A program made the position numbers and the translations under genes. Below are positions 1-64,000 of a DNA stretch of 64,000 nucleotides, piece by piece. Positions within the stretch are counted from its first letter, which is position 1. Each line of letters starts with the position of its first letter. The notes beneath the pieces were generated by a model. That model was not told the DNA's origin and did not search any database. It worked only from the letters and a program-made list of their open reading frames with translations. Origin of the DNA: Acidobacteriota bacterium (GTDB taxonomy: Bacteria; Acidobacteriota; UBA6911); assembly GCA_963664705.1 (NCBI GenBank), contig OY761556.1:3968001-4032000 (forward strand), in the 5' to 3' direction.

Positions 1-216
1 CACAAGGCGTTGCCTGATGTGCCGGAAGGAGAATTGCGCTGGAAGATGCGTTTCGTGATCGGCGCGATGGCGCAGACGTTGACAGCCCAGCCCGCAACAT
101 TTCCGGACCGCGCGCAGGAATCGACGCTGTCCATTTCCAGGATGCTGGTTGCCTTTGTCAGCAGCGGGTTGCGCGGAACAGCAGCAGCAGACAATGAAAT
201 TGAGGTGAGCCAATGA
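1..216 (+). CDS. TetR-family regulator, C-terminal part (5' truncated by window edge)
   Basis: Frame is open from base 1 (HKALPDVPEGELRWKMRFVIGAMAQTL). It resembles a TetR C-terminal domain and its stop overlaps the TolC start (ATGA), heading an efflux operon. Confidence 0.65.
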   Translation, partial: HKALPDVPEGELRWKMRFVIGAMAQTLTAQPATFPDRAQESTLSISRMLVAFVSSGLRGTAAADNEIEVSQ

Positions 217-1553
217 AGTATGCGTGGGTCCTCTTCTTCTCTCTTCTTATTCCGGGAATAGCCACAGGTCAGTCTGCACCACTGGTACTGAGCCTGAAAA
301 GAGCCGTTGAAATTGCCGTGGCTCCCGAGGGAAATGCACAAATACAGCTTTCCGGCGAAGCCCTGCAACAGGCCAGGATGCGCTCCGGCCAGGCAAAGGC
401 TGCGTTGCTGCCCGACATATCGTCGTCTTTGACGTACAGAAATCAGACGATGAATCTTCGTGCCAACGGCCTTCGATTCGATATCCCGACCATTCCGGGC
501 TATTCCTTTGCTTTTCCCTCGCTGGTAGGCCCCTTCGGCGTAACCGATGCGCGCATCAGCGGCTCCCAGAGCATCTTTGACTTCAGCTCCATTCGCCGTT
601 TTCAGGCAGCAAAATCGGGAGTATCCGCCGCGGAATCGGATGTATCGAATGCGCAGGAACAGGTGGCCGGCCGAGTGGCTCGCGCCTATCTTCTCGCGAT
701 TCGCGCGGATGCGGATCTCGAAGCGGCCAAGGCCAATATCGCCTTGTCCCAGGCGGTACTCCAGCAGGCAGAGAATCAAAAGAAAGCGGGCACCGGTACG
801 GGCATCGAAATTACACGAGCAAAAGTGCAATTGGCGAATGATCAACAGCGCCGGCTCGTGTCTGAAAACGCAAAACGCAGCGCACATCTGCAGCTGCTGC
901 GATCCATGAATGTGCAGATGGACATCGATCTGGAATTAACCGACAAGCTTGGATATCTCCCCGTTGACAAGATCACGCTGGAGCAAGCCAAGGCGCAAGC
1001 GATGAGCTCGCGGCCGGATCTTAAAGCGCAGATGCAACGCGAACAGAGCGCCCGGCTTTCGGCAAGCGCCACGAAACTGGAACGATTGCCATCTCTCGGC
1101 TTTTTCGGCGACTATGGATCGATAGGCTCAAGCATCTTTGACAGCTCACTACCCACTCGAACCTATGGATTGACGCTTCGCATCCCTATCTTCGACGGTG
1201 GCCGCCGGGATGCCAGAAGAACGGAAGCCGCATCCCAGTACCGCGCAGAGACAGTTCGAACCAAAGATCTGAAAAATCAGATTGAGTTGGATATTCGTCT
1301 TGCGCTTGACGCACTGCGGTCGGCAGAGGAACAGGTTGATGTGGCTCGCGAAGGCCTGGATCTTTCGGAAAATGAACTGGCCCAGGCTCGCCGCCGCTAT
1401 GAAGCGGGGATGGCAAACAGCCTGGAGGTTACCGATGCGCAAACGCGTCTGGAGCGAGCTCGCGACAACCAGGTACAGGCACTCTATAACTACAATGTTG
1501 CACGGATTGACTTAGAACAGGCAATGGGGAATGTCCGAGGAACGGTGAAATAG
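213..1553 (+). CDS. TolC-family outer membrane efflux protein
   Basis: Signal peptide; two OEP-like helical repeats; LRIPIFDGG and RYEAG..LEVTDAQ motifs. Confidence 0.93.
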   Translation: MKYAWVLFFSLLIPGIATGQSAPLVLSLKRAVEIAVAPEGNAQIQLSGEALQQARMRSGQAKAALLPDISSSLTYRNQTMNLRANGLRFDIPTIPGYSFAFPSLVGPFGVTDARISGSQSIFDFSSIRRFQAAKSGVSAAESDVSNAQEQVAGRVARAYLLAIRADADLEAAKANIALSQAVLQQAENQKKAGTGTGIEITRAKVQLANDQQRRLVSENAKRSAHLQLLRSMNVQMDIDLELTDKLGYLPVDKITLEQAKAQAMSSRPDLKAQMQREQSARLSASATKLERLPSLGFFGDYGSIGSSIFDSSLPTRTYGLTLRIPIFDGGRRDARRTEAASQYRAETVRTKDLKNQIELDIRLALDALRSAEEQVDVAREGLDLSENELAQARRRYEAGMANSLEVTDAQTRLERARDNQVQALYNYNVARIDLEQAMGNVRGTVK

Positions 1554-1614
1554 CCGATTTTTCCGTCCGGGTACAGAGAACCGAAAACGCGAAATCCAAA
1601 ATCGAGAGAATCGA

Positions 1615-2790
1615 ATGAAAAAAAGAATAGCAATCGTAATCGTGTTGGTTGTAGTGATTGCCGGCGCTTATATCTTCATTTCCAGGCGATCGAGTCAAGA
1701 TCAGGCTAATGGGATTGCAGTTTCCGGAAACATCGAGTTGACGGAGGTCAATATCGCCTTCAAAACCGCCGGGAAACTGATTGAACGCACGGTCGATGAA
1801 GGAGATGTGGTAAAGAAAGAACAGATCATCGCCCGACTCGATCGCGACCAGTTGCTGGCCCAGAAAGAACGGGAGACGGCAGGATTGAATTCGGCTCAAT
1901 CCCAGCTTGCCCAATCCGAAACATCGCTGGCCTGGCAAAAAGAGAATTTGGCCGCCGACATCGAGCAGCGCAAAGCGGACATCCTGTCCAACGAAGCCAG
2001 GCTTGAGGAATTGAAAAACGGCTCGCGGCCGCAGGAAAAACAGGAAGCAAAAGCAGCCGTTGATTCCGCGCAGGCCGAAAATGAACGAGCCAAACGGGAC
2101 TGGGATCGTGCGCAGTCTCTCTATAAAAACGACGATATCTCAACCGCGCAATACGACCAATATCGCAGCCGCTGGGAAGGATCGGAGGCTGCGCTGAAAC
2201 AGGCAAAGGAGCGGCAGTCGCTGGTAATAGCGGGCCCACGAGCCGAACAGATCGCGGCGGCGCAAGCCCAGGTCCAGCGGGCTCGCGCCTCTCTCAAAAT
2301 GGCCGAATCCAACGCACTCGAAATCAAACGTCGCCAGCAGGATCTTGCCTTCAGGCGATCCGAAATTGAGCGTGCCAAAGCCAATCTGGCGCTGATCGAA
2401 ACGCAGCTTTCCGACACTATAGCCATATCGCCGGTGGATGGCGTGGTACTGGTCAAGGCTGCTGATGTAGGAGAAATATTGGCTGCGGGAACCACCGTCG
2501 TTACGGTCGGTGATATCGATCATCCCTGGCTCCGGGCTTATATCAACGAAACCGATTTGGGCCGCGTAAAACTTGGCACCAAGGCAAAGATCACAACCGA
2601 CTCCTATCCCGGAAAGACCTACGAGGGCAAAGTCAGTTTCATCGCATCCGAAGCCGAATTCACGCCCAAGCAGATCCAGACAAAAGAGGAGCGCGTCAAG
2701 CTCGTTTACAGGATCAAGATCGATTTGGACAATCGGCAGCACGAACTGAAATCAAATATGCCGGCCGATGCCGTCATTACGCTGGAGTAG
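1615..2790 (+). CDS. HlyD/YbhG-like membrane fusion protein
   Basis: N-terminal TM, long coiled coil, lipoyl-like ISPVDGVV, and the YbhG-type motif AEFTPKQIQTKEERVKLVYRIK. Confidence 0.93.
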   Translation: MKKRIAIVIVLVVVIAGAYIFISRRSSQDQANGIAVSGNIELTEVNIAFKTAGKLIERTVDEGDVVKKEQIIARLDRDQLLAQKERETAGLNSAQSQLAQSETSLAWQKENLAADIEQRKADILSNEARLEELKNGSRPQEKQEAKAAVDSAQAENERAKRDWDRAQSLYKNDDISTAQYDQYRSRWEGSEAALKQAKERQSLVIAGPRAEQIAAAQAQVQRARASLKMAESNALEIKRRQQDLAFRRSEIERAKANLALIETQLSDTIAISPVDGVVLVKAADVGEILAAGTTVVTVGDIDHPWLRAYINETDLGRVKLGTKAKITTDSYPGKTYEGKVSFIASEAEFTPKQIQTKEERVKLVYRIKIDLDNRQHELKSNMPADAVITLE

Positions 2791-2793
2791 CGG

Positions 2794-3540
2794 ATGGGTA
2801 CGATCATCCAGACACAGGAACTGACGCGTCGGTTTGGAGAGCTTATCGCCGTTGACCATCTCAACCTGTCGATCGAGGCCGGCGAAATATTCGGGCTCGT
2901 CGGCCCGGACGGTGCGGGAAAAACCACGACGCTGCGCATGCTCTGTGGACTTGTGAATCCGACGGAAGGAACCGCCAATGTGGCCGGTCACGATGTTACG
3001 CGCGATCCACAGGCGGTAAAGGACCAGATCGGCTATATGGCCCAGAAATTCGGGCTTTATCTCGATCTTTCCGTTCAGGAAAACATGGACTTCTATGCGG
3101 ACCTGTTCGGAATTGTCGGAGCGGAACGCAAAGAGCTTACCGCCCAATTGTTGCGCATGACGCGCATGGAGCCATTCCGGGAGCGGCAGGCAGGAAGGCT
3201 TTCCGGCGGCATGAAACAGAAGCTAGCACTCATGTGTACTCTGCTGCACCGTCCCCAGATCCTGTTTCTCGACGAACCGACGAACGGAGTGGATCCGGTA
3301 TCCAGACGCGATTTCTGGGCCATTCTGTATCAGTTGCTCAAGGATGGAATCACGATACTGATGACAACAGCCTATCTCGATGAAGCGGAGCGGTGCAATC
3401 GAGTGGGTCTGATGCATCGGGGAAAACTGATTCGCTGCGATGCACCGGAGGCGCTGAAGCATGCGGCGGGGGCAGACTCCATGGAGGCTGTTTTTATTCA
3501 GGGGGTCCGCTCGGCTGAAGCGGAGGAGGCCAAACAATGA
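2794..3540 (+). CDS. ABC transporter ATP-binding protein (YbhF-like, first NBD)
   Basis: Walker A GPDGAGKTT, signature LSGGMKQ, Walker B LFLDEPT. Confidence 0.95.
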   Translation: MGTIIQTQELTRRFGELIAVDHLNLSIEAGEIFGLVGPDGAGKTTTLRMLCGLVNPTEGTANVAGHDVTRDPQAVKDQIGYMAQKFGLYLDLSVQENMDFYADLFGIVGAERKELTAQLLRMTRMEPFRERQAGRLSGGMKQKLALMCTLLHRPQILFLDEPTNGVDPVSRRDFWAILYQLLKDGITILMTTAYLDEAERCNRVGLMHRGKLIRCDAPEALKHAAGADSMEAVFIQGVRSAEAEEAKQ

Positions 3541-4478
3541 GCGGCTGGGCAGTGGAAACCGTCGAACTGGTCAAGTCATTCGGGCCGTTTGTGGCCGTGG
3601 ACCACGTGTCTCTTCAGGTTAAGAAAGGGGAAATATTCGGCTTCCTGGGACCCAATGGAGCCGGCAAATCGACGACCATACGCATGCTCTGTGGATTGCT
3701 GACGCCGACATCCGGACGGGCACTTGTTGGCGATCTGGACGTAGCGATCAAACCGGAGCAGGTCCGACGCAACATCGGGTACATGTCGCAGAAGTTTTCT
3801 CTCTACGACGATCTCACCGTCGAGCAGAACATCGATTTCTTCGCCGGATTATACGGTGTCCCGAAGGAGCGTCGTGAAGAACGCAAAAAATACGTACTGG
3901 GAATGGCAAACCTGACGGACAGGCACGATGCAATGACGGCAACCCTCTCCGGCGGCTGGAAACAGAGGCTGGCGCTCGGCTGCGCCATATTGCACGATCC
4001 ACCGGTATTGTTTTTGGATGAACCGACTTCAGGCGTGGATCCGATCGCGCGCGCCTCATTCTGGGACCTGATCCGCGAGATGGCATCAACGGGCCACACC
4101 ATATTCGTCAGTACGCATTACATGGACGAAGCCGAATATTGCCATAGACTGGCCCTGATGTATCGAGGGCGCGTGATCGCGCTGGGAGCACCGGCTGAAT
4201 TGCGTGCCGGCCTGAGCACGCAGGTCCTGCTCCAATTGGACACCTCCGCGCCGCTGGAAACCATGCGCGCGCTGGAACAAGCCCCGGGAATCCTTGAAGT
4301 CGCGGTTTTTGGAGGAGGCCTCCATGTGGCCGTATCAGAGCACGACACAGGGGTAGCCACTATTCGCGAACGACTCTCCGCAGAGAAAATTGACATCCAC
4401 CGGCTTCAGAAGATACAGCCCTCGCTCGAAGATGTATTCGTGGCTTTGATTGAGGAGGAGGAGAGGAAGCTGGCATGA
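3537..4478 (+). CDS. ABC transporter ATP-binding protein (YbhF-like, second NBD)
   Basis: GPNGAGKST, LSGGWKQ, LFLDEPT, STHYMDEAE. Confidence 0.95.
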   Translation: MSGWAVETVELVKSFGPFVAVDHVSLQVKKGEIFGFLGPNGAGKSTTIRMLCGLLTPTSGRALVGDLDVAIKPEQVRRNIGYMSQKFSLYDDLTVEQNIDFFAGLYGVPKERREERKKYVLGMANLTDRHDAMTATLSGGWKQRLALGCAILHDPPVLFLDEPTSGVDPIARASFWDLIREMASTGHTIFVSTHYMDEAEYCHRLALMYRGRVIALGAPAELRAGLSTQVLLQLDTSAPLETMRALEQAPGILEVAVFGGGLHVAVSEHDTGVATIRERLSAEKIDIHRLQKIQPSLEDVFVALIEEEERKLA

Positions 4479-5602
4479 TTTACCGACGCACACGCGCAGT
4501 CTTTCTCAAGGAACTGCATCACATCATCCGCGACGCACGCAGTCTCGCGCTGGCTCTCGCGATGCCCTTTATGATGCTTTTGCTATATGGGTACGCGCTA
4601 AGTCTGGACGTCGACCTGATCCCGACGCTGATTTATGATCAGGACGGCACGGCAGCCAGTCGCGCCCTCACCCGTCAGTTCCAGGCGTCCCGCTTTTTTG
4701 ATCTGCGTGGTTTTGCTAATTCCTATAAACAGATCGAGCTCGGGATCGACAAAAACTCCATCCTGATCGGAATCGTGATCCCGCGCGGATTTGGAGGAGA
4801 TATAGCCTCGGGCCATGGCACCAGCGTTCAACTCCTGGTTGATGGAAGCGATTCGAATAAATCGGGCATCGCGTTGGGCTATGCGGAAAGCGTGGTACAG
4901 GTTTATTCTGCCCAGGTCCGGCCGCAAAGGCTCCCGGTCATGCGAACCACTCCCATGGTCGATGCCAGAATGCGTGTCTGGTATAACAGTTCCCTTCAAT
5001 CCAGAAATTTCGTAGTGCCGGGCTTGATTGCAGTCATCCTGATGATTCTTGCAGGCCAACTCACATCTTTAACCATCGCCCGTGAATGGGAAATGGGTAC
5101 TATGGAACAAATTCTCTCCACCCCTCTGCGGCCTGCGGAAATGGTGGTTGGGAAAATGCTGGCCTATTTTGTTGTCGGTCTTGCCGACTCGGTCATGGCG
5201 CTGGTCGTCGGGCTGGCAATTTTCAATGTGCCATTTCGCGGCAGCATTTTGCTGCTGGCTCTGTCCACCACACTTTTCCTTTGCGGCGTGCTGTTCTGGG
5301 GCATTTATATGTCCTGCGGGGCACGAACCCAGGTAGAGGCTTATCAAAAGGCCATGCTCAGCACCTTCCTGCCGGGATTCCTGCTTTCCGGCTTCGTATT
5401 CACGATTGACACCATGCCCAAAGTGCTTCAGATCATCAGCCTGGTGATACCCGCCCGCTATTTTGTCTCCGCACTGAAATCCATCTTCCTGAAGGGGGGA
5501 GGGATTTCCATCATCTGGGATCAACTCGTTTTCATGGCTATATTCACAGTGATCGTTTTCTGGCTGGCGATACGTAAACTGAAAAGCCAAAGGGTGGCAT
5601 AA
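4475..5602 (+). CDS. ABC-2 permease (YbhS-like)
   Basis: AREWEMGTMEQIL and FLLSGFVF motifs; about 6 TM segments plus a periplasmic domain. Confidence 0.93.
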   Translation: MIYRRTRAVFLKELHHIIRDARSLALALAMPFMMLLLYGYALSLDVDLIPTLIYDQDGTAASRALTRQFQASRFFDLRGFANSYKQIELGIDKNSILIGIVIPRGFGGDIASGHGTSVQLLVDGSDSNKSGIALGYAESVVQVYSAQVRPQRLPVMRTTPMVDARMRVWYNSSLQSRNFVVPGLIAVILMILAGQLTSLTIAREWEMGTMEQILSTPLRPAEMVVGKMLAYFVVGLADSVMALVVGLAIFNVPFRGSILLLALSTTLFLCGVLFWGIYMSCGARTQVEAYQKAMLSTFLPGFLLSGFVFTIDTMPKVLQIISLVIPARYFVSALKSIFLKGGGISIIWDQLVFMAIFTVIVFWLAIRKLKSQRVA

Positions 5603-5604
5603 AA

Positions 5605-6762
5605 ATGTGGGAGCGCATCCGCGTCATTTTGCGTAAAGAACTCATTCAAACCCTGCGAGAGCCACAGATGCGCGGGATGCTGTTTCTTGCACCGCTGATC
5701 CAGTTACTGATCTTTGGATACGCGGTAACGCTCGATGTCGACCACGCCCGCATTGCATGGCGCGACATGAGTCGCACGCCGGAAAGCCGTGCCTTGCGTG
5801 CCAGATTCGAGGGATCGGGACGATTCGAGATTGTGGCCCTGCCTGAAAGCGAGGAGGATGTTCAACAACTGCTCGATAAAAGCGAAGTTCATGCGGTTGT
5901 TGCTGTTCTTCCGGAATTTGCGCGCGATTTGGCCCGGGGCAGAACGGCTCAGGTTCAGGTATTGCTGGACGGCACGAATTCCAATACCGCTTCGCTGATT
6001 TCTGCTTATGCCGCCGGGGTGATTGCCGGCTTTAGCACGGATGTGGCACTGAATCCATCCAAGAATCAACAGATGATCCAGTTGACGCTGCGAAATCCGG
6101 ATGGAAGGCCGGTTGCAGGCCAGATCGTGTCGGGAACACGCGTCTGGTTCAATCCCGATCTGCGCAGCCGTAACTTTTTCATACCAGGAGTCACGGCGAA
6201 CCTTCTTCTGATGCTGACCCTGATGCTCACCGCACAGGCGATTATCCGCGAAAAGGAAATTGGCACCATGGAGCAGTTGATGGTGACACCGATGCGGCCG
6301 ATTGAGCTCATGCTTGGCAAGACCCTCCCCTTCGCCGCTGTCGGGCTGGTCAATATGATGATAGTGACTGCAGTTGCGCTGCTGTGGTTTAACATTCCCT
6401 TCCGCGGTAATTTTCTGCTGCTGATGTTCTGCGCTCTGCTCTATCTATTGCCGAGTCTCGGAGCCGGTCTGTATCTGTCCACCATCTCCAATACGCAACA
6501 GCAGGCCAACATGGGGTCTTTCTTCATCACGACTCCGGCATTTATGCTGAGCGGCTTTGCGTTTCCTATCAGCAATATGCCCTTAATCGTGCAATACCTT
6601 ACCTACTTAAACCCAATCCGCTACTTCATGGAAATTGTTCGCGGCGTATTTATCAAAGGAGTGGGAATTTCGGTATTGTGGCCCCAGATGCTGATCCTGG
6701 GCATCTATGGAGTCCTCATTCTTGCGCTCAGCGCCATTCGCTTCCATAAGACGCTGGATTAG
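5605..6762 (+). CDS. ABC-2 permease (YbhR-like)
   Basis: IREKEIGTMEQLMVTP, LSGFAFPISNMP and NPIRYF motifs. Confidence 0.93.
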   Translation: MWERIRVILRKELIQTLREPQMRGMLFLAPLIQLLIFGYAVTLDVDHARIAWRDMSRTPESRALRARFEGSGRFEIVALPESEEDVQQLLDKSEVHAVVAVLPEFARDLARGRTAQVQVLLDGTNSNTASLISAYAAGVIAGFSTDVALNPSKNQQMIQLTLRNPDGRPVAGQIVSGTRVWFNPDLRSRNFFIPGVTANLLLMLTLMLTAQAIIREKEIGTMEQLMVTPMRPIELMLGKTLPFAAVGLVNMMIVTAVALLWFNIPFRGNFLLLMFCALLYLLPSLGAGLYLSTISNTQQQANMGSFFITTPAFMLSGFAFPISNMPLIVQYLTYLNPIRYFMEIVRGVFIKGVGISVLWPQMLILGIYGVLILALSAIRFHKTLD

Positions 6763-6801
6763 CGCCGTCTTTCGCAACTCGGTTCAGATTCTGCGGACCG
6801 G

Positions 6802-8271
6802 CTATTCGGCGGAAGCGGGCTCGGTGTGGATTACCACACGACCGAGTTCAGGAAATTCCCGGCGAAGCCGGTTTTCAACCTCTTCCGCAATCTCATGAAC
6901 TTCGGCAATCGAAGCACGCGCATTCACCAGCAGATGAAATGCCAGGTAAATTCTGGCGTCGACTCTATGCAACTGAATATCGTGACAGCCGCAGCTTTGG
7001 GAAAATTCCGCACTGACGGCTTGCACGCGCACGGTGTAGATTTGCGCCTCATCCTCGCTTAGAGGGGATCCCACGCCAGCCTCTTCGGAGCGAGGCTCTA
7101 TATGTGCACATATTTCAGCGATAGGCGCCGACTCGCTTATCCGGGCCAACTCCACGCGGATCCGCGCTTCGAGATTGGATGCCTGCTCATGTGCCTGCTC
7201 GAAACTGACATCGGGATCAACCTCGACATCAAGGTCAATCCATATCCCCCGCTCGGTCCAGTGGGTCGTCACATTGTGGACGGAAACATGTTCGCTGGAG
7301 GCGACGGCATGGATCCTTTCCAGGATGCCCTCGCTTTCCGTGGTCGGTTCAGTATGGATCACCACATCCGCTTCGGGAGAAATCGTTCGCACCACGAACT
7401 GAGCCTTTTCCGTCAATTCGTGGCTTTCCTCGAAAGACAGGTAACTGGGAACCTCCATGGCCATGTCCACAAAAACATGATTGCCGACATCGCGGACTCG
7501 TATGCGCGCCACGCGCTGGACGCCCGGGATCTCCTGCACTGACCGGGAAATTTGCGCCGCCAGACCCTGCGGGGCACGATCCAGCAAGGCATCTACCGCT
7601 CGCCTCCCGAGCTTATAGCTGACCCAAATGACAATTGCAGAAACAACTAGCGCGGCAATAGCATCCGCACGCTCAAATAAAGATTTGTCTCCGCCGCGAT
7701 ACTCCCCGATTCTGACCAGGATCAGTCCGCAGATTACAACTACCGAACTCCAGATATCCGTACTGAAATGAAGAGCGTCGGCCTCCAGCGCTTGGCTGCG
7801 GTATTTCTTGGCTACTCGAGCCAGCGCTCGTGACCTGGAAAAATCGATCACAATCGACATACCCATGATCAGGAAAGCCCAGAAACTCGGATCAACATCG
7901 ATGGTGACGAAGAAGAGACGCTTCACCGCCTCATAGATAATCCAGACACATGTAAGGAGAAGAAGAAGTGTCTCCGCAAGAGCGCTGAGGTTTTCGATCT
8001 TTCCGTGTCCGTACAGGTGACTCTCGTCTGCCGGTTTGTCGCTGACGCGAACGGCAAAGAGCGTGATCACAGCGGCAACCAAATCGAGTGCGGAATGCGC
8101 CGCTTCCGCCAATATCCCAAGGCTGCCCGTCAAAATCCCAATGAAGAGTTTGGTTGCAGTCAGAAATATCGCCGCGACCACCGACGTCGCCGCAACTACC
8201 TTCTTCTCGGAACTCTGGGACCGGGCCGAGGAAAATTCATTTTTTTTAGACCGATCATCGAAAAAGGCCAC
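6802..8271 (-). CDS. Cation diffusion facilitator (FieF-like) with extended C-terminus of repeated ZT-dimer domains
   Basis: EAAHSALD, HLYGHGKIE and ADALHFSTD motifs; three repeats ending IHTEP / AHIEP / IHTEP. Confidence 0.92.
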   Translation of the reverse strand: MAFFDDRSKKNEFSSARSQSSEKKVVAATSVVAAIFLTATKLFIGILTGSLGILAEAAHSALDLVAAVITLFAVRVSDKPADESHLYGHGKIENLSALAETLLLLLTCVWIIYEAVKRLFFVTIDVDPSFWAFLIMGMSIVIDFSRSRALARVAKKYRSQALEADALHFSTDIWSSVVVICGLILVRIGEYRGGDKSLFERADAIAALVVSAIVIWVSYKLGRRAVDALLDRAPQGLAAQISRSVQEIPGVQRVARIRVRDVGNHVFVDMAMEVPSYLSFEESHELTEKAQFVVRTISPEADVVIHTEPTTESEGILERIHAVASSEHVSVHNVTTHWTERGIWIDLDVEVDPDVSFEQAHEQASNLEARIRVELARISESAPIAEICAHIEPRSEEAGVGSPLSEDEAQIYTVRVQAVSAEFSQSCGCHDIQLHRVDARIYLAFHLLVNARASIAEVHEIAEEVENRLRREFPELGRVVIHTEPASAE

Positions 8272-8414
8272 AAAAAAACCCCTAAAGAATGGATTTTTTG
8301 TCCCAACTATCAGATCTGCACTTTAGGCTCTGGCAGATCTCGCATGCACATGCCTAAAGCCTGAAATCGAGCCCAGTAGAAAACAATAATAAATAATTTC
8401 GGACCGACCCCGAT

Positions 8415-8678
8415 TTAGTCGACGAGGCGGAGGTTTGCCGGATGGCGTCGATGCTCAGCCAGAATTCGCCGCGCCTCCGGAGCAAGTGAGGCTGGGACAA
8501 AAAGTCGAATCTGTCCACCCTCCTCATCGCCAACGGGATAAAGACGATTCGGCAATTCCGAAGAATAGTGACAGGGTATGGAATAGCTCTGGAGCAGACT
8601 CTTGATTACGGACGCTTCACTATCGGTCCAAGCCCTTGCCACAATAACCGGTTCCGCCTTATCCATGAACTCCTGCAT
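8415..8678 (-). CDS. DUF2007-like small protein
   Basis: EASVIKSLLQSYSIPC ... IRLFVP..APEARRIL pattern. Confidence 0.75.
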   Translation of the reverse strand: MQEFMDKAEPVIVARAWTDSEASVIKSLLQSYSIPCHYSSELPNRLYPVGDEEGGQIRLFVPASLAPEARRILAEHRRHPANLRLVD

Positions 8679-8711
8679 CTTCCCGTCCCCCGCTTTGGTA
8701 TTGGACGGCCG

Positions 8712-9569
8712 CTATCTTTGTATTTTAACCGCCGGCTCTTTTCGCTTAAAAGCCTGGAATTCGTAGGTGGCTCCGACGACGACGCCCGATTTGGGGTCAT
8801 ATTTCATCAGGCCCGCAACCGCACCCAGATCCCAGCGAATCTTGCCTGTCCAAAACTGGACTCCTGCGCGCGCCTGGGACAGGTTCTCATTACCGAGTCT
8901 TCTTGGCGGCCCCTGGCGCCCATTGACCTCGGCAACCAGGTTGACGCCCTTCAATATGGGAATGATCGTTGCCACGCCATAGGTAAGAGGATCCGTCTGT
9001 CGGTCTTCAAGAACCGGGTTGCCCAGAATTGCAAAACCAAGGTCTCCCAGAATCTGGCACCGGCCAACATTTTTTTTAAACAGGAAGCTCGCGTAAAACT
9101 CCGTTTCGTCCGTACCCAGGCCGCTGTCATGTTTGGCGTTGGGAAGCTCCACGGCAAACTTGAACGCCAGTGCCGGACGAAATTTTTTTTCGCCCGCAAG
9201 CTTCAGCTTGGTTGCGAGAATCAAATCTCCAAAATCACTCGTGGAATTCCCGGAAAATTTTGGCGGATAGGCAGGTTGCGCCGTTCTATTGGAAACAGAA
9301 AGCATATCCCGCGCCACGCCCGAGATCTTGAACTCCGCATAATCCCCAACCCCTACCTGCACGCTGGCAACGCCCAGGCGAGTCAAATCCCCTTCAAGGC
9401 CGGACAAAGTGTAATGCTGCCCCTGCAGGAATTCCGCGCCGAATTCAGCCCGAACGCGGCCGGTTTCAAGGAGTTCAGCATCATCCGTTCTGAGCGGACG
9501 CTGTTGCCCGGAGGCACTCCATGGGATCGATACCAACAACACCGCCAATATCCACCGTACTTGAAACAC
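8712..9569 (-). CDS. Exported, probable outer membrane beta-barrel protein
   Basis: GTG start at 9569 preceded by AAGGAGG; signal peptide (VFQVRWILAVLLVSIPWSASG); amphipathic beta-strands; FGDLILATK motif. The ORF-track extension to 9803 overlaps rsmE and is discarded. Confidence 0.7.
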   Translation of the reverse strand: MFQVRWILAVLLVSIPWSASGQQRPLRTDDAELLETGRVRAEFGAEFLQGQHYTLSGLEGDLTRLGVASVQVGVGDYAEFKISGVARDMLSVSNRTAQPAYPPKFSGNSTSDFGDLILATKLKLAGEKKFRPALAFKFAVELPNAKHDSGLGTDETEFYASFLFKKNVGRCQILGDLGFAILGNPVLEDRQTDPLTYGVATIIPILKGVNLVAEVNGRQGPPRRLGNENLSQARAGVQFWTGKIRWDLGAVAGLMKYDPKSGVVVGATYEFQAFKRKEPAVKIQR

Positions 9570-9655
9570 GCGTCCTCCTTTGGATGGGGAATGCATTATA
9601 AACGGAAAGGCCGGCAGGCAAAATAGTTGAGAATCCCCGGTAGAGTGTCCGGGAA

Positions 9656-10396
9656 TCAGGATCGTCTGCTTAGCAGATTGAGATGATGTTGAATAATTGA
9701 AACCGCCGCGACGGCGGCAGTTTCGGCTCTCAAAATCCACGGACCCAAGCCGGATACAAGATATCCCGCATTGCGAGCCTGCTCGACCTCGGCCGCATCC
9801 CATCCCCCTTCCGGCCCAATGCAGACGACAGTCCGATCCGTTGCCGCATTTTCGGACTGCCAGGGTTCCGGGGCTTTTTCGTAGAACAGGATCCTGGTGG
9901 ACTCCGCAAAATCATCCAATGCCAGGAAATCGGGGAAATTGAGCGGTTTTCGAAGACTCGGCGCGGCAAGGCGATTGCATTGCCTGGACGCCTCCGTCAA
10001 AATTTTTTGCCAGCGCTCCATGCGGGATTCCATTTTATCTTCGGGAATCCGGGCATCACTCCAGCGGGTTCTTAGCGGGATAATTTCGTCTACGCCCAAT
10101 TCGGTGCACTTCTCCAGAATCCACTCAAACCTGGCGGGTTTGATCAGAGCTGCAGCCAGTGTCAGACGAAAGGGAAAACCAGCGGTCTCTATCGGTATCA
10201 GTCCGCCAATCGATACCTCCGTACCGTGGATCTCAACTCGGCCTTCGTACCCCGACCCGGCTCCGTCAAAGATTTCCACGACGTCTCCGGATCGCATTCG
10301 CAATACATCCTTCAGATGATGTGCCTGTGCATGCGGAAGAGTGGTTGAGTTTCCGGAGATTAGTTCCCGCGGGACAAAAAATCGTCTTCGGGTCAT
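9656..10396 (-). CDS. rsmE: 16S rRNA m3U1498 methyltransferase
   Basis: HLKDVLRM, EKCTELGV, IGPEGGW and LGPWILRAETA motifs; position after dnaJ. Confidence 0.95.
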   Translation of the reverse strand: MTRRRFFVPRELISGNSTTLPHAQAHHLKDVLRMRSGDVVEIFDGAGSGYEGRVEIHGTEVSIGGLIPIETAGFPFRLTLAAALIKPARFEWILEKCTELGVDEIIPLRTRWSDARIPEDKMESRMERWQKILTEASRQCNRLAAPSLRKPLNFPDFLALDDFAESTRILFYEKAPEPWQSENAATDRTVVCIGPEGGWDAAEVEQARNAGYLVSGLGPWILRAETAAVAAVSIIQHHLNLLSRRS

Positions 10397-10403
10397 CGGC
10401 GGG

Positions 10404-11513
10404 TTATCCGAAAATGTCCTTCACTTTATCGAAGATGCTCCGTTCCTGCATCAGATCGTCATCTTTGCTGACCTTAGCCAGCTGCTCGAAGGCCTGTCGC
10501 TGCTCTTTGGTCAGTTTTGTGGGCACCACAAGATTAACAGTGACAAACTGATCGCCACGACCTCTTTCGCCGAGACTGACGATCCCCTTATTGCGCAGAC
10601 GGAATACGGAGCCACTCTGAGTACCTTCGGGAATCTTGAGCTTTTCTTCACCTTCCAGAGTAGGAACGGTAATTTCACAACCCAGAACAGCCTGCGCGAT
10701 CCCTATTGGCACCTGACAGTAGATGTTGTTTCCCTGCCGCTGAAAGAACGGATGTTCCTCCACGTAGATGACGACATACAGATCGCCGGATGGTCCATTG
10801 TGGAGACCGGCTTCACCTTCTCCCTGGATGCGGAGCCTGGCGCCGTTATCCACGCCCGCAGGGATGCGTATTTCCAGGACCTTTTCTCTGCGAACTCGAC
10901 CCTTTCCCTGGCATGTCTCGCAAGGCTCATTGATCACACGCCCGGTACCGTTGCACTGGTTACACGTTCTGCTGATCGAAAAAAAGCCCTGCTGATAGCG
11001 AACCTGTCCCGAACCGTGGCATGTAGGGCAGCTGACAGGATTCTTTCCCTTGGGAGTTCCCCTGCCTTCACAGGCGCCGCAGGTGTCCTGACGGGGTATT
11101 TTGATTTTGGTCTTTAGGCCCGATGCCGCTTCGCGGAAGGAAATCTTCAAGTCATACCGGAGATCGGAGCCACGCTCCGGACCACCGCGTCTGCGTCCGC
11201 CAAAGATGTCGCCAAACCCGAAGAATTCGCCAAGAATGTCGCCGAAGTCTCCAAAGGTGTTCGGGTCGAACCCGCCGAAACCACCCTGCAGCCCACTGTG
11301 GCCGTATCGGTCGTACCGGGAACGCTTCTCTGAATCGCTCAGGATGCTATAGGCTTCCGCGGCTTCCTTGAACTTTTCCTCGGCTCCTTTGTCATTCGGA
11401 TTCTTATCCGGATGAAATTTGAGAGCCAACTTACGGTAAGCGCTTTTTATTTCCTGATCCGAAGCATCCTGGGCCACGCCAAGGACTTCGTAATAGTCAC
11501 GTTTATTAGCCAA
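10404..11513 (-). CDS. dnaJ: Chaperone DnaJ
   Basis: J-domain with HPD, G/F region, four CxxCxGxG repeats. Confidence 0.98.
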
Positions 11514-11560
11514 TGAAAATCCCCAATATCACCACACCATCACTATCACTATGACGGAAT

Positions 11561-13474
11561 TTAAGATTTCGAAGTCAAGTCGTCCAATGCAGATTTCATG
11601 AGCCTGTCCGCACTAGCGTTCGATTCGTCGCCGGATCCCGGATTTACGGGCCTTAACCCCTCCATTCCGGGGACGCTATACATGGCCGCCGACAATTTGC
11701 CTGCGCCTTCTTCCAATCTCGCCAAAAGCTCTCGCAGGGAGTCCGCATTCACATCCTCGGCCGGCAGACTCTTCGTTCTTTGAATCGCCTCTTTTATCAT
11801 TGCCTGATCGGTGCCGTCAAGCAGCCAGCCAAGATCGGAATAACTTCGGGCGACAGCCGATTCCATGGCCTTGATGCGATTCCTCAATTCGGCGATTTCT
11901 CGCGCTTTCAAATCCTTATCCGCGAACTGCTTAGCTTCCAGAACCATTCTGTCTATTTCTTCTTTACTCAACCCTGTCGACGGAGTGATTCGGATCGCCT
12001 GCTCTTTGCCGGAAAATACATCTTTCGCGGAAACGCTCAGGATTCCATTGGCATCCATGTCAAACGCAACTTCAATTTGCGCCGCGCCTCGAGGTCCGGG
12101 AATGATGCCAACCAGGTTGAACTTTGCCAGAGATCGGTTGAATTGAACCAGTTCCCGTTCTCCCTGCAGGACATGGATCTCAACCACGGTCTGATTGTCC
12201 GCCACCGTGGTAAATATGAGCGTTTTTTTCAGCGGAATGGTTGAGTTGTGTTCAATGACCCGGGTAAAGAGCCCGCCCTGCGTTTCCACGCCCAGAGAAA
12301 GCGGCAGGACGTCCAGCAGCACGATTTCCTTGATTTCTCCCTGGAGGACTCCGCCCTGAAGAGCAGCCCCGGCGGCAACAACTTCATCCGGGTTGACTTC
12401 GAGAGAAGGCTTCATGCCAAAGATCTTTTCAACATGCCTCTGGACTGCGGGAGTACGGGTCTGGCCGCCGACGAGAATAACTTTGTCGATATCCCTGGGA
12501 GACAGCCCCGCGTCCGCCAATGACTTTTCGCAAAATGCCGTCGTTCTTTCAATCAGCGGCCGCACCAGTTGTTCGAAGCAATCGCGGGTCAAAACTTTAT
12601 CGAAATGCCTCGGGCCTTTCGCGTCTGCCGCGATAAAGGGAAGGTTGATCCGTGATTCGCGCTCGCTGGAAAGGTCGCATTTCACGATTTCCGCCGTTTC
12701 CCGTAAACGCTGCCGCGCAAGCACATCCTTACTCAGATCAATGCCGGTTTCAGTTTTGAATTCCGCGATCATCCAATCCATGATGCAGCGATCGAAGTCC
12801 TCACCGCCGAGAAAACTATCGCCGCAGGTGGAAATCACTTCAAAGACACCCTGGTTAATATCGAGAATGGATACATCGAAGGTTCCGCCGCCCAGATCAA
12901 AAATAGCCACCCGCTCGCGGTCTTTTTTCCCCAAACCATAGGCCAGCGCCGCCGCGGTCGGCTCATTGATGATGCGACGTACTTCAAGACCCGCGATGCG
13001 TCCGGCATCCTTTGTCGCCTGTCGCTGGGAGTCGTCAAAATAGGCAGGAACCGTAATGATCGCTTCAGTAACGGGTTCGTTTAAAAAATCCTCTGCCGAG
13101 CCTTTCAGATACTGAAGCAACATCGCCGAAATTTCCGGTGGGCTGTAGTCCCGTCCACGAATCGAGACACGCACATCTCCATTCGCGGCAGCGGCAATGG
13201 CATAGGTCAGGTAGGACCTTATCTTCTGAATTTCCGGCGAGTCAAACTGCCGGCCCATCAGCCGTTTCACGGCATAGATCGTGTTGGCGGCATTGGTAAC
13301 CGCCTGTCTTTTAGCGATCTGCCCGAGAAGCCGGTCTCCCTTTTCAGCAAAAGCGACAATCGATGGAGTCGTCCTGCCTCCGATGTTATTGGGGATAATC
13401 TGGACGGAGGGGCCTTCAAGGACGGCAACACAGGAATTCGTTGTTCCCAGGTCGATGCCTATGATTTTGCTCAT
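11561..13474 (-). CDS. dnaK: Hsp70 chaperone DnaK (somewhat divergent)
   Basis: GIDLGTTNS, TVPAYF, INEPTAAALAYG and DLGGGTFDVS motifs. Confidence 0.95.
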   Translation of the reverse strand: MSKIIGIDLGTTNSCVAVLEGPSVQIIPNNIGGRTTPSIVAFAEKGDRLLGQIAKRQAVTNAANTIYAVKRLMGRQFDSPEIQKIRSYLTYAIAAAANGDVRVSIRGRDYSPPEISAMLLQYLKGSAEDFLNEPVTEAIITVPAYFDDSQRQATKDAGRIAGLEVRRIINEPTAAALAYGLGKKDRERVAIFDLGGGTFDVSILDINQGVFEVISTCGDSFLGGEDFDRCIMDWMIAEFKTETGIDLSKDVLARQRLRETAEIVKCDLSSERESRINLPFIAADAKGPRHFDKVLTRDCFEQLVRPLIERTTAFCEKSLADAGLSPRDIDKVILVGGQTRTPAVQRHVEKIFGMKPSLEVNPDEVVAAGAALQGGVLQGEIKEIVLLDVLPLSLGVETQGGLFTRVIEHNSTIPLKKTLIFTTVADNQTVVEIHVLQGERELVQFNRSLAKFNLVGIIPGPRGAAQIEVAFDMDANGILSVSAKDVFSGKEQAIRITPSTGLSKEEIDRMVLEAKQFADKDLKAREIAELRNRIKAMESAVARSYSDLGWLLDGTDQAMIKEAIQRTKSLPAEDVNADSLRELLARLEEGAGKLSAAMYSVPGMEGLRPVNPGSGDESNASADRLMKSALDDLTSKS

Positions 13475-13482
13475 CAGGGTGT

Positions 13483-14088
13483 CTAGTCTTTTCCTTGCGG
13501 TTGAACCGCAACAATGACTTGAGCCGGGCGAAGAAGCTTATCTCTGAACATGTAGCCTTTGCGCAGTTCTCTGACAATCGTGTCTTCTGCTACATCAGAT
13601 GTTTCCTCACGCGACACCGCCTCGTGCATGTGTGGATCAAACGGTTTCCCTTCAGCCTCGACCGCAACAACCCCGGTGCGGTTTAGCGTGTCCAGCAGCT
13701 GTTTATAGAGCAGTTCAACGCCCTGTTTGAATTGCTGCAGGCTGGCAGAATCGGCGGCCACACTATCGGTCAGGCTTTTCAAAGCCCGCTCACAGGCATC
13801 GGCCACCGGGAGAAACTCAAGCAGAACGGAGCTTTTCGCCGATATCATGATATCGGCCTTTTCCTTATCCGCCCTTTTCCTGTAGTTTTCAAACTCCGCA
13901 GCTTTGCGAAGAAATCGATCCTGCCACTCTGCGACTTCATCCTTGGCCGTTTTCAAATCCGCCTGGAGTTGGACCTGCGGGTCCGTCGGAGGGGCCACAG
14001 ATTCGACCGTACTCTCCTCGTTTTCAGATCCATTCACGGGGTTTTCTCCTTCCACGTCGGAAGGATGCTGATACATTCTAAACGTCAT
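13483..14088 (-). CDS. grpE: Nucleotide exchange factor GrpE
   Basis: AEFENYRKR, FDPHMHEAV, GYMFRDKLLRPAQVIV. Confidence 0.97.
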   Translation of the reverse strand: MTFRMYQHPSDVEGENPVNGSENEESTVESVAPPTDPQVQLQADLKTAKDEVAEWQDRFLRKAAEFENYRKRADKEKADIMISAKSSVLLEFLPVADACERALKSLTDSVAADSASLQQFKQGVELLYKQLLDTLNRTGVVAVEAEGKPFDPHMHEAVSREETSDVAEDTIVRELRKGYMFRDKLLRPAQVIVAVQPQGKD

Positions 14089-15152
14089 TTCTGATTTCCT
14101 GTCTCGAGCACTCGTCCAAACAACCTCGCAACATAATCCACCAACGAAATGGCTCGAGCGTATTCCATTCGAGTGGGCCCCAGAATCCCCAGAGACCCGT
14201 GGGTTTTCTCATCCACCACATATCTGGAGGTAATCAGGGTGCAATCCTCAATTCCCGCAAGTGCGTTCTCCGCTCCAATGGTAATTCGCACTTCCTGGGT
14301 GTCTCCTTCGATACAGCGTGAAATCAAAGCGGCTAACCGACTCTTCTGCTCAATGGTCTCAAACAGAAGCTTCATCCTGTTAATATCGGAAAATTCAGGG
14401 GTTTTGATTAGATTCGAGGCTCCATCCAGATAAACCTCGGAATCCAGTTCCCCCTCCGACTCGGAAAAGGCCTGAGTGCTGAGGGCAATTACCCTCTGCA
14501 TGAACCTGTCGTATAAAGCTTGCTCTTTCTGAATCATTCCCAGGATTTGTGTCCTGATTTCGGATAGTGTTTTGTCGCGGAAATTTTCGACTATATAGCG
14601 TGCTGCCTGGTCAAGCTCGGTTTGAAGTATGTTTTCTTTATAATAAATGATCCGATTCTGGACGATTCCCGATCGGGAAACCAGGATGACCAGAATCTTG
14701 TTGTCCGCCAACTTTACAAAATGAATATGTTCCAAGGCTACTCGGCTGATCGGAGGAGAGACAACAATTCCGACATTCTTCGATATCCGCGAAAGTACCT
14801 GGCTTGCGCGGGCCATTAAGTGCTCCGCATTGTCATCCAGCCGCAGATCCCGCTCGATCATATTGCGATCCAGCGGCGAAAGGTCTTCTCTTTTCAGCAG
14901 ATAATCGACATAGAACCGATATGCCTTGTCCGTGGGCACGCGTCCCGCGGAGGCATGCGGCTGATGCAGATACCCCCTCTCCTCGAGGTCTGCCATAATA
15001 TTGCGCACGGTGGCCGGGCTCAGTTGCTCTTTGCTCTGCCGGGCAATCCTGCGGGATCCTACCGGTCTTCCGGTGACGACAAAATTGGCAATGACCCAAT
15101 TTAGGATTTCCTGGTTCCGCTCGCTAAATAGAAAATCGCTTGCATCCGGCAT
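14085..15152 (-). CDS. hrcA: Heat-inducible transcription repressor HrcA
   Basis: PVGSR, SPATVRNIMADLE, PHASAGRVPT, GILGPTRMEY. Confidence 0.97.
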   Translation of the reverse strand: MPDASDFLFSERNQEILNWVIANFVVTGRPVGSRRIARQSKEQLSPATVRNIMADLEERGYLHQPHASAGRVPTDKAYRFYVDYLLKREDLSPLDRNMIERDLRLDDNAEHLMARASQVLSRISKNVGIVVSPPISRVALEHIHFVKLADNKILVILVSRSGIVQNRIIYYKENILQTELDQAARYIVENFRDKTLSEIRTQILGMIQKEQALYDRFMQRVIALSTQAFSESEGELDSEVYLDGASNLIKTPEFSDINRMKLLFETIEQKSRLAALISRCIEGDTQEVRITIGAENALAGIEDCTLITSRYVVDEKTHGSLGILGPTRMEYARAISLVDYVARLFGRVLETGNQK

Positions 15153-15221
15153 ACCAATACTTCCTGTCCGCTCGATTCGCGCACACGTTTACACCACGAG
15201 CGTAAATAGCTGTTGGAAAAG

Positions 15222-15249
15222 ATTATAGTATCGATGTCCGCAAAGTCAA
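15222..15249 (-). promoter_or_regulatory. sigma70-type promoter of the hrcA-grpE-dnaK-dnaJ operon
   Basis: Minus strand reads TTGACT-N16-TATAAT, about 70 bp upstream of the hrcA ATG. Confidence 0.65.
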
Positions 15250-15359
15250 ACAGGCGGGAAAATCTAGAATTGGGAATGAAAGCAGAATCCAGGAATGGTC
15301 CGCAGGCTCCGGGGATCCGGCATTCATGCCGAATCCCCAAAATCCGATAAGCCAACAGG

Positions 15360-16946
15360 TTAGGGCTTGATAATGCTGGTATAGAAAATCTCGGGCACTA
15401 TATGGTTGCCTTCGTCGCGATTGGCGCGGATCAACTTCAGCACCATGGCGTCGCCGCTCTTCATACCCTTTACCACAGTGTTCAAATCCTGGGCATTGGT
15501 AATCGGCTTCCCATTCAATGCAACGATTACATCCGCCTCTGCAACCAATCCGGCGTCGTCAGCAAGACTTCCTGGTTTCACCGTCTGAATATATGCTCCA
15601 CCGGAGATTTCCATATCACGGGCTAATCTCGGAGGAATGGTGTCGATGACAAGGCCAATCTCATTTTTGGGCTTGTCCTGTTTTTCATCGAAGCTGTACT
15701 TTGTCTGCTCCTGACGCTCGAAAATCCGCTCAGCAACCACAACCTCAAAATCCCTTTCCTGGCCGTGGCGAACTATCTTCACCCTGGCTTTTTGCCCTGG
15801 AGGCGTATTGGCAACAGCCATTCGGAAATCCTGGACACCCTTTATCTTCTTTCCGTCAAATTCAACCACCACATCTTCCGGCTTCAATCCAGCCTTCGCG
15901 GCAGGTCCGGTTTCGGACTGCTCTCCCTTTTCATCCGTCAGCTGTGTGATCAGCACTCCCGCGCCTTGCTTTACGCCGAAGAAACTTGCCATCGCGGGAG
16001 TCAGCGGCATCCGGTTCATCTGCACGCCCACATAGCCTCTGGCTACCCTTCCAGCCTGCAGGATCTGGTTGTAAACGCGAACAAAAAGATGGGAAGGAAC
16101 GGCAAACCCAACGCCGGCGCTTGAGCGTGAAGATGTCGAGATAAAGCTATTGATCCCAATAACCTCAGCGTTCATATTCACCAGGGGACCGCCGCTGTTA
16201 CCGGGATTGATCGAGGCGTCTGTCTGGAGGTAATCATTAAACATCGTGTAATCGCCAGGCCCTTCGCCTTGCTCAAAGGTCCGCCCGATAGCCGAGATAA
16301 TCCCCGCCGTGACTGTCTGATCAAGGCCGAAGGGACTACCAACCGCAATTACCCAGTCTCCCACTTTGGTGCCTTTGGAGTTGCCAATCTTGGCAAACGG
16401 GAAATCGCTTTTCCCACTGATCTTAATCACGGCGATGTCGGAAACCGGATCGGTGCCTATAACTTTGGCAGTATATTCTTCACCGCCCGCTAGGCTGACC
16501 TTTATCCTCGTTGCGCCCTCAACCACATGATTGTTGGTGATGATATATCCTTTTGCATCGACGATGACGCCAGAGCCAAGGCTCTTCCTCATCTGTGGCT
16601 CAAACTGATAAGGTCCAGGCATAAAACGACGGAAAAAGTCGTTCGTCTGGCTATCCTGGTTTGGGCTCGGATTTACAATTTCCTCCGTATTAATGTTGAC
16701 AACACACGGTTCTATCCGGCTGGACGCTTCCTCAAAAGCCTGAGATAGCGCCAGAACTGCGCCTCCAGCAACCGGCTTGCCATCCGATTGCATCTGCAAT
16801 TGACTGTCCCCCGGTCCTGTAGCGTCGACGCGGTAGGAAATCAATGTTCCAATCGTTATGCCCAAACCAAGAACAAACAAAACCATTAAAACACTAAAAA
16901 GCCGCTTTCCACCGTTTCCTGCGCCATCATTCGGCTCGCTGCTCAT
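15360..16946 (-). CDS. HtrA/DegP-family serine protease with two PDZ domains
   Basis: N-terminal TM; catalytic triad TNNHVV, SDIAV, INPGNSGGPL; two PDZ domains. Confidence 0.96.
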   Translation of the reverse strand: MSSEPNDGAGNGGKRLFSVLMVLFVLGLGITIGTLISYRVDATGPGDSQLQMQSDGKPVAGGAVLALSQAFEEASSRIEPCVVNINTEEIVNPSPNQDSQTNDFFRRFMPGPYQFEPQMRKSLGSGVIVDAKGYIITNNHVVEGATRIKVSLAGGEEYTAKVIGTDPVSDIAVIKISGKSDFPFAKIGNSKGTKVGDWVIAVGSPFGLDQTVTAGIISAIGRTFEQGEGPGDYTMFNDYLQTDASINPGNSGGPLVNMNAEVIGINSFISTSSRSSAGVGFAVPSHLFVRVYNQILQAGRVARGYVGVQMNRMPLTPAMASFFGVKQGAGVLITQLTDEKGEQSETGPAAKAGLKPEDVVVEFDGKKIKGVQDFRMAVANTPPGQKARVKIVRHGQERDFEVVVAERIFERQEQTKYSFDEKQDKPKNEIGLVIDTIPPRLARDMEISGGAYIQTVKPGSLADDAGLVAEADVIVALNGKPITNAQDLNTVVKGMKSGDAMVLKLIRANRDEGNHIVPEIFYTSIIKP

Positions 16947-16987
16947 CGCTAAGTCCTCCGTACCAATACATTGTACTCGACTTACAT

Positions 16988-17015
16988 TTTACGCAATCTT
17001 CCTTCCTGCGTTTCA
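16988..17015 (-). promoter_or_regulatory. ECF-sigma-type promoter of degP
   Basis: Minus strand TGAAAC-N16-CGTAAA, matching the SigW-like consensus TGAAAC-N16-CGTA; GGAGG and ATG follow. Confidence 0.65.
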
Positions 17016-17118
17016 AGATTTGTCGTTACGGACCCCTCATTGCCCGCCGCGCTACAGAGGCCCGGAATCCCTTGAAACAGTGGGCTTTTAGAACTCATTG
17101 GCCTTAAAATAGCATCCG

Positions 17119-18456
17119 ATGCGCGATCGTGCTTATAGTTTTCTTAAAACTGCCGCAAAACCATTGCCCGCTGATACAATTCTGGCCGAAATTATGCAAG
17201 TCCATTCCCCTGCGCATGCATCTGCGGAAAAAATTATGGCGGCACTGATCGGGAAAGACCCTCGATTCGACCATGCAAACGGTCTTTGGTACATCCGGGA
17301 TGCCCCACCCATCCGGACATGGGATACAGACTCTGCATTCCTCTACATAGAAGCCGCCCATAGGACAAAGCACTGCCGGGGCGCCATCCATTGCACTTCA
17401 GGCCATTGTTTTGAATTTGACAGCTCCACAAGCGCCGCTGCGATCGTCGAAGCACTGGACAGGACGAAGGGAAAGGTGCTCTTTGCCTGGGGTAAACGGG
17501 ATTTGCATCAGCTGAATCAACTTCTTGCAAAGAGCCGCATTCCGGAATGGACGGGAGAGTTTCTCTCGCTGGGCCTGATGGCAAGCCGTCTGTTCCATCG
17601 AAAGATTCAGTCTCCCAACGCCCTGGCATCAGTCCTGGATATTCATGTGCCGGAGGATAGCGATCCCAAAGAAATGGCCCGTTTCATTTCCGACTGCGTT
17701 CCGCTTCTATTGGATCGCATACCAGCGGAATACAGAGAAGAGATCGGCCTGCTGCAAACCTGGGTCAACGGCGCAGAGAAGACCATTGATTTCGGGCATT
17801 TTGAATTTGATCTGATTTTTCTAAAACAACTCCCGGAATCCCCCGGCGTTTATATCATGAAGGATCGAACCGATCGGGTCCTTTATGTCGGCCAGTCCGG
17901 CAACCTGAGAAAACGAGTGCGCTCCTATTTCGTATCGAGTGCGCTGGAGCAGCCCAAAATACAAAAAATCCATGAGAGCCTCTATCGCATCGAAGTCCGT
18001 CAGACAAAAAATGAGGTGGAAGCCCTGCTTTTGGAAATGCGCCTCATTCGCAGGCTGAAACCGGTGATTAACCTGCAAACCGAGGTGCATCGGGATATCC
18101 CGCGGCATGGTCCACGGAATATCATCCTGATGGCAAGCAAAACCGATTATGAAGCAGCCACGCTCTATTTCTTGCGAGAGAATTGTTTCATCGGAAAGCA
18201 GCTAAACCGGCTGGGGACATCCGCGGCTGCCAAATTGCGGGAAAGAATCCGGAGGATCTTTTTCGGTAAGAGCAAAGAGCCGCGAAGGCATGATCCCCGG
18301 GAAATGGAGATCGTCGCCCGGTGGATGGCCCGACATGGAAAGCGTCTGAACTGGCTGGATGTTGACGAGGCAGGAAGCTTTGGCAATGTCATCCGACTGC
18401 TGAATGATTACCTGCATGATCCGGATAATTTGAGCAAAAAGGTCTATTACCGATAA
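17119..18456 (+). CDS. GIY-YIG (UvrC/Cho-like) nuclease fused to a degenerate DnaQ-like domain
   Basis: LPESPGVYIMKD..VLYVGQSGNLRKRVRSYF and EALLLEMRLIRRLKP match the UvrC N-terminal nuclease. The N-terminal half resembles a DEDDh fold lacking its acidic residues. Confidence 0.8.
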   Translation: MRDRAYSFLKTAAKPLPADTILAEIMQVHSPAHASAEKIMAALIGKDPRFDHANGLWYIRDAPPIRTWDTDSAFLYIEAAHRTKHCRGAIHCTSGHCFEFDSSTSAAAIVEALDRTKGKVLFAWGKRDLHQLNQLLAKSRIPEWTGEFLSLGLMASRLFHRKIQSPNALASVLDIHVPEDSDPKEMARFISDCVPLLLDRIPAEYREEIGLLQTWVNGAEKTIDFGHFEFDLIFLKQLPESPGVYIMKDRTDRVLYVGQSGNLRKRVRSYFVSSALEQPKIQKIHESLYRIEVRQTKNEVEALLLEMRLIRRLKPVINLQTEVHRDIPRHGPRNIILMASKTDYEAATLYFLRENCFIGKQLNRLGTSAAAKLRERIRRIFFGKSKEPRRHDPREMEIVARWMARHGKRLNWLDVDEAGSFGNVIRLLNDYLHDPDNLSKKVYYR

Positions 18457-18500
18457 CCCGATGACGGAGTCCCGATCGCCACAGCCTCCGAGACAAAAGA

Positions 18501-19220
18501 CTAATTCCTGGTGACTTCAATGTGCTTCAAGGGTAAAGCAATCCTGTAAAGAATGTGCTGGTCATCAACCCATAGGTCTATCTGCGCGGACCCCGAATCA
18601 GCTTTGAGGTGATGCAGATTCCGTTTTTTCCCGCGAATGGAGACGCTATCCAACCCGGCATCGCGGACCTGGAGCAATCCATTTCGCAGTTCCTGGGGAA
18701 TCACAACTTCCATCGGCTGCACGCTTACCTTGCTTTGAAAATCAAACAGCCTGGCAATGAATGCAAAATGATGGAATACGTTTGTATCCAGAATTGAATA
18801 TTGCTCTCCGACAAGCAACCCACTTTGCCTGGGAGGAACACCTGCTACGGCGTATTCGAAAGTCGCCTGTTTATCCTCGAAGCTTCCACGAACTATGCCC
18901 TTCTGCCCGTTTACCTCCGTCCGCAACTGATATTTGACCGGGACAAAAAGGCTGTTCATTACCAGTTCCGTTTCCAGCTTTATCAATTGCTTGCTGTTGG
19001 CGGGATCACGAAAACTCAAAGATGAACTGCTCCGAATAGAATCGCCGGAAGCTTGAATGGAAAATTTCTCCTGGCCGATTTCCTTCCCTGCCAGAGAAAT
19101 AACCAACTGGGCTTCATCGTGAAAGGGCTTTTGCTCGGCGGCAACAGCCATGAATGAAGAAATAGCGAAAGTACAGAATCCCCAAACGACGAATTTCAAA
19201 ATAGAGTTTATTCTCATCAT
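18501..19220 (-). CDS. Exported hypothetical protein, beta-rich
   Basis: Signal peptide; GKEIGQEKFSI and DLWVDDQHILYRI strands; start overlaps the stop of the upstream radical SAM gene. Confidence 0.7.
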   Translation of the reverse strand: MMRINSILKFVVWGFCTFAISSFMAVAAEQKPFHDEAQLVISLAGKEIGQEKFSIQASGDSIRSSSSLSFRDPANSKQLIKLETELVMNSLFVPVKYQLRTEVNGQKGIVRGSFEDKQATFEYAVAGVPPRQSGLLVGEQYSILDTNVFHHFAFIARLFDFQSKVSVQPMEVVIPQELRNGLLQVRDAGLDSVSIRGKKRNLHHLKADSGSAQIDLWVDDQHILYRIALPLKHIEVTRN

Positions 19221-20719
19221 GGGATGTTTTGGCCCGTCTCGCTTCCATCGAAAACGGGACGGTACCGGAAAGGTTTCACCTCACGCCGTTCAAAGGCCGT
19301 TTTCCATGCAGAGAAACTGCCGCCGGCCTTCCATGCATCCATTGCCGCCAATCCGGCTGATTCCCCAGTCTGGGAAAGCATATATTCGACCCACGCCCAG
19401 CGGGCGGAAATTGGGCGCACCTCTGCTTTTCCCTTCAATCCCGACCGGATCTTTGCCAGCTTCGCATTCAGCAAACCAATCGATTCAAAGGGCATTCCAT
19501 CGAGTGGAGTATTTCGCTTGGCAACAAAGGGCGCGATCCCCAGTGAGAGCGGGGCTATTCGGGAAAGCTCCAGGGAAAAACGAATCAGTTCTTCAATGTC
19601 GGCCATAGTTTCACCCGGAAGACCCACCATCTCATAAAGCTTCAATCGGTGCAACCCGGCGTTCCGAACCAGTTCCGCGGCGTGCAGGAGATGATGTTCG
19701 CTTGTTTTGCGCTGAACCATGTCCCGCAGACGCTGCGATGCCCCATCCGATGCGGTCGTCAACGTTCGATATCCGCCCCGCGCCAGCAGTTTCACCAGAT
19801 CATCATTGAGACGATCTGCTCGCAGGCTGGAAATCCCAATCTCGCGTCCACTCTCCACAATCCTGGCAACGAGATCGTTTATTTCGGGATGATCGGTTAC
19901 TGCCGCCCCCACCAGGCCGACGCGTCGTGCATTCTCCGGAATGAGCGAGAAAGCTTTCGCAGAAGGAACAAGCCTCATTCCTCCATTCGTTGTTCGGCGC
20001 ATCACACAATAATTACAGCCGCGGGAGCAGCCGCGCTCCGGCTCCACAAGAAACATTGAAGCAAGGACGGTATTCTTCGTCAGGATTTGAGAGAAGGCCG
20101 GCAGCCTGGAATCAGGGGCTTTGGCTATCGGAGGAAGCTCCTCCGTCATACCGGGAACGAAACAGCCCGGAACAGCGGACAGCCTGCCGAGGATAGCCTC
20201 CCTTCCTTGCTCCGAAGCGGCGGCCTCCAGAAATGTGTGGATAAGCTCTTCGCCCTCACCGAGAAGAATCAAGTCGACAAATGGAGCCAGGGGCAATGGG
20301 TTCGAGTTTGTCAGCGGGCCACCCACAATAACAAGCGGATGCCTGTCAGTGCGGTCCTGCCGGAGCAGCGGGATACCGCTCAAATCAAGAACCTCCAGTA
20401 TTCCGGTTAACTCCAGTTCATAGGCAATCGAAAATGCAATCACAGGAAAATCTGCAATCGGAGTCTCCGATTCATAGGTGAGGATCGGAACATGATTTTT
20501 CCTGTGTTCGGCAGAATCCTCAGGAGCAAACGCTCGCTCAGCCGACCAGTCTGGATGTTGATTTATCTCGCGGTAGATCGTCTGATATCCGAGCGAGCTC
20601 ATGGCGACATCGTAAGGAGCCGGATGGCACAAGGCGATCCGGAGAGGCGAGGGCTTGCGAATAACGCCCTCCTCCTCACGCACTCTCTGCCGGATTTTGC
20701 TCAGAATATCCCAGGTCAT
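19217..20719 (-). CDS. Radical SAM protein with B12-binding-like N-terminal domain
   Basis: CSRGCNYC motif; YDVAMSSLGYQ, GEGEE and FVAKRNTP. Start set at MTWDIL (20719). Confidence 0.88.
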   Translation of the reverse strand: MTWDILSKIRQRVREEEGVIRKPSPLRIALCHPAPYDVAMSSLGYQTIYREINQHPDWSAERAFAPEDSAEHRKNHVPILTYESETPIADFPVIAFSIAYELELTGILEVLDLSGIPLLRQDRTDRHPLVIVGGPLTNSNPLPLAPFVDLILLGEGEELIHTFLEAAASEQGREAILGRLSAVPGCFVPGMTEELPPIAKAPDSRLPAFSQILTKNTVLASMFLVEPERGCSRGCNYCVMRRTTNGGMRLVPSAKAFSLIPENARRVGLVGAAVTDHPEINDLVARIVESGREIGISSLRADRLNDDLVKLLARGGYRTLTTASDGASQRLRDMVQRKTSEHHLLHAAELVRNAGLHRLKLYEMVGLPGETMADIEELIRFSLELSRIAPLSLGIAPFVAKRNTPLDGMPFESIGLLNAKLAKIRSGLKGKAEVRPISARWAWVEYMLSQTGESAGLAAMDAWKAGGSFSAWKTAFERREVKPFRYRPVFDGSETGQNIP

Positions 20720-20722
20720 AGG

Positions 20723-20753
20723 AGATTTCAGATTCCAGATTTCAGATTCCAGA
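20723..20753. repeat. 7-bp tandem repeat AGATTTC/AGATTCC x4
   Basis: agatttc agattcc agatttc agattcc aga, between queE and the radical SAM gene. Confidence 0.85.
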
Positions 20754-20759
20754 ATGGAG

Positions 20760-21398
20760 TCAAACACCTCTCTGAATATCGGGCCAGACGATCTTGTGCA
20801 ACTGCACCTGCATTCGTACAGGCAATCCGCAATGCAATATCCAATCAGCCAGATTCGCATTGGTGACTTTCGAATGCACCGGAGAAAACAACACGGCAGA
20901 CACGCGGGATATCAAATCATAGCGGCGGATCATACCGCATGCCCAGTCGAAATCTTCCTTGTCTCCCACCACAAATTTCACTTCGTCCGCTCGGGTAAGG
21001 CACAGCACATTTTCCAGTCGGTTGTGCACTTCCATCCCGCTGGAGGGGCATTTAAAATCCATGATTTTATGTATGCGCGGATCCACATCCGCGAGCGAGA
21101 TCTGGCCGCCGGTTTCAAGCAGCACAACATATCCCCGATCCAGTAGTGCGCGGAAAAGCGCATGAACCGATTCCTGCAGCATCGGTTCTCCGCCGGTTAC
21201 AAGAGCGAACCGCGTGGGAAATGGCTCGATTTTGTCAAGGATCTGCTCAACAGCCATCTCGGTGCCTTCATAAAAGGCATATTCCGAATCGCAGTAGGTA
21301 CAGCGAAGATTGCATCCGCTAAGTCTTATAAAAGCGAAAGGAAGCCCCGCATAGGTAGACTCGCCCTGGATACTGAAAAAAATTTCATTAACTTTCAT
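20760..21398 (-). CDS. queE: 7-carboxy-7-deazaguanine synthase (radical SAM)
   Basis: [39 protein letters not shown]. Confidence 0.9.
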
Positions 21399-24207
21399 TT
21401 TTCCTTCGAGCATCCCATTTTCGATTCCCGATTATTGCCTGGCGGCCAAGAACCGAACGCAGCGCTTGCCCCGTTGCAGACACATCCAATCGCGCAACCT
21501 CCTCCGGCGTTCCCTCTGCTACAATTTTCCCACCATGTTCACCGCCGCCCGGCCCCAGATCGATGATGTGATCCGCCATTTTGATTACATCCAGATTATG
21601 CTCGATCACGACAACGGTATTGCCCATATCCACCAGGCTGTTCAGGATATCGAGGAGTTTTTTAACATCATGGAAATGCAATCCGGTCGTTGGTTCGTCC
21701 AATATATACAGCGTTCGGCCTGTTGCCCGCCGGCTTAATTCCTTGGACAGTTTGACCCGTTGGGCCTCGCCGCCTGAAAGCGTGGTTGCGGACTGTCCCA
21801 GCTGGACGTATCCAAGGCCGACTTCATTTAGAGTCTGCAGCTTCTGTGCAATGGCCGGGATGTTCTCCAGCAGCGAGTAGGCATCTCCGATATTCATCTC
21901 CAGCAGATCTGCGATGGAATATCCCTTGTATTTCACGGCAAGCGTCTCACGGTTATAGCGCTTGCCCTGGCAGGTTTCACAGAGTACGTGGACATCGGGA
22001 AGAAAACTCATCTCAATCCGTCGAAGGCCATCGCCCTGACATGCTTCACACCGTCCACCCTTTACATTGAAGCTGAATCGGCCCGCCTTGTAACCACGGA
22101 TTCGCGATTCGGGAAGCATGGCAAATAGCTCGCGCAGGGGAGTAAACAAGCCCGTATATGTCGCAGGATTTGAACGCGGCGTTCGCCCGATGGGTGACTG
22201 GTCAATCTCGATTACCTTGTCCAGGTGCTCCATCCCTGTTATCTCTCCATAGCGACCAGGGTTCGTCAAAGCCCGGTGCAGCTTTCTGGAAAGGACACTG
22301 TAGAGAATATCTCCGACCAGAGAGGACTTGCCCGCCCCCGAAACTCCGGTAACACAGATGAAAAGCCCGAGCGGGAATTCCACATCAATGTTGTGAAGGT
22401 TATTCTGCTGGGCAGCCTTTACCACCAGCCTTTTGCCATTCCCTTCTCTTCTTTTTTCCGGATAGTCGATGCGGAGTTCGCCGGTCAGGTATTTGCCGGT
22501 AAAGGAGTCCGTGGCCTTCATGACATCCTCAATTGGGCCGGCAGCGACAATCTCACCGCCAGCGCGTCCGCCGCCGGGGCCTAAATCCACAATGTAATCC
22601 GCACTCCGCATCGTCTCCTCATCATGCTCGACCACCAGGATCGTGTTCCCCAAATCTCTTAGATCTGCCAGTGTATTGAGCAGACGCCGGTTGTCGATCG
22701 GATGAAGTCCGATGGAAGGTTCGTCCAAGACGTACAGCACGCCGCGAAGTTTGGATCCGATCTGCGTTGCCAGCCGGATTCGTTGGCCCTCGCCGCCGGA
22801 CAACGTCGAAGCGGGCCGGTCCAGGGAAAGATAGCCAACGCCCACATTCAGCAGAAACTCCATGCGATCCTGAATTTCCCGGAGTATCTGCCCGGCAATC
22901 TTCAATTCCCGTGTTGAAAGCTGAATTTCGCGAAATGCCTTCTCCGCACTTTCCAGCGAAAGCCTGGCGTAATCCGAGATCGACAGGTCGTTGATCTTGA
23001 CGGATCTGCTTTCCGGGCGCAACCGAGCGCCTTTGCAGGCAGCACAGTCGGTTACAGAGAAGAGTTTTGCCACTTCCTCCTGAAGGTTTGAATTCGAGTC
23101 GGTTTCAAGCACGGACTTCAGCCACCGATCAATTCCCCAGAATCCTCCGGGCTCGCCGCTTCCAAAAAAGAATGCTTCTTTGACTTTGGCTGGAATCTTT
23201 TCGAATGAAGTCTTGCCGTCTATTTTATGCTTACGCGTTACCCGGAGAAGCGACTCGTGCAAGTGGGCGGCAATTCTGGCATTTTCGATTGAAAACTTCA
23301 GTTTTGCGATGGGCTGATCGGGATCGAGTATCAGGTTATCCGGATTGACGGTCAACTGAGTCCCCATGCCCTGACACTCCGGACATGCCCCGTGCCGGGA
23401 ATTGAAGGAAAAAGACCGCGGCTCCAGGGTGGGGATGCTGATTCCGCAGTCGACACATGCCTGCCGCTCGGAAAAGAGCTTTTCCTCAATATCAACCGCG
23501 GATATCGTCACAAGCCCCTCTGCCAGTTCCAGCGCAGCCTTCACCGACATCTCCAGGCGGCGCCGGATGCCGGACTTGATAAGAACTCGATCCACAACCA
23601 CGTCGACGCTGTGGTTGCGATTCTTGGTCAGCCGGATATCTTCCTCGAGTTCGCGCATCTCACCATCGACGCGCGCGCGCAGATAGCCTTTTTTCAGATA
23701 GGTCTCAAAAAGCTTTTTGAATTCTCCCTTCCGATCCCGAACCACCGGCGCCAGGATGATCACGCGCGAATCTTCAGGATAGGAAGCAACCAGATCCACG
23801 ATCTGTTCGACAGTCTGATGCGAAATTGGCTTGCCGCAAATATGGCAATTGGGCTTTCCGATTGAAGCGAACAGCAGACGCATGTAGTCGTAGATTTCGG
23901 TCACCGTTCCCACGGTTGAGCGCGGACTGCGGCTTGTTGTCTTCTGCTCAATGCTTATGGCCGGCGATAGACCTTCGGCACTGTCGACATCCGGCTTCTC
24001 CATTCGTTCAAGAAATTGCCGGGCATACGCCGAAAGCGATTCTATATATCGCCGCTGACCCTCCGCATATATCGTATCGAACGCAAGACTGGATTTGCCT
24101 GATCCCGACAGCCCGGTAACAACCGTAAGCTTGTGTCTTGGGATCTCAACACTGATGTTTTTGAGATTATGCTGGCGTGCGCCGCGCACTACTATTTTGT
24201 CTAACAT
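21388..24207 (-). CDS. uvrA: Excinuclease ABC subunit A
   Basis: [23 protein letters not shown], two NBDs, Zn fingers, [11 protein letters not shown]. Confidence 0.99.
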
Positions 24208-24277
24208 GAACGGACCAAATCGTTAATTTTATTCTCATCATTCAAGGAGACAAGAGCTCGAAGTCTTCTGCGAGTCT

Positions 24278-26188
24278 CTACCCTTTTTCGGTTTGCTTTA
24301 CAATCGACCGGTAGGTAGCCCAAGTCAACAGACATAGCACCAGGACCGATAGAATATCCCTTGCCGGAACCGAGCGGATGAATGCGAGCGGTAGTTGTAC
24401 GTCAAGCCCAATCGGGATTGCCAGAAAAATACCGGTCAGGGCTTCCCCCGCAACCAGTCCGGCACATACCACCGTCCCGGTCTGAATGGCCAATTCCATT
24501 TTTGAAGAACCCTTATATTTCCGGCTGACCAGAAGGTGCACAATTCCGCCGAGCAGAATAGGAAGCGTTGTGGTAAATGGGAGATAGATCCCCACCGCAA
24601 CAGCCATGGGACTGATCCCAAAGCTGGATCCGCGATGCTTCAGATATTCCCCGAGGATAATCAGAAAAATCGCAAACACAGCACCGAAACCGATCATATT
24701 CCAGGGCAAACTGGACCCTTCCATGAACAGGCCTTTGGCCATAGCGGAAAACATGCTTGCCTGGGGAGCAAGCAGCTTATCCGACCCTATTCCAAATGCC
24801 CTGTCCAGGAAAGCCATGAGCGGCGCGGCCAGAAGCGATGTCGCAACCACGGCGATGATCAATCCGGCCTGCAGGGATTTTGGTTGCCCGCCGACAATCA
24901 TGGCTGTTCTGAAATTCTGCGCGGCCGTTCCCGAAAGGCACGCAGCCAGGCAAACGACGCCTGAAATCAGCAGAATGGTGCGAACCGCTTCCGCACCTGC
25001 CAGTCGCCCTGCAAATAGAAAGACGGCGGCCAGCAGAAACGTGCAAATCGTGATCCCGGATACGGGCTGATTTGTGCTCCCGATCAGTCCAACGATATAC
25101 ACGGAAATCGCCACAAAGAAGAAAACCGCAAGCACTGTATACAAGGTCGCGATCCCTGCTCCGAGCGGACTCACATTGTAAAAATATATTCCGGCCGCTA
25201 TGAGGATTCCGGTAATGATGAAAAACCAGATCGTTCCCCTCTGCAGGTCGGTCTCACGGGACTCGCCTGAAGCACCGTCTGCAGTCCTGGTTTCGCTCAG
25301 CCCCACGACCGCAGATCGAATGCCGGCAGCCAGTTGTCCCCGGATCTTCACAATGGACCACAAGCCACCAATGGTCATGCCTCCAACCCCGATGTATCGC
25401 ACCTGGTTCGCCCACATGGCTGATGCGGCCGCGTCCGGTGCTCCCGCAACGTGCTGCAATGCCGTAAACAGAGGAATGAAAAAGAGCCAGGCAAGTGCGC
25501 CGCCCAGCGCTACAAGCGCAGCACCATCGAATTCAATGATGAAGCCAACGCCGACAAGTGCAGCCGAGACATCCGAGCCCAACCGAAAAACGGCACTCCC
25601 CAGGCGAAAGGCACCCGAGACCGTCTCCTGAAAAACAGAGATCCCCGAAGATAAAACCTTCACGGCAAACCCGCCGAAAAAGGCGGCAATGACGCTGCGA
25701 ATCCCTTCGCGACGCCCTTCTCCGAACGCGGCCATTCCCGTTTTCAGGATTTCGGCGGTAGCCACGCCCTCGGGGTATTTTAGCTCCTTGGATTCCACAA
25801 CCATGGGACGACGAAGAAACCCGGTGAGAACAATCCCTAATATGCTGCCGGCCAGAACTGCCAGCGTGACGGTGGCATATTCCGCCGTTCCCCACGCGGC
25901 AAATGGCTTTAGAGCGCCGGACAATACAAGCGCCGGGAACACGAAAATGACACCTGCGGCAAGTCCCTCTCCGACGGAACCTGTGGCTTGCGACAGATTG
26001 ACCTCCGCCACCGAGCGGGTGCGCATTATGGTGTGAAAGAGTATCAGGGCAATGACGCTGCAGGGTATGTTCGCACTGATGGTTATCCCAACCTTCAGCC
26101 CAAGATACATATTTGCGGCGGCCATGGCCAGGCTCAATACAACACCCACCACAATTGCCCTAAGTGTAAACTCCCTGCTGTTCTGCAT
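24278..26188 (-). CDS. OPT-family oligopeptide transporter
   Basis: REFTLRA, NMYLGLKVG, LKYPEGVATAE, LAPQASMF, GLVAGEAL. Start at MQNSREF (26188). Confidence 0.92.
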   Translation of the reverse strand: MQNSREFTLRAIVVGVVLSLAMAAANMYLGLKVGITISANIPCSVIALILFHTIMRTRSVAEVNLSQATGSVGEGLAAGVIFVFPALVLSGALKPFAAWGTAEYATVTLAVLAGSILGIVLTGFLRRPMVVESKELKYPEGVATAEILKTGMAAFGEGRREGIRSVIAAFFGGFAVKVLSSGISVFQETVSGAFRLGSAVFRLGSDVSAALVGVGFIIEFDGAALVALGGALAWLFFIPLFTALQHVAGAPDAAASAMWANQVRYIGVGGMTIGGLWSIVKIRGQLAAGIRSAVVGLSETRTADGASGESRETDLQRGTIWFFIITGILIAAGIYFYNVSPLGAGIATLYTVLAVFFFVAISVYIVGLIGSTNQPVSGITICTFLLAAVFLFAGRLAGAEAVRTILLISGVVCLAACLSGTAAQNFRTAMIVGGQPKSLQAGLIIAVVATSLLAAPLMAFLDRAFGIGSDKLLAPQASMFSAMAKGLFMEGSSLPWNMIGFGAVFAIFLIILGEYLKHRGSSFGISPMAVAVGIYLPFTTTLPILLGGIVHLLVSRKYKGSSKMELAIQTGTVVCAGLVAGEALTGIFLAIPIGLDVQLPLAFIRSVPARDILSVLVLCLLTWATYRSIVKQTEKG

Positions 26189-26205
26189 ACGTGCGCCCCG
26201 CCTCT

Positions 26206-26925
26206 TCAGGAATGATCCGCTGTCACTGCACGGTCCCGGCTTCGAATCCGTGAAAAATGCCACGGGAGATATAGCAACCAAAACGATACAAATGCAATCG
26301 CCTCGACAGACAATAAATACCACGGCCATGGGCCAAGCACATCAAACAATGACGCAGCGTCCGGCTTTCGGCAGAGATATCCGTAATTCCAGCCCATCGC
26401 CCAATCCAGGATCCCTACGACCAATCCATACAGGTTCAAAGCGGCCATCATCTTCAGTATGGTTTTGGGACTGGGACTGAATCGACCATCCGAAACGAGA
26501 AAAATGATCCCCGTCAACGTCACGCCATGTCCCCAGAAAAATTGAATGAAATCCCAGGAAGGAAATCCTGAAACAAGGTCCGGCGTGGCCGTTGCCTGCA
26601 AAACGCCACCCAATCCACAGAAATAGGCAATCTCGGTAAGGAACCGGTTCGGACAGAAAAGCGAAATAGCGCACGCAGCCAGGATCAGATTACACAGGTC
26701 CAGGGGCAGCGAATACCGCCAGGCAAGAGAGTGGGTTAAACCCTGCTGAATATATAAAGCTGCGGCATAGCCTATCAGCAGACATCCAATCAGCGGTCCC
26801 AACCACTTTCGAATACGACTGGACCTCGCTTTGAACGCTATCAGGAGACAAAAACCCAGAATGACGGCCAGAGCAATTATGTGTTGAAGGTTAAATGCTT
26901 TAAAATCCCGGATCGCCGTCGGCAT
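26206..26925 (-). CDS. YwaF/TIGR02206-like membrane protein
   Basis: LPLDLC, LQATATPDL, FFWGH, NYGYLCRKP, LGPWPWY. Confidence 0.88.
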   Translation of the reverse strand: MPTAIRDFKAFNLQHIIALAVILGFCLLIAFKARSSRIRKWLGPLIGCLLIGYAAALYIQQGLTHSLAWRYSLPLDLCNLILAACAISLFCPNRFLTEIAYFCGLGGVLQATATPDLVSGFPSWDFIQFFWGHGVTLTGIIFLVSDGRFSPSPKTILKMMAALNLYGLVVGILDWAMGWNYGYLCRKPDAASLFDVLGPWPWYLLSVEAIAFVSFWLLYLPWHFSRIRSRDRAVTADHS

Positions 26926-27146
26926 CCCATCATGTTACTACAGCCGGGACATTTTGCGCTTATTTGTGAAATGCGTGCCGCGCGGCACACCTTGGCAGCC
27001 AATCATACCAATCCTGTTTCGGTCCCTGTCCGACCCGTTTTGGAATCGAAATCCTTAGTGAGGATGAAACAACAGGGGTATCATAGGGCTCCATAACCCA
27101 AAAAAATGTTGATTAGATCGAATCAGGAGTATGGAGGCAGAGATAC

Positions 27147-28931
27147 ATGAAACTCAGAGCAATCAGCATATCGATTGTTTTGATCGCGAGCTTTTTAGCG
27201 GCGGGTGCATGGGCAGCGGATGCGGCGAAAATCGTCGTGATGAATCCGCGGGGCATCCAGCCTGAAATCCGCAAGATTCCGATGGCAAAACGCCAGGCGA
27301 CGCTCGACGACAAAACAGTCTACATCGTAGATACGAAATACCCGAACACGAAACCTTTCGTTGAAGCGCTGCTTGCGGCGCTGAAAGCCAAGTATCCGAA
27401 GACCACGTGGGTGGTGAAGGAAAAGCTCGGCGGATACATGGATGATGATCCGGCGCTGTGGAAGGAAACCAAAGAGAAAGCCGCCGCTGCCATCGTCCTG
27501 GTGGGGCATTGAAGCAGCTGCTCGCCGGCAGTTGTCGGCCATGCAGTGACACTGGAAAGAATGGGCATCCCCGCGGTACCGATGATCACAGCGCGTTTCA
27601 AAGAGCTGGTAACGACGATCTCGTACAAAAAAGGGATTCCGAACATGCGGATCACCTATACGCCGCATCCCATCACCGACAGACCCCGGGATCTTTGCGA
27701 CAAGTATGTGCAGGGCAACGATCCGAACAGCGGCCAGCCGATGCTGGAGCAGATCTATGGAGCGCTGACGAAGCCTCTGTCGGCGGAAGACGCCAAAGCC
27801 GGCTTCCTCAAGCGAGATGCGCGCCCGAGGCTGTTGCCTCCGGACACGCCGGAAAACCTGCTGGAATACTTCCACGAACACGTCTTCACCGACGGCAACC
27901 CGATCATTCTCCCGACCGAACAGAAGGTGGCGGAAATGCTGAAAGCCACCAGCCGCAAGCCGGATGAATGGGTCGGCCAGATGCGTCCCTCTCCTCCCCA
28001 TGAAGCCTGGTACTACACGGTGGAAATGGTCGCCGTGAATGCCGTCATGGCGGGAGCCAAACCGGAATACTTCCCCACGATCCTGGCGATTGCCTCCAAG
28101 GGTTTGACCTCGATGTTCAGTTCGACTTCGTCGTTTGCCCGCATGGTCGTCGTCAACGGCCCGGTGGTGAAGGAAATCGGCATGAACACCAGCATCGGAG
28201 CGCTGGGTCCGAACAACCGTGCCAACTCCTCCATCGGCCGCTGCTGGACGCTGATCTCCAAGAACCTCGGCGGATCCGGGAAACCGGGAGAAACCTACCT
28301 GGGCAGCCAGGGGAACCAGTTGAACTACAACAACCTCTGCTTCCCGGAAACGGAAGAAGGGTTGCCGGCAGGATGGAATCCGTTGTCGGTACAGAAGGGT
28401 TTCAAGAAGTCCGACAGCGTGGTCAGCCTGTTCAGCGGCTGGAGCTTCAACGATATCGCCTGGTACTCGCCGCTGCCGCAGCATGAAGTCATCCGCGGCT
28501 GGCTGGAACATTTCTTCTCGTTCGGGACGACGCAGGCAACACTGGTGCTCGATCCGATTGTGGCAGCCGACGTAGCGAACATCGGGCGCTTTGCGACGAA
28601 GGAAGCCTTTGCCAAATGGCTGGCAGACAACACCGGGACCCCTGGCTGGCTGTACTGGTCGCAGAATGCCGATGCGCTGAAGCAGGCGAAGGATGGCGTG
28701 GAGCCCTATGCCACCTGGTACAAACAGGGCATGGGCGCCGTGGTGCCGGCTTCCCGCTATAAACGCGATGGTGCGGTGCCGGCGAGGAACACATCATTCA
28801 TGGCCTCGAAGGACAGCGGCGAGCCGACCAATTCGCTCGAAATCGTGGTAACCGGCGGCGGGACGAACACGTTCTGGTCAGGCGGCGATTTCGGCTATGC
28901 GGGCAGCGCGTCCGTGGATCTCTGGAGATAG
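27147..28931 (+). CDS. Exported UGSC-family selenoprotein (594 aa; Sec122 at in-frame TGA 27510-27512, UxxC motif) fused to a large C-terminal domain
   Basis: ORFs 27147-27512 and 27546-28931 share a frame (offset 399 nt) and are separated only by TGA. Read-through gives VLVGH-U-SSCSPAVVGHAVTLERMGIP. Also GGAGG RBS, signal peptide and a downstream hairpin. Confidence 0.85.
27517..27547 (+). promoter_or_regulatory. Putative bacterial SECIS element
   Basis: Lower stem gCTGC/GCAGt, upper stem GCCGGC/GTCGGC (one G-U pair), apical loop AGTT beginning after a 17-nt spacer from the UGA, with G at loop position 2. Confidence 0.7.
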
Positions 28932-28944
28932 GAGGAACGATCAC

Positions 28945-29511
28945 ATGAAAAACAGATTAATGATAGCTGCAATGGCGCTGTTGGGATTGGTCGCATGCCT
29001 CCAGCCTGTCATGGCGCAGGAGAACACGCCCACGAATCCGGTTGCCGTAAAGGTGCCGCTGAAATCGATGGTCGAACTCGGGTCGGTGTATACCAACATC
29101 TATGACATCACGATCACGGTACTTGAAACTGTTCGCGGCAATGCGGCGCTTGAACAGCTCAAGGCGGCGGATCCGAATGTCAAGGCGCCGGCAGCGGGCT
29201 TTGATTACGTGCTGGCACGCGTCAAGTTCGAACTCAAGGGGCGCTATGTCAGCGACAACCTGTCGTTTGATCTCGGAACCGAACCGCTGCAGTGGGTTTT
29301 GCTGTCGGGCGCGGATCTGACGGAATATGACCGGGTATCACTGACGGTTCCCAAGCCTGCGCTGGCAGGCATTGTGAAACCCGGCGGTTCGATGGAAGGC
29401 TGGGTGGGCTTTGCCGTTTCTCAGAAAGACACCAAGCCGGTGATGGTATTTGATCCGGATACCGGCGGCGCCACCGGGCGCGGCAAAACTCTCTTCTTCA
29501 AAATGTATTAG
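28945..29511 (+). CDS. Exported Ig-like (DUF4352-like) protein
   Basis: AGGAGG overlaps the selenoprotein stop; signal peptide; ITVLETVRG, YVLARVKF, PGGSMEGWVGFAV, PVMVF. Confidence 0.7.
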   Translation: MKNRLMIAAMALLGLVACLQPVMAQENTPTNPVAVKVPLKSMVELGSVYTNIYDITITVLETVRGNAALEQLKAADPNVKAPAAGFDYVLARVKFELKGRYVSDNLSFDLGTEPLQWVLLSGADLTEYDRVSLTVPKPALAGIVKPGGSMEGWVGFAVSQKDTKPVMVFDPDTGGATGRGKTLFFKMY

Positions 29512-29518
29512 TAGAACA

Positions 29519-29575
29519 GGGGTCGGACCCGGGAAAGTCCATATTGAAGACACGGAACTCCAAAGGTTCGACCCC
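29519..29575. repeat. Inverted repeat pair GGGGTCGGACC ... GGTTCGACCCC (REP-like)
   Basis: 11-bp arms pair with one G-T; the left arm is itself a mini-palindrome (GGGTC-G-GACCC). Confidence 0.55.
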
Positions 29576-29586
29576 AAGGCGACAAC

Positions 29587-30861
29587 ATGCTATTTGATCA
29601 GTTTGTTCAGCTGCTGCCCACTGAGGGGATCAAAATTGTTCTGGTTCTCTTCCTGGCTTTTCTCATTGGCCTGGAGAGAGAGGAACACAAAGCCAATGAA
29701 ACCCACTACTCCTTCGGAGGAGTGCGCACCTTTCCGCTCATTGCGCTCATTGGCTATTCGATTGCCCTTTTGGCTGGGAAACAGATATGGCCTGTTGTTC
29801 TGGGCTTTCTGGCCGTTGCTGGATTCCTGATGCTCTCTTATTGGCGTAAAGTCACTACGCCATTGGAAGATCAAATGCCGGGCGTGACATCCGAACTATC
29901 CGGGCTGATCACATACCTGGTAGGGCCGCTCGTTTATCACGACTTTTTCTGGATCGCGACCACTCTCACGGTAGCCAGCATCCTTCTGCTCGAGCTAAAG
30001 GATGTACTGGAGGGATTAACCAAGCGCATAGCCCCACACGAGATCCTCACCTTCACAAAATTCCTGCTGCTGACTGCTGTAATTCTACCGGTACTCCCGA
30101 ATCAGTCATTCGGGCGTTTTCAAATCAACCCATTTAAAACCTGGCTGATTGTTGTCGCGGTCAGCTCGGTTTCGTACGGCAGCTATCTGCTGCTGCAATT
30201 CACCAAAGGAAGCGGGATTCAACTCTCGGCAGTTCTTGGAGGCATCTATTCCTCGACCGCAACAACAGTGGCGCTGGCTAAGAGGTCCACTCGCGAAACA
30301 CACCCCCATCTGTTTTCGGGATCGATTCTCATGGCCTCTGCTTTCATGTATCTCCGGCTGACAATTTTGATCGGAATCTTCAACTGGGAACTGATGCGGA
30401 TACTGGCCATCCCCTTTATCAGCCTGGCTGTAGTCGCGGGGGTTACCGGTTTGTTATGGTCGCGCCGCCTTGACGGACCTCACGAGGAATTGCATCGTCA
30501 ATACCAGCATGAAAATCCGCTGGAGATGCGAGCAGCATTTTTCTTTGCTGCCATCTTCATCGTCATTCTGGTGTTTACCAGGCTGGTGTATTCCTACATG
30601 GGAAACAGGGGAGCCTATTTGCTGGGAGCGATAGTCGGATTCGCCGATGTAGATCCGTTTATCATGAGCATGACCCAGGCTACCGGGATAACCGCCCAGT
30701 TGAATGTGAGCGCGGGCGCTATTATTCTCGCGACCACGAGCAACAACCTCGCCAAAGGGACATATGCCTATTTCTTTGGCAGTCACGACGCCGGCCGCGA
30801 GGCTTTCATTCTTTTGGTGGGATTGGCGGCTGCCGGACTCATCCCTCTATTCCTGCTCTAA
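29587..30861 (+). CDS. MgtC/SapB plus DUF4010 membrane protein
   Basis: LIGLERE, GGVRTFPLI, GGIYSSTATT, GFADVDP, NNLAK. Confidence 0.9.
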   Translation: MLFDQFVQLLPTEGIKIVLVLFLAFLIGLEREEHKANETHYSFGGVRTFPLIALIGYSIALLAGKQIWPVVLGFLAVAGFLMLSYWRKVTTPLEDQMPGVTSELSGLITYLVGPLVYHDFFWIATTLTVASILLLELKDVLEGLTKRIAPHEILTFTKFLLLTAVILPVLPNQSFGRFQINPFKTWLIVVAVSSVSYGSYLLLQFTKGSGIQLSAVLGGIYSSTATTVALAKRSTRETHPHLFSGSILMASAFMYLRLTILIGIFNWELMRILAIPFISLAVVAGVTGLLWSRRLDGPHEELHRQYQHENPLEMRAAFFFAAIFIVILVFTRLVYSYMGNRGAYLLGAIVGFADVDPFIMSMTQATGITAQLNVSAGAIILATTSNNLAKGTYAYFFGSHDAGREAFILLVGLAAAGLIPLFLL

Positions 30862-30943
30862 GCCCAATTTTTCCGCTCACTCCATGAGATTAATGGTGAA
30901 GCGAAGCTGCACATTCACCGTGAAACTGCGTAAATCTAGCGCC

Positions 30944-32308
30944 TTATTTGAAGGCAACCGAATTCAGGATCTGTTTGAACGCCGGCTGATAGTTGATAAA
31001 TTCATTTTCCGGAGCCACGAATACAAAGTAAACCAATCCTTCCGGGCGAAGCACGGTCACAATCCAGTCGGTCTCCCGCCCTCCGACCGGAGAATTATTC
31101 ACGAACATCCTCGACAGCGCATTTTGCCCCGCTACTTTGATCTGGCCCAAATCCTTCGAAAGGCGCATTGCAGAATTGGAGCTCTGCATGTCCTGCGTCA
31201 GTTGATTGGTGGCATCTTTCAGGCTTGGCCGGCTGCCGGAACCAAGAGTGCGCACCGACATGATAGTGCCATACGCCAAAGCCTCGTTATTGCCGGCTTG
31301 CACAATTCCGCCATCCGGAGCGAGCGTAAACGCCTGTTTCTCTCCATAGGCTTTCCAGTTATCCGGATGCCGTACTCGCAGGTTGTCGACCTCATAAGTC
31401 TGGAACCGGCTCGACGGAAGGGCCGGACGGGCCGGCTGCCCCTGCGGCGCCGGCTCTGAATCCTGTGTCTGCTGTGGACTGGATTTCGGAGCTGGAGGAA
31501 GAGATTTCACAAGGGCACGTATATTTTGGAATTCCCGGTCATTTCCGATTCCGCTTGGGCTCATTCCAAGCTTGCTGATTTCGGCACTGATATTCTGGAT
31601 TCTGTTCTCGGGATTTGGATGACTGCTGAAGAAATCGGTCCCGCGCCCTTTTGTATCGAGTTTCTCGAAGAAGGTTGCGAGATACTTCGGATCATAGCCG
31701 GTATCGAACAAAATCTGCGCGCCCATCAAGTCGGCCTGGCGTTCGTCATCCCTGGAATATTTCAACAGAATGGAATTTGCGGCAAACTTGGTTCCGATCT
31801 GTGCCAGGACTGCCCCGAACGACTTGCTTCCAAGTATGCCACCGAGTATCGCAAGAGGAGCCTGAGCAACATATTGTTTGCTTGCCTGGTTTGTTCCGTG
31901 ACGCAATACCACATGGCCTATCTCATGGCCTATGACTCCCGCCAACTCCGCTTCATTATCCGCGGCCTCGATGGTTCCCCGATTCACATAGAGAAAGCCG
32001 CCGGGAAGTGCAAATGCGTTGATACTCGCGTCATTCACACATTTAAATTGGTAGGGATATTTCTCTCCGGGAGCACCCGCAGCCAGCTTTTTCCCCAGGC
32101 GATTCAGATAATCGTCCACGCGGGAATTATTCAGCATTGAAAGCGTCTTCTCGGCATCCGCAGATACCTGCTTGCCCAATTCAACATCCTGTTGTGGCGA
32201 GAATAAATTCCATCCCGGCTTCAGCGGAGTACGTTGGGCAAAAGCCGTAAACGAAGCTACCGCCAGCAGGCCCGTCGTAAGAAGCAAAGCCATCAAGTAT
32301 CGTCGCAT
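30944..32308 (-). CDS. M48-family (BepA/YfgC-like) exported zinc metalloprotease with extra C-terminal domain
   Basis: INAFALPGG, HEIGH, YSRDDERQAD, FSSHP; signal peptide from MRRYLMALL (32308). Confidence 0.92.
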   Translation of the reverse strand: MRRYLMALLLTTGLLAVASFTAFAQRTPLKPGWNLFSPQQDVELGKQVSADAEKTLSMLNNSRVDDYLNRLGKKLAAGAPGEKYPYQFKCVNDASINAFALPGGFLYVNRGTIEAADNEAELAGVIGHEIGHVVLRHGTNQASKQYVAQAPLAILGGILGSKSFGAVLAQIGTKFAANSILLKYSRDDERQADLMGAQILFDTGYDPKYLATFFEKLDTKGRGTDFFSSHPNPENRIQNISAEISKLGMSPSGIGNDREFQNIRALVKSLPPAPKSSPQQTQDSEPAPQGQPARPALPSSRFQTYEVDNLRVRHPDNWKAYGEKQAFTLAPDGGIVQAGNNEALAYGTIMSVRTLGSGSRPSLKDATNQLTQDMQSSNSAMRLSKDLGQIKVAGQNALSRMFVNNSPVGGRETDWIVTVLRPEGLVYFVFVAPENEFINYQPAFKQILNSVAFK

Positions 32309-32405
32309 GCCGTTTCGCTCCTCCATTTTTCTACTCATACAAATTAGCAAAATGATAGCATCGGCTACGCCCTTATGCACAGTAAATGGCCGCAAAACAC
32401 TTTGC

Positions 32406-33833
32406 TTATTTGGAGAGTTGGACAGGGAGCGTGTGTTCGACTCCCTTTCTGTTGACCTGAATAATTGCCTGATTGCCCCAGGCATGTGTCTGCAGGAAGG
32501 AAGCGAACTCGAGACCATCGGTGATGGGTTGCCCGTCAATGGAAAGAATCACATCACCAATCTGCATCCCGGCAAGATCCGCGGGCGAATTGCGCTGTAT
32601 ATCGAGGATCAGCAGCCCATTCTGCACCGGGACCTGCAGAGATTCCGCAAGGGATTCATCCAGAAGGATGGTGTCTACGCCAATCAGCAGGCGCTGATTT
32701 CTAGGAGCTGGTTCGGAAATAAGGCTGGAAACCGGCAGACCGACTGAATCCTGCATGCTGAAAGACAGTCTTCCGAGGCTGGGCTGGGTTTTGCGAGCCG
32801 CAACCATGGCACTGAGCATTACGGGTTTCCCGCGGCGAAAAACTTCAATACTCGCTTTAGACCCTATGGAGGATCCCTCGATAAGCTGGATGTAATGGCT
32901 GCTGTTGCGGATCCTCTCACCGTTAAACGTCCGCAAAAAATCGCCGGAGACCAGACCGGCTTCCTGGGCGGGGCTATTGGGCTCCACCCGCAGGACGAGA
33001 ACGCCTGAACCGAATACGGGATTTGAATCGACCACATATAGTCCAAGCCAGCCTGCGCGAATATCCGCTCCGGTCTTGATGATCTTCTCCGCAGATGCAA
33101 GCAGCTGGGAGATGGGGTAAACCGTATTGCGAATTCCCAACGGATCCTGGTTGGCAATAAAGCCAAGCACCCGATGATCGGCCGTAAGAATCGGCTGCCC
33201 TATGTCGGGAAAAGGACGATCCACGGTAATGATCCACTCGCCTGGTTCCGGATCCGTTGTTCCCGCCCCTATCGAAACAATCTGGGCTTTTCGCAATTGC
33301 GATAATCTTGGAGACACCGGCGCCATAACCGTAGTCCCACCTTTGACCGCGCATTCATCACAGATGAGAGTTTTCGGCAGCTTACCGCCAATCATTTTGA
33401 CAACCGCCACTCCATTCCGCTGATCAATGCCAACCAGCCTGCCTTTGCATTTTTGCCCGGCACCCGATACTTCAATGGTCAAGTCGTGACCCTGGACATC
33501 GAGCCAGCGATATCCGAGGAAAGTCATGACGTTTCCTTTGAGGTCAAGGACGATTCCGGTCGAAGAAAGCGACTGGATAACGATCGGGCTTTCGGTCACG
33601 AGTTTGCCGTTTATTTCGACCGTATCCTTGGGGCCATGATATTTGGAAACGATGTTGACCCGAACCAGTGTAGGCCGCGATTCCTCGCTTTGCGTTTTCT
33701 GCGGTCCGGATCCCATAAAAAAGAGGGGAAAATTCCCGGCAAGGGTGTGCGGAGTAAAAACAAAGAGCGAGCAGCAGGTCAAAATCCGGATTAACAATGA
33801 ATTGGCAGACATTGTCCCGGCCATGATCTTCAA
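32406..33833 (-). CDS. HtrA-like protein with degenerate protease domain and two PDZ domains
   Basis: STGIVLD..GNVMTF and GRLVGID..GVAVVK follow the trypsin fold, but PFPDIGQPIL replaces GNSGGPL. PDZ motifs GWLGL, SPAQEAGL, SPADLAGM. Confidence 0.75.
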   Translation of the reverse strand: MKIMAGTMSANSLLIRILTCCSLFVFTPHTLAGNFPLFFMGSGPQKTQSEESRPTLVRVNIVSKYHGPKDTVEINGKLVTESPIVIQSLSSTGIVLDLKGNVMTFLGYRWLDVQGHDLTIEVSGAGQKCKGRLVGIDQRNGVAVVKMIGGKLPKTLICDECAVKGGTTVMAPVSPRLSQLRKAQIVSIGAGTTDPEPGEWIITVDRPFPDIGQPILTADHRVLGFIANQDPLGIRNTVYPISQLLASAEKIIKTGADIRAGWLGLYVVDSNPVFGSGVLVLRVEPNSPAQEAGLVSGDFLRTFNGERIRNSSHYIQLIEGSSIGSKASIEVFRRGKPVMLSAMVAARKTQPSLGRLSFSMQDSVGLPVSSLISEPAPRNQRLLIGVDTILLDESLAESLQVPVQNGLLILDIQRNSPADLAGMQIGDVILSIDGQPITDGLEFASFLQTHAWGNQAIIQVNRKGVEHTLPVQLSK

Positions 33834-34534
33834 TGGCTTACATTCCGGATAAAGTTTTCTTCGGGAGTCTGGCCATACCGCAACCGCGGCTTATTCGGCC
33901 AGCGCACGCTGACCGGGCGATTATCCGGCCCCATAACCTGAAATTCCACATAGTCTGACTCACCCACTTCCCTGTCCACCATCTGCTCAACACCAGGGCT
34001 CAAAGGTTGAGGCTCTTGAACAGGCTGTGAGGTTTTGGCCACCACCGGAACAGCCAAACGATTCGCCGGCATTTCCACCGCCGGTGCGGCAACAGGCAGA
34101 GGCTTTGCCATCTGGATTGCTTTTGCAGGTTCCTGCGAAGCGACTGCAGGCGTACCGGCAGGGCGGCTGGTGCCGAAGAAAACGGGGTACAGGTAAAAGA
34201 TTCCGATGCCCATCATAACCAGAAAAGAAGATGCCAATGCCAGCTTTCGAGCGGATGGGAAGTCAACTCCATACAACCAGAACCGACGGAACAGGGAGAA
34301 CCCGCTGCGAGACTTCTCCTTTCCGATTTCAGCCAGAATCCGCGACTCGAAATTGTCAGGGGCTTTGACGCGTTCGATTTGTTGAGCCAGCCGGTGTAAT
34401 CGCTGCGCATCAGCCATGGCTTTGCCACACCCGATACACTGTTGTGCATGGCGCTCCATTCCGAAACGGCCAGCAAAATCGAGTCCGTCGTCCAGATAGT
34501 CGTCTAAATCTCTGTGAAACTTGCGGCAATCCAT
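33830..34534 (-). CDS. Zinc-binding (zf-HC2) transmembrane anti-sigma factor
   Basis: HxxxCxxC (HAQQCIGC), one TM, Pro-rich periplasmic tail; directly downstream of the ECF sigma. Confidence 0.88.
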   Translation of the reverse strand: MDCRKFHRDLDDYLDDGLDFAGRFGMERHAQQCIGCGKAMADAQRLHRLAQQIERVKAPDNFESRILAEIGKEKSRSGFSLFRRFWLYGVDFPSARKLALASSFLVMMGIGIFYLYPVFFGTSRPAGTPAVASQEPAKAIQMAKPLPVAAPAVEMPANRLAVPVVAKTSQPVQEPQPLSPGVEQMVDREVGESDYVEFQVMGPDNRPVSVRWPNKPRLRYGQTPEENFIRNVSH

Positions 34535-34584
34535 AGCAAATTCAGTCTACGCAATGAACGTTTTCTTTGTCTCGACCCGGTGCT

Positions 34585-35268
34585 TTACGATTCGACATAT
34601 CTCTCCAGCTTTCGCTGGAGCAGCTCCCTTGCCCGATGGAGCCGTGATTTGATGGTACCCGCGGAGCAATTCAGCGCTTTTGCAATATCATCGTACGGAA
34701 GCTCCTGTACTTCCTTCATGATGAACGCGGTCCGATATTTCTCCGGCAGAGAACGGATTGCATCTCCCAATACCTGGCTGCTTTCCTTTCGCAACATTTC
34801 ATCGCGCGGCCCACGCCTGGCATCGGTCAGCTCAAACTCAGGAGTTTCTTTTTCAGCTTTTTGGCGATTACCCCAAATATTCCTGTAAAAAACGCGTCCC
34901 CGGCGCTTGCGGTACCGGATCTCGTCTATGGCCAAATTCGTGGCAATGCGATAGATCCAGGTGGAAAACTGATACATGTTGCTATAGCGATGGATGTTGC
35001 GATAGACGCGCAGAAAGGTCTCCTGGCACAGATCCACCGCTGTGTCGTAATCACCGACCATCATATTGAGATAGTTGGTGATCGAGTCTTTGTAGCGCGA
35101 AACTAGCTGCCCGAAAGCCGCATCATTCCCAGCGATAAACTCCCGGACCAGACTGTTGTCGCTCGTCGGCGCGTCTGAAACCTCTAAATCAATGCTGTGC
35201 AAGACTTCTTCCCGGAGTTCGGAAGTCAATCTCATTTCCTCCAGGCTTCTGTTGGAGCTCCATTGCAT
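34585..35268 (-). CDS. ECF RNA polymerase sigma factor (RpoE/SigW-like)
   Basis: DLCQETFLRVY, FSTWIYRIATNLAID, GTIKSRLHRAR. Confidence 0.95.
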   Translation of the reverse strand: MQWSSNRSLEEMRLTSELREEVLHSIDLEVSDAPTSDNSLVREFIAGNDAAFGQLVSRYKDSITNYLNMMVGDYDTAVDLCQETFLRVYRNIHRYSNMYQFSTWIYRIATNLAIDEIRYRKRRGRVFYRNIWGNRQKAEKETPEFELTDARRGPRDEMLRKESSQVLGDAIRSLPEKYRTAFIMKEVQELPYDDIAKALNCSAGTIKSRLHRARELLQRKLERYVES

Positions 35269-35293
35269 CCACAGATCCCGAACTACACTGTTC

Positions 35294-35320
35294 TACACGT
35301 CAATACGGGATTTAGGTTCC
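35294..35320 (-). promoter_or_regulatory. Autoregulatory ECF-type promoter
   Basis: Minus strand GGAAC-N16-CGTGTA directly upstream of the sigma gene. Confidence 0.6.
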
Positions 35321-35323
35321 GTA

Positions 35324-37951
35324 TTATTTCATATCCATCCAATTGTCGGCTACATTCAGGTCTACCTTCAGGGGAACCAGCAGCTCAGCGGCTCCTTCCA
35401 TTTCCTCCCGGACAAGGATACGTGCCGTTTCCACTTCCGTTTCAGGCACCTCTATGACGAGCTCGTCATGAACCTGGAGAAGGATTTTTGCAGCCAGGGA
35501 CTGCTCCCGCAAACGCTTGTGAATACGAATCATAGCAATCTTGATGATATCGGCTGCCGTCCCCTGAATCGGGCTGTTTACCGCCGTTCTCTCCGCAAAA
35601 TGCCGGAGATTGAAATCCTTGCTGTTGATGTCGGGAATAGGTCGAATCCGGTCATAAAGAGTTCGCACGGCCCCGGTCTGGCGTACTTCCTGGATAGTGT
35701 TATCCAGCCAGGCCCGGACGCCGGAATATCTCCTGAAATAGGCATCAATAAATGACTGTGACGCCTCTCTGGAAATTCCCAGCGTTTGAGACAGTCCAAA
35801 TGCGGACAGCCCGTAAACAATCCCGAAATTGATGACCTTGGCGCGGCGACGGCACTCCGACGGATTGGATATCGCCTCTTCGCCAAACACCTCTCGTGCC
35901 GTCCGCTCGTGGATATCCTCTCCAGATCGAAAAGCGCTCAGCAACACTTCATCCCTGGAAAGGTGCGCGAGGATTCTCAATTCCACCTGGGAATAATCAG
36001 CGGAGATCAGGGCGCTTCCCTTTTCAGCCACAAATGCTCCCCGAATCAGGCGGCCCAGCTCAGAGCGGATCGGAATATTTTGCAGGTTCGGATCGGAACT
36101 CGATAACCGTCCCGTTGCCGCCCCGGTCTGGTTATAGGATGTGTGCACCCGCCCGTCGTTGGGATGAATCAAAACGGGAAGGGCATCGACATAGGTGGAC
36201 TTCAGCTTGGAAATCTGGCGATACTCGAGGATAAGTTTTGGAAATTCATATGTTTGAGCCAGCTCTTCAAGGACCGCCTGGTCCGTGCTGTAGCCTCCCG
36301 TTTTTCGGGTTTTCTTCAAAATGGGCAGGTTCAGCTTCTCAAAGAGTATCTCACCCAACTGCTTCGGAGAGTTGATGTTGAAAGACATACCGGCGGCCTT
36401 GTAGATACTCTCCGTAAGTCCAGCCAGTTGCTTTTCCATCTCGGAAGACATTTGCTGCAGCATCTTGCGATCGACTTTTATCCCGGTATTCTCCATGTCG
36501 GCCAACACCGGAACCAGCGGGAGCTCAATTTCCTGATAGAGCTTCCGAAGCCCCAGTTCGTCAATGCGCGGACCCAATATTTCGTGGAGCCGTCGCACAG
36601 CTTCGAGCCGCCGACAGGATCCTTCTATGGATATCTCCGGCTCCGGAAGCAAGGATCCCTGCTTTCGGGCTTTTTCTTCTTCGATCGAGACATGCAGAAG
36701 ATCCAAAGCCCACTGCTTCAGGCTGTAATCTCCTGCGTTCGGGGAAGAGAGAAAAGCCATCAGCATGACGTCATCCGGGGTCTCACCAACCTGCACGCCG
36801 CAGCTCTCCTGCGACAGCTTGTATAGTTTGGCATCCCAGCAGACTCGCTTCGGAGCACTATTCATGCACAGGCTCCGCCACTGCGCCAGTTGGGATTCCT
36901 TTCGAAGATCGACGAGAACCGCGTCACCGGAGTCGCCCTGAACGCACGCAACAATGGCTGTCTTTCGGCCCAGGAGATCCGGCGCATGGGTAAGATCAAT
37001 GTACAATCGCGACTGCTTTCCCATGGTATCGACAAACCGGGCAGAGTCTCTGTCGCTAAGCCAATTCCCCTTCAAAGGCTCCTGCGGAGCTTGTTGTTCG
37101 TCGAGAAACTCGCGCATCAGGCCCTTAAATTCCATTTCGGAAAATAGCTCAAACGCAGCCTTGCGATTGGGTTCACACAGGACGAGCTCAGGCAGATCAA
37201 GTTCGATCGGCAGATTCCGATGTATGGTGACGAGTTCCAGGCTCATCCTTATCAGATCCACATTGTCGCGCAGACTTTCCTGATAAGTCTTCCTTTTTAC
37301 CTTTTCCCAGTTCTGCAGGACATTTTCGAGTGTGCCGTATGTTTGGATCAGCTCCTTGGCGCCCTTCTCGCCTATCCCTGGAGCACCCGGGACATTATCG
37401 GAGGCATCGCCCCACAGTCCGAGCAGGTCCGCCACCTGATCCGGCCGCACGCCGAGTTTTTCCTGAACCTTCTGGGAATCGAGGATTGTGTCTTTCGCCG
37501 CATCAAACACCACAACGCAATCTGAGACAAGCTGCAACATATCCTTGTCGCTGGTAACAATAACGGTCTGAAGTCCCTGCTGGGTCGCCTTCAGCGAAAG
37601 CGTACCGATCACATCGTCGGCCTCAAAGCCCTCGTGGCCGATGACAGGGACACAAAAAGCCTCACACACCTTGAGGATGTATGGAATCTGCTGAACAAGA
37701 TCCGGCGGCATGGGCTTCCGCGTGGCCTTGTATTCCTGATACTTTTCGTGACGAACCGTCGGCCCCTCCAGATCCAGCGCCACTCCGATGTAGTCGGGAT
37801 TCTGATCCTGAATGAGCTTTCGGAGCATGGACGTAAAGCCGAAAATGGCATTGGTCGGCATGCCCTTGCTGTTGCTAAGGTTGCGAATGGCATAATATGC
37901 CCGATAAATGTGGGACATGCCGTCGATGAGAAACAGACGCTTGGAAGTCAC
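35324..37951 (-). CDS. polA: DNA polymerase I
   Basis: LFLIDG (5'-3' exonuclease), ADYSQVELR, KVINFGIVYG, LQVHDEL. GTG start at 37951 with AGAGGA RBS. Confidence 0.98.
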   Translation of the reverse strand: MTSKRLFLIDGMSHIYRAYYAIRNLSNSKGMPTNAIFGFTSMLRKLIQDQNPDYIGVALDLEGPTVRHEKYQEYKATRKPMPPDLVQQIPYILKVCEAFCVPVIGHEGFEADDVIGTLSLKATQQGLQTVIVTSDKDMLQLVSDCVVVFDAAKDTILDSQKVQEKLGVRPDQVADLLGLWGDASDNVPGAPGIGEKGAKELIQTYGTLENVLQNWEKVKRKTYQESLRDNVDLIRMSLELVTIHRNLPIELDLPELVLCEPNRKAAFELFSEMEFKGLMREFLDEQQAPQEPLKGNWLSDRDSARFVDTMGKQSRLYIDLTHAPDLLGRKTAIVACVQGDSGDAVLVDLRKESQLAQWRSLCMNSAPKRVCWDAKLYKLSQESCGVQVGETPDDVMLMAFLSSPNAGDYSLKQWALDLLHVSIEEEKARKQGSLLPEPEISIEGSCRRLEAVRRLHEILGPRIDELGLRKLYQEIELPLVPVLADMENTGIKVDRKMLQQMSSEMEKQLAGLTESIYKAAGMSFNINSPKQLGEILFEKLNLPILKKTRKTGGYSTDQAVLEELAQTYEFPKLILEYRQISKLKSTYVDALPVLIHPNDGRVHTSYNQTGAATGRLSSSDPNLQNIPIRSELGRLIRGAFVAEKGSALISADYSQVELRILAHLSRDEVLLSAFRSGEDIHERTAREVFGEEAISNPSECRRRAKVINFGIVYGLSAFGLSQTLGISREASQSFIDAYFRRYSGVRAWLDNTIQEVRQTGAVRTLYDRIRPIPDINSKDFNLRHFAERTAVNSPIQGTAADIIKIAMIRIHKRLREQSLAAKILLQVHDELVIEVPETEVETARILVREEMEGAAELLVPLKVDLNVADNWMDMK

Positions 37952-38030
37952 TGGAAATCCTCTTTTGGTATGATTGCGCCGGCCAGGTGATTGTAACATG
38001 CTCTGCGCCGCTGGCAATTTGCGCGCATTC

Positions 38031-39026
38031 TCATGAAATTGAATTTTGTATATCTGCCAGATTCCCGGCTGCTTTTTTCCCTTTTCGCGCCCGTGGATGA
38101 CAGGACTGGTAAACGCGCATAAGCTGCTCCACGGAAACATGGGTATATTTCTGAGTCGTTGACAAACTCTCATGCCCCAGCAGTTCCTGGATGGCGCGCA
38201 AATCCGCGCCGGCGTTGAGCATATGGGTCGCGAATGTATGCCGAAGCGTGTGCGGATGCACTCGCAGCCTCTGGGCCAGTTGGGCGACATGCCGGTTAAC
38301 AATATTTCCGATGCTTCGCGCGGTTAACCTTCCTCCGCGCAAATTCAAGAAAACCGCCTCCGCTGGAAATTTCGCTTTTGCGGGAGTCTCCGGGGTTTTC
38401 CTGAGATGCCGTCCTCGCACATCGAGGTAATCCCGCAGCGCCTCCGTCGCTCGACTTCCAAAGGGGACAATCCGCTCCTTTCTACCCTTGCCAACAACCC
38501 GCACGAGCCCTTCGTGGATACTGAGATCTCCAAGATTCAGCCCAACCAGTTCGCCAACGCGCAATCCGGAACCATACAAAAGCTCCAATATGGCTTTATC
38601 ACGCTTCCCCGAATCAGAAGCGGTATCCGGGGCCTCGACAAGCTCCGTAACGGTATCAATGGTAAGGTAGTCCGGCAAACGGCTTTCCAACTTCGGAGAG
38701 GAGACACTCTTGGCAGGACTGGTGCGAAGGATTCCCTTCGTGGTCAAAAACTTCATAAAGGAACGCACGGTTGCCAGTTTTCGCGCGACCGAGGATTTTT
38801 TGTTTCCTTTTTGATAGAGAATCCCGAGAAACTCGCGAATTGTAAGGTTATCCACCTGGTCGATATCAGGCTCCGGACGCGGTTCGCCTTCAGGGGTGTG
38901 GGTCAGGTATGAAAGAAACTGCTGCAAATCGGATTCGTAGTTTCGAAGCGTATGCGGGGAGGCATTCCTCTGGATGCGCAGGTATTCGAGATATTTCGCA
39001 ATCCAGTAACTCAGATTCTCGGCCAT
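38031..39026 (-). CDS. xerC: Tyrosine recombinase XerC
   Basis: GLRVGEL, GKGRKER, HPHTLRHTFATH, LLGH, TTQKY; follows trmFO. Start MAENLS with GAGGAG RBS. Confidence 0.9.
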   Translation of the reverse strand: MAENLSYWIAKYLEYLRIQRNASPHTLRNYESDLQQFLSYLTHTPEGEPRPEPDIDQVDNLTIREFLGILYQKGNKKSSVARKLATVRSFMKFLTTKGILRTSPAKSVSSPKLESRLPDYLTIDTVTELVEAPDTASDSGKRDKAILELLYGSGLRVGELVGLNLGDLSIHEGLVRVVGKGRKERIVPFGSRATEALRDYLDVRGRHLRKTPETPAKAKFPAEAVFLNLRGGRLTARSIGNIVNRHVAQLAQRLRVHPHTLRHTFATHMLNAGADLRAIQELLGHESLSTTQKYTHVSVEQLMRVYQSCHPRARKGKKAAGNLADIQNSIS

Positions 39027-39098
39027 TTCCCTCCTCGGAACACCAACGATCGCCAAATGCACTGAGCCCACGAGCGTATCAAAAATCGGGATAAGCTC

Positions 39099-40424
39099 CT
39101 AGCTGCCGCAACTTTCCAGCCAGGAATCCATGTTTTTGAGAGCTTCCTCGACCTGCAAGCGATGACGCTCCTTCTTGTCGCGAATGTGATCCCAAGTCAG
39201 GCCGGTTCCCTCATTTAGAAGCCCGAAGCTCATATTGACCGGCTGAAAGGAACTTAGCCCCGCCGAAGACACATAATGCACAAGGCTGCCGCAGGCAGTG
39301 GACTTGGGCGGAGCGGAGGTTGCCCGACCCCTCGCATAGGCCAGCGCGTTCAGACCCGCAAGCAGGCCTGTGGCAATCGATTCCACATATCCTTCAACGC
39401 CGCAGATTTGCCCGGCAAAGAACAGATCCGGTCTTGTCCTTACCTGGAGGGTGGGCGCAAGCAAACGCGGCGCATGGATATAGGAATTCCGATGGATCTG
39501 CCCAAATCGCAGGAACTCCGCATGCTCGAGGCCCGGGATCATCCGAAAAACCCGCCTCTGCTCCTGGAACTTCAGGTGATTCTGAAATCCGACCAGGTTA
39601 TAGCTATCGGATATTAGATTCTCCACTCGCAATTGCAGTGCGGCGTAGGGACGCTTTCCCGTGCGCGGATCGATAAGACCCACCGGCTTCATCGGACCAA
39701 ACCGCAGGGTATCGACCCCTCTGCGCGCGAGTTCCTCAATCGGCAGGCAGCCTTCAAAATATCGCGCACGTTCAAATGAATGCAATGGTACGGCTTCCGC
39801 ACTGATGAGCGCTTCGTAAAACCGCGTATATTCATCCTTCGAAAAAAAAGCATTCAGATAATCTTCCCCGCCTTTGCCGTACCTCGATGCGGCAAACAGC
39901 CTGGATTGATCAAGTGTTGACGCGTCGACAATCGGGGATATCGCGTCGTAGAAATACAGGTTCTGAGATCCGGCAAAAAGGATGATTGATTCAGAGAGAG
40001 ACTCCGATGTCAGAGGACCGGTGGCTACGATTGTGACTCCGCTGTCCGGAAGCTGCCGAAGCTCCTCCCGGATTATTTGAATATTCGGCGAACTGGATAT
40101 CTCCTGGCTGATGATATCGCTGAATTTTTCTCTATCCACAGCCAGCGCATGGCCTGCAGGCACTCGTGTCTGATCAGCAACGTGCAGAAGCAGGCTGCCC
40201 ATCCGTCGGAGTTCCTCTTTCAGGAGATAAGGCGCCGTACCTGGAAGATCGGATTTCAGCGAATTGCTGCATACAAGCTCGCCGAGTTTGTCCGTGCGAT
40301 GCGCGGGAGTGTTAACCGCAGGCCGCATTTCATACAGATGAACCCTTCCCCCTCGGCGGGCAACCTGCCAGGCTGCTTCGCATCCTGCAAGCCCGGCGCC
40401 AATTACGGTAACAATGGATTCCAT
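39099..40424 (-). CDS. trmFO: Folate-dependent tRNA m5U54 methyltransferase
   Basis: GAGLAGCEAA, ELVCSNSL, FYDAISP, FEGCLPIE, GVEGYVES. Confidence 0.97.
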   Translation of the reverse strand: MESIVTVIGAGLAGCEAAWQVARRGGRVHLYEMRPAVNTPAHRTDKLGELVCSNSLKSDLPGTAPYLLKEELRRMGSLLLHVADQTRVPAGHALAVDREKFSDIISQEISSSPNIQIIREELRQLPDSGVTIVATGPLTSESLSESIILFAGSQNLYFYDAISPIVDASTLDQSRLFAASRYGKGGEDYLNAFFSKDEYTRFYEALISAEAVPLHSFERARYFEGCLPIEELARRGVDTLRFGPMKPVGLIDPRTGKRPYAALQLRVENLISDSYNLVGFQNHLKFQEQRRVFRMIPGLEHAEFLRFGQIHRNSYIHAPRLLAPTLQVRTRPDLFFAGQICGVEGYVESIATGLLAGLNALAYARGRATSAPPKSTACGSLVHYVSSAGLSSFQPVNMSFGLLNEGTGLTWDHIRDKKERHRLQVEEALKNMDSWLESCGS

Positions 40425-40625
40425 CGTGGGATTTTAGCATACCCGCGTATCAGGTTTTCGGACATCCCAACACCAACTCCCGCCATTTCGGAATTTGGCG
40501 TTCCTTGACAAACGAATTGAGGCAGGGGCGCGCCTTTGGAGCATCCGCCAGGAAAGCCGAAATGCTTAGGATTTTTCCAGTGGCTTCGATATCATTTGAT
40601 TTTTTCTTTATTGTGGGAATTGGGA

Positions 40626-42185
40626 ATGACTACTGAAGGAGTGCCGCAGGTAAACCGCTGGATCGTCTCGCTATCCGTTGTATTTGCCACCTTCATGGAA
40701 GTTTTAGACACAACGGTCGTCAATGTATCGCTGCCTCATATTGCTGGTTCCATGTCCTCCACCGTGGAAGAAGGAACATGGACACTGACCTCATACCTGG
40801 TGGCCAACGCCATTATTCTGCCGATGACCGGGTGGCTGGCACAGCAATTCGGACGCAAGCGGCTGCTTATGATGGCCATCACCGGATTCACCATTGCTTC
40901 CTTTGTATGCGGCCTGGCTCCAAACCTTGCGACGCTCATTATCTTCCGCATCATTCAGGGGGCAGCCGGCGGAACCATGCAGCCGTTGTCCCAAGCCATC
41001 ATGCTGGAGGCCTTCCCTCCTGAAGAACGCGGCAAAGCGATGGCTGCGTGGGCAGTCTGCATTGTGACGGCACCCATACTTGGACCGGTGGTGGGCGGCT
41101 GGCTCACCGACACCTATAGCTGGCGCTGGGTTTTCTACATCAATATACCGGTAGGCGTTATCTCGTTGATAATGGCAAAGCTGTATGTTTTCGATCCGCC
41201 ATATCTTCGCAAGAAGGCCCAATCCATCGATTATTGGGGTATCGGACTGCTGGCGCTCGGAATGGCCGCACTTCAGATCATGCTCGATAAAGGACAGCAG
41301 GAAGACTGGTTTACCTCAGATTTCATCACGACGCTGGCGATTGTTACCGTGATAATGCTGGTTTCCTTTGTCATTTATGAAATCTACGCCAAAAATCCCA
41401 TCATCCATCTCAGAGTCTTCAAGGATCGTACCTATGCCATTGGCGTTTTGGTTATGACGACCGTGGGATTCGTGCTTTATGGCAGCCTGGTATTACTGCC
41501 GATCATCCTTCAGACCCTTCTCGGATACCCGGCCCTGGAATCGGGTATTGCCATGGCTCCAAGAGGAATAGGCTCTCTCTGTTGTACCCCCATTGTGGGA
41601 CTGGTGATTAATCGGGTGGGAGCGCGAAAAATCCTTGCCACAGGCATCGTTATTTGCGCGTTCACCTTGTTCTGGTTCGGATTTCTGAATCTGAATGCCG
41701 GATATTGGGACTTCTTCTGGCCTCAATTCATTCAGGGTCTCTCCATGAGCATGCTTTTTGTGCCGATGACAACCATTACGATGGACAGAATTCCCAAAGA
41801 GGAAATGGGAAATGCCACCAGCATTTTTAACCTCATGAGGAACATCGGTGGAAGCATTGGGATTGCATCGGCGGCTACACTGCTGGAACGTCATCGTCAA
41901 ATGTATACCAATACCCTGGGTACTCATGTGACGCCCTACGCACTCAAAACACAGGAGATGATGAACCAGATCCGCGGAGCGATGATAGCCGGCGGAGCCG
42001 ATGCGGTCACCGCAACCCAGAAGGCTAACGCGATGCTTTTTGGCATGGTTCAACGCCAGGCAACCATGCTTTCGTTCCTGGATCTGATGAAGATTTTCGG
42101 AGGACTTTTTGTACTGATTCTTCCCATCATTTACTTTGCACGACCGCCACAATCCAGAAGTGGCCCGGGCCCTGGCGCACACTAA
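40626..42185 (+). CDS. DHA2 (EmrB/QacA) MFS efflux permease
   Basis: MEVLDTTVVNVSLPHIAG, W.LTSYLVANAI, RNIGGSIGIA; about 14 TMs. Confidence 0.95.
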   Translation: MTTEGVPQVNRWIVSLSVVFATFMEVLDTTVVNVSLPHIAGSMSSTVEEGTWTLTSYLVANAIILPMTGWLAQQFGRKRLLMMAITGFTIASFVCGLAPNLATLIIFRIIQGAAGGTMQPLSQAIMLEAFPPEERGKAMAAWAVCIVTAPILGPVVGGWLTDTYSWRWVFYINIPVGVISLIMAKLYVFDPPYLRKKAQSIDYWGIGLLALGMAALQIMLDKGQQEDWFTSDFITTLAIVTVIMLVSFVIYEIYAKNPIIHLRVFKDRTYAIGVLVMTTVGFVLYGSLVLLPIILQTLLGYPALESGIAMAPRGIGSLCCTPIVGLVINRVGARKILATGIVICAFTLFWFGFLNLNAGYWDFFWPQFIQGLSMSMLFVPMTTITMDRIPKEEMGNATSIFNLMRNIGGSIGIASAATLLERHRQMYTNTLGTHVTPYALKTQEMMNQIRGAMIAGGADAVTATQKANAMLFGMVQRQATMLSFLDLMKIFGGLFVLILPIIYFARPPQSRSGPGPGAH

Positions 42186-42239
42186 GGGCCTGTCCGGGAA
42201 TTAGGATTGCGCTTAGGCAGGCAAATCAAACCGGGAGCT

Positions 42240-43025
42240 TTACAATTCAATCTGCCCCGTCAGGAATGGGCGAGCCTGACCCGATATCCGCACACGATTC
42301 CCCTCCAGACGGCAGAGCAGCGATCCACGCCTCTTTGAAAGCTGCATCGCCTTGAGTTCATTCTTTCCCAGGCGTCCTGCCCAATAGGGGGTCAGGGTCG
42401 TATGGGCGGAGCCGGTGACGGGATCTTCCGGAATTCCGCTCTGCGGCGCAAAAAATCGCGAGACAAAATCTATGTCGCGGTAGCCCGGAGCAGTCACAAT
42501 TACGCCTCTGGCTTCGACAACGGCAACGCGCAGCATATCCGGTTTCATGGTTTCAACCTGCGCCGACGTTGAGTACACCAGCATATAGTCGGTTCTGCCC
42601 TTGTATATTTCGAGCGGAGCCAATCCGAGCGCCTCTATCAGGCCCGCCGGGGCATCGCTTTTTTCAAATTGATCGACCGGAAAATCCAAAGTCAGAAAAT
42701 CGTCTTCTTTGAGGACACGCAATATTCCGCTTCGGGAATCAAGCTCGATACAGCGGCCGGGAAATTGTTCAATGTTAAATATGACATAGGCCGTTGCCAG
42801 CGTTGCATGCCCGCATAAATCCACCTCCGTTTCCGGTGTAAACCAGCGGATAGCGAACCGCTCCGCGGACTTGACGTAAAAAGCCGTCTCCGCCAGGTTA
42901 TTTTCCATGGCTATCTGCTGCATCAGGGCATCTGGAAGCCACTCATCAAGAGGACAAACAGCCGCGGGATTCCCTCCAAAAACTCTATCCGTAAACGCAT
43001 CCACCTGATACATCCTCAATCTCAC
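42240..43025 (-). CDS. PhzF-family epimerase/isomerase
   Basis: QVDAFT..FGGNPAAV, AETAF, EVDLCGHATLA, EDPVTGSAH. Confidence 0.95.
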   Translation of the reverse strand: MRLRMYQVDAFTDRVFGGNPAAVCPLDEWLPDALMQQIAMENNLAETAFYVKSAERFAIRWFTPETEVDLCGHATLATAYVIFNIEQFPGRCIELDSRSGILRVLKEDDFLTLDFPVDQFEKSDAPAGLIEALGLAPLEIYKGRTDYMLVYSTSAQVETMKPDMLRVAVVEARGVIVTAPGYRDIDFVSRFFAPQSGIPEDPVTGSAHTTLTPYWAGRLGKNELKAMQLSKRRGSLLCRLEGNRVRISGQARPFLTGQIEL

Positions 43026-43232
43026 ATTCCCTCCCAAAGCCTGGGCCCGACCCAGCAAAATCTTTCTGAATCAACAACATACCACCAAAATATTCACAAA
43101 AACATGTCCTAGCCGCATTTTGGAGCCTTGTTTTCGGCAAACAAGCCTGACATTTTTCGATTCACTCCCGGGCAAGGGCAATTACCCTGGCTGAGTTTGG
43201 ATCGGTCCGACCCCGATATTATAATGACTAAG

Positions 43233-44018
43233 ATGAGATGGGACCGACTGCTGATGACCGCGGGCTTTCTCGCGCTCTTGTATTACGGGGGCAATGTACT
43301 CTACACCTGCTCTTACCAGTCATTTGAACAGTACTCCTTTGACCAGCAGCTCAAGGGACGAACGCCTTCGATTCCCGGATTTGCCTCGCGTTTGCTAGGC
43401 CTGGGAAATGCTCCGGCGGTTCGAATGCCTTCCGAATCCGCCGAAGGAGAAAACATCCTTCAGGGCGCAGTCCTGGCCCCCATGGCAGCGCCTGTGGATA
43501 AAGGTTGGACAGAGGAGCGCCTTCGAGCCTTTAAGGCAGCGACACCGCCATTGCCCCAATCGGTCCTGGGTCGGCTCGAGATACCCTCGCTGGATCTATC
43601 TGTCATGCTGCTGCAGGGAACCGATGACCGGACGCTGAATCGAGCCGTTGGTCATATAGAAGGAACGGCATTTCCAGGCCAGTCCGGAAACATTGGCATC
43701 GCGGGACACCGGGACGGGTTCTTCCGTCCACTGAAAGACATCTCTCAAAACGCAATAATTACACTGACAACACTAAAGGGACGTTTTTTCTATCGCGTTA
43801 AGGCTATCAATATTGTCACCCCCACCGATGTTCGACTGCTGGCCCCAACAGCCCGCCCTTCCGTTACCCTGGTTACCTGCTATCCATTTCACTTTGTCGG
43901 GGACGCGCCGAAGCGGTATGTGGTCACCGCGGAAATATTCAAAATACAAGGGGCGACCGCGATAGCCGCGGAATATAACGAGACCCGCCTGCCATCCCCT
44001 AAAATGCATCTCCCCTGA
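43233..44018 (+). CDS. Class D sortase
   Basis: N-terminal TM; IAGHRDGFF, TLVTCYPF and PKRYVV give the His-Cys-Arg triad. Start uncertain (43224 or 43233). Confidence 0.9.
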   Translation: MRWDRLLMTAGFLALLYYGGNVLYTCSYQSFEQYSFDQQLKGRTPSIPGFASRLLGLGNAPAVRMPSESAEGENILQGAVLAPMAAPVDKGWTEERLRAFKAATPPLPQSVLGRLEIPSLDLSVMLLQGTDDRTLNRAVGHIEGTAFPGQSGNIGIAGHRDGFFRPLKDISQNAIITLTTLKGRFFYRVKAINIVTPTDVRLLAPTARPSVTLVTCYPFHFVGDAPKRYVVTAEIFKIQGATAIAAEYNETRLPSPKMHLP

Positions 44019-44116
44019 ACACTGCTCGACGCAAGGGAATCCAATCAGTCAGGAGGTGTGACGCCGACCGGCTCAATGGCTCGGCATGGATTGTTTTTTC
44101 ATCTATGGGAGTTTGT

Positions 44117-44683
44117 ATGCAAAGAGTGCTATTCGGTTTTCTCTTCCTTTTGGCGATTCCTTTGGTGGCGGCGGCTCAGACGGAGTATCCGCCGGTCGAG
44201 GTTTTTGGTGGTTATTCCTACCTGCGCGCGAACCCGGAAGGTTTTAACCTCAACGGATGGAACGCCTCGGTTACCGGCAATATCACGGACTGGTTCGGCA
44301 TTGAGGGGGATATTAGCGGCCATTACGGGCATTTCAAAGATGCATTCGGCAGCATTCCCAACATCAAAATCGACCATCACACATTCATGGTCGGCCCCAA
44401 GCTTTCCTATAGAGCGGGCTCTATCACTCCGTTTGCGCATTTTCTCATCGGAACGGCACGGGCCAGCTCTCGCGAAGTTGGATTTGGATCCACTTCCGAC
44501 TGGGCACTGGCAACAGTTATTGGAGCCGGTGTAGATATTGATATTTCAAAATCCGTTGCAGTACGTGTTGCCCAGGCAGACTGGCTGATGACTCGTTTTG
44601 ATACCGGCAACTATTACCGGGATGACCGCCAGAATAATTTCCGGTTTTCGGCAGGAATTGTTTTGAAACTGGGATCGCGGTAA
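44117..44683 (+). CDS. Small outer membrane beta-barrel protein
   Basis: Signal peptide; VEVFGGYSY, GAGVDI, and QNNFRFSAGIV terminal strand. Confidence 0.85.
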   Translation: MQRVLFGFLFLLAIPLVAAAQTEYPPVEVFGGYSYLRANPEGFNLNGWNASVTGNITDWFGIEGDISGHYGHFKDAFGSIPNIKIDHHTFMVGPKLSYRAGSITPFAHFLIGTARASSREVGFGSTSDWALATVIGAGVDIDISKSVAVRVAQADWLMTRFDTGNYYRDDRQNNFRFSAGIVLKLGSR

Positions 44684-44691
44684 CTCAACAC

Positions 44692-44731
44692 TGTGGAATT
44701 GGCGGCGCAGTCTTGCGCCGCCAATTCCACA
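44692..44731. terminator. Perfect 18-bp-stem hairpin between convergent genes
   Basis: TGTGGAATTGGCGGCGCA-gtct-TGCGCCGCCAATTCCACA. Confidence 0.8.
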
Positions 44732-44734
44732 TCC

Positions 44735-45412
44735 CTATAACAGCGGCTTCAAAATCCTCCACACATTTTCCACGACAATGTCATAGCCTTCCGGAGTCGG
44801 GTGAATTCCATCTTCCTGGTTAAGCTCAACATGCCCCCCCACACCTTCCAGGAAAAATGGGATGAGTGGGACCTTCCGTTTCTGCGCTACCATCGGAAAG
44901 ATTCCGCGAAAAGCCCCCGCAAACTGCGGTCCATAATTGGGAGGGACCTGCATCCCGGCCAGCACAACTTTTGCGCCCGTCGACTGCAGATTATCGACGA
45001 TATCCATGAGATTCTGGCTGGTTGCAGCCACGGGCATTCCGCGCAAGCCGTCATTGGCTCCGAACTCGACAATGACAATGGCCGGATGAAGCGCCACGAC
45101 CGACTGGATGCGGGCAAGGCCTTGAGAGGAGGTTTCACCGCTCACCCCCGCATTAATAACCCGGTATCGATACCCGGCCGCGTCAATTTTGGTCTGAAGC
45201 TTTGCCGGATAGTTGTCTTCGGAAGGCACGCCTGCCCCTGCCGTGAGACTGTCACCGAAGGCAACTATAGCCGGGCGCGTGTCCGTTTCCGGAAGCGCCG
45301 TCGGCGCAGGCATTGCGCCCGCTTCCTTCTTCCCGTCATTCCTGGACCCGCAGCTGCAGCAGGCGAACAACAACAAGGCAATGGAAATATTCCGGATCAC
45401 TTCAGGCTCCAT
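44735..45412 (-). CDS. SGNH/GDSL arylesterase (TesA-like), probable lipoprotein
   Basis: FGDSLTAG, NAGVSG, GANDG, DGIHP; Cys-containing lipobox-like N-terminus. Confidence 0.93.
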   Translation of the reverse strand: MEPEVIRNISIALLLFACCSCGSRNDGKKEAGAMPAPTALPETDTRPAIVAFGDSLTAGAGVPSEDNYPAKLQTKIDAAGYRYRVINAGVSGETSSQGLARIQSVVALHPAIVIVEFGANDGLRGMPVAATSQNLMDIVDNLQSTGAKVVLAGMQVPPNYGPQFAGAFRGIFPMVAQKRKVPLIPFFLEGVGGHVELNQEDGIHPTPEGYDIVVENVWRILKPLL

Positions 45413-45496
45413 ATCCGTCCACTAAATTCGGGCTTCGTGCCTCTAACTTCTAGTATAGACTAACAGGATTGCATGTTCTTGCTGGGAGAACCAGGA

Positions 45497-46195
45497 ATGA
45501 TTGAAATAAGAAATCTCACCAAAACCTTCACTTCGGGTTCCTATACGCTGGAAATCCTGAAGGGCATCGACCTTACGATCGCAAAAGGAGAAGTTCTTGC
45601 CATTGAAGGTCCTTCCGGCAGTGGAAAAAGCACTCTTCTCGGCCTGTTGGCCGGATTCGATTCTCCCACGACCGGATCCATTCGAATTGACGGAGAAGAG
45701 ATTACCAGCCTGAGCGAAGACCAGCTTGCCCTTTTACGAGGCAGAAAGCTGGGCTTTGTCTTCCAGTCCTATAATCTTATCCCGACTCTTACCGCAGAGG
45801 AAAACATCCTCCTTCCAATGGAGCTGCGCGGCAATATTGCGAACATGCAAACCCGGGCAGGGGACCTGCTCGCCGCCGTCGGACTCGAATCCCGCGCCTC
45901 CCACTATCCGGCGCAGTTGTCCGGAGGGGAGCAGCAGCGTATAGCGCTGGCAAGAGCATTCGCCTGCAGCCCTTCCCTGCTGCTCGCCGATGAGCCAACT
46001 GGAAACCTGGACAGTGCGACCGGAAGCCTCGTCCTGGAAATGCTGCTGCAGCTCAATCGCCGCAGCGGAGCCACGCTGGTTATCGTCACGCATGATCGTA
46101 CTCTCAGCGAACTCACGGACCGGATTGTCTTTCTCCGCGACGGCAGGATAATCGATGAACAGGTTCCACCACACGCGTCGCGGAGGCCATCATGA
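45497..46195 (+). CDS. ABC transporter ATP-binding protein (YbbA/LolD-like)
   Basis: GPSGSGKST, LSGGEQQR, ADEPTGNLD; divergent from the TesA-like gene. Confidence 0.94.
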   Translation: MIEIRNLTKTFTSGSYTLEILKGIDLTIAKGEVLAIEGPSGSGKSTLLGLLAGFDSPTTGSIRIDGEEITSLSEDQLALLRGRKLGFVFQSYNLIPTLTAEENILLPMELRGNIANMQTRAGDLLAAVGLESRASHYPAQLSGGEQQRIALARAFACSPSLLLADEPTGNLDSATGSLVLEMLLQLNRRSGATLVIVTHDRTLSELTDRIVFLRDGRIIDEQVPPHASRRPS

Positions 46196-48720
46196 AATTT
46201 GAAATCCGGATGGCCTGGCGCGAAACCCGTCCAGCCTGGAAGCGCTTTTTGTTTGTTATCGCCGCGATAGCTCTGGGAGTTGCCGTATTGACAGGGCTCA
46301 AAGGCTTCAGCAAAGGACTGAACCGGTCCATTTACGAATCAGCCCGGGAACTGATTGCGGCCGATATGGTCGTCCGATTGAATTCCCTCCCCCGGCAAAA
46401 TGATATTCAGATTCTGGAATCGCTGGCGCGGCAAGGCGCCCGGCTGACTCGCATTACGGAAACTCTTTCCATGGTTTCACCCGTGAAAACGGCTGCTCCC
46501 GTTTTGTCGGACCTCAGAGCTGTGGATCCAAATTCCTATCCATTTTACGGAACAGTCGAACTGGAACCGCAGGCTCCTTTAAAACAGGCCCTGACCGATA
46601 GCAGCGCGCTTGTCAGCCAGGACCTGCTCGTACGCTGCGGCATCGCGGTTGGAGATGAAATCCAGGTAGGCTCGATACGCCTGCGCATTGCAGCCATTCT
46701 CAAATCGGAACCTGACAGAATCGGCGTGGGAATCGACCTCGGCCCGCGCATCCTGATCACTCGTACGGCGCTGGAGCGCAGCGGGCTCATCCAGTTTGGC
46801 AGTCGCGCTTCCGAGTCTTTTCTGTACCGCCTCCCCGCAAAAGGACTCCAGTTGGAGGAAGCGAAGAAGATTATTGCTTCCGGCATCAAACGACGTGTTC
46901 GCATTACGGATTATCGGGACCCGAATCCTTCGGTTACACGCGGCCTGGAGCGGGCAGCGAATTTCCTCAGCCTGATCGGTCTGCTATCACTGCTGGTAGG
47001 CGGACTTGGGGTTTATACAACCATTCGCACCTACCTGGACCAGAAACTTGACAGCATCGCCGTTATCAAGTGCATCGGCGGTCGGTCGAGCCAGATCATT
47101 CGGATCTACCTGCTGCAGGGACTGGCGCTAGGAGTCCTGGGAAGCGCGATCGGTACCGGGCTGGGCTATTTCGTGCAGCTGCTCCTTCCCAAACTGCTCA
47201 ATGGCCTCATTGATTTGCCGGCAAATCTGGAACTCGCACCCGGCGCGGCCTTCCAGGGCTTTGCCATTGGCGTCTTTACAACGCTGCTATTCCTGCTGCC
47301 ACCGCTGCTTGCAATTAGGAGAGTCCGTCCGATGAGGGTTTTCCTGCGTGAAATGCCCGCGGCCAGATGGGAGTTTTTGAAGAGAATGAAGGAAGATCCA
47401 TTGCCGGCCTTATCCGGAATAATCCTGGTGGGCGGCATCGGATTGGCAGCCAGTTGGCTCGCGGAATCCCTGCGCTGGGGCTTTGCTTTTCTTGCCGCAC
47501 TGGCCGGCTGCATTCTCGTCCTTGCGGCAACAGCCAGGACTCTTCTGGCACTGCTAAAAAGAGTCCCGCGCCTCCCATCCATTGCACTGCGCCACGGCAT
47601 AAAAAACCTGAACCGGCCCGGAACTCATTCTACAAGCATCATGGCCACCCTGGGACTGGGAGTGGCTTTCATCCTCACCATCTATTTTATACAAACTTCG
47701 CTGATATCTCAGATACTGAAGGGCGCCCCAGGCGACTTCCCCAATGTCATTTTGCTCGGAGTGACGGAGAGGGACCGGCAGCCTGTTTCGGAATACCTGC
47801 ATCAACAAAAAGACATCGAATCCGTGACATTGTTTCCCTCTATTTCATCGCGATTGCTCCGTATCAATGGCCATCCGCCGGAGCAGACTGAGGAAAACCA
47901 GGAAGAACGTCGATACCACCAGATAGAATTCACGCTTACCTGGAGTGAGTCCATCCCGGCAGATACCAGGGTTATCGAGGGACAATGGTGGCACCCGCCC
48001 TACAATACGCCTTTGATTTCAGTGGGAGAAAATGCCGTAAGACATCTGAAAATCCGCACCGGCGATATTCTTCAATTCGACGTCGCAGGATCCATCGTGC
48101 AGGGCAAGGTCGCGAACATCCGGGAGACCGAATTTTCACGGCCGGGAACAGGCAATCAATTCATCTTCTCCCCGGGATGTCTTAACGGCCTGCCTACCAC
48201 CTATATTGGCGGCCTGCGATTGCCGGCAAACCGCGTGGCCGAATTTCAGGGTTCCTTTTTCCGCCAGTTTCCCACCGTGACCTCCATCGATGTCGGACAG
48301 GTTTTGATACGTGTCCAGGATCTCTTAAATAAAGTATCGCTCGTCATTCGCTTTGTTGCCCTGTTCGCTATCGCATCCGGCATCATCATTCTGGCAGCCG
48401 GCGTGGTTTCAACCCGGCACCAGAGAATACGTGAGGTTGTTCTGCTGAAGACGCTTGGCGCAACGAGCCACCAGGTTGTACGAATACAGTCTGCCGAATT
48501 CCTGATCCTGGGTTCGGCAGCGGGTTTTGTCGGAGGCATTCTTGCAGGGATCGCCGCCCACTATCTTCTGGGCAGGCTATTGAAAACAGATTTCTCTTTC
48601 CAATGGATCCCATTTTTCGGAGCAATTGTTGCCACTGCAGGCCTTGCCATCGTAACCGGATGGATTGCGAGCCGCGGAGTGCTCCATCACAAACCGCTCG
48701 AGACTCTCAGGGAGAATTAA
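46192..48720 (+). CDS. ABC permease with two FtsX domains (YbbP-like)
   Basis: 842 aa; AVIKCIG and LLKTLGA repeats; YPFYG motif. Confidence 0.92.
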   Translation: MKFEIRMAWRETRPAWKRFLFVIAAIALGVAVLTGLKGFSKGLNRSIYESARELIAADMVVRLNSLPRQNDIQILESLARQGARLTRITETLSMVSPVKTAAPVLSDLRAVDPNSYPFYGTVELEPQAPLKQALTDSSALVSQDLLVRCGIAVGDEIQVGSIRLRIAAILKSEPDRIGVGIDLGPRILITRTALERSGLIQFGSRASESFLYRLPAKGLQLEEAKKIIASGIKRRVRITDYRDPNPSVTRGLERAANFLSLIGLLSLLVGGLGVYTTIRTYLDQKLDSIAVIKCIGGRSSQIIRIYLLQGLALGVLGSAIGTGLGYFVQLLLPKLLNGLIDLPANLELAPGAAFQGFAIGVFTTLLFLLPPLLAIRRVRPMRVFLREMPAARWEFLKRMKEDPLPALSGIILVGGIGLAASWLAESLRWGFAFLAALAGCILVLAATARTLLALLKRVPRLPSIALRHGIKNLNRPGTHSTSIMATLGLGVAFILTIYFIQTSLISQILKGAPGDFPNVILLGVTERDRQPVSEYLHQQKDIESVTLFPSISSRLLRINGHPPEQTEENQEERRYHQIEFTLTWSESIPADTRVIEGQWWHPPYNTPLISVGENAVRHLKIRTGDILQFDVAGSIVQGKVANIRETEFSRPGTGNQFIFSPGCLNGLPTTYIGGLRLPANRVAEFQGSFFRQFPTVTSIDVGQVLIRVQDLLNKVSLVIRFVALFAIASGIIILAAGVVSTRHQRIREVVLLKTLGATSHQVVRIQSAEFLILGSAAGFVGGILAGIAAHYLLGRLLKTDFSFQWIPFFGAIVATAGLAIVTGWIASRGVLHHKPLETLREN

Positions 48721-49014
48721 CCGCCCGCCGATTTCACCCATCCACTCCTCCCCGGCATTCTTAGTAATTCCCTCGTTTAGGTGACCATCGTCACTGTCTG
48801 GATTCGGCATTCCGATACGATATTCGATAACTGGACCAGTGGGATTCGGGACAGGGACCGGGAACAGATAGCGGGAAGGGGCAGCGCTCCACAGCCTCTC
48901 CACATTATTTCTCTAATCCTGATGTCCGCCCCCGGCGATATGGAACGAGGGGTTATATTCCCAAAATACAGGCAGCCGGAAAAATCGGCCCAGAAATCCG
49001 CATAGGTGGATTAT

Positions 49015-49554
49015 ATGCATAGATACAAAGTGTTAAAAAACAGCCAAGGCTTTTCCGTCACTGAGCTTCTCATCATTGTTGGCATGCTTGGGATAATGGC
49101 CAGTTTGTCGATTCCCATGCTTACGTCGAGCATGAAGGACCTGCAGCTGCTTTCTGATGCCCGCAGCATCGCCTCAAGTCTGTCTTATGCCAAACTCAGT
49201 GCCGCCTCCCAGATGACACGCTATCGATTTTCCGCCGATCTGGATTCAAATCAGTGGAGTATAGAAAAACGGAACCCGTCCAGTGGTACTTTTGAGATCC
49301 AGGGGCCCTCGAATGCTCTTGGCAACGGTGTTGCCGACAGCCATATCGAATTCAAGGCAACCTCAAGCCCTGCCCCAACCGGGTTTCCCACTACTTCGGC
49401 AACCACTGTTACGTTTAACTCTCGCGGCATTCCGACAGAGGGAGCCCGCGCGATCTACCTATCCAACCTGGATGCCAATTACGCTGTAACCGTATCCCTT
49501 TCCGGGAAAGTGCAATTGATGCGCTACAAGAACAGCGCATGGACTAATCAATAG
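49015..49554 (+). CDS. FimT/GspH-like minor pilin
   Basis: Prepilin site SQG|FSVTELL with Glu5 and a hydrophobic helix; VTFNSRG motif. Confidence 0.85.
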   Translation: MHRYKVLKNSQGFSVTELLIIVGMLGIMASLSIPMLTSSMKDLQLLSDARSIASSLSYAKLSAASQMTRYRFSADLDSNQWSIEKRNPSSGTFEIQGPSNALGNGVADSHIEFKATSSPAPTGFPTTSATTVTFNSRGIPTEGARAIYLSNLDANYAVTVSLSGKVQLMRYKNSAWTNQ

Positions 49555-49571
49555 GTCGCGGGGCACAGCCT

Positions 49572-50060
49572 ATGAAAAAAGCAATAAAGGAAGAGGCAGG
49601 AATATCGTTAGTGGAATCCTTGATCGCCATGGTGATCCTGTTGTTTGGACTCCTTGCAATGGCGCAGGTACTGGCCTTCTGTGTGGTGGGGAGCAAAACC
49701 TTTGGCAGGGATTCGGGAAAAACGACCGCTTCGGCACATGACAAAATGGAAGAACTATCCGGGCTTTCGTTTACAGATACAACAACGAACGTAACGGTAG
49801 CGCCACCCTATCCGGCAACTGGAACGGGATTGACTCAGGGAGGTAGCGTTTATCCTTCCTCTGTGGTTACCGGTTACGCCGATTATCTGAACGGCTCCGG
49901 AGCCAGAACAACAGCCTCTGGGGCCCTGTACAGGCGCCAGTGGCAAGTGATCAATAGTTCGGCTACCAGCAAAACCATTATCGTCTCGGTTACCAGCACC
50001 AAGAGTTTCAAAAATGGTACCGCCCCTACAACAGTGCTGGTAACACAGAAAACGCAATAG
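49572..50060 (+). CDS. PilV-like minor pilin
   Basis: EAG|ISLVESLIAMVIL; DKMEEL and YRRQWQV motifs. Confidence 0.87.
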   Translation: MKKAIKEEAGISLVESLIAMVILLFGLLAMAQVLAFCVVGSKTFGRDSGKTTASAHDKMEELSGLSFTDTTTNVTVAPPYPATGTGLTQGGSVYPSSVVTGYADYLNGSGARTTASGALYRRQWQVINSSATSKTIIVSVTSTKSFKNGTAPTTVLVTQKTQ

Positions 50061-50078
50061 GAAATCAAGGGGGAGGGA

Positions 50079-50978
50079 ATGAAACACCAGGCAGGTTCAA
50101 GAGAGGAATGCGGCTTCTCCGTAATGGAAATGCTCGTTTCAATATGCGTTCTCATCCCGGTCATGGGAGCCGCCGTAGGATTATTTTCACTGGGAGCCAA
50201 ACAGCATTCCACGGAACAGAGCAGCATCGATTCCAACCAGGAAATTCGAGCCGCCTTTGAAATGATGACAACGGAAATTGCGCAGGCAGGGTCTCATGGT
50301 GATCGAAGTACCACACTGTCTGCTGCCGTAAGCAGTTCCTCGAGCGCCCAGGCAGTTTCAGTGGGCGACGTCACAGGATTTGGGGTCGGAGACTATGTCG
50401 ATGTCGATACCGGCACCAATCACGAGCTCGTGGCACTGACGGCGGTGGGCACCGCTACCATCACCGGCGTTTTCCGCACGGCACACGCAGCCAATGTACC
50501 GGTTCGGCTATTTGCCGTCCCCTTCAGCACCGGAGTTTATTCCGCCGGTCTTGGCCCCAGCTCAACCCAAACGGGGACATCGCTTCGCTTCTTCGGAGAT
50601 ATCAACGGAGATGGAACCGTGCAGTACGTGGAATACATCTACAATTCGGGGACAAACCAGATAACCCGCTCGATTACCCCCGTAACGCAGGCCACGCGAA
50701 ATCCAGCCGTGGTTCTCGTCGGCAATGTTAAACCAAATTCCGTTCAGTTCTCCATCACGACGGACAGCCGTAGCATTGTGACTGCCGCCACGATAGCCAT
50801 GACTGCGCGCAGCACCGTAAAAAGCGGCAACAGCTTCCAGGATGTCGAACTGGGTTCCAGAATATCGATCCCAAGTGCCATGGCAGCCTCTGCACTTTTA
50901 TATGAGAACCAGCACTATGGCGGCTTCAACCACATTCCCCCGACTCCTGCCAAAGTCTCTCAATGGGTAACCTCATGA
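50079..50978 (+). CDS. PilW-like minor pilin
   Basis: ECG|FSVMEMLV; EIAQAG and GDINGDG motifs. Confidence 0.85.
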   Translation: MKHQAGSREECGFSVMEMLVSICVLIPVMGAAVGLFSLGAKQHSTEQSSIDSNQEIRAAFEMMTTEIAQAGSHGDRSTTLSAAVSSSSSAQAVSVGDVTGFGVGDYVDVDTGTNHELVALTAVGTATITGVFRTAHAANVPVRLFAVPFSTGVYSAGLGPSSTQTGTSLRFFGDINGDGTVQYVEYIYNSGTNQITRSITPVTQATRNPAVVLVGNVKPNSVQFSITTDSRSIVTAATIAMTARSTVKSGNSFQDVELGSRISIPSAMAASALLYENQHYGGFNHIPPTPAKVSQWVTS

Positions 50979-52354
50979 TGCAAAAAACAAATGATCGCAA
51001 CCAGAATGAGCGTGGAGTAGCCCTTGTCGCCACCCTGATGTTTCTGATGGCAATGGGGATCCTGTCCACGGCGCTTGTCTTTACGCTCAACAATGAGATG
51101 AAAGCCAGTTCTTCGTATAAATATGGAGAACAGGCCAATTACGTAGCCAACGCCGGCGTACAACAATCTGTCGCATGGTTCGTCAATAATTACACTCCCT
51201 GGGTTCCGGCCAGCGACTATAACACCACCTATTCTCCCGTCCGCTATGGCGGATCCGAGGTGAAGCTGGTAGGCCAGGGCAGCGCTTCGTCGGTTTATCC
51301 GAGCTCCAGCACGACTTCAAGCTTCACCACGCAGTTCCACAACAAGAGCCTACAGGCGAGTACCACCAACACAGGAGCGTATGCCCTGAATGCAACGCTT
51401 TTGAAATACAGTTCCGCCAATTTCATCAACCCGACAACGTTTATATCCTACACTTCGGCCATCGAGCGCTGGAGAATAGAGAGTGTCGGGTACTGGGGAT
51501 CGAATATTAACAATCCTCTCGGAACAGCCCAGATCACAGCTATTGTTGAGAACAGTGGGAATGCTCTGTTTGACCGAGCTCTCTGGGGAATCGATTCACT
51601 GGATCTCGGTGGAACCGTGCTGGTCGACAGCTACGATCCGAAACTGGGCCCTTATGGCGGATCCAATATAGGGAATAAGGGATCGGTTGGCTCCAATGGA
51701 TCGGTTTCAATCAACGGTACCGGAGTCGAGGTCAAGGGTGACGTCGCTTACGGTCCGACCGGAGCCTATACCTACTCCGGCAGCCCAACGGTCACCGGAA
51801 GCATCATCCATCTGCCTGAACCTCGCTATTTCCCCCCGATCCCGACTTTCACCCCGGGCGCGGGAAGCGTTCTGGCAAAGAATGGCACCGTTACCCTCAA
51901 CCCGGGAAGCTTCGGCACCGTCACGATCGGAGCCCATGGTGTTCTGGCACTGAATCCTGGCACATACTATTTCGATTCGATCTCAGAGGTGGCCACTGGC
52001 AGCCTTCAAATCAATGGCGATTTGAACACGACCACCACCATATTTGTGAAAACCTCCCTGGATCTGAGTGGACAGGGCGTTGTGAATCTCAATGGAGATC
52101 CGACCCGCCTGACCATCAACTATGCGGGGACTAGCGAAGCGAAAATCGCCGGGGGATCCTCGGCTTTTGTGGAATTGTATGCCCCCAGTGCGCCGCTGAA
52201 GCTGGTTGGAACAAGCAATTTCTATGGATCCTTTATTGGACAAACGGTTCAGGTTCAGGGGACACCTGAAGTTCATTTTGACGAAGGATGTCTTGAAAAG
52301 AACCTCCTCCAGAGACAATTCCGCATGATCAGCTGGTCCAAGAACTCCCTCTAG
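50975..52354 (+). CDS. PilX-like protein with large Gly/Ser/Thr-rich beta C-terminal domain
   Basis: NERG|VALVATL (no Glu5, as in PilX/GspK); ANYVANAGV; VDSYD, LNPGTYYF and YAPSA motifs; ATGA overlap with the pilW-like gene. Confidence 0.85.
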   Translation: MMQKTNDRNQNERGVALVATLMFLMAMGILSTALVFTLNNEMKASSSYKYGEQANYVANAGVQQSVAWFVNNYTPWVPASDYNTTYSPVRYGGSEVKLVGQGSASSVYPSSSTTSSFTTQFHNKSLQASTTNTGAYALNATLLKYSSANFINPTTFISYTSAIERWRIESVGYWGSNINNPLGTAQITAIVENSGNALFDRALWGIDSLDLGGTVLVDSYDPKLGPYGGSNIGNKGSVGSNGSVSINGTGVEVKGDVAYGPTGAYTYSGSPTVTGSIIHLPEPRYFPPIPTFTPGAGSVLAKNGTVTLNPGSFGTVTIGAHGVLALNPGTYYFDSISEVATGSLQINGDLNTTTTIFVKTSLDLSGQGVVNLNGDPTRLTINYAGTSEAKIAGGSSAFVELYAPSAPLKLVGTSNFYGSFIGQTVQVQGTPEVHFDEGCLEKNLLQRQFRMISWSKNSL

Positions 52355-52361
52355 ATTTATT

Positions 52362-52405
52362 GCCGCTGATGGGTATGGAGCATTGCACCTGTCAGCGGCT
52401 TTTTT
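52362..52405 (+). terminator. Rho-independent terminator of the pilin cluster
   Basis: GCCGCTGATGGGT / ACCTGTCAGCGGC stem followed by a T6 run. Confidence 0.8.
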
Positions 52406-52555
52406 ATTTCCACACGACATCTCATATCTTTGTTGAGCCGAAGAACACATCGGTCTATAAAAGACTATACATAACCTGAAGGAATTGAATGCCGGGCAAG
52501 CCTTGCGCCTTCGAATTGGCTGCTGGATGGTTCTGCGATCAAGAGGTGTTTTGGA

Positions 52556-54547
52556 ATGAGATACGTTCTTTCGGCCTTGGGGCTGTGCATGCTCCTGGGC
52601 ACGACGCTGAAATCCGTAGATGATCGTGCGACTCTTTCCGGTCTTCAGCAGCGGATCACCCAACTCCAGGTTGCACTGGAACGGGCAGAGGCAGTCAGGT
52701 CCGTCAAACGCCTTCAGCAGGCCTACGGCCATTATGCGGAATACGGATTGTGGAACGATCTTGCGGACCTGTTTGCGGAAAAAGAGATTGGCTATTTCCT
52801 GCCCGGCAATATCACTCGAGAGGGTATCCGGAAGCATTACCTTCATGACATCGGCAAGGGCAAACTCGGTCTCCCCGAGGGAATGGTTTATCCACACATC
52901 ATCCTCCAGCCTGTGATAACACTGGAGCCCGATGGAAAGACCGCAAAAGGTCGATGGCGTGTCTTTTCGATGCTGGGCGTCTATGGCGAAACTGCTATTT
53001 GGGCCGGCGGGATCTACGAAAATGAATACGTGCTCGAGAATGGAACCTGGAAAATCAAGGACCTGTATTACTACTCTCAGTATAGCGGCCGCTATGATCA
53101 ACCGGGATGGACGATTGACCAGGACTTTATCCCGATGCACTATGATCCCAAACGGGCCGGCACTCCAATCCCGGGCTCAAACGGATCCACCACCAAGGAA
53201 ACTCCACGCAGCATCGAATCAATGAGCTCAGAGCTGAATGGACTGATTGCGCGGACACAGCGACTGAACAGCCAAAGTGACGTGGAAAACCTGCAGCACA
53301 TTTATGGATATTACATCGACCGTAAAATGTGGGATGACGTTGCGGACCTCTTTGCTCCTGACGGAACGATGGAACTTGCACAGCAGGGAGTATATGTCGG
53401 ACGAGCGAGCATCCGGCGCGCGCTGGATCAGTTCGGAACGGCTGGATTGAAGGAAGGAGAGCTGAACGATCACCTGCAGCTTCAAACCATCGTCGATGTC
53501 GCACCCGACGGCATGACCGCAAAAGCTCGTGGAACCGAATTGATCATGTCGGGCAAACACGGAACAAACGGCGAATGGGGAGAAGGTGTCTTTGAAAACA
53601 CCTACGCCCGGCAAAACGGCGTATGGCGGATTAAGTCGATGCATGTATACGAGCGCTTCGCCGCCGATTATGACAAAGGCTGGGCACGGGATGCGAAGCC
53701 GGCCGCGGGTGCCAACAAAAAATTTCCCGCCGACCGCCCTCCGACAAAAGTCTACGCAACCTATCCGCACTTTTTTATCCCTCCCTTTCACTATGACAAC
53801 CCGGTGACATTCCAGGCCCCGCAATACCCGGAGAGTCTTTCTGGGAAAAAACCAAAGAAGAAGCCCTTTGCCGCAGTGATCAGCCACGCCCCACTCGTCC
53901 ATTCAGTCGCGGAGCTTCAAAAGAAAGTAGAGGAACTGGAGCGATTACTGAAGAGAGCCATCGCTTATGATGCCTCCGAAAATATCGTGGACGCCTACGG
54001 CTATTACATTGATTCCTACATGTGGGATGAAACGGCCGACCTGTTTGCAAAGGATGGATGGAAAGAATTGTCCTATGTCGGAACGTATGTCGGTCGGGAG
54101 CGAATACGACAATCCCTCAAGCTGCGATACCCGGGCGGACATCCAAGCGGCTACTTTACGGCTCATCAGATTACGCAGCCGGTGATTCACGTTTCCGAAG
54201 ATGGGCAGAGCGCCAAGGTACGCACCCGCTTGTTTCAACTCGGCGGAGTCTCCGGTGGAAGCGGCCTGTGGCTGGGCGGGATTTATGAGAACAAGACCAT
54301 CCTTGAAGACGGCATCTGGAAAATTGCGGCCATGGATCTGGATTATGTATTCACGGCGCAGGCAAGGGGCGGATGGGCGCGCGCGGCAGGCTCCATCGAC
54401 CCGCCAAAGACATCAATCGGTTCATCTTTCCCGCCTGATCGGCCATTGCGCGGAGTCGTGTTTCCTCCCTTCCCGAAAATTGTGGATCTCCCGTTTCATT
54501 ATCTAAACCCTGCCTCGGGGCGCAGACCGCCGCTGCTTCTTCCATGA
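52556..54547 (+). CDS. Exported protein with three SnoaL/NTF2-like domains
   Basis: Three repeats: YGHYAE..WNDLADLF, YGYYID..WDDVADLF, YGYYID..WDETADLF. Each is followed by H..QP/QT, YEN/FEN and G.WKI/WRI. Confidence 0.85.
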   Translation: MRYVLSALGLCMLLGTTLKSVDDRATLSGLQQRITQLQVALERAEAVRSVKRLQQAYGHYAEYGLWNDLADLFAEKEIGYFLPGNITREGIRKHYLHDIGKGKLGLPEGMVYPHIILQPVITLEPDGKTAKGRWRVFSMLGVYGETAIWAGGIYENEYVLENGTWKIKDLYYYSQYSGRYDQPGWTIDQDFIPMHYDPKRAGTPIPGSNGSTTKETPRSIESMSSELNGLIARTQRLNSQSDVENLQHIYGYYIDRKMWDDVADLFAPDGTMELAQQGVYVGRASIRRALDQFGTAGLKEGELNDHLQLQTIVDVAPDGMTAKARGTELIMSGKHGTNGEWGEGVFENTYARQNGVWRIKSMHVYERFAADYDKGWARDAKPAAGANKKFPADRPPTKVYATYPHFFIPPFHYDNPVTFQAPQYPESLSGKKPKKKPFAAVISHAPLVHSVAELQKKVEELERLLKRAIAYDASENIVDAYGYYIDSYMWDETADLFAKDGWKELSYVGTYVGRERIRQSLKLRYPGGHPSGYFTAHQITQPVIHVSEDGQSAKVRTRLFQLGGVSGGSGLWLGGIYENKTILEDGIWKIAAMDLDYVFTAQARGGWARAAGSIDPPKTSIGSSFPPDRPLRGVVFPPFPKIVDLPFHYLNPASGRRPPLLLP

Positions 54548-54548
54548 T

Positions 54549-54603
54549 GATTCCAGATTCCAGATTCCAGATTTCCGATTCGAGAAATCCGGAATCTGGA
54601 ATC
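54549..54603. repeat. GATTCCA heptamer array plus inverted copy forming a 20-bp hairpin between convergent genes
   Basis: gattcca x3, gatttcc, gattcga, then gaaatccggaatctggaatc, which is the reverse complement of 54556-54575 with one mismatch. Confidence 0.85.
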
Positions 54604-56560
54604 ATTCCGGCGGCTTAATTCCGCGAATCTTGGCGCTGTGATCTCTGCCCAGAAAGTAATTGATCCAGGACGAGGTCTGATGCAATTCCCAATTGCAGGG
54701 CGGCACAAGATATTTCCCGATCTCGTCTTCCCGGTTTTGCGCCTTTAGCCTTTCATAGGCTTTCACCCAGATGCAGCGCTTTTCCCCCGGGTATACCTCA
54801 CACCATCCCTGATAGCTGCCGCCGCAGGGAGCATTGCGCTGATCCTTGGGGCACTGCGAAACCGGACAGAGATAGGCGACATCGAACAAAGCACAATCAC
54901 CGCAGTCCTTACAGGTATAGAGCGTGCTCTTGCTCCAGCGTTCGAACCAGTGGAAGATCCGGCAGAAGGTCGGCGATGCAGAAATAACCTTCATCAGCCG
55001 TTGCATCGGTTTAAACAGGAGGCTCCTGGGATCGAAAAGCAGGGCATGCATCAATCGCGACAAGAGGTAAATCGGAGGCTGATTAGGCGGTTGTGTCCTG
55101 CGGGCAGTCACCGCGGTGCTCAAACCCGTGGACGCTTCCTGCTCATAATAATAGAAACCGCCCTTCTGCGGAAAATCGAACTCACGCACAAGGTCCAACC
55201 AGTTGGGCGCAAGCTCGCTGCCCTTGGATACGATGTATTCCACACTCTCGAAAGGCAGACCCTGGCCGCTGACATAGGCGCCCTTGTAGCCAAGGCCTTT
55301 CGCAATGGCATACATCTTTGCGGCGCGATCCAGCCGGGCTTGCTTACCTTTATCCTTGCTTTCAGCCTCCGCGGCAATCTGACTCAGGAGTTTGTCGGTC
55401 ACGACACATCCGGGAATATTGTTGTCCCGCATCGTCTTCGCGACCGGATAAGAAAGCACATAAATCCCTGCCAGGGCGGGAATCGGTCGATTCCTGGTCC
55501 CCAACCACTGCGTCAACTCCTGAAGCTTGCGGGCATCGTACCCGACCTGGGTAATAACAAAATCCGCTCCGGCCGCAATTTTCTTTTCCAGTTTATAGAA
55601 CTGGCACATGACTTCCGCTTCCAACTGTTTGAAGGGCGAGAAGGCGGCGCCCGCAAAGAAACTGGTCGGCGCAAGCCGGATCGGTTTTCGCAGAATATCT
55701 CTTTCCAATCCCTGGTTCATTTCTGAAACCAGCCTCAGGCCATTGACCGAGTCGAGATCGAAGACCGGTTTAGATCTCCCCTTGAACCCAAGATTGGAGG
55801 GGTAATCTCCCGTCAGGATCAGCACATTGTGAATATCGAGAGCCGCCAACTGAAACAGAAGGCTTTCGGCCTGATTTCTGCTTCTGTCCCGAAATGCAAT
55901 ATGAACGAGAGGGTCGATACCGGACTTCTTGATCTCGGCGCACAGGATATCGGTGGCAATCGCGGGATTGCCGCCGGGATTGTCGGTGATGCTCATGGCG
56001 CAAACCATTCCGCTTCGAGCCGCTCTGCGCGCATTCTCGAGCACCGACTCCTGGCGTGTTTCAAAAGCTCCCGGCCCAGGTATCTGCTCCCAGACAAGAC
56101 AGAATTTGTCTGGGTCCGTCATCGCGTTCTTGAATTGATTTTCCCGCTCCCGCAGTTTCCGAAGCAGAATCGCTTGAAGACTGGGGACCAGATCCTCCGC
56201 CGGCAGCAATGGTCCCGATGAAGCATCGATGAATGCAAGCTCGCCGGCATCCCCATTTTCATCCCTAATGGTCCAGTGGGCATTTTCGTCCGGATAAAAC
56301 TCCAGCACGAGCAGGGATGAGTGATGGGAAATCCACCCGGAACGAATCTCCGCGCGCAGCCGCTGCAAATCCGCCCTGGAGGGCATTGGGCCCAGAATGA
56401 TGATATCGGGCCGCATCTGCCTGATCTTTTCAAATCCTTCGGCGTCGTTTGCGGCGAAGGCCACCTCCGCAGACCTGGCTGCGGCTTTACGGACGATATC
56501 TTCCAATTCCGGCTGATGGCTGATGACCACAATATTTCTGGTGCGATTGGCTGTTTCCAT
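54602..56560 (-). CDS. metF: Methylenetetrahydrofolate reductase with N-terminal receiver-like domain and C-terminal MetV-like Cys-rich domain
   Basis: ITDNPGG, RDRSRN, LILTGDYP, KKIAAGADFVITQVGYD; C-terminal CKDCGDC..CP.SQCPK..PCGG..CEV..CIW. Confidence 0.85.
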   Translation of the reverse strand: METANRTRNIVVISHQPELEDIVRKAAARSAEVAFAANDAEGFEKIRQMRPDIIILGPMPSRADLQRLRAEIRSGWISHHSSLLVLEFYPDENAHWTIRDENGDAGELAFIDASSGPLLPAEDLVPSLQAILLRKLRERENQFKNAMTDPDKFCLVWEQIPGPGAFETRQESVLENARRAARSGMVCAMSITDNPGGNPAIATDILCAEIKKSGIDPLVHIAFRDRSRNQAESLLFQLAALDIHNVLILTGDYPSNLGFKGRSKPVFDLDSVNGLRLVSEMNQGLERDILRKPIRLAPTSFFAGAAFSPFKQLEAEVMCQFYKLEKKIAAGADFVITQVGYDARKLQELTQWLGTRNRPIPALAGIYVLSYPVAKTMRDNNIPGCVVTDKLLSQIAAEAESKDKGKQARLDRAAKMYAIAKGLGYKGAYVSGQGLPFESVEYIVSKGSELAPNWLDLVREFDFPQKGGFYYYEQEASTGLSTAVTARRTQPPNQPPIYLLSRLMHALLFDPRSLLFKPMQRLMKVISASPTFCRIFHWFERWSKSTLYTCKDCGDCALFDVAYLCPVSQCPKDQRNAPCGGSYQGWCEVYPGEKRCIWVKAYERLKAQNREDEIGKYLVPPCNWELHQTSSWINYFLGRDHSAKIRGIKPPE

Positions 56561-56703
56561 AGTGTTCCTGCAGAATATCACGAGGCAGCAAAAACGTTAA
56601 CCTGAAGTCTCAAAGATATAAAGCGAGCCTGTTGTCTTTGTGCACGCAGGCCGGTCAAAAATCCGATTATAATGGTTTTTCGTTATAAAAACGGAGAGCG
56701 AGC

Positions 56704-57501
56704 ATGGATTTCCTGAAAAGAGCCCTTGAAATCACCCTGTCCCCACTCGGAATTATGGTGCTCCTGTTCGCAATAGGAATAATTTTGAGCTGCTCGAGAA
56801 AATACCTGCGAGCAAGCCATCGATGTCTTGTCCTGGCAGGACTGCTGTTCCTGGTTTTCCTCTTTTCGCCTATTTCAGAATACCTGATTCTGCAGCTCGA
56901 AAGTGATTACCCACCCATGCTGAAGCCGCCTGCGTCCCCGCGGATTGACAGGATTGTCGTTCTGGCCGGCTATGCGGAGGAGCACAAGGGATTTCCCATC
57001 ACGACGATGGTTTCGCCACAGACTATTGCCACCATGACGGAAGGACTTCGTCTCTATAGGCTCAGTCCCGGCTCAAAACTGATCCTCTCCGGTGGTGTCC
57101 TCCGAGAAGGGGAAAGGCCGGTTGCCGCAGCAATGTCCGACTTTCTTCAGCAGATGGGAGTGACAGACCAGGACCTTATTGTTGAAGGCCGGTCCCAGAC
57201 CACCTATGAAAATCTGGTGGAAGTCAAAAAGCTGATCGGTTCCGCCCCATTTATCCTGGTCGCCCAGGCATGTGATCTCCGGCGTGCCATGGGGGTTGCG
57301 GGCAGGCTTCATATGAATGCCGTAGCCGCGCCCGCCTGCTATTGGGTTCGGCAGCACCACGCGGACCATAATGCGCAGGGAGAGATCGGGAAGTACCTCG
57401 AGGCTTTTGCACATCCATCGCTGGATAATTTTCTGCATCTTCAATGGGCTTACCACGAATACCTGGGATATGCCTGGTATCGCCTCTTGGGGCGTATCTA
57501 A
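56704..57501 (+). CDS. YdcF/ElyC/SanA (DUF218) family protein
   Basis: Two N-terminal TMs; IVVLAG, LILSGG, EGRSQTTYEN, HEYLG. Confidence 0.88.
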   Translation: MDFLKRALEITLSPLGIMVLLFAIGIILSCSRKYLRASHRCLVLAGLLFLVFLFSPISEYLILQLESDYPPMLKPPASPRIDRIVVLAGYAEEHKGFPITTMVSPQTIATMTEGLRLYRLSPGSKLILSGGVLREGERPVAAAMSDFLQQMGVTDQDLIVEGRSQTTYENLVEVKKLIGSAPFILVAQACDLRRAMGVAGRLHMNAVAAPACYWVRQHHADHNAQGEIGKYLEAFAHPSLDNFLHLQWAYHEYLGYAWYRLLGRI

Positions 57502-57541
57502 AATCGCGGTGGGCTTGTATACTTGAAAGCGGATAAAACTT

Positions 57542-57727
57542 ATGGCGGACCCTGAAGACCTGACACGCGCGGAAGCAGCAGAAATCATGCGAAAGAAGTA
57601 TCGTTACCGCGAGCTGATCCTATCCGGACGCATGGTACTGCCTCATTCCAGGGCAGCCCAGTTGCTTGGCCCTGATTGCCTCTACCACCTGTATTCGGTC
57701 GCTAAAAAGAAAACAAAAAAACGCTAG
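57542..57727 (+). CDS. Small basic hypothetical protein (61 aa)
   Basis: Fills the gap between ydcF-like and the convergent HD-GYP gene; no recognisable motif. Confidence 0.4.
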   Translation: MADPEDLTRAEAAEIMRKKYRYRELILSGRMVLPHSRAAQLLGPDCLYHLYSVAKKKTKKR

Positions 57728-58413
57728 TTAGGCAGATCGAGGTTGCCTTCCATATGGGAGAGAGCCGGCTCAATCAAATCGGGATCGAAATGAGTCCCGG
57801 CATGGCGGATGATTTCCTCGCAGGCACAGGGGAATGTTGTCCCGCGATGGTACGGCCGGTCGTACACCATGGCGTCCACGGCATCGACCAGGGCAAATAT
57901 TCGAGCCCCCAGTGAAATTTCGGTTTCCTTCAAGCCTCGCGGATAGCCGCTTCCGTCAAATCGCTCATGATGCGAGAGGATAATGTCCGCAGCGCCCTGC
58001 AGGAACTCTATTTCTTTTACAAACTCGTACCCGTAGCGCGGATGGCGTCGCATGATCTGCCATTCGCCGGTGTTCAGCTCGGCAGGCTTCCACAGGATGC
58101 TGTCGGGGATCCGGAGTTTGCCTATGTCATGCAGTAACGCTCCAAGTTCCACCTGCTCCAGTTCTTCGCTCACAATGCCCAGGTTCCGGGCAATGTCGCG
58201 CGTCATATCCGCGACTCTTCGGGAATGTCCGCTGGTTCCCTGATCCTGGAGGTCGAGTGCCATGGCCAGCGTCTCAATGCCTGCACCGTTCACTTCGCTC
58301 AGATCCTCCAATGCTTCGTTGAGAGCCCGGGCTCTTTCCTCAACCTGCATTTCCAGATGTAGCTTATACGCTGCATTTTCGAGGACTAATCGGCGATTCA
58401 CTGTTCTTGTCAA
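57724..58413 (-). CDS. HD-GYP phosphodiesterase domain, N-terminally truncated
   Basis: GHSRRV, LHDIGK, HHERFDGSGYPRG, DAMVYDRPY. Confidence 0.85.
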   Translation of the reverse strand: MTRTVNRRLVLENAAYKLHLEMQVEERARALNEALEDLSEVNGAGIETLAMALDLQDQGTSGHSRRVADMTRDIARNLGIVSEELEQVELGALLHDIGKLRIPDSILWKPAELNTGEWQIMRRHPRYGYEFVKEIEFLQGAADIILSHHERFDGSGYPRGLKETEISLGARIFALVDAVDAMVYDRPYHRGTTFPCACEEIIRHAGTHFDPDLIEPALSHMEGNLDLPN

Positions 58414-58545
58414 GGCAATATCCGTATCAGTAATTCAAAGGGCTCTGCAAACAATCCCACGGCCCCCCTGGCCATACTAAACGAATCCAGTAAAACCAGG
58501 GCAATGATTCCTGTTCCTAAGTAAAGCAAATGAAGGAAATAGTCA
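58414..58545 (-). pseudogene. Degenerate receiver-domain remnant, frameshifted relative to the HD-GYP ORF
   Basis: Minus strand reads ..MARGAVGLFAEPFE (compare REC GAxDYxxKPF). A one-base shift at 58431-58436 joins it to ITDTDIALTRTVNRRLVLEN. Confidence 0.45.
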
Positions 58546-58626
58546 ATTGAATATTGCACCCGGACAACCAAGGCCCTGATTTCGATTCCTGATTACGGGC
58601 AATCTGGAATTTGGTATAAAGTTACT

Positions 58627-59532
58627 ATGCTCAATCGATATGATTTTTGCCGTGATCTGCTCGACAATCTCACCGACGGAATCTATTTCACAGACATGGA
58701 AGGACGGATCGTCTACTGGAACAAGGGAGCGGAGCAGTTGTCCGGATTCGATGGATCGGAGGTGCTGGGGAAGCGTTGCGGCGATCATGTCCTGATGCAC
58801 ATAGATGCTGCCGGAGGTTCCTTGTGCCACGATGGCTGTCCCTTGCGGCTCGCCGCCCTGAATAGTGATGTGCACGAAGCCGATGTATTTCTTCTTCACA
58901 AAACCGGAGCACGCATCCCTGTCCATGTACGGACGTTCCCGCTGAAAGATCCTTCCGGAAAAATAACCGGCACAGTGGAGGTCTTTCGAGATAGCACGAG
59001 CCACGCACGGATGGCGGAACGACTGGCAAAAATGGAAGAGCTTGCCCTGCTGGATCCACTGACCAGTCTTCCAAACAGGCGCTATCTTCAAACCCAGATC
59101 TATGCCCACCTCGAGGAATTCCGCCGGGCGCAATGGACCTTCGGCATTCTGTTCATGGACATCGATGACTTCAAGCCGATCAATGACAAACATGGACATG
59201 AGGTTGGGGACCGCGTCCTCAGAATGGTTGCGAAAACGCTTGATGCCAATTCCAGGTTTTTCGACACCGTGGGCCGTTGGGGAGGAGAGGAATTTGTGGC
59301 AATTATTCACAACATCCAGGCCAATGCGCTCCAAGACATTGCGGAACGATTCTGTATTCTCGTGGAGCAATCGGAATTGGATGCCTTGAAGGTTACCATA
59401 TCGATCGGCGGCACACTCGCCCGCCCCGGAGATGATACCGAGTCCGTGATAAACCGCGCCGACTCCAATCTGTACAAAGCCAAAAAGGCAGGCAAAAACC
59501 GCGTCTACATTGAACCGCTGCCTTCAGCCTGA
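58627..59532 (+). CDS. PAS-GGDEF diguanylate cyclase
   Basis: PAS (DGIYFTD..IVYWNKGAE), DPLTSLPNRR, DIDDFK.IND.HGH, RWGGEEF. Confidence 0.95.
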   Translation: MLNRYDFCRDLLDNLTDGIYFTDMEGRIVYWNKGAEQLSGFDGSEVLGKRCGDHVLMHIDAAGGSLCHDGCPLRLAALNSDVHEADVFLLHKTGARIPVHVRTFPLKDPSGKITGTVEVFRDSTSHARMAERLAKMEELALLDPLTSLPNRRYLQTQIYAHLEEFRRAQWTFGILFMDIDDFKPINDKHGHEVGDRVLRMVAKTLDANSRFFDTVGRWGGEEFVAIIHNIQANALQDIAERFCILVEQSELDALKVTISIGGTLARPGDDTESVINRADSNLYKAKKAGKNRVYIEPLPSA

Positions 59533-59664
59533 CATCTATACTCATACCCTGGGAGCTTTGGGCTTCGGACCAAATACGATAACCTGTTGGATGAACGGCA
59601 CACCTGTGACCAGTCCGCACAGGCACAGAAAAATTATCTCGAATAATATGAACAACTTAACAAC

Positions 59665-59680
59665 TGGCATGGCTCGTGCA
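59665..59680 (+). promoter_or_regulatory. sigma54 -24/-12 promoter
   Basis: TGGCATGGCTCGTGCA = GG-N10-GC in TGGCA..TGCA context, upstream of an operon ending in a sigma54 activator. Confidence 0.6.
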
Positions 59681-59692
59681 ATCTCGGGAGGC

Positions 59693-60943
59693 ATGAAAAA
59701 CAAAAAGCTGTTCACAATTCTCTTCATTTTGTTGTTCCCCGGTATTTCGCGATCCGACAGCCAAAAGCCTGAAACCAATGTAAACGAGCGCTACGTGGTG
59801 GAAGGGATCGAATTCAGCGGCATTGCAGATACCGCCATCAGCAATGTCTTGCGCGATGATGCGCAAAAAATGGTGGGCGAAAAGTATAACGAAAAAACTG
59901 CCGACGAGATCACTGCGCGACTCCGAAGCGAACTGAGGCGATATACCGTCGACCTGAAGGTTGAACGCGGGGAGAAGCCCGATCACGTGAAAGTTGTGTT
60001 TTGCGTGGAGAAGATCCCTGCGCATTTCATCGGCGCCAATTTCCCGCTTCTCGTCTATCATTCCAAAGAAGGTTTTAGTGGAGATCTGCAGATCCCGATT
60101 GAAACGCATCATAACGTCTTCACCTTTGGATTCGTCAACGATGCGGACCGTTTGCTCGAGCGCGAGGCGGGATACCGATTTCGCTATGAACACCGAAAGG
60201 TCGGAACCGACGCGCTTCGTCTGCGGTTGGATTTCGACACCTACCACGAAAAATTCAACCGGGCCACGGAGTCAGCCCTGGCGCAAAGCCCCGATATCCC
60301 CGGGATCTACCGCGCACGCCAGAATTTTGCGCCGTCGTTTTCGTTTCATTCAAAACTCGGGCTGTCTCTGGCGGCGGGACTGAGTTTTCAGCGGCTTCAA
60401 TTTCAATACCCAGAGTTGCACACGCTGACGGCCTACTCCGCTACGGCGGATATTGCATACAGCCCTGCACTACCGGACCTTGGAGAATACCGACAGGACC
60501 TGTCGGTGGCCTATAGCCTTCGAAGTGCCACGCAGATACTGAACAGCGATCTGGTATATACACGTCACTCTTTTACGGGAGACTATACCATCGCCAACCG
60601 GAAACACCTCTTCGGAGCTCATTTCAGAGGCGGCTACGCAAACGGAAATGTGCCCCTGTTTGAGCGCTTCGTTTTCGGCAACAGTTCCACGCTGCGCGGG
60701 TGGAATAAGTTTGATGTGGCTCCGCTTGGCGGAACACGCGCCGCGCAAGGATCTCTGGAATACCGATACCGGCATTTCCAGACTTTTTATGATCTTGGCA
60801 CAGTGTGGGATTCCGGGCAGTTTTCAAAAGTCAGGCATGGATTTGGATTCGGCCTGGTATCGCGGCACATGTTCGTATCTCTCGCTTTCCCCATACGACT
60901 TCATGATGTTGCGCCGGTCTTTATGATCGGCTTCGGGAATTGA
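59693..60943 (+). CDS. Omp85 (BamA/TamA-like) outer membrane protein with a single POTRA-like domain
   Basis: Signal peptide from MKNKKLF; VEGIEFSG POTRA start; PLFERF..G..TLRGW loop-6 motif; SLEYRY and FYDLGTVW strands. Confidence 0.8.
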   Translation: MKNKKLFTILFILLFPGISRSDSQKPETNVNERYVVEGIEFSGIADTAISNVLRDDAQKMVGEKYNEKTADEITARLRSELRRYTVDLKVERGEKPDHVKVVFCVEKIPAHFIGANFPLLVYHSKEGFSGDLQIPIETHHNVFTFGFVNDADRLLEREAGYRFRYEHRKVGTDALRLRLDFDTYHEKFNRATESALAQSPDIPGIYRARQNFAPSFSFHSKLGLSLAAGLSFQRLQFQYPELHTLTAYSATADIAYSPALPDLGEYRQDLSVAYSLRSATQILNSDLVYTRHSFTGDYTIANRKHLFGAHFRGGYANGNVPLFERFVFGNSSTLRGWNKFDVAPLGGTRAAQGSLEYRYRHFQTFYDLGTVWDSGQFSKVRHGFGFGLVSRHMFVSLAFPIRLHDVAPVFMIGFGN

Positions 60944-61530
60944 GGGCCGCCATGCCAAACCGCCTGCGCCAATTCCTGTTGATTGCCCTTTTGGGAATCC
61001 TGTTTGCTGAAGCCGTGGCCCAGTCACCACTGATTAAGCCTGAGCGTAAGGGGGATTCCATCCATATAATTGCCCCTGGAGTACACTTCCTCACAGGCCA
61101 AGCGTTACAAAAACTGCAAAATGGATCCAGCGTTACCTACGCAATGACTCTGGCTGCATTTGCGGAAAATGCCAGGAAGCCGGTTACCATAACGAGGGAG
61201 ATATTCACTGTCAGCTATGATCTCTGGGAGGAAAAATACTCCGTGATGCAAAATCGATCCGGGCAATCCATTTCACGGCTTTCCATTCCGGCGGCTGAAT
61301 CCTGGTGTCTTGAAAATATCGCAATTCCTGTGCGGGCCATTCCGGAACGGCTTTCTTTAGTATTAAAGTTTGATTGTTCGGAGCAGGGCAGCAGTGAAAG
61401 TGCGGAAGCTCAGGAGCACTCTTCGCTGACGCTTGCCGGCTTAATTGATGTTTTCGGACGGAAAAAAGTTGATGCGCCCTTTCACATGGAAGCCGCCAGC
61501 GGATTGTTCCGGATAGCGGATTTCAGGTAA
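60940..61530 (+). CDS. Exported DUF4390-like protein
   Basis: Signal peptide; LQNGSSVTY and VSYDLWEEKYSV; position directly before the NtrY-like kinase. Confidence 0.55.
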   Translation: MRAAMPNRLRQFLLIALLGILFAEAVAQSPLIKPERKGDSIHIIAPGVHFLTGQALQKLQNGSSVTYAMTLAAFAENARKPVTITREIFTVSYDLWEEKYSVMQNRSGQSISRLSIPAAESWCLENIAIPVRAIPERLSLVLKFDCSEQGSSESAEAQEHSSLTLAGLIDVFGRKKVDAPFHMEAASGLFRIADFR

Positions 61531-61625
61531 TGGCTCTCATCTGTCGGCACTTCGGGTATCGTTCGAGCGCCAGAACAACGGCCGCGCGCTGATATGCTGA
61601 AGTGCTGACCTTTCAGCGGCTGGAT

Positions 61626-63005
61626 ATGCGAATCAAATTCATCCTTGTCTTTATTGCAGCGACACTTCTCCCGACCGCTGCCATTCTATGGATGAGTATC
61701 GCTCTGATCGAACACAGTCTCAGCTACATCGGGACAGACGACCTTGATCGCCTGTCCCGCTCCATGCAGGCAATTGCCCGAGAGTATTATCGCAGTTCGT
61801 GCGCGGATCTGAAAAGAGACGCCCAGGCAGGCCTCATCACAGGAAAGTCCATTAAGCCCGACAAATCCGCCGCTGTGGCTATACAGCGATTTTGGGAAAG
61901 CACTGACTCCGATCGGTGCGAACTATCCGGACGCGATGGAAGTCAAATAGACTATATGCTGAGGCGCGGAGCTCAGGTAATTGTATTCACTCGGCCCCTG
62001 AATGGCATCCGAATGGAGGTCCTGACCCATCAGTATCGGCAGGCGCGCATGCAAGTGGGAAACATGCAGCAGCGCGACTTGCGCAGAGGTCTGCTTTATA
62101 CATTGATTTCCCTTAGTGCTGCGGTGTGGATACTGGCACTTGCGGCCATCGTCTATCTTGCAAACAGAATCAGCCGGCCGATCACCGATCTGACGGCAGG
62201 ATTGCATCGGCTTGCTGGCGGAGATTTCGAAGCAAGGCTGCGCAGCAAGAGCACGGATGAAATCGGCCGGGCCATAGAAGCTTTCAACCACACAGCCGAA
62301 CAACTGCGCCGGAATCGAGACCGGCTCGTCTATTTGACTCAGATTGCAAGTTGGCAGACTTTGGCCAGGAAAATGGCGCATGAGCTGAAAAATTCGCTGA
62401 CACCCATTCGCCTTACCGTGGAGGAAATACTGGCCCGAACGCCGCCCGAAAATCGAGCATTCCAGGAAAAGGCCGCCCAGATCGTCATCGATGAGGTAGA
62501 AAGCCTGGAACGCAGAGTCCACGCGTTCTCCGCCTTCGCTTCCGAACCGCACCTCAACCCGAGCCAGATCGACCTCATGGCGCTGGTAAAAGAACGCATT
62601 CGTTTTCTGGAGGTCGGACATCCGGATGTGCACTATGAGCACATGGAGAAAAGCCCGCTGCCCACAGCATTTGTTGATGTCGATCAGGTAAAGGGAATTA
62701 TCACCAATCTTCTGGAAAACGCTGCAGAGGCCGCCGGATCCGATGGTATCGTACGCACGATTACCGACTCTGATCGTGGACGCCCTGTTATTGAAGTCCA
62801 TGATTCGGGCCCGGGAGTCAGCGAAGAGGCTCGTCATTCTCTGTTTGAGCCCTCGATCTCATTCAAGAAAAACGGCATGGGTCTGGGATTGTCCATCTCA
62901 CGCAAGAATGCCCTGCTGGCCGGAGGTGATCTGAGCTTGATCGATGGCATACTGGGAGGCGCCGGATTCCGGCTGGTGCTCCCGGCAGGAGGCGAAAAAA
63001 ATTGA
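61626..63005 (+). CDS. HAMP sensor histidine kinase (NtrY-like)
   Basis: Two TMs; HAMP DEIGRAIEAFN; H-box AHELKNSLTPI; NLLENA, DSGPG, GMGLGL. Confidence 0.93.
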   Translation: MRIKFILVFIAATLLPTAAILWMSIALIEHSLSYIGTDDLDRLSRSMQAIAREYYRSSCADLKRDAQAGLITGKSIKPDKSAAVAIQRFWESTDSDRCELSGRDGSQIDYMLRRGAQVIVFTRPLNGIRMEVLTHQYRQARMQVGNMQQRDLRRGLLYTLISLSAAVWILALAAIVYLANRISRPITDLTAGLHRLAGGDFEARLRSKSTDEIGRAIEAFNHTAEQLRRNRDRLVYLTQIASWQTLARKMAHELKNSLTPIRLTVEEILARTPPENRAFQEKAAQIVIDEVESLERRVHAFSAFASEPHLNPSQIDLMALVKERIRFLEVGHPDVHYEHMEKSPLPTAFVDVDQVKGIITNLLENAAEAAGSDGIVRTITDSDRGRPVIEVHDSGPGVSEEARHSLFEPSISFKKNGMGLGLSISRKNALLAGGDLSLIDGILGGAGFRLVLPAGGEKN

Positions 63006-64000
63006 CAGCCAGGAAAATCCTGATCGTGGATGATGAAGAGAACATCGGCTCTTCGCTGCGAATGGTTCTGGAAGGAGCCGGATATTCGGTACTGATATGC
63101 CGCACGGCCGCAGATTTTCATGCGCATCTGCACGATTTCTGGGCGGATGCTTATCTCCTGGATGTCAAATTGCCGGATGGCAACGGCATCGATCTGCTCC
63201 GCGCACTGCGACAGAACGGCAGACAATCTCCCGCAATCATGATCAGCGGACATGGAACTATCGCGGATGCGGTAAGCGCCACGCGGGCAGGTGCTTTTGA
63301 TTTTCTGGAAAAACCGCTCAGCCGCGACAGGCTTCTTCTTGCTCTCAAGAACGCGCTGGAACAGGATGCCCTGAAACAGGAAAATGCCCGATTGCGCGAA
63401 ATGATAGGAGAGGGGCCGCCGATGATCGGCGCCAGCCCCGCTTTCCGGCGGATTGTGGAACAGGCGGAGCAGGTCGCCCGTTCGGATGCCCGCGTTCTGT
63501 TGACGGGAGAATCGGGAACCGGCAAAGAACTGATAGCAGCCCATCTGCATCGCAGCAGTCCGTTTGCCTCCGGTCCATTCATCAAGGTAAACTGCGCCGC
63601 CATTCCTGTTGATCTGCTGGAAAGCGAACTGTTCGGCCATGAGAAAGGCGCTTTTACGGGAGCGACCACCAGCAGGCGCGGCAAGTTCGAACTGGCCGAC
63701 GGCGGTTCCATTTTTCTGGATGAGGTAGCGGACCTGCACGAGACATCCCAAGCCAAGCTGCTTCGCGTTCTTCAGGAAGGAGAATTCCAGCGTGTTGGCG
63801 GTGGCCAGACCCTAACGGTCAGCGTACGAGTCATTTCCGCGACCAACAGAGATCTCGCGGTGCTTGTAAAGAGCAACAGATTCAGAGAAGACCTCTATTA
63901 CCGCCTGAGCGTAGTCCCAATGCGTATTCCTCCTTTGCGGGAACGGATGGAGGACGTACGGCCCCTGGCTGAATTTTTTCTGGAGGATTTCTGCAGACGC
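63002..64000 (+). CDS. sigma54-dependent response regulator (NtrC/NtrX-like), 3' truncated; absent from the ORF track
   Basis: TTG at 63002 reads MTARKILIVDDEE; LLDVKLPD, GESGTGKE, ESELFGHEKGAFTGA, FLDEV, FREDLYYRL. Confidence 0.95.
   Translation, partial: MTARKILIVDDEENIGSSLRMVLEGAGYSVLICRTAADFHAHLHDFWADAYLLDVKLPDGNGIDLLRALRQNGRQSPAIMISGHGTIADAVSATRAGAFDFLEKPLSRDRLLLALKNALEQDALKQENARLREMIGEGPPMIGASPAFRRIVEQAEQVARSDARVLLTGESGTGKELIAAHLHRSSPFASGPFIKVNCAAIPVDLLESELFGHEKGAFTGATTSRRGKFELADGGSIFLDEVADLHETSQAKLLRVLQEGEFQRVGGGQTLTVSVRVISATNRDLAVLVKSNRFREDLYYRLSVVPMRIPPLRERMEDVRPLAEFFLEDFCRR

Follow-up and report, generated by a model that had tools for sequence, protein, structure and literature searches.

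Selenoprotein gene and partner gene

The window, a stretch of 64,000 nucleotides from a genome of 6.89 Mb in one contig (G000), contained a fused selenoprotein gene followed by a short partner gene on the same strand (Table 1). Reading through a single recoded TGA (U122) gave a protein of 594 amino acids. The motif around the recoded codon was AIVLVGH-U-SSC-SPAVVGHAVTLERMGIP, so that residues 122–125 read U122-S-S-C125. An earlier interpretation made from the sequence only had joined two open reading frames of 121 and 461 amino acids into one frame parted by this TGA, and both frames were found as described. It had also stated that the second frame has no ribosome-binding site of its own. Inspection of the sequence upstream of its GTG at 27546 revealed no GGAGG-type motif; such a motif precedes the first ATG. 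The partner gene starts 13 nt past the stop codon of the selenoprotein gene, and the similarity of its product to DUF4352 was weak (E 0.056). An Rfam search of positions 26000–30000 gave no match, a scan for promoters and terminators remained at chance level, and the ESM Atlas offered unnamed or same-family clusters only.

Table 1. Features of the two-gene locus (window coordinates)
Feature	Position	Strand	Basis or remark
Shine-Dalgarno-like GGAGG, selenoprotein gene	27133..27137	+	sequence; precedes ATG
UGSC/Unknown_1 fusion selenoprotein gene, 594 aa	27147..28931	+	translation, family profiles, homologues
Predicted signal peptide, aa 1–23 (AWA/AD cut)	27147..27215	+	by eye, hydropathy script
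UGSC domain PF24696, aa 31–188	27237..27710	+	Pfam 98.3 bits, gathering cut-off 25; predicted flavodoxin/CheY-like
In-frame TGA read as Sec122	27510..27512	+	translation, homologue alignments, public contigs
Bacterial SECIS	27517..27547	+	upper stem-loop 27524–27539, AGUU loop; folding, comparison, consensus model
Cys125, predicted resolving cysteine of U-x-x-C	27519..27521	+	kept in 31/31 Sec paralogues
C-terminal domain 'Unknown_1', aa 223–594	27813..28928	+	published figure, model, conservation
AGGAGG of partner gene	28930..28935	+	sequence; overlaps selenoprotein stop codon
Gene for the 188-aa partner protein (predicted exported; weak DUF4352 similarity)	28945..29511	+	co-duplicated with selenoprotein gene

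Selenocysteine at position 122

A search of the genome with PF24696 returned 35 paralogues, every one in a frame of 557–650 codons. Of these, 31 had a single TGA, always at the same column, and all 31 read U-x-x-C, with the position of Cys125 invariably kept; Sec was absent in the other four. Two non-Sec paralogues were arranged head to head (G000:C1:2728377–2732179), both apparently without a signal peptide. In other genomes, 42 of 45 alignments (41 loci) had TGA at position 122; one had ATG, and two were offset, with the TGA three codons further on. All 32 close orthologues carried TGA, and none had TAA or TAG. Among 34 distant representatives of at least 480 amino acids, cysteine occupied the Sec column in nine (a clear C-x-x-C in seven), and the remainder had Ser, Met, other residues or gaps. 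The expectation that homologues would show Sec or Cys at this column was thus borne out. A sequencing error hiding TGC or TGT had also been considered. Contigs from three public runs, covering two samples and two studies (X1 and X3 represent one sample, X5 belongs to another study), had the TGA and no alternative letter.

The protein had been expected to be hidden by gene callers, and the database contained it in fragments: the best 120 of 3682 matches were 330–460 amino acids long and covered at most 78% of the query. Such lengths would be expected if callers cut each close homologue at the UGA. On this sequence evidence, the two open reading frames are almost certainly a single gene in which UGA is read as selenocysteine.

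SECIS element

The predicted AGUU hairpin was present (GCCGGC-AGUU-GUCGGC), with a loop beginning 17 nt past the UGA and a lower stem extending to 27547. It has 6 bp, a 4-nt loop with G followed by U, and an energy of −9.0 kcal/mol. The bacterial consensus as worded in PMC13188914 comprises a loop of 3–9 nt located 16–37 nt after the UGA, a stem of 4–16 bp, a G in the first two loop positions and an energy of at most −7.5 kcal/mol, and the hairpin agreed with every item. Its stability by itself did not exceed that of shuffled sequences in five windows (z −0.88 to +0.33), and the comparison with synonymous shuffles gave p 0.055. Such a hairpin at ≤ −4 kcal/mol occurred in 20 of the 31 Sec paralogues, compared with 19% of 1773 other positions, and in 10 of the 31 it was better than synonymous shuffles at p<0.05. 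Only three of 195 four-fold sites were nearly invariant among the 32 close orthologues (P127, V130 and G131), and all three are in the SECIS stem. The loop-closing pair was G-C in 30 and A-U in five of 35 sequences and mixed in none, these sequences being related and the swaps hence not independent events. The proposed register paired at 76% in 56 distinct sequences, which is weak alone, as two slid registers reached 69%. The constraint on synonymous sites and the G-C/A-U swap back the assignment of the hairpin as a SECIS.

In the D-U-G-S-C-T-K clade (L003, L013, L014, L015 and L017, with the relatives L051, L064 and L077), the short hairpin was absent. These sequences fold a long, conserved stem that carries a bulged U and places the loop about 25–35 nt past the UGA, making this a second type of SECIS in the family.

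Selenocysteine machinery

In a profile search of the genome, selA, selB and selD were each represented by two genes above the cut-offs, and two long-arm tRNA-Sec genes were detected. The complete machinery, selA, selB, selC and selD, whose presence had been suggested as a check, was therefore found in duplicate. An additional tRNA-like element of 72 nt (G000:C1:1625651–1625722, minus strand) has a UCA anticodon and an acceptor stem broken by two mismatches; it is probably not a working tRNA. The second full cluster (L086:6597–12310; G000:C1 about 3,072,600–3,078,300) contained selB, selA, selD and tRNA-Sec, and its selD was fused to a CMD (AhpD-like) domain. Its tRNA-Sec gene is followed by a methyltransferase gene that contains an in-frame TGA as well as a strong hairpin and has corrinoid and URO-D genes as neighbours. 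We considered two orthogonal SelB/SECIS systems serving the two hairpin types. This idea was dropped because 23 of 29 genus relatives had a single selA (two in four, none in two), a test that counted selA alone.

Probable Sec sites of other families were located in G000:C1 at 2412510+, 3078482−, 4261972−, 4399622−, 4666877− and 6757229+. Their contexts were CG-U, ST-U, PT-U-PYC, YCT-U-PNE (two) and TS-U-AC, and the site at 6757229+ is directly upstream of a 99% copy of the two-gene unit described below. A count of the total selenoproteome was abandoned: coding-score screens were too noisy, recovering five of the 31 known sites among 186 candidates and 29 of the 31 among 1811.

UGSC domain

The assignment to the UGSC family made in the sequence-only reading agreed with the Pfam score (Table 1). 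The score for the NCBIfam equivalog NF041046 was 68 bits, below its cut-off of 125. By these profiles, the protein belongs in the Pfam UGSC family and outside the narrow equivalog. Zhang and Gladyshev (2008, PMC2398784) listed 255 UGSC selenoproteins and called the fold 'likely Trx-like', and in the GOS survey the family ranked in the top five selenoprotein families by abundance (PMC2398784, PMC1976440, PMC13188914). The sections on this family in PMC1976440, PMC13188914, PMC9312934 and PMC7539508 give no function for it.

An AlphaFold2 model of the mature protein had a pLDDT of 93 and a pTM of 0.91. With the Sec domain of the model as the query, Foldseek returned flavodoxin-like, CheY-like and other Rossmann-like chains (best E 0.002). 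The best structural match had Z 10.3 and rmsd 4.2 over 139 aligned residues, which are middling scores. Thioredoxin-fold proteins were not among the structural matches listed. The Sec domain is thus predicted from the model to have a flavodoxin/CheY-like fold, and the thioredoxin-like fold proposed earlier was not upheld.

The sequence relative of the domain was GrdB/PrdB. With hhalign, the Sec domain matched a template of eight GrdB/PrdB-family sequences from other genomes, a shallow one, at 89% and E 2.3e-6 over about 60 columns. Controls gave 0.6% for the reversed sequence and 0.4% for the C-terminal domain. A set of 16 short UGSC proteins matched the GrdB/PrdB profile at 90% and E 1.6e-6. 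Judged by these comparisons, the UGSC Sec domain is a profile-level relative of GrdB/PrdB. PF07355 (GrdB/PrdB) had no match in this protein or genome, PF09338 (the GrdE/PrdA pyruvoyl proprotein) had none in this genome, and sequence searches against solved structures returned nothing under E 0.06. Short stand-alone PrdB-like genes were seen in 36 of 150 Acidobacteriota genomes (L093–L116), and a GrdE/PrdA-family gene in only one of 250.

C-terminal domain

The fusion to an uncharacterised domain was confirmed, with a size of about 370 rather than roughly 350 amino acids. This UGSC/Unknown_1 fusion is already known since 2008: it is shown in Fig. S1A of PMC2398784, and the published segment AVNxVMAGCxPEY...NG aligned by eye, from the text of that figure, to amino acids 296–338. 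The MAGC motif reads MAGA in 31 of the 35 paralogues. The domain has neither a conserved cysteine nor a conserved Cys/His ligand set; its conserved polar residues are D249, N337, N347, N360, R365 and E401.

Modelled alone with AlphaFold2, the domain had a pLDDT of 93 and a pTM of 0.92. It corresponded to no Pfam family, and fold searches with the model found no match (Foldseek best E 0.11, VIA best Z 4.8), a blank that speaks neither for nor against a new fold. Homology to GrdE was not seen: comparison with one GrdE sequence gave 0.8% and no profile match. The conserved Ser/Thr loop 326–329 was weighed as a mere candidate for a pyruvoyl or self-cleavage site. Other architectures were observed in a set of proteins (P0191, P0201, P0239, P0252 and P0268) that includes two tandem C-terminal domains without a UGSC domain and a surface-anchored-looking form of 1254 amino acids, in which a C-x-x-C UGSC domain is combined with two C-terminal domains.

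Probable export and the duplicated two-gene unit

The cleavable signal peptide (AWA/AD) and export proposed earlier are probable, as the pattern is typical by eye and by a hydropathy script. A crude hydropathy/Tat rule was passed by 28 of the 35 paralogues. The most divergent Sec paralogue (L019:1378–3207) has a twin-arginine-type signal, SRRSFL, which hints at export of a folded or cofactor-loaded protein. Three other paralogues have lipoprotein-like cysteines.

Among 35 close loci, 30 had the partner gene, at ≥60% identity, following the selenoprotein gene, and three of the five misses were at a contig edge; it was absent from all six more distant loci. Within this genome, seven of the eight called partner copies adjoined a paralogue. 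The two-gene unit (27146–29515) recurs at 99.4, 94, 90 and 71% identity (G000:C1: 6758056, 2633642, 4763641 and 6853343). The copies are alike only from the start codon to the partner stop codon and their flanks are unrelated, which suggests gene conversion or ORF-bounded duplication. An assembly artefact is unlikely as the source of the near-identical copies: the contig depth of the cassette was about 3–4x that of its flanks, and loose contig ends at the cassette matched other copies.

Expansion within the genus

At E 1e-5, each of the 29 further genomes from the genus contained 8–52 matches to the PF24696 family; the copy counts are approximate, since these relatives are MAGs whose contamination reaches 8%. 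At least 52 matches were present in one relative, and 33 of the 45 in another (G006) had the TGA. Among 21 genomes from ten sister genera, four had one or two matches and the rest none, and of 200 genomes drawn from the phylum, 15 had one or two, no more than 16 candidates being scored in each. The paralogues in G000 are on a single contig, and most are 23–63% identical to the protein studied here. The genes adjacent to the 35 copies were mixed and named no pathway.

Acidobacteriota MAGs, with 82–91% identity, were the closest named relatives. The UBA6911 study (10.1101/2021.04.09.439258) had deposited three of them, so that the genus is probably UBA6911; terms beginning with 'selen' do not occur in the main text of that study. 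Orthologues in Desulfobacterota were 75–81% identical and formed one clade inside the subfamily in a quick tree. The ten largest selenoproteomes tabulated from BSepDB have 46–63 genes in total, none of them from Acidobacteriota (PMC13326102), compared with 31 Sec genes from one family here. Since callers split these genes, the selenium demand and the secreted enzymes of the genus are likely undercounted. The literature searched contained no published account of the genus-wide expansion, the fold reassignment or the GrdB/PrdB link. The family and the fusion were known.

Split and operon forms

Of 20 loci across the phylum, three were fused and 17 had a short UGSC gene; in 12 of these 17, a gene for the C-domain, mostly with MAGC, was located no more than 1.5 kb away. 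The MAGC cysteine was retained in most stand-alone C-domain forms. Natural split forms part after the UGSC domain and not at the Sec. In six of 11 extended regions, the C-domain gene encoded an N-terminal CPTC or CATC domain, and a CxxC domain was fused to it in one further case. Three proteins with similar CxxC domains matched AhpC-TSA, Redoxin or Thioredoxin_2 in Pfam. Two genus relatives had an operon consisting of a Pyr_redox_2 gene, a short UGSC gene, DUF6282, a C-domain gene, two DHDPS-like genes and two long forms, together with CoA transferases and a MaoC gene (Pfam labels from one of the two). Going by this gene content, the UGSC/C-domain unit is linked to catabolic genes in these genomes. 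The neighbouring separate genes in other genomes indicate that the UGSC and C-terminal domains make up one functional unit, and the CxxC fusions and the Pyr_redox_2 operon tie this unit to a thioredoxin-type donor. By analogy, the pairing parallels PrdB/PrdA and GrdB/GrdE.

Proposed function

We give about an even chance to an exported selenol-nucleophile reductase of the GrdB/PrdB type, in which the C-terminal domain is predicted to hold a small substrate. SelB very probably binds the hairpin and inserts Sec122, and the protein is predicted to be exported and cleaved after Ala23. As in PrdB, the Sec122 selenolate would then attack the substrate bound to the C-terminal domain and break or reduce a bond. 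For PrdB, an attack of its Sec on PrdA-bound proline has been proposed (PMC3091704), and the substrate-binding role of the C-terminal domain is drawn by analogy only. Cys125 would release the product, leaving a Se-S bond, and a thioredoxin-type donor, suggested by the two-gene versions in other Acidobacteriota, would re-reduce it. In the periplasm, this donor may be fed by DsbD, a family with one match in this genome. Speculatively, the 35 diverged copies could cover different substrates, with the partner as an accessory subunit in one clade. Several results weigh against the reductase: GrdB/PrdB matched over only about 60 columns with a shallow template, the C-terminal domain had no profile match to the GrdE sequence compared, 31 of the 35 paralogues have Ala in place of the Unknown_1 cysteine, and the neighbours of the copies point to no pathway. 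The existence of members with neither Sec nor Cys suits non-redox roles for some of them.

Rather less probably, the protein is a periplasmic enzyme of general antioxidant or thiol-disulfide function, with the C-terminal domain as a scaffold or stabiliser. GrdB itself reportedly has peroxidase activity, to go by the title of one study. The thioredoxin-like fusions fit an antioxidant equally well, one close homologue has the NCBI name 'Thiol-disulfide oxidoreductase protein', and most U-x-x-C selenoproteins have been assigned redox roles, as described in PMC2398784. However, 8–52 copies at 23–50% identity are hard to square with one generic task, and the conserved polar residues of the C-terminal domain resemble those of a catalytic or binding site.

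Handling of a metal, a metalloid or selenium, for example as a carrier or repair factor for molybdenum or tungsten enzymes, is improbable. Within 5 kb of a paralogue lay 6 of 20 presumably aldehyde-oxidoreductase-like and 5 of 23 presumably xanthine-dehydrogenase-like genes, labels given for a relative also by Pfam, compared with 5.6% of all genes. In one genome (L150), a fused form was seen by eye amid presumably xanthine-dehydrogenase-like genes. The families were chosen from the neighbours, however, which biases the p-values, TonB-like and other expanded families were equally enriched, and the C-terminal domain lacks a conserved Cys/His ligand set.

A binding or envelope selenoprotein, using Sec for covalent capture or sensing without a catalytic cycle, is more improbable again. 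Large families of exported paralogues are often binding proteins, members with neither Sec nor Cys occur, and TonB-like genes were frequent neighbours (8/37), but all 31 Sec copies keep the resolving cysteine, and other genomes show a link to thioredoxin-type donors. Finally, it is scarcely credible that the TGA truly terminates translation, as in a pseudogene or a pair of genes, or that it results from a sequencing error. The hairpin is not significant by itself, the best database matches are fragments and separate UGSC and C-domain genes occur in nature, but the frame is broken within a single Pfam domain, at its catalytic column, natural splits come after that domain, and the orthologues and public contigs show TGA without variant.

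Returning to the selenol-nucleophile reductase, we tentatively suggest a third branch of glycine/proline-reductase selenium chemistry, driven by thioredoxin and free of pyruvoyl, which in this one genus of anaerobic habitats would be fused, periplasmic and multiplied up to 50-fold. If true, the genus would possess a set of enzymes that cleave bonds and bind their substrates through a domain whose fold is unsolved, and a single family would suffice to bring its genomes close to the largest recorded selenoproteomes. UGSC has stood without a function since 2007 as far as the accounts of the family in PMC2398784, PMC1976440 and PMC13188914 go. The GrdB/PrdB link, the thioredoxin-type fusions and the confident model lead to a first concrete assay plan for it.

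Comparison with known systems

The protein shares with the UGSC family (PF24696; NF041046) the U-x-x-C at the family column and a SECIS after the UGA. It differs by its length (594 compared with about 170 amino acids), its USSC instead of UGSC, its predicted signal peptide and the 31 Sec copies per genome. In the published UGSC/Unknown_1 fusion, the Unknown_1 segment is likewise behind the UGSC domain, but the MAGC cysteine highlighted there is Ala304 here; the passages of PMC2398784 on this fusion do not mention export, a partner gene or paralogue expansion. Thioredoxin-fold U-x-x-C selenoproteins also have the U-x-x-C opening a helix after a hydrophobic strand, whereas the top structural matches here were flavodoxin-like, CheY-like and other Rossmann-like chains. 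Unlike GrdB/PrdB (PF07355), the protein is predicted to be exported and no pyruvoyl cysteine was identified. In common with GrdB/PrdB it has the U-x-x-C followed by a helix and E-x-x-G-I-P, and the larger partner subunit and the thioredoxin-type donor of that system provide a further parallel.
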